Shown here: positions 1 to 8,014 of the stretch, piece by piece
Layout of the letters: every line of letters starts with the position of its first letter
Numbering within the stretch: the first letter of the stretch is position 1
Origin: Naegleria gruberi
Taxonomy: Eukaryota
NCBI GenBank assembly: GCA_000004985.1
Contig: GG739057.1
Length of the DNA: 8,014 nt
Reading direction: 5' to 3' (one strand)
Translations under genes and position numbers: made by a program
Notes under the pieces: model-generated
The model's input: only the letters and a program-made list of their open reading frames with translations
What the model was told of the DNA's origin: nothing
Database searches by the model: none

Positions 1-50
1 ATCCATACATTTATATTTCATTATTGAATTGTTTATATTATTTATATTTG

Positions 51-92
51 AATTATTTGTTGTATTATTTAAATTATTTGTTGTATTATTTA
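51..92. repeat. Perfect tandem duplication of a 21-bp unit, aattatttgttgtattattta (51-71 and 72-92). It lies in the 3' flank of the minus-strand ORF. The complement of the ORF's TAA stop is the last 3 nt of copy 2 (90-92).
   Basis: Direct reading: the two copies are identical and adjacent. Confidence 0.85.
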
Positions 93-1490
93 ATTATTAA
101 ATTTAGTATTATTAATATAAATAGAACAATTATTTCTAGATGGAAATATAATATTATCCATATCTTCATAAACATCAACAAATGAATGATCTAAATATAA
201 AATATCCCATGAAGATTTAATAATTAAAGTTAAATCCTTATTTTGTATATGAAAATTATCCAATTCACTTTGTGTCATTAATCTAGCATCATTGATCCAA
301 AATTTATTTGGATATCTTAAAAATGTAAATAATTCTGAAAATCTAAATGAAATTCTATTAGCAGTTCTTAATATATTTGTACCTTGTGAAATATTATTAA
401 TTGCAATAAAAGCAGATTTAGAACTTAATTGCATATCAATAAAAAACATTGTAATACATAAAATTGTAATAATAATTGTAATTAAAACAACTATTGATAT
501 ACTTGATTGAGGTTTTGATAAATAATTAATTTGTTTAATATCAATTTCTTTATCTATTTTTTTATCTAATAATTGATAAATTTTACCAAATATATCTTTA
601 CTAATTGTATTTGATATAAATTTAATACTTGATCTTAAATGTCTTAAATTATATAATGAAATAACAACAACTGTTGCAGCACATATAATATAAATAGAAA
701 TTGAAATTGAATAATAAATAATAAATTGATTTGATAAATTTGAAACTAATTGTTGATTTCTATTTAAAAATAAATCACAATATGCATCATAGGCATTTGA
801 ATGTTCTTTTCTATTTGACCAATAAAACATAAAATCTGAATTTATACTTGTTTGTTGATATAAATCTAAATTTGTATATTCTAAATAATTATTTGTATAT
901 TTAATTAATAAATCTGTAATTTCAGAAATGGATGAATTTCTACTTTGTGTATAATTTAAAGGTGATTTTGATATATTTGTATAATATAATACAGGTGAAT
1001 ATAATATATATATTGTATTTCTATAATCTTTTACCATTTCATTTGTAAATTTATTAATTGCTATATCTGTCAATTCTTTTAAAACATTATTATATAAATG
1101 TAATCTATTTTTATGTTCTTGATTAAATACATCAATAGATTGTATTGATGTTAATATATTTGTTGAATTTAATATATTTGATTTATATTTATCAAATAAA
1201 TAAATAAAATTTTGTTGAGTTCTAACTTCTCTTAATAAAAATCTAGGAATTGCTGTTGGCATACAATGATAATATGAAAATTGAATATTACTTGTCATTT
1301 CTTTTGAAAAACTAATACTCATTCCAATTCCAATAGTTAATACTATAAATGATAATATTGATAATATTATAAAAAATATTAAATGTGTTACATGATTTGT
1401 TGCTCTATTTAATGATGTTCTAAATTGATATTCTTTTTTTTGATATTGTGAATTTTCAATTCCATCAAAATCAGAATTATTTTCTAACAT
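90..1490 (-). CDS. Hypothetical membrane protein, 466 aa. Predicted layout: a short cytosolic N-terminus, TM1 (HLIFFIILSILSFIVLTIGIGMSI), a loop of about 210 aa with many N-x-S/T sequons, TM2 (FIIYYSISISIYIICAATVVVISLYNL), TM3 (ISIVVLITIIITILCITMFFI), then a C-terminal region of about 110 aa.
   Basis: A 1.4 kb open frame in roughly 80% AT DNA, where stop codons are otherwise very frequent. Codon usage is Dictyostelium-like (tta, aat, ggt, cca, tct). The ATG sits in an A-rich context (aatgaaATG). The hydrophobic stretches are read from the translation. No recognisable catalytic motif was found. Confidence 0.6.
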   Translation of the reverse strand: MLENNSDFDGIENSQYQKKEYQFRTSLNRATNHVTHLIFFIILSILSFIVLTIGIGMSISFSKEMTSNIQFSYYHCMPTAIPRFLLREVRTQQNFIYLFDKYKSNILNSTNILTSIQSIDVFNQEHKNRLHLYNNVLKELTDIAINKFTNEMVKDYRNTIYILYSPVLYYTNISKSPLNYTQSRNSSISEITDLLIKYTNNYLEYTNLDLYQQTSINSDFMFYWSNRKEHSNAYDAYCDLFLNRNQQLVSNLSNQFIIYYSISISIYIICAATVVVISLYNLRHLRSSIKFISNTISKDIFGKIYQLLDKKIDKEIDIKQINYLSKPQSSISIVVLITIIITILCITMFFIDMQLSSKSAFIAINNISQGTNILRTANRISFRFSELFTFLRYPNKFWINDARLMTQSELDNFHIQNKDLTLIIKSSWDILYLDHSFVDVYEDMDNIIFPSRNNCSIYINNTKFNN

Positions 1491-1577
1491 TTCATTATAA
1501 TATATTATTTAATGTAATATTATTTAAATTATTAAAATATGTATCATTTGTATTATTATTATTATTAGTATTTAAAT
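1491..1577 (-). other. An 87-bp spacer of about 95% AT between two same-frame ORFs. In the shared frame it contains four further stop codons. On the minus strand it has no GT dinucleotide and no AG, so it is not a canonical intron. It is either a very short intergenic region between tandem genes or an unresolved gene-structure or assembly problem.
   Basis: The reverse complement was translated by hand. 3599-1490 = 2109 = 3 x 703, so the two ORFs share a frame. Stops seen: taa, taa, taa, taa. The plus strand has no C across 1561-1660, so there is no GT on the minus strand there. Confidence 0.5.
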
Positions 1578-3599
1578 TTATATTATTATTATTATTAATA
1601 TTATTGAATTATTTATTATTTTATTATTAATATTATTATTTGAATTATTTAAATTAAAATTTGGAACAATTCTTTTTGTTTTTTTCTTTTTAAATTGTTT
1701 TTTAAATTGATTATTTGATAAAACTTGTTGATTTGATTGTAAATATAAAGTAGTAACTTTTTTAGATTCTTCTTCTTCAATAGAAGAGGCTTCATCATAC
1801 ATGTCAAAAGCCTTTTCCTTTTCAAATTTAATTTCTTCTAAATATTTAGCAAATGTTCTTAAAACAGTCTTATTATTACCATAATTAGCAATTAAACCAT
1901 TAAATATAATATCACATTCTCTTGTTAGAGAAGTTATTTGTTTGTTTAAACTTTCAATCTTATTAATTGAAATTGATTCTTGTAACATTTCTTTCCAAAA
2001 TGCTTTATGTAATGTCATGATTACAAAATGTTTCTTTTCTAATTTTAGTAATATATGTTTAATATCTAATACATTTCTACCATCTAAATCAATTAATGAT
2101 TCAATTTCTTTATTTCTTTCTAATAACCATAAACGTTGTAAAAAATTAGGTGATGATTTTCTACCTTTTTTTAATAATAATAATGCTTTTGTACATCCAT
2201 CTTGATCATTTAAATAATTTCCTAATAAAATTGATGAAATTAATAAAATATAAAAATTTTGAAATGTTTTTTGTGATGATAATCCCTTTACAAAACTTTT
2301 ACTAATTTCCAAATCATTTTCATTATTTTTTAAACATTTTGTACTAAATTTTAAATATAAATATAAATAATTTGTTAATTTTAAATCTTCAATTTGTTGT
2401 AAAATTGAACATGATTCTCTTTCAATTACATTTAATAAATCTTCATTTTCCATTTTAGATTCTGCATGATTTATAATTAAATTTTTAATTTGTGTTAATT
2501 TAATTTTTAAATAAATTTCAAATCCAATTAATCCAATTATAAAAAATAATAAAATACTACCAATATGCATACCAATTAATCCTAATCCAATATTATAATC
2601 TTTTTCAATATTAACATATATAGATATAATACCAGATATAGCACTTCCAATTGTAGCACAATTTACTCCAAAATAAATTGAATTTTCTAATCTATTATAA
2701 AATGGAATTGTAAATAAAAAATAAATTGTTAATAAAAATCTCATAATTAAAAATAAACTAGCTTGAATAATTAAATATTCTTTAGATACTATATTTAGTA
2801 ATAAATAAAATACTTGTTGTGATAAAATATCTAATAAATAAGTTGTAATATTATAACTATTAAATATTGTTTTACTTTTAACATTTTTATCTGTTATAGT
2901 AAATACAGTTATAATTAAACTTAAATTCATAATTATAAATGAAATACATGCAATTACCATAAATAATAAATTAATATTTCCATAACAAGCAATATTTGGA
3001 TATCTATATAAAACTTGTTTAGGAGTTGCAATTGACATTTCTTGTAAAATAACATTACTTGAATAATCACAATTTAAATATCCTAATAATAACCATGAAA
3101 TTGGTAAATGAAAAAATCCAATAATTCCATTTATAATTCTTGTTACTTGTTTAATTTTATTCCAATATTTACTCATTGTATATACACTTCTATATGATAT
3201 TAATAATAATATAAATTGTAATACAATTATTGTAAATATTATAGATGATAATATTATTGATACTATATATGGTAAGTAATCAAATCCAAATGTAATTGGA
3301 AAATTTAATGATCTTGCAATCCATTGTCCATATTCACCATAATTATATGTTGGTTGAATACCCATTACTAATATAGACCATGTAAAATATGATATTAAAA
3401 TTATATTTTTTAAAGTTTCCTTTTTTTTAGATTTTTCATTTAAATTTTGTAATGATAATAAAAATAGAAATAAACGTTCTTCAAATTTAGTAAATAATGA
3501 TATTTTATAAAAATCAGAAATTGAATTTGTACTATTAGATATCATACTACCTGTTTCATTTCTATATTCAAAATATGATTCATTCATACCATTATTCAT
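1578..3599 (-). CDS. Hypothetical multi-pass membrane protein. At least 8 hydrophobic helices fall in the first ~400 residues. They are followed by a soluble region of about 270 aa with charged and coiled-coil-like stretches (KMENEDLLNVIERESCSILQQIEDLKL) and a Lys/Asn-rich tail. The N-terminus is probably further upstream, see 3596-3940.
   Basis: A 2 kb ORF in AT-rich DNA with Dictyostelium-like codon usage. The TM segments are read from the translation. No Walker, cyclase or kinase motifs were seen. Confidence 0.65.
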   Translation of the reverse strand: MNNGMNESYFEYRNETGSMISNSTNSISDFYKISLFTKFEERLFLFLLSLQNLNEKSKKKETLKNIILISYFTWSILVMGIQPTYNYGEYGQWIARSLNFPITFGFDYLPYIVSIILSSIIFTIIVLQFILLLISYRSVYTMSKYWNKIKQVTRIINGIIGFFHLPISWLLLGYLNCDYSSNVILQEMSIATPKQVLYRYPNIACYGNINLLFMVIACISFIIMNLSLIITVFTITDKNVKSKTIFNSYNITTYLLDILSQQVFYLLLNIVSKEYLIIQASLFLIMRFLLTIYFLFTIPFYNRLENSIYFGVNCATIGSAISGIISIYVNIEKDYNIGLGLIGMHIGSILLFFIIGLIGFEIYLKIKLTQIKNLIINHAESKMENEDLLNVIERESCSILQQIEDLKLTNYLYLYLKFSTKCLKNNENDLEISKSFVKGLSSQKTFQNFYILLISSILLGNYLNDQDGCTKALLLLKKGRKSSPNFLQRLWLLERNKEIESLIDLDGRNVLDIKHILLKLEKKHFVIMTLHKAFWKEMLQESISINKIESLNKQITSLTRECDIIFNGLIANYGNNKTVLRTFAKYLEEIKFEKEKAFDMYDEASSIEEEESKKVTTLYLQSNQQVLSNNQFKKQFKKKKTKRIVPNFNLNNSNNNINNKIINNSIILIIIII

Positions 3600-3940
3600 A
3601 TTAGGATCACTTGATATATTTGATAATCTTCTATTATTAATATTAATACTATTATTATTATTATTATTATTATGATTATTATTATTAATAATAATGTATT
3701 ATTTATATGATGAGGTGAATTAATATGGTTAGTATTTGTATTATTATTAATATTAACATANTTTGGATGATTTAAATTAATAGTTGGTATTTGTGTATTA
3801 CTTGATGATGTTGTAATTGCTCCACTAATAACCAATTTACTTCCACCATTATTAATAGGATTGGAGGAGGAGGGTTGCTGACCACCATTACTAGTAATGA
3901 CAGGAGGAGTACTAGTTACGGCGAATTGAACACCATTCAT
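3596..3940 (-). CDS. Probable N-terminal coding part of the same membrane-protein gene (MNGVQFAVTSTPPVITSNGGQQPSSSNP...HINSPHHINN). It is in a different frame from 1578-3599. The frames meet inside an (aat)n poly-Asn tract and differ by -1/+2, which is consistent with a single-nucleotide indel. An ambiguous base (n) lies nearby at 3761.
   Basis: This segment is GC-richer and has good codon usage (ggt, cct, act, caa). The ATG is in an A-rich context (aagaATGaat). The 1578-3599 frame stays open upstream of its first Met, as ...YIIINNNNHNNNNNNNSININNRRLSNISSDPN-M, up to a stop at 3699-3701. The only GT..AG pair in the overlap region is 19 nt apart, too short for an intron. Confidence 0.45.
   Translation of the reverse strand: MNGVQFAVTSTPPVITSNGGQQPSSSNPINNGGSKLVISGAITTSSSNTQIPTINLNHPXYVNINNNTNTNHINSPHHINNTLLLIIIIIIIIIIIIVLILIIEDYQIYQVILI
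3640..3692. repeat. (att)n trinucleotide microsatellite on the plus strand, which is (aat)n on the minus strand. It encodes poly-Asn in the 1578-3599 frame and poly-Ile in the 3596-3940 frame.
   Basis: Direct reading. This is the typical Dictyostelium coding Asn repeat and a hotspot for indel errors. Confidence 0.8.
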
Positions 3941-4102
3941 TCTTACTATTTCTTAGAGAAGTTGTAGTAGAGATGATGCTAGTACTAATGATGATTGTCT
4001 AATTATGAATGCTTCTTCGTAGGAGTATTAGAGTGAATTTATTGTATAAGTTCTTCTTCAGTATTGCTGGGTAATTAGTAACAAGTAACAAATTGTACAC
4101 GT

Positions 4103-4114
4103 TTTGGCGCGAAA
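4103..4114. promoter_or_regulatory. Perfect palindromic E2F-type site, TTTGGCGCGAAA. This is the reverse complement of the classic DHFR and adenovirus-E2 TTTCGCGCCAAA. It lies about 165 bp upstream of the minus-strand ATG at 3940.
   Basis: The 12-mer is read directly at 4103-4114 within cacgTTTGGCGCGAAAtatt. A GC-only hexamer is very rare in this sequence context. Confidence 0.45.
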
Positions 4115-5191
4115 TATTCTCTTTTTTTTAAGGATTTCAAATATTCAAAAGAAGTGTATTGGCATCTATTTAACGACAATAAACCTCAAAATCGGAAGAG
4201 ACCAATTCATTGAGTATACTTGTTTGGATTCACGAATCATATTTGCTTCGGCACTTTAAGACCAATCAAAGAATTCATTATCAATAAGGATGAGGTGGTA
4301 GTCAGTTCAAGGCGGTTATTAAAACCTCCTTAGAATTGGATTTAAAATTCTTTCCTTTTGCCTAAAAATCTATACTTGAATGCATTATGAAATATATCAT
4401 GATTAACTTTTGATTGAAATAACTCATGTAACATGAAAAGTCAATGATTAAGGTTTAAATAGTTGTACCATTTGAATTGATCAACACTATAATGTTATCA
4501 ATAAATATTCAATCTCCCATTCTGACGCATTACTCTTAATAGAACTTTGAATATTCGTACGGAACATTGTCAGTCTTAATAAGAATATGTGTCATATTGT
4601 TTGTCCACACTATTGAAACAATGTATTATTATACCATTAATCAAACACACTTTATGTCATATAGATTGAACAATAACTCTTAATATTATTATTAAAGAAT
4701 GAAATTCATAAAGATAAAACACCATTTTCTATTAATTTTGAATGTTAACAATAAATATAATATGGTTTGATGATGATTCTCTTAATTAACTTGTAATTCT
4801 CTGAATATATTATTTTTCAATCACCAAAATTAAATATAGTATTACAATAAACATTACTAATATGGATGTTATAATATTAAAGTATAATATATTTACAAAT
4901 ATATTGAAAAAGATTCTTCTGCACTGTTTTTCAACTACATTACAACCAATCCTGTATAGAGATAGAGAGAGTGATTCATCACCGTCATTATTCTATCTCT
5001 CTCTGATATATGAAACTAACATTCAGTTCTACTGTAAATCAGAGGTCTTTGCCCTAAATGATCTCCTTAATAGTGCTCCACATTACAAACTCTCTCTCTA
5101 AGAGTCCATTAAAAAAGTGAGTGAACTGTTATTAAGGAATTGAGTACAAGAACACACTCCATTATATTCTTTCACTCTATAATATTTGTAT

Positions 5192-5215
5192 TATAAATCT
5201 CTGATAAAGAGATTT
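5192..5215 (+). promoter_or_regulatory. TATA-like box tataaat (5192-5198) overlapping a perfect 8-5-8 inverted repeat, AAATCTCT-gataa-AGAGATTT (5195-5215). The spacer carries a GATA core (tGATAAa). It is about 115-135 bp upstream of the putative histidine kinase ATG at 5329. The 9-mer TCTCTGATA also occurs at 5000-5008.
   Basis: Direct reading. revcomp(aaatctct) = agagattt. Confidence 0.4.
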
Positions 5216-5328
5216 TAAACAACATCATCAATCACCATCATCAATTATCATCTCAACAAGGAAACAAAATACTACATAATTAGCAATCATAATTTCTATT
5301 TTCCATTGTTGTGAACACACATTATAAA

Positions 5329-5374
5329 ATGTCTAGAAGGAATTCATCATCATTCAGTGGTGGTGGTGGTGTAG
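5329..5374 (+). CDS. Putative first coding nucleotides of the histidine kinase gene (MSRRNSSSFSGGGGV...). It runs straight into the N gap.
   Basis: ATG in aaaATG context downstream of a TATA-like box. An open frame with ggt-rich Gly codons. Its continuity with the exon at 6870 cannot be shown across the gap. Confidence 0.3.
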
Positions 5375-6782
5375 NNNNNNNNNNNNNNNNNNNNNNNNNN
5401 NNNNNNNNNNNNNNNNNNNNNNNNNNNNNNNNNNNNNNNNNNNNNNNNNNNNNNNNNNNNNNNNNNNNNNNNNNNNNNNNNNNNNNNNNNNNNNNNNNNN
5501 NNNNNNNNNNNNNNNNNNNNNNNNNNNNNNNNNNNNNNNNNNNNNNNNNNNNNNNNNNNNNNNNNNNNNNNNNNNNNNNNNNNNNNNNNNNNNNNNNNNN
5601 NNNNNNNNNNNNNNNNNNNNNNNNNNNNNNNNNNNNNNNNNNNNNNNNNNNNNNNNNNNNNNNNNNNNNNNNNNNNNNNNNNNNNNNNNNNNNNNNNNNN
5701 NNNNNNNNNNNNNNNNNNNNNNNNNNNNNNNNNNNNNNNNNNNNNNNNNNNNNNNNNNNNNNNNNNNNNNNNNNNNNNNNNNNNNNNNNNNNNNNNNNNN
5801 NNNNNNNNNNNNNNNNNNNNNNNNNNNNNNNNNNNNNNNNNNNNNNNNNNNNNNNNNNNNNNNNNNNNNNNNNNNNNNNNNNNNNNNNNNNNNNNNNNNN
5901 NNNNNNNNNNNNNNNNNNNNNNNNNNNNNNNNNNNNNNNNNNNNNNNNNNNNNNNNNNNNNNNNNNNNNNNNNNNNNNNNNNNNNNNNNNNNNNNNNNNN
6001 NNNNNNNNNNNNNNNNNNNNNNNNNNNNNNNNNNNNNNNNNNNNNNNNNNNNNNNNNNNNNNNNNNNNNNNNNNNNNNNNNNNNNNNNNNNNNNNNNNNN
6101 NNNNNNNNNNNNNNNNNNNNNNNNNNNNNNNNNNNNNNNNNNNNNNNNNNNNNNNNNNNNNNNNNNNNNNNNNNNNNNNNNNNNNNNNNNNNNNNNNNNN
6201 NNNNNNNNNNNNNNNNNNNNNNNNNNNNNNNNNNNNNNNNNNNNNNNNNNNNNNNNNNNNNNNNNNNNNNNNNNNNNNNNNNNNNNNNNNNNNNNNNNNN
6301 NNNNNNNNNNNNNNNNNNNNNNNNNNNNNNNNNNNNNNNNNNNNNNNNNNNNNNNNNNNNNNNNNNNNNNNNNNNNNNNNNNNNNNNNNNNNNNNNNNNN
6401 NNNNNNNNNNNNNNNNNNNNNNNNNNNNNNNNNNNNNNNNNNNNNNNNNNNNNNNNNNNNNNNNNNNNNNNNNNNNNNNNNNNNNNNNNNNNNNNNNNNN
6501 NNNNNNNNNNNNNNNNNNNNNNNNNNNNNNNNNNNNNNNNNNNNNNNNNNNNNNNNNNNNNNNNNNNNNNNNNNNNNNNNNNNNNNNNNNNNNNNNNNNN
6601 NNNNNNNNNNNNNNNNNNNNNNNNNNNNNNNNNNNNNNNNNNNNNNNNNNNNNNNNNNNNNNNNNNNNNNNNNNNNNNNNNNNNNNNNNNNNNNNNNNNN
6701 NNNNNNNNNNNNNNNNNNNNNNNNNNNNNNNNNNNNNNNNNNNNNNNNNNNNNNNNNNNNNNNNNNNNNNNNNNNNNNNNNN
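5375..6782. other. Assembly gap or masked region of 1408 Ns.
   Basis: Direct reading. The track ORFs spanning it are translation artifacts. Confidence 0.99.
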
Positions 6783-6869
6783 CAATTTTTTAGATTAATA
6801 ATATCAGATATAAATCCAAGTTATTCATGGATGACGATTGGATTTATGGCAAGTACAGTTCATAATTGA

Positions 6870-7181
6870 TCATCATTTATATTACATAATTCAATTGCAT
6901 TAGGTGATAATGGATTATCAACTGCATTATGGACAATTTTACCATTAAATATTTTATCAATTGGTACTAGTTTAATTTTATCTTTATATTTTAATAGATG
7001 GTCTGAATCATTTGGTGTTTTAACAATGTTAACTATATTTAATTTAGTTTTTAATACTACTTCTTATAAATTAATGGAAAAATTAAATATGATGAATATA
7101 ATGACTGGAAGATTAAAAGATGCAAATAAGAGTAAAAATTCATTAGTTTCTTCTATTTCACATGAATTTCGTTCTCCTTTA
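6870..7181 (+). CDS. Histidine kinase exon, partial at its 5' end, with an unresolved boundary. It contains a predicted TM helix (LSTALWTILPLNILSIGTSLILSLYF), a linker of about 40 aa (MEKLNMMNIMTGRLKDANKSKNSLVSS), and the HisKA H-box ISHEFRSPL with the phosphorylatable His at 7161-7163.
   Basis: H-box matches the consensus SHELRTPL. The frame is open from 6870. An in-frame TGA lies just upstream at 6867-6869. Confidence 0.8.
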
Positions 7182-7281
7182 GTAGGTTTTTTTATTTAAT
7201 ATTTAATTAATTTAAATTTAATTTAATAATTTAATATTTTAATTTATTTTAATATTTTAATTTATATTTAATATTTTAAAG
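7182..7281 (+). other. Spliceosomal intron of 100 bp. Donor is GTAGGT and acceptor is AAAG, with about 95% AT. It is phase 0 and placed immediately after the H-box ...SPL.
   Basis: Without splicing, the frame hits TAA 5 codons after PL. Splicing 7181 to 7282 gives PL|MSISGCIELLLDTKLTEDQIQYLKTI. This aligns residue-for-residue with the canonical HisKA sequence PL-NGIIGMSELLLDTxLTxEQ. Confidence 0.8.
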
Positions 7282-8014
7282 ATGAGTATAAGTGGATGTA
7301 TAGAATTATTATTAGATACAAAATTAACAGAAGATCAAATACAATATTTAAAAACTATTGGATGTTGTAGTTCAATATTATTAACATTAATAGAAGATAT
7401 ATTACAATATTCTAAATTAGAAAAAGGTAATTTAGAAATTGCCAATTCAATTGAAGATTCTTCAAATCATTCTATATTTTCATTAGGTGAATGTATTGAA
7501 CATGTCAAAAGTATTACAACTACCTATGCTCAAAATTTTAATGTTAAAATTAATGTACAAATTAGTAAATTTATTCCTACTTTTGTAATTGGTGAAAGTG
7601 TTAGATTACAACAAGTTTTAATTAATTTATTAACAAATGCTGTTAAAGCATCAAATTCAAATGGTATTGTTACTTTAAAAGTTGAAACTATTGAAGATTT
7701 AAATGAAATTAATTTAAATAATAATATAAATTTAAATGAAAATAATAATAATTTAAATAATAATAATTTAAATTTAAATATAAATGATAAAAAACAATTA
7801 GTAACATTTAAAATAATAGATAATGGTAAAGGTATACCTAAAAATGTACAAGAATTATTATTTAAACCATTTTTTAGTGGATTTATAAATTCATCAACAA
7901 ATTCCAAATCAGCAGTGATGGGAACTGGATTAGGATTATCAATTGCTAAAAAAATAGTTAATTATAATTTTAAAGGTGAATTATTATATGAATCTAATTA
8001 TATACCACCTAATA
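7282..8014 (+). CDS. Histidine kinase exon. It covers the remainder of the HisKA dimerisation helix and an HATPase_c domain. N-box LINLLTNAVKAS has its Asn at 7636-7638. G1 box is IIDNGKGIP, 7819 onward. F box is FKPFF. G2 box is GTGLGLSIAKKIV, 7921 onward. The exon is truncated by the window end, and any receiver domain would lie downstream.
   Basis: The translation has no stops through 8013 and all canonical sensor-kinase ATP-lid motifs are present in order. The specific Dhk paralog cannot be assigned from this fragment. Confidence 0.9.
   Translation, partial: MSISGCIELLLDTKLTEDQIQYLKTIGCCSSILLTLIEDILQYSKLEKGNLEIANSIEDSSNHSIFSLGECIEHVKSITTTYAQNFNVKINVQISKFIPTFVIGESVRLQQVLINLLTNAVKASNSNGIVTLKVETIEDLNEINLNNNINLNENNNNLNNNNLNLNINDKKQLVTFKIIDNGKGIPKNVQELLFKPFFSGFINSSTNSKSAVMGTGLGLSIAKKIVNYNFKGELLYESNYIPPN
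7699..7794 (+). repeat. Asn/Leu-rich low-complexity insertion (LNEINLNNNINLNENNNNLNNNNLNLNINDKK) inside the ATP-binding domain, between the N-box and the G1 box.
   Basis: Direct translation. The nucleotide sequence is built from aat/tta repeats. Confidence 0.8.

What the first reader, a model, noticed from the sequence alone, without database searches (positions are those of the whole stretch)
4103..4114. Canonical palindromic E2F site TTTGGCGCGAAA in the promoter of the membrane-protein gene
E2F/DP factors bind TTTSSCGC. The overlapping palindrome TTTCGCGCCAAA / TTTGGCGCGAAA is the textbook high-affinity site from the DHFR and adenovirus E2 promoters. Finding the exact 12-mer, including a GGCGCG core, about 165 bp upstream of an ATG is unlikely by chance. 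Dictyostelids have an E2F/DP/Rb (rblA) pathway. The site predicts cell-cycle or Rb-dependent regulation of the downstream multi-pass membrane protein, or bidirectional influence on the kinase gene about 1.2 kb away.
Basis: partly seen in the sequence, partly recalled or inferred. Interest (0 to 1): 0.55.

Follow-up and report, generated by a model that had tools for sequence, protein, structure and literature searches.

The report
Conserved E2F-type site upstream of Naegleria cyclase
The 12-base E2F motif is real, and the same type of motif sits just upstream of related membrane cyclase genes in several Naegleria-like amoebae, so it is probably a working control element; but the DNA is labelled Naegleria gruberi, not a slime mould.

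Summary
The 12-mer TTTGGCGCGAAA is at 4103-4114, 163-174 bp upstream of the first ATG (3940) of the minus-strand gene. It is identical to the mammalian DHFR E2F element.

The window is a whole 8014-bp contig annotated as Naegleria gruberi, not a dictyostelid. The "membrane protein" is the N-terminal ~1250 aa of a heterolobosean membrane adenylate/guanylate cyclase.

I fetched nine independent homologous loci from Naegleria-like assemblies.
- Six carry a sense-strand TTTSSCG[CG] octamer 104-450 bp upstream of the ATG.
- That is 6 hits in 4.3 kb of upstream sequence against 4 in the other 90 kb (binomial 1.7e-6).
- None of 5000 simulations reached six loci.
- The promoters are otherwise unalignable, and none of the other hits lies upstream of another gene.

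N. gruberi encodes E2F, DP, a DEL-type E2F and RB. An E2F/DP-type site conserved across this cyclase family is the best reading (confidence about 0.6). Binding and regulation are untested.

One caveat is unresolved. The contig is a compositional outlier: its genes have GC3 of 3-5%, against 32% in a normal N. gruberi-like paralogue. It also has frameshifts, an in-frame TGA and a 1.4-kb gap. This copy could therefore be a relic, a contaminant or a misassembly.

The parts
4103..4114 (.). E2F-type 12-mer TTTGGCGCGAAA, which reads TTTCGCGCCAAA in the orientation of the cyclase gene. It is two overlapping inverted octamers.
   Evidence: Identical to the DHFR E2F element.
4107..4114 (-). Gene-sense half-site TTTCGCGC(C), 174 bp upstream of the ATG. 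This is the orientation shared by all six homologous promoters that carry a site.
   Evidence: The same TTTCGCGCC occurs in L009 at -254.
4103..4110 (+). Antisense half-site TTTGGCGC. It points towards the + strand gene.
3941..5328 (.). Intergenic or promoter region between two divergent genes. It is 28% GC and holds 14 of the window's 18 CpGs. It has no long ORF, tRNA, Rfam match, repeat family or vector match.
3596..3940 (-). First coding segment of the cyclase gene, with ATG at 3940. There is a frameshift in the (ATT)n run near 3690 and an 'n' at 3761. G/C-ending codons drop from 9 of 30 to about 3 of 70 after about 3855.
   Evidence: This is the N-terminus of NCBI model P0122.
1578..3599 (-). 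Multi-pass membrane block plus TPR_TmcB domain of the cyclase gene (673-aa ORF).
   Evidence: Pfam PF25474, 7e-17. It is 40-43% identical to N. gruberi P0267 and P0123 and to metagenomic P0121.
90..1490 (-). Second membrane and extracellular block of the same gene (466-aa ORF, same frame as 1578-3599). The PAS and cyclase domains would lie beyond window position 1.
   Evidence: 40-47% identity to residues ~530-1150 of P0123, P0121 and P0267. Domain order is taken from P0121.
5329..5374 (+). Possible start (ATG) of the divergently transcribed gene. It runs into the assembly gap.
   Evidence: Its link to the kinase is not shown.
5375..6782 (.). Assembly gap (run of N).
6783..8014 (+). Histidine kinase fragment (HisKA + HATPase_c) with a 100-nt intron at 7182-7281 and an in-frame TGA at 6867.

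Best explanation
The 12-mer is an E2F/DP-type cis-regulatory site in the promoter of a membrane adenylate/guanylate cyclase gene of a Naegleria-type (heterolobosean) genome. It belongs to a class of such sites kept by selection in front of many members of this cyclase family.

Proposed mechanism:
1. A winged-helix E2F-DP heterodimer, or the two-domain DEL/E2F7-8-type protein, contacts the central CGCG/GCGC core through its RRxYD recognition helix. The T-run sets the orientation.
2. RB bound to E2F would repress the gene, and release of RB would allow activation. Expression of these cyclases would then be tied to the cell's proliferation or differentiation state.

Shown: the sequence, its position, the family-wide positional and orientational enrichment, and the presence of E2F, DP, DEL and RB genes in N. 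gruberi.

Inferred: that those proteins are what bind it, and the direction and timing of regulation.
For: 1. Exact match to the consensus and to the DHFR E2F element.
2. It lies 163-174 bp upstream of the first ATG.
3. Nine independent homologous loci were fetched by protein identity. Six have a sense-strand TTTSSCG[CG] 104-450 bp upstream of the ATG:
- L001 TTTGGCGC at -329
- L002 TTTGGCGG at -450
- L003 TTTGGCGGCCAAA at -274
- L007 TTTCCCGC at -194
- L008 TTTGGCGC at -104
- L009 TTTCGCGC at -254
4. Counts: 6 hits in 4332 bp upstream against 4 in the remaining 90,141 bp (binomial 1.7e-6). For strict TTTSSCGC the counts are 4 against 1 (2e-5).
5. Markov-1 simulations of the upstream regions: 0 of 5000 reach 6 loci (mean 0.45). 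For the strict motif, 0 of 5000 reach 4 loci (mean 0.22).
6. An unbiased 7-mer scan ranks TTTGGCG first (p = 1e-5 among 3620 7-mers).
7. The upstream regions share no other alignable sequence, so the octamer is an isolated conserved element.
8. All six sites have the same orientation relative to the gene.
9. The four hits outside these upstream regions all lie inside coding sequence. No promoter of another gene in the loci has one (with the gene tables).
10. N. gruberi E2F (KRRIYD), DP (RRRVYD), DEL and RB are in the source data of Medina et al. 2016. The E2F and DP sequences hit Pfam E2F_TDP at 1e-28 and 4e-19.
11. TTTGGCGG is itself a documented E2F site, in the MYB promoter (PMC5622404).
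Against: - There is no binding or expression data for any of these genes.
- Two informative paralogues lack the motif (L006, L010). L005 is uninformative because its upstream region runs off the contig.
- TSS positions are unknown, so distances are measured only from called ATGs.
- Several positive loci come from the same assemblies (L002, L003 and L008 from SRR29240419), so they are paralogues of one genome and not independent species.
- I could not fetch canonical E2F targets (PCNA, MCM, RNR) from any Naegleria genome, so it is unknown whether the motif marks them as well.
- Cyclases are not classical E2F targets.
- The window contig is suspect. Its genes have GC3 of 3-5% against 32% in a normal N. 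gruberi-like paralogue. It has frameshifts, an in-frame TGA, an 'n' and a gap. No independent assembly of it was seen. This copy of the gene may therefore be decayed, foreign or misassembled.
Confidence: 0.6

Rival explanations
1. Chance match. A GC-richer intergenic stretch happens to contain the 12-mer and it does nothing.
For: By my arithmetic a genome of about 41 Mb at 33-35% GC should contain about two exact copies by chance. The first stage scanned many windows for many motifs. Two paralogue promoters (L006, L010) have no such site.
Against: The local expectation is 5e-6 for the 12-mer and 0.005 for TTTSSCGC. The same consensus recurs in the same orientation and position range in 6 of 9 homologous promoters, with 0 of 5000 simulations matching.
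Confidence: 0.1
2. A real conserved cis-element read by something other than E2F/DP. Candidates are another GC-core-binding factor or a family-specific core-promoter element that only resembles the E2F consensus.
For: Only sequence evidence links it to E2F. The element was seen only in front of cyclase genes, which are not classical E2F targets. I could not examine any canonical E2F target in Naegleria. Unrelated factors can share this site: yeast SBF binds GCGCGAAA (Medina et al. 2016).
Against: All seven sites fit TTTSSCG[CG], including the T-run and the variable SS positions, which is the E2F pattern. The E2F/DP recognition helix RRxYD is intact in the N. gruberi proteins. Medina et al. found no SBF/KilA-N factors outside fungi apart from three stated exceptions, none of them Naegleria.
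Confidence: 0.15
3. The site type is genuine but this copy is not in service. The contig would be a decaying paralogue, a low-coverage contaminant from another heterolobosean, or a chimeric assembly that joins a normal Naegleria promoter fragment to ultra-AT-rich coding DNA.
For: Coding GC3 is 3-5% against 32% in L006, while the intergenic region is 28% GC like normal Naegleria intergenic DNA. The N. gruberi genome is 35% GC (PMC9928731). Codon usage switches sharply about 85 bp into the ORF. There are frameshifts near 3690 and 1490-1580, an in-frame TGA at 6867, an 'n' and a 1.4-kb gap. The clusters of P0001 and P0122 have one member each, and the window ORFs are absent from the 15-billion-protein collection.
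Against: ORFs of 673 and 466 codons in 18% GC DNA are far too long to be unconstrained. The ORF runs through the composition boundary without a stop, and its GC3 is below GC1 and GC2 as in real coding sequence. The closest relatives are N. gruberi paralogues. The site sits at the family-typical distance and orientation from the ATG, which a random chimera would not produce.
Confidence: 0.15

Closest known systems
Overlapping inverted E2F element of the mammalian DHFR promoter (ATTTCGCGCCAAA, TRANSFAC R01928)
   Same: The 12 bases are identical in the gene-sense orientation (ATATTTCGCGCCAAAA in the window). Both lie in the proximal promoter upstream of the coding start.
   Different: The organism is a heterolobosean amoeba and the target is a membrane cyclase, not a nucleotide-synthesis gene. 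Among the homologous promoters only L003 has a comparable overlapping inverted pair (TTTGGCGGCCAAA). The others are single octamers, so the palindrome is not the conserved feature. The DHFR site lies at the transcription start (from memory). The TSS here is unknown.
Single E2F sites TTTSSCGC / TTTGGCGG of animal and plant cell-cycle promoters (e.g. MYB, CDC2)
   Same: Same consensus, promoter-proximal, dependent on the T-run orientation. TTTGGCGG (L002, L003) equals the core of the MYB E2F site.
   Different: The classical regulon is DNA replication, repair and mitosis. Here the element marks a lineage-specific expanded family of sensor cyclases. I could not test whether Naegleria replication genes also carry it.
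Dictyostelium RblA/E2F regulon (Strasser et al. 2012, PMC3386910)
   Same: Another non-animal, non-plant amoeba in which RB/E2F controls S-phase, mitotic and some developmental genes. A consensus E2F element was noted there even in a Tdd-5 transposon.
   Different: It is a different supergroup (Amoebozoa versus Discoba). The window is not dictyostelid. No cyclase family is reported in that regulon in the text I read.

Membership tests
E2F/DP-responsive cis-element | Sequence fits the consensus TTTSSCGC | tested here: met
   TTTGGCGC (+) and TTTCGCGC (-) at 4103-4114. They are the only matches in the window.
E2F/DP-responsive cis-element | Lies in the proximal promoter of a gene | tested here: inconclusive
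   It is 163-174 bp upstream of the first ATG of the ORF and inside the 1388-bp intergenic region. The TSS is unknown and the true start codon is uncertain (frameshift, composition switch).
E2F/DP-responsive cis-element | The organism encodes E2F and DP with an intact RRxYD DNA-recognition helix, plus RB | tested here: met
   NgruE2F (KRRIYD), NgruDP (RRRVYD), NgruDEL and NgruRB are in the source data of Medina et al. 2016. Pfam E2F_TDP hits are 1e-28 and 4e-19. This holds only if the contig is really N. gruberi.
E2F/DP-responsive cis-element | The element is conserved in promoters of homologous genes | tested here: met
   6 of 9 loci are positive (8 are informative). There are 6 hits in 4.3 kb upstream against 4 in 90 kb. 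0 of 5000 simulations match. All share one orientation and the promoters are otherwise unalignable.
E2F/DP-responsive cis-element | Physical binding by E2F/DP (EMSA, ChIP, DAP-seq) | not testable with these tools
   No such data were found for Naegleria.
E2F/DP-responsive cis-element | Cell-cycle- or RB-dependent expression of the downstream gene | not testable with these tools
   No expression data were accessible. Fritz-Laylin & Cande 2010 and Kennard 2025 are not held.
DHFR-type overlapping inverted E2F pair | Two inverted octamers sharing the central CGCG, TTTCGCGCCAAA | tested here: met
   Exact identity.
CDE/CHR (DREAM) bipartite element | A CHR (TTYGAA) 4 nt downstream of a GC-rich CDE | tested here: not met
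   Two TTTGAA motifs (minus strand, 4136-4141 and 4144-4149) lie 22-35 nt on the distal side of the site, not 4 nt downstream. There is no consistent CHR next to the sites in the other loci.
Dictyostelid rblA/E2F target promoter | The sequence comes from a dictyostelid genome | tested here: not met
   The contig is annotated N. gruberi. The closest proteins are Naegleria and Willaertia cyclases.
Transposable element, repeat or ncRNA carrying the motif | Repeat structure, TE ORFs, or a tRNA/Rfam match around the site | tested here: not met
   No tRNA. No Rfam hit at gathering score and only one E = 0.74 hit at the lax threshold. Only short chance-level repeats. No ORF over 98 codons. No plasmid or vector match.

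The most novel reading that the evidence does not exclude
The E2F/DP-RB module, inherited from the last eukaryotic common ancestor, is wired in Heterolobosea to a large lineage-specific family of receptor-type adenylate/guanylate cyclases (TmcB-TPR + PAS + cyclase). If so, this would be the first defined cis-regulatory code and regulon that I could find for Naegleria. It would couple cyclic-nucleotide sensing to the choice between proliferating and differentiating (encystment or flagellate transformation). The regulators of Naegleria cilia-gene induction during flagellate transformation are still unknown (PMC12183034). A second, less likely reading concerns the composition. The 28%-GC, CpG-retaining promoter between two genes with GC3 of 3-5% could be a protected promoter island inside a locally hypermutated or methylated gene pair.
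Probability: 0.4. Interest if true: 0.65.

Novelty: new member of a known kind. Interest (0 to 1): 0.5.

Why it matters
My literature searches found no promoter elements described for Naegleria, a genus that includes the 'brain-eating' N. fowleri. A review states that the factors driving its differentiation programme are unknown (PMC12183034).

If the E2F consensus marks a subset of its 80-plus sensor cyclases (count from PMC9928731), three things follow.
- E2F DNA specificity would be shown to be conserved as far as Discoba.
- There would be a concrete, testable regulon in an organism with few genetic handles.
- There would be a link between cell-cycle status and cyclic-nucleotide signalling.

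The result also corrects the provenance of the window. It flags an 8-kb contig in the reference assembly whose composition does not fit the genome.

Tried and rejected
- **Dictyostelid origin.** Rejected. There is a 100% match to an N. gruberi protein on an 8014-bp contig, and the relatives are heterolobosean.
- **tRNA or ncRNA gene in the GC-richer region.** None found.
- **Transposon or repeat.** There are no repeat families beyond short chance pairs and no long ORFs.
- **Cloning-vector or plasmid contamination of 3941-5374.** No match.
- **Bacterial-type promoter and terminator scan.** Uninformative for a eukaryote.
- **First protein search with the 673-aa ORF.** It failed because low-complexity words saturated the candidate list. 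The alignment search returned only 2 hits for the same reason. The exhaustive representative search solved this.
- **Two scans of JGI metagenome contigs for family members.** Nothing found.
- **N. gruberi NCBI proteins (P0001, P0267, P0123).** They are not on record in the contig index, so N. gruberi reference loci could not be read directly. N. gruberi-like ENA contigs (L006, L007) stood in for them.
- **Independent assembly of the window locus.** The window ORFs are not in the protein collection.
- **CDE/CHR arrangement.** Not met.
- **Shared sequence between the window's intergenic region and the homologous loci, or among the upstream regions.** None at E < 0.05.
- **Expression papers on Naegleria differentiation.** Not held.

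Full report
**1. Observation**

The 12-mer TTTGGCGCGAAA is at 4103-4114. It consists of two overlapping inverted E2F octamers: TTTGGCGC on the + strand and TTTCGCGC on the - strand. These are the only TTSSCGC matches in the window, against 0.03 expected from shuffles. A first-order model of the surrounding 1388-bp intergenic region expects 5e-6 copies of the 12-mer and 0.005 of TTTSSCGC.

The 12-mer is identical to the DHFR E2F element ATTTCGCGCCAAA (TRANSFAC R01928, quoted in PMC2784457; DHFR EMSA oligo in PMC5622404).

By my own arithmetic, a 41-Mb genome of 33-35% GC should contain about two such 12-mers by chance. One hit in a genome-wide scan therefore proves nothing by itself.

**2. What the window is**

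It is not dictyostelid. The kinase fragment at 7282-8013 is 100% identical to 'predicted protein, partial [Naegleria gruberi]' on a contig of exactly 8014 bp. The window is therefore a whole small scaffold of the N. gruberi assembly.

The minus-strand gene is read from three ORFs: 3596-3940, 1578-3599 and 90-1490.
- It has a Pfam TPR_TmcB domain.
- An exhaustive search found its relatives, and they are heterolobosean: N. gruberi, N. fowleri, N. lovaniensis and Willaertia magna proteins of ~1500-1750 aa, several annotated as adenylate/guanylate cyclases.
- The closest are the N. gruberi paralogues P0267 and P0123 and the metagenomic P0121, at 40-47% identity over both ORFs.
- P0121 has the order membrane block, TPR_TmcB, second membrane block, PAS, Guanylate_cyc.

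The window gene is therefore the N-terminal ~1250 aa of such a cyclase, and the catalytic end lies beyond position 1. NCBI model XP_002668458 (NAEGRDRAFT_76630, P0122) sits on this contig.

On the + strand, after a 1.4-kb N gap (5375-6782), lies a HisKA/HATPase_c histidine kinase with a 100-nt intron at 7182-7281. The ATG at 5329 may or may not be its start.

**3. The decisive test: homologous promoters**

I fetched nine independent loci carrying family members from ENA, Logan and JGI assemblies. L004 duplicates L003. A TTTSSCG[CG] octamer lies on the gene-sense strand upstream of the called ATG in six of them:

| Locus | Site | Position relative to ATG |
|---|---|---|
| L001 | TTTGGCGC | -329 |
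| L002 | TTTGGCGG | -450 |
| L003 | TTTGGCGGCCAAA | -274 |
| L007 | TTTCCCGC | -194 |
| L008 | TTTGGCGC | -104 |
| L009 | TTTCGCGC | -254 |

The window's gene-sense half, TTTCGCGCC at -174, is the same 9-mer as in L009.

L006 and L010 have no site. L005's upstream region runs off the contig, so it is uninformative.

The statistics are as follows.
- There are 6 hits in 4332 bp of upstream sequence, against 4 in the other 90,141 bp (binomial 1.7e-6).
- First-order Markov simulations of the upstream regions never reached 6 positive loci in 5000 trials (mean 0.45).
- They never reached 4 strict-positive loci either (mean 0.22).
- An unbiased scan of all 7-mers in the ten upstream regions ranks TTTGGCG first (p = 1e-5 among 3620 tested).

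The upstream regions share no other alignable sequence with each other or with the window. The four hits outside these regions all lie inside coding sequence, so none of the other gene promoters in the loci carries one (with the gene tables).

The element is therefore conserved in position and orientation. In this sample it is specific to the promoters of this cyclase family. The positive loci come from at least four different samples, including N. fowleri-like and N. gruberi-like genomes.

**4. Is the reader of the site plausible?**

The source data of Medina et al. 2016 (eLife, PMC4862756) contain the following N. gruberi proteins:
- an E2F, with recognition helix KRRIYD;
- a DP (RRRVYD);
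- a DEL/E2F7-8-type protein with two such domains;
- an RB.

I confirmed E2F_TDP domains in the E2F and DP sequences (1e-28 and 4e-19). The same paper states that the RRxYD helix contacts the GCGC core and is invariant across eukaryotes.

The likely mechanism is binding of E2F-DP (or DEL) to the CGCG core, with RB-dependent repression or activation. This step is inferred, not shown.

**5. Caveats**

The contig is a compositional outlier.
- Its genes have GC3 of 3-5% and a CpG observed/expected ratio near 0.1 by my count. A normal N. gruberi-like paralogue (L006) has GC3 of 32%. The genome is 35% GC (PMC9928731).
- The intergenic region is 28% GC, like ordinary Naegleria intergenic DNA (the L006 upstream region is 26-29%). 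It holds 14 of the 18 CpGs in the window.
- G/C-ending codons drop from 9 of 30 to about 3 of 70 roughly 85 bp into the ORF.
- There are frameshifts in (ATT)n runs, an 'n', an in-frame TGA at 6867 and a gap.
- No independent assembly of the locus appears in the protein collections.

Against a random chimera: the ORF is continuous across the composition boundary, ORFs of 466 and 673 codons in 18% GC DNA imply selection, and the site lies at the family-typical distance and orientation.

I could not resolve whether this is a low-coverage contaminant, a misassembly, or a locally AT-driven gene pair with a protected promoter.

I also could not read canonical E2F targets in any Naegleria genome. The identity of the binding factor therefore rests on the consensus match and on the presence of the proteins.

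**6. Comparison and verdict**

The site works like, and by sequence is, an E2F element of the DHFR type. Membership in the class 'E2F/DP-responsive element' breaks down as follows.
- Met: consensus, presence of the factor, conservation.
- Inconclusive: promoter position, because the TSS is unknown.
- Untestable here: binding and regulation.

It is not a CDE/CHR element, not part of a transposon or RNA gene, and not a dictyostelid rblA target.

On novelty, the kind (an E2F site) is known. Its conserved association with a heterolobosean cyclase family is, as far as the literature I could search shows, not described.

Confidence is 0.6 that this is a functional E2F-type element of a family-wide class, and the interest score is 0.5.

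Noticed in passing
window 90-3855 and 6783-8014 versus 3856-5374: Composition paradox. The coding DNA has GC3 of 3-5% and almost no CpG, but the intergenic region between the two genes is 28% GC and holds 14 of the 18 CpGs. G/C-ending codons drop from 9/30 to about 3/70 roughly 85 bp into the ORF. A typical N. gruberi-like paralogue (L006) has GC3 of 32% and the genome is 35% GC.
   Followed up: partly
window ~3690, 1490-1580, 3761, 6867, 5375-6782: Signs of a low-quality or decaying sequence. There is a frameshift in an (ATT)n run between the first coding segment and the 673-aa ORF. There are in-frame stops or shifts between the 673-aa and 466-aa ORFs, which share a frame. There is a single 'n', an in-frame TGA in the kinase exon and a 1.4-kb N gap. 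The NCBI model P0122 bridges these with invented introns.
   Followed up: partly
window 4136-4141 and 4144-4149 (minus strand TTTGAA): Two CHR-like TTTGAA hexamers lie 22-35 nt distal to the E2F site in gene orientation. This is not the CDE/CHR spacing. No consistent counterpart occurs in the other loci.
   Followed up: partly
window 4963-4976 / 5087-5100 and 4993-5005; upstream regions of L002, L003, L007, L010: GA/CT-rich tracts (TAGAGAGAGTGATT / AAACTCTCTCTCTA inverted pair; CTATCTCTCTCTGA) lie about 330 bp upstream of the + strand ATG at 5329. The 8-mer ATCTCTCT is the top enriched 8-mer in the family's upstream regions (4 of 10, p = 8e-5). It may be a second promoter motif.
   Followed up: no
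protein P0187 (N. gruberi NAEGRDRAFT_78958): UniRef names this family member 'Uncharacterized protein FM179'. From memory, the FM prefix may refer to the flagellar-motility gene set of the N. gruberi studies. That would hint that some family members change expression during the amoeba-to-flagellate transformation. The source paper was not available.
   Followed up: no
L002 4500-4540: The only other TTCGCGC in L002 lies in ...GGTTCGCGCCTCGCGGGTTCGAATCC. By eye this looks like the 3' part of a tRNA gene, so it is not a promoter site.
   Followed up: no
window 4096-4102: An ACACGT (ACGT-core) motif directly abuts the E2F 12-mer and adds a third CpG. It might be a second factor site.
   Followed up: no
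L003 9727-9739 and 9802-9807: The L003/L004 promoter has an overlapping inverted pair TTTGGCGGCCAAA, the closest analogue of the window's palindrome. A further GGCGCG lies 75 bp downstream. An in-frame ATGATG about 165 bp upstream of the called start suggests the true ATG is closer to the sites.
   Followed up: no

What the first reader, a model, noticed from the sequence alone, without database searches (positions are those of the whole stretch)
6870..8014. Histidine kinase gene (hybrid sensor kinase type) whose sensor region is entirely hidden by the N gap
The post-gap sequence is clearly a sensor histidine kinase: a TM helix, the H-box SHEFRSPL, a conserved-position intron, and an HATPase_c domain with N/G1/F/G2 boxes. 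A plausible ATG lies at 5329 just before the gap. The sequence that would define the input/sensor domain is all N. Paralog identity and input domain therefore cannot be assigned. The kinase has a TM helix only about 40 residues before the H-box, with no obvious HAMP or PAS module in between. That constrains which family members it can be.
Basis: partly seen in the sequence, partly recalled or inferred. Interest (0 to 1): 0.5.

Follow-up and report, generated by a model that had tools for sequence, protein, structure and literature searches.

The report
Partial Naegleria six-helix membrane histidine kinase
The sequence after the gap is a real but incomplete sensor histidine kinase gene of a family found only in Naegleria and its relative Willaertia, not a Dictyostelium kinase; half of its membrane sensor is readable, so it is an ordinary gene on an oddly A+T-rich scaffold.

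Summary
The kinase call is correct. Exon 1 (6783-7181), a 100-nt GT..AG intron (7182-7281) and exon 2 (7282-8014, running off the window) encode HisKA (E 4.5e-17) and HATPase_c (E 1.2e-18), with the H, N, G1, F and G2 boxes.

1. The window is a whole 8014-bp scaffold filed as Naegleria gruberi (XP_002668456.1, partial). The closest named relatives are N. lovaniensis, N. fowleri, N. gruberi and Willaertia magna hybrid kinases, not Dictyostelium Dhk.
2. The sensor is not entirely hidden. The frame is open from the gap edge at 6783. The start at 6870 only reflects one in-frame TGA (6867-6869). It sits at a conserved Leu, one base from TTA, 84 nt from the contig end. The end of transmembrane helix (TM) 3 and TM4-6 of a six-helix membrane module are readable.
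3. The paralogue can be assigned: the subclade of N. lovaniensis C9374_011514.

The hybrid architecture (a C-terminal receiver) is inferred, because the six longer relatives have one. The ATG at 5329 is plausible in length but untestable.

The intron position is shared with two Naegleria genes.

One thing is unexplained: the genes have a third-codon-position G+C content (GC3) of about 5%, in a genus with 33-37% GC.

This is an ordinary member of a known kind.

The parts
5329..5374 (+). Candidate start codon and first 15 codons (MSRRNSSSFSGGGGV) running into the gap. Assignment to the kinase gene is unproven.
   Evidence: It is the only + strand frame with an ATG that is open into the gap. GC3 is 3/15 against 5% in the kinase exons (P = 0.04). 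It has no alignable similarity to the relatives' N-termini, which are themselves not conserved.
5375..6782 (.). Assembly gap (1408 N). By homology it should hold the low-complexity N-terminal tail, the TM1-TM2 hairpin, a variable low-complexity loop and most of TM3.
   Evidence: N run. Relatives have 209-470 residues upstream of the residue that matches the gap edge. The invariant motifs of the hidden part are EKxHQ, P, YxYL, TDY, M, C and N. The helices come from the AlphaFold model of P0002.
6783..7181 (+). Exon 1, visible part. It holds the end of TM3 (6783-6803), TM4 (6816-6902), TM5 (6912-6989), TM6 (6999-7067), the linker helix (7068-7133) and the start of HisKA with the H-box SHEFRSPL (7158-7181; His 7161-7163).
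   Evidence: The frame is open from the gap edge. The segment is 79% identical to P0002 and 69% to N. lovaniensis over the TM part. The HMMER search with 6870-7145 gave E = 1e-39 to 6e-12, to Naegleria, Willaertia and metagenome proteins only.
6867..6869 (+). In-frame TGA inside TM4 at a conserved Leu position. Probably a base-call error (TTA to TGA), otherwise a nonsense mutation.
   Evidence: The subclade-A relatives P0002 and N. lovaniensis P0122 read STVHNLSS / STIHNLSS here (subclade B has Tyr). All 49 Leu codons of this gene are TTA. The TGA is 84 nt from the contig end. It is the only stop in 377 codons.
7182..7281 (+). Spliceosomal intron, phase 0, 100 nt, GT..AG, 4% GC, with an internal 26-nt tandem repeat.
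   Evidence: Splicing restores SHEFRSPL|MSISGCIELLL, identical to the relatives. An intron at the same codon boundary occurs in N. lovaniensis (L005 11255-11417, 163 nt) and in the N. gruberi paralogue on L002 (108 nt). It is absent in L001. The GenBank model uses the same splice.
7282..8014 (+). Exon 2, which runs off the scaffold. It holds the rest of HisKA (to 7428) and HATPase_c (7594-7995), with the N box 7603-7653, an Asn-rich ATP-lid insert 7702-7794, G1 7813-7839, F 7858-7875 and G2 7921-7959.
   Evidence: Pfam. Coordinates. The closest solved structures are kinase cores such as 7p8e, GacS, RetS and HK853. Relatives continue for 203-268 more residues, including a receiver domain.

Best explanation
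The post-gap sequence is the middle part of a single-intron gene for a membrane-embedded hybrid sensor histidine kinase. The family appears restricted to Heterolobosea (Naegleria and Willaertia). This copy belongs to the subclade of N. lovaniensis C9374_011514. It is a paralogue of N. gruberi XP_002677574.1.

Shown:
- Class I HisKA and HATPase_c domains with all catalytic boxes.
- Three and a fraction of six predicted transmembrane helices, directly upstream of the kinase core.
- No HAMP, PAS or any other known input domain.
- A shared intron position.

Inferred from relatives:
- The gap hides a disordered N-terminal tail, TM1, TM2, a low-complexity loop and most of TM3.
- The missing 3' end encodes the end of the ATPase domain, a linker of roughly 100-135 residues and a receiver domain.

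Inferred mechanism:
- The input module is the six-helix bundle itself. Its extramembrane loops are short, and polar residues inside the helices are invariant: TDY in the TM1-TM2 hairpin, STxHN in TM4 and NxxxNxxS in TM6.
- The stimulus is therefore sensed within or at the membrane. It could be a small ligand, an ion or a membrane property; which one is unknown.
- The signal passes along TM6. TM6 is predicted to continue as one unbroken helix through the linker into the phospho-acceptor helix carrying His127 (7161-7163).
- That would alter autophosphorylation in a dimer. The phosphoryl group would go to the protein's own receiver Asp, then to an HPt protein and a response regulator. RegA-type cAMP phosphodiesterase is one candidate known in N. 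gruberi.

The TGA at 6867 is most likely a base-call error near a contig end.
For: - Pfam HisKA 4.5e-17 and HATPase_c 1.2e-18.
- 100% match to GenBank XP_002668456.1 'predicted protein, partial [N. gruberi]' on an 8014-bp contig.
- An exhaustive search of 1.84 billion representatives with the 92-residue TM segment found five clusters with E < 1e-10. They are P0002 (metagenome), N. lovaniensis C9374_011514, W. magna ABK040_014271, a JGI metagenome protein, and N. fowleri FDP41_007567 (N. gruberi XP_002677574.1 is 83% identical to the last).
- Identity to the window is 65-70% in subclade A and 52-57% in subclade B.
- All five family proteins scanned hit HisKA, HATPase_c and Response_reg.
- The intron position is shared.
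- No Pfam input domain at E <= 10.
- The AlphaFold model of P0002 (pLDDT 71; 70-88 in the TM region) has six TM helices, with helix 306-377 running from TM6 through His360.
- There are 50 invariant columns in the TM module across 6 relatives.
- TGA reasoning.
- RegA and many sensor kinases in N. gruberi: PMC3906536. Multi-helix sensor regions in most of the 24 N. gruberi kinases: PMC6324907.
Against: - No receiver domain, no N-terminus and no TM1-TM3 can be seen in the window itself.
- The TGA could be real, making this copy a pseudogene.
- The structure model is of a relative, built from a shallow alignment in the TM region. It is a monomer, so the continuous-helix and six-TM statements are predictions.
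- No ligand or stimulus is indicated by any result.
- The scaffold's composition (GC3 about 5%) does not match authentic Naegleria DNA (GC3 about 36%). Its attribution to the N. gruberi nuclear genome is therefore not secure.
- The upstream neighbour is not syntenic with N. lovaniensis.
Confidence: 0.8

Rival explanations
1. This is a Dictyostelium-type (Dhk/AcrA-like) hybrid kinase whose input domain lies wholly in the gap, with a single TM helix before the H-box and translation starting at 5329.
For: The A+T content is extreme and there are Asn-rich inserts, as in Dictyostelium. The neighbouring gene hits Pfam TPR_TmcB, a family named after a Dictyostelium protein. An ATG at 5329 exists.
Against: - The contig is deposited as N. 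gruberi.
- No hit that carries a source name among the best 120 protein hits is from Dictyostelium.
- The TM segment matches only Naegleria, Willaertia and metagenome proteins in an exhaustive search.
- The intron position is shared with Naegleria genes.
- At least three TM helices, not one, are readable after the gap.
Confidence: 0.03
2. It is a pseudogene or dead copy. The TGA at 6867 is real, so this A+T-rich copy no longer makes a full-length kinase.
For: The in-frame TGA is in the deposited sequence. The GenBank model starts downstream of it, at Met108. This copy has diverged more from its N. lovaniensis counterpart (65%) than the subclade-B pair N. gruberi and N. fowleri have from each other (83%).
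Against: There is only one stop in 377 codons where 38 are expected, and no frameshift against the relatives. Every catalytic motif and the family-invariant TM residues that can be seen in the window are intact. The TGA is one base from the TTA used for all 49 Leu codons. It lies 84 nt from a contig end, where Sanger base calls are weakest.
Confidence: 0.15
3. The scaffold is not a faithful piece of the N. gruberi nuclear genome. It could be a contaminant from an A+T-rich heterolobosean. It could also be a chimeric assembly joined through (TAT)n/(AAT)n repeats at 3632-3760. Either way, 5329 and the central stretch may have nothing to do with the kinase gene.
For: - GC3 is 3-9% in all gene bodies and the intron is 4% GC. 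This compares with GC3 36-39% and introns of 22-30% GC in L001, L002 (99% = N. gruberi) and L005.
- Naegleria genomes are 33-37% GC (PMC12482156, PMC9928731).
- The central stretch 3800-5374 is mostly 20-38% GC in 100-nt windows, like normal Naegleria non-coding DNA.
- The switch is abrupt, next to an ambiguous base (3761) inside a simple repeat.
- No synteny with N. lovaniensis.
Against: - By descent the gene is unmistakably of the Naegleria lineage.
- The two 5' ends that flank the central stretch have an intermediate GC3 of 17-20%. That looks more like a gradient than a join.
- Two independent misjoins would be needed.
- As far as I know, the sequenced strain was axenic and clonal (from memory, not checked here).
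Confidence: 0.25
4. It is a bacterial histidine kinase from contamination or recent transfer.
For: Beyond the handful of closest (eukaryotic) relatives, nearly all named hits among the best 120 are bacterial kinases at 28-35% identity.
Against: There is a spliceosomal intron at a position shared with eukaryotic orthologues. The closest relatives, at 52-70% identity, are annotated Naegleria and Willaertia nuclear genes on contigs of 185 kb to 1 Mb. The JGI metagenome scan gave mostly 21-28% identical matches (one short 47% fragment), and IMG/VR gave none.
Confidence: 0.01

Closest known systems
Naegleria lovaniensis C9374_011514 (XP_044554683.1, 952 aa; locus L005), and the metagenome protein P0002
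   Same: - 65% (N. lovaniensis) and 70% (P0002) identity over the visible 377 residues.
- Identity to P0002 by region: 79% in the TM part and 94% in the linker plus dimerisation/phospho-acceptor (DHp) domain.
- The N. lovaniensis gene has a phase-0 intron at the same position after SHEFRSPL.
- The same TM4-TM6 motifs.
   Different: - The window copy has GC3 of 5% against GC3 of 39% in the coding sequence of L001 (the N. lovaniensis locus is 37-38% GC overall), and more FYMINK residues (40% against 29-30%).
- It has an Asn-rich ATP-lid insert and an in-frame TGA.
- It lacks both ends.
- The upstream neighbour differs from that in N. lovaniensis.
N. gruberi XP_002677574.1 'histidine kinase/response regulator' (1066 aa), N. 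fowleri FDP41_007567 and W. magna ABK040_014271 (subclade B)
   Same: The same architecture: a low-complexity tail, six TM helices, HisKA, HATPase_c, a linker and a receiver domain. They are 52-57% identical to the window. The N. gruberi gene has the intron at the same position.
   Different: They form a distinct subclade. The TM part is only 36-43% identical, and the TM4-TM5 loop has CxxHS instead of G(D/E)xG(L/V)S.
The N. gruberi multi-helix sensor kinases surveyed by Kabbara et al. 2018 (PMC6324907; 24 kinases, Excavata groups II-IV), for example XP_002672168.1
   Same: They are eukaryotic, mostly membrane-anchored by several hydrophobic helices, and have no recognised sensing domain. The DHp sequence is similar (LLxLIEDILQ). 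XP_002672168.1 is 34-36% identical in the kinase core.
   Different: The TM modules are not detectably homologous (hhalign probability 0.7%). I could not see which group the paper assigns this partial gene to, or whether it was counted, because no supplement is held.
Bacterial intramembrane or membrane-embedded sensor kinases (DesK, the LytS 5TMR-LYT type, the AgrC type). This comparison rests on my own knowledge, not on a tool result.
   Same: The working principle: several TM helices, no large extracytoplasmic domain, and the last TM helix coupled to the phospho-acceptor helix by a short helical linker without HAMP or PAS.
   Different: There is no sequence or Pfam relationship of the TM module. 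DesK, LytS and AgrC use HisKA_3 or HPK10-type cores, whereas this one is a classical HisKA. This kinase is also a eukaryotic hybrid kinase.
Dictyostelium Dhk hybrid kinases
   Same: They are hybrid HisKA, HATPase_c and receiver kinases in an amoeba. Both have A+T-rich coding sequence with Asn-rich inserts.
   Different: No specific relationship was found. No named Dictyostelium protein is in the best 120 hits, and the TM module is absent from everything except Heterolobosea and metagenomes.

Membership tests
Class I (HisKA-type) sensor histidine kinase | HisKA dimerisation/phospho-acceptor domain with the conserved His in an H-box | tested here: met
   Pfam PF00512, E 4.5e-17, 62 bits (cut-off 26.9), profile positions 2-66 of 66. 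SHEFRSPL is at 7158-7181 and the His at 7161-7163.
Class I (HisKA-type) sensor histidine kinase | HATPase_c catalytic domain with N, G1, F and G2 boxes | tested here: met
   PF02518, E 1.2e-18, 68 bits (cut-off 26.4), profile positions 2-95 of 111; the window ends before the domain does. Boxes: NLLTNAVKAS, DNGKGIP, FKPFF and GTGLGLS. The solved kinase cores 7p8e, 7z8n and 4jas match at E 1e-22 to 1e-17.
Class I (HisKA-type) sensor histidine kinase | ATP-dependent autophosphorylation on the His | not testable with these tools
   This needs the purified cytoplasmic domain and labelled ATP.
Hybrid histidine kinase | Receiver (Response_reg) domain on the same polypeptide, C-terminal to the kinase | tested here: inconclusive
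   The scaffold ends inside HATPase_c. All five family proteins scanned hit Response_reg (four at E about 1e-16 to 1e-18 above the curated cut-off, the truncated P0124 at 2.9e-06 below it). L001 encodes one after a frameshift.
Heterolobosean six-TM hybrid kinase family (N. lovaniensis C9374_011514, N. gruberi XP_002677574.1, N. fowleri FDP41_007567, W. magna ABK040_014271) | Homologous TM4-TM6 module with its invariant residues (W, IGF, ST, HN, S, IL, N ... W ... S, G ... R, E, FG ... N, N, S) | tested here: met
   phmmer with 6870-7145 gave E 1e-39, 2e-36, 4e-16, 8e-14 and 6e-12 to family members only. The invariant columns are listed.
Heterolobosean six-TM hybrid kinase family | TM1-TM2 hairpin (EKxHQ...P...YxYL...TDY) and TM3 | not testable with these tools
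   It lies in the 1408-N gap. Only the last 7 residues of TM3 (QFFRLII) are visible.
Heterolobosean six-TM hybrid kinase family | Phase-0 intron immediately after SHEFRSPL | tested here: met
   Window 7182-7281, N. lovaniensis L005 11255-11417 and L002 36-143 (99% identical to the N. gruberi paralogue). The feature is not universal, because L001 lacks it.
Dictyostelium Dhk/AcrA kinase set | Closer to Dictyostelium kinases than to other kinases, or a shared input domain | tested here: not met
   No named Dictyostelium protein is in the best 120 hits. The exhaustive search with the input region found none. I could not run a direct pairwise comparison with Dhk sequences, because none were held.
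HAMP- or PAS-linked sensor kinases, and the known multi-TM input domains (5TMR-LYT, 7TMR-DISM, MASE, HisKA_7TM) | A Pfam match for such a domain between the membrane and the H-box, or in the membrane region | tested here: not met
   hmmscan at E <= 10 on the window's pre-H-box region gave nothing. On the N-terminal 357 residues of P0002 it gave only DUF7608, at E = 0.17 and below cut-off.
Other N. gruberi multi-helix kinases (XP_002672168.1, XP_002680543.1 and XP_002682149.1 type) | A shared TM input module | tested here: not met
   hhalign of the two TM-module alignments gave probability 0.7% and E = 0.08. BLASTP similarity starts only at the linker.

The most novel reading that the evidence does not exclude
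The scaffold could be a genuine, long-lived, extremely A+T-rich compartment of the N. gruberi genome. In it, intact genes under selection have drifted to GC3 of about 5% and introns to 4% GC. The shared 5' intergenic stretch keeps the normal Naegleria composition. Such compartments would be fragmented and under-represented in the Sanger assembly. That would be within-genome compositional heterogeneity of a kind I did not find mentioned for Naegleria in the papers I read. As a lesser point, the six-helix module would be a lineage-specific type of membrane-embedded kinase input domain that is not in Pfam.
Probability: 0.3. Interest if true: 0.55.

Novelty: new member of a known kind. Interest (0 to 1): 0.25.

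Why it matters
For the kinase itself, little changes. Naegleria is already known to have about two dozen mostly membrane-anchored histidine kinases with unrecognised input regions (PMC6324907). This gene is already deposited as a partial model.

The useful outcomes are corrections:
- The public model XP_002668456.1 starts at Met108 and so omits 107 residues of conserved membrane domain.
- The gene can be placed in a defined Naegleria/Willaertia six-helix hybrid kinase family, and its missing parts predicted.
- The Dictyostelium-like look of the DNA is misleading.

If the A+T-rich composition proves to be a genuine part of the N. gruberi genome, it would point to an unrecognised compositional compartment. 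It would also point to a class of sequence that the reference assembly captures poorly.

Tried and rejected
1. Word-index protein searches with the upstream neighbour, both the whole 648 residues and the TPR part, returned only the gene's own GenBank model or nothing. The neighbour gave no taxonomic evidence. The same tool also missed the N. lovaniensis, N. fowleri and W. magna relatives of the kinase, which the exhaustive search later found.
2. Synteny test. tblastn of the three minus-strand ORFs against the 23-kb N. lovaniensis locus gave no significant hit.
3. Gap filling from public data failed. The JGI metagenome scan gave mostly 21-28% identical (bacterial-type) kinases (one short fragment at 47%). 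IMG/VR gave nothing for the kinase or the neighbour. PHROGs gave nothing meaningful. I therefore dropped the idea of a giant-virus or endogenous-virus origin.
4. Authentic N. gruberi NEG-M flanking DNA could not be fetched for P0006 or P0132, because neither is on record. I used L002, which is 99% identical to the N. gruberi protein, as the baseline.
5. tRNA and Rfam scans of the whole window found nothing, including in the higher-GC centre.
6. Foldseek against the PDB matched only the kinase core. It gave no analogue for the TM bundle.
7. hhalign against the TM module of other N. gruberi kinases found no homology.
8. The TGA as part of a small intron or as a reassigned codon was rejected. The alignment is colinear with no gap at that point. 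The relatives have Leu there. The other ORFs in the window end in TAA and contain no in-frame TGA.
9. The Fritz-Laylin 2010 genome paper and the supplement of Kabbara et al. are not held. A literature search for TmcB was uninformative.
Full report
**What is in the window.** The window has a run of 1408 N at 5375-6782 and a single N at 3761. After the gap, the frame that starts at 6783 is open to 7181 except for one TGA at 6867-6869. A 100-nt GT..AG intron follows (7182-7281, 4% GC). A second exon then runs from 7282 off the end of the window. The spliced 377-residue product hits Pfam HisKA (E 4.5e-17) and HATPase_c (E 1.2e-18, profile positions 2-95 of 111), both well above the curated cut-offs.

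The motifs lie here:
- H-box SHEFRSPL at 7158-7181, with the His at 7161-7163.
- N box at 7603-7653.
- G1 box at 7813-7839.
- F box at 7858-7875.
- G2 box at 7921-7959.

The frame holds 1 stop in 377 codons, where base composition predicts 38. The off-frames of the two exons hold 15-44 stops each.

**Where the observation needs correcting.** The finding starts at 6870 only because of the TGA at 6867-6869. The 28 codons between the gap edge and the TGA are open in the same frame. The whole stretch aligns without gaps to relatives. The two subclade-A relatives read Leu at the TGA position (STVHNLSS in P0002, STIHNLSS in N. lovaniensis). All 49 Leu codons of this gene are TTA, so the TGA is one substitution away. 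It lies 84 nt from a contig end. A base-call error is the most likely cause, and a recent nonsense mutation is the alternative. The GenBank model for this gene (EFC35712.1 / XP_002668456.1, 252 aa, 'partial') begins at Met108, downstream of the TGA. It therefore omits the membrane part.

**Which organism and which family.**
- The window is an entire 8014-bp contig deposited as Naegleria gruberi.
- The word-index search gave one close relative: P0002, 66% identical, from an ENA metagenome contig with 39% GC. It also gave a fragment, P0003, that is 99% identical to N. gruberi XP_002677574.1.
- I then ran an exhaustive HMMER search of 1.84 billion cluster representatives. The query was the 92-residue membrane segment alone (6870-7145, no H-box). 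Only five clusters scored E < 1e-10:
  - P0002.
  - N. lovaniensis C9374_011514 (952 aa).
  - Willaertia magna ABK040_014271 (1079 aa).
  - A JGI metagenome protein.
  - N. fowleri FDP41_007567 (1105 aa).
- In a family alignment the window groups with P0002 (70%) and N. lovaniensis (65%). The W. magna, N. fowleri and N. gruberi XP_002677574.1 proteins form a second subclade (52-57%).
- No hit that carries a source name among the best 120 is from Dictyostelium.

The Dictyostelium framing came from the A+T-rich, Asn-rich look of the sequence, and it is not supported.

**The intron.** The N. lovaniensis orthologue has its single intron at exactly this codon boundary...SHEFRSPL | gtaagt...tag | MSISGC..., at L005 11255-11417. 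L002, which carries a gene 99% identical to the N. gruberi paralogue, has the same arrangement with a 108-nt intron. L001 lacks the intron. 'Conserved-position intron' is therefore right, but the conservation is among Naegleria genes.

**How much of the sensor is hidden.**
- Hydropathy analysis and an AlphaFold model of P0002 were used. The model has mean pLDDT 71, and 70-88 across the membrane region. They give six transmembrane helices.
- Mapped onto the window, the end of TM3 (6783-6803), TM4 (6816-6902), TM5 (6912-6989) and TM6 (6999-7067) are readable.
- This part is 79% identical to P0002, which is more conserved than the ATPase domain (47-54%).
- The whole six-helix module has 50 invariant columns across six relatives. 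They include polar residues inside helices: STxHN in TM4 and NxxxNxxS in TM6.
- By homology, the gap should hide four things:
  - A non-conserved, low-complexity N-terminal tail.
  - A TM1-TM2 hairpin with the invariant EKxHQ...P...YxYL...TDY.
  - A loop of variable length.
  - Most of TM3.
- Relatives have 209-470 residues upstream of the gap-edge position.
- Pfam found no known domain in this region in any relative, even at E <= 10.
- The module is not detectably related to the membrane module of another group of N. gruberi kinases (hhalign probability 0.7%).

In the model, TM6 continues as one helix (residues 306-377 of P0002) through the linker and the phospho-acceptor His.

**Hybrid type and the 5329 start.**
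- The window ends about 15 residues before the end of HATPase_c, so no receiver domain can be seen.
- All five family proteins scanned hit Response_reg.
- L001 encodes a receiver after an assembly frameshift.
- Relatives continue 203-268 residues beyond the window's last residue.
- 'Hybrid' is therefore a well-supported inference, not an observation.
- The ATG at 5329 opens the only + strand frame that runs into the gap.
- With the nominal gap length, it would put 484 codons before the gap edge. That is just above the family range.
- Gap sizes are estimates, the N-termini do not align, and the 15 codons are less A+T-biased than the exons (P = 0.04).
- I cannot tell whether 5329 is the start.

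**Likely mechanism.**
- Shown: a classical HisKA/HATPase_c core preceded directly by a multi-helix membrane domain.
- Inferred: the six-helix bundle, which has only short loops and invariant intramembrane polar residues, is itself the input module. It would sense something within or at the membrane.
- Inferred: the signal travels along the TM6-linker-DHp helix and changes autophosphorylation of His127 in a dimer.
- Inferred: the phosphoryl group passes to the protein's own receiver Asp and on through an HPt protein to response regulators.
- N. gruberi has a RegA-type receiver-phosphodiesterase and many sensor kinases (PMC3906536), which makes cAMP control one plausible output.
- The stimulus is unknown, and nothing I ran points to one.
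- From my own knowledge, the working principle resembles bacterial membrane-embedded sensors such as DesK, LytS and AgrC. There is no sequence relationship, and those proteins use different kinase cores.

**Unexplained: composition.**
- All gene bodies in the window have GC3 of 3-9%, and the intron is 4% GC.
- L002, which is 99% N. gruberi at the protein level, has GC3 of 36% and a 22% GC intron.
- The N. lovaniensis locus is 37% GC, with a 30% GC intron and 33-35% GC intergenic DNA.
- Published Naegleria genomes are 33-37% GC (PMC12482156, PMC9928731).
- The window protein is correspondingly enriched in FYMINK residues: 40% against 29-33% in relatives.
- Yet the central non-coding stretch (3941-5328) is 28% GC. 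The two 5' ends that flank it have GC3 of 17-20%.
- Putatively neutral DNA is therefore more G+C-rich than the synonymous sites of the flanking genes. The switch at about 3760-3800 is abrupt. It lies next to an ambiguous base, inside a (TAT)n repeat.
- The genes are intact and their motifs conserved, so this is long-term evolution under A+T pressure, not random hypermutation.
- Candidate explanations are a genuine A+T-rich compartment that the Sanger assembly captured poorly, a contaminant from an A+T-rich heterolobosean, or a repeat-mediated misassembly.
- By descent the kinase belongs to the Naegleria lineage, whichever of these is true.
- No support for a viral origin was found.

**Verdict.** This is an ordinary, already deposited, partial member of a known kind: the multi-helix hybrid histidine kinases of Naegleria (PMC6324907). 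The organism guess, the 'entirely hidden' sensor and the 'unassignable paralogue' do not. The composition of the scaffold is the only surprising feature, and it needs read-level data to resolve.

Noticed in passing
window 1-3760 and 6783-8014, compared with 3762-5374: Gene bodies have GC3 of 3-9% and the intron is 4% GC. The central non-coding stretch is 28% GC (3941-5328), and the two flanking 5' ends have GC3 of 17-20%. Authentic Naegleria DNA (L002, L005) has GC3 of about 36% and introns of 22-30% GC. This does not fit a uniform mutational bias and is not explained.
   Followed up: partly
window 90-3940, minus strand: A large multi-pass membrane protein gene lies divergent from the kinase. 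It is made of ORFs at 3940-3596, 3599-1578 and 1490-90, which are probably joined across a low-complexity frame change near 3600-3760 and an intron near 1491-1577. The middle ORF hits Pfam TPR_TmcB (E 7e-17). The GenBank model EFC35714.1 (NAEGRDRAFT_76630, 367 aa) covers only part of it. No homologues could be retrieved, and there is no counterpart next to the N. lovaniensis kinase gene.
   Followed up: partly
window 3761 and 3632-3755: A single ambiguous base sits at the edge of a (TAT)n, 9-nt-period simple repeat, exactly where the composition switches from about 13% to about 38% GC. This is a possible misassembly point.
   Followed up: no
window 7702-7794: An Asn-rich insert (NEINLNNNINLNENNNNLNNNNLNLNINDKK) lies in the ATP-lid loop of the ATPase domain. 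It is encoded by a 15- and 21-nt tandem repeat. Relatives have a loop of variable length and ordinary composition at this spot.
   Followed up: partly
window 7191-7279: The intron consists largely of a degenerate tandem repeat (periods 5, 8 and 26). Its donor is GTAGGT, whereas the homologous introns in N. lovaniensis and L002 have GTAAGT and GTATGT.
   Followed up: no
window 7086-7958 (GenBank model XP_002668456.1): The deposited partial protein begins at Met108 (MTGRLKDANK...). It omits 107 upstream residues that are homologous to TM3-TM6 of the orthologues. The annotation could be extended to 6783.
   Followed up: yes
L001 about 1990-2000: The closest relative's metagenome contig has a frameshift inside the G1-F region of the ATPase domain. 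It splits the gene into a 550-aa product and a 253-aa product, and the second carries the receiver domain. This is probably an assembly error.
   Followed up: partly
window 4960-5025: A (GA)n / (TC)n inverted repeat (gagagagagtgattcatcaccgtcattattctatctctctctg) lies in the central non-coding stretch. tRNA and Rfam scans found nothing there.
   Followed up: partly
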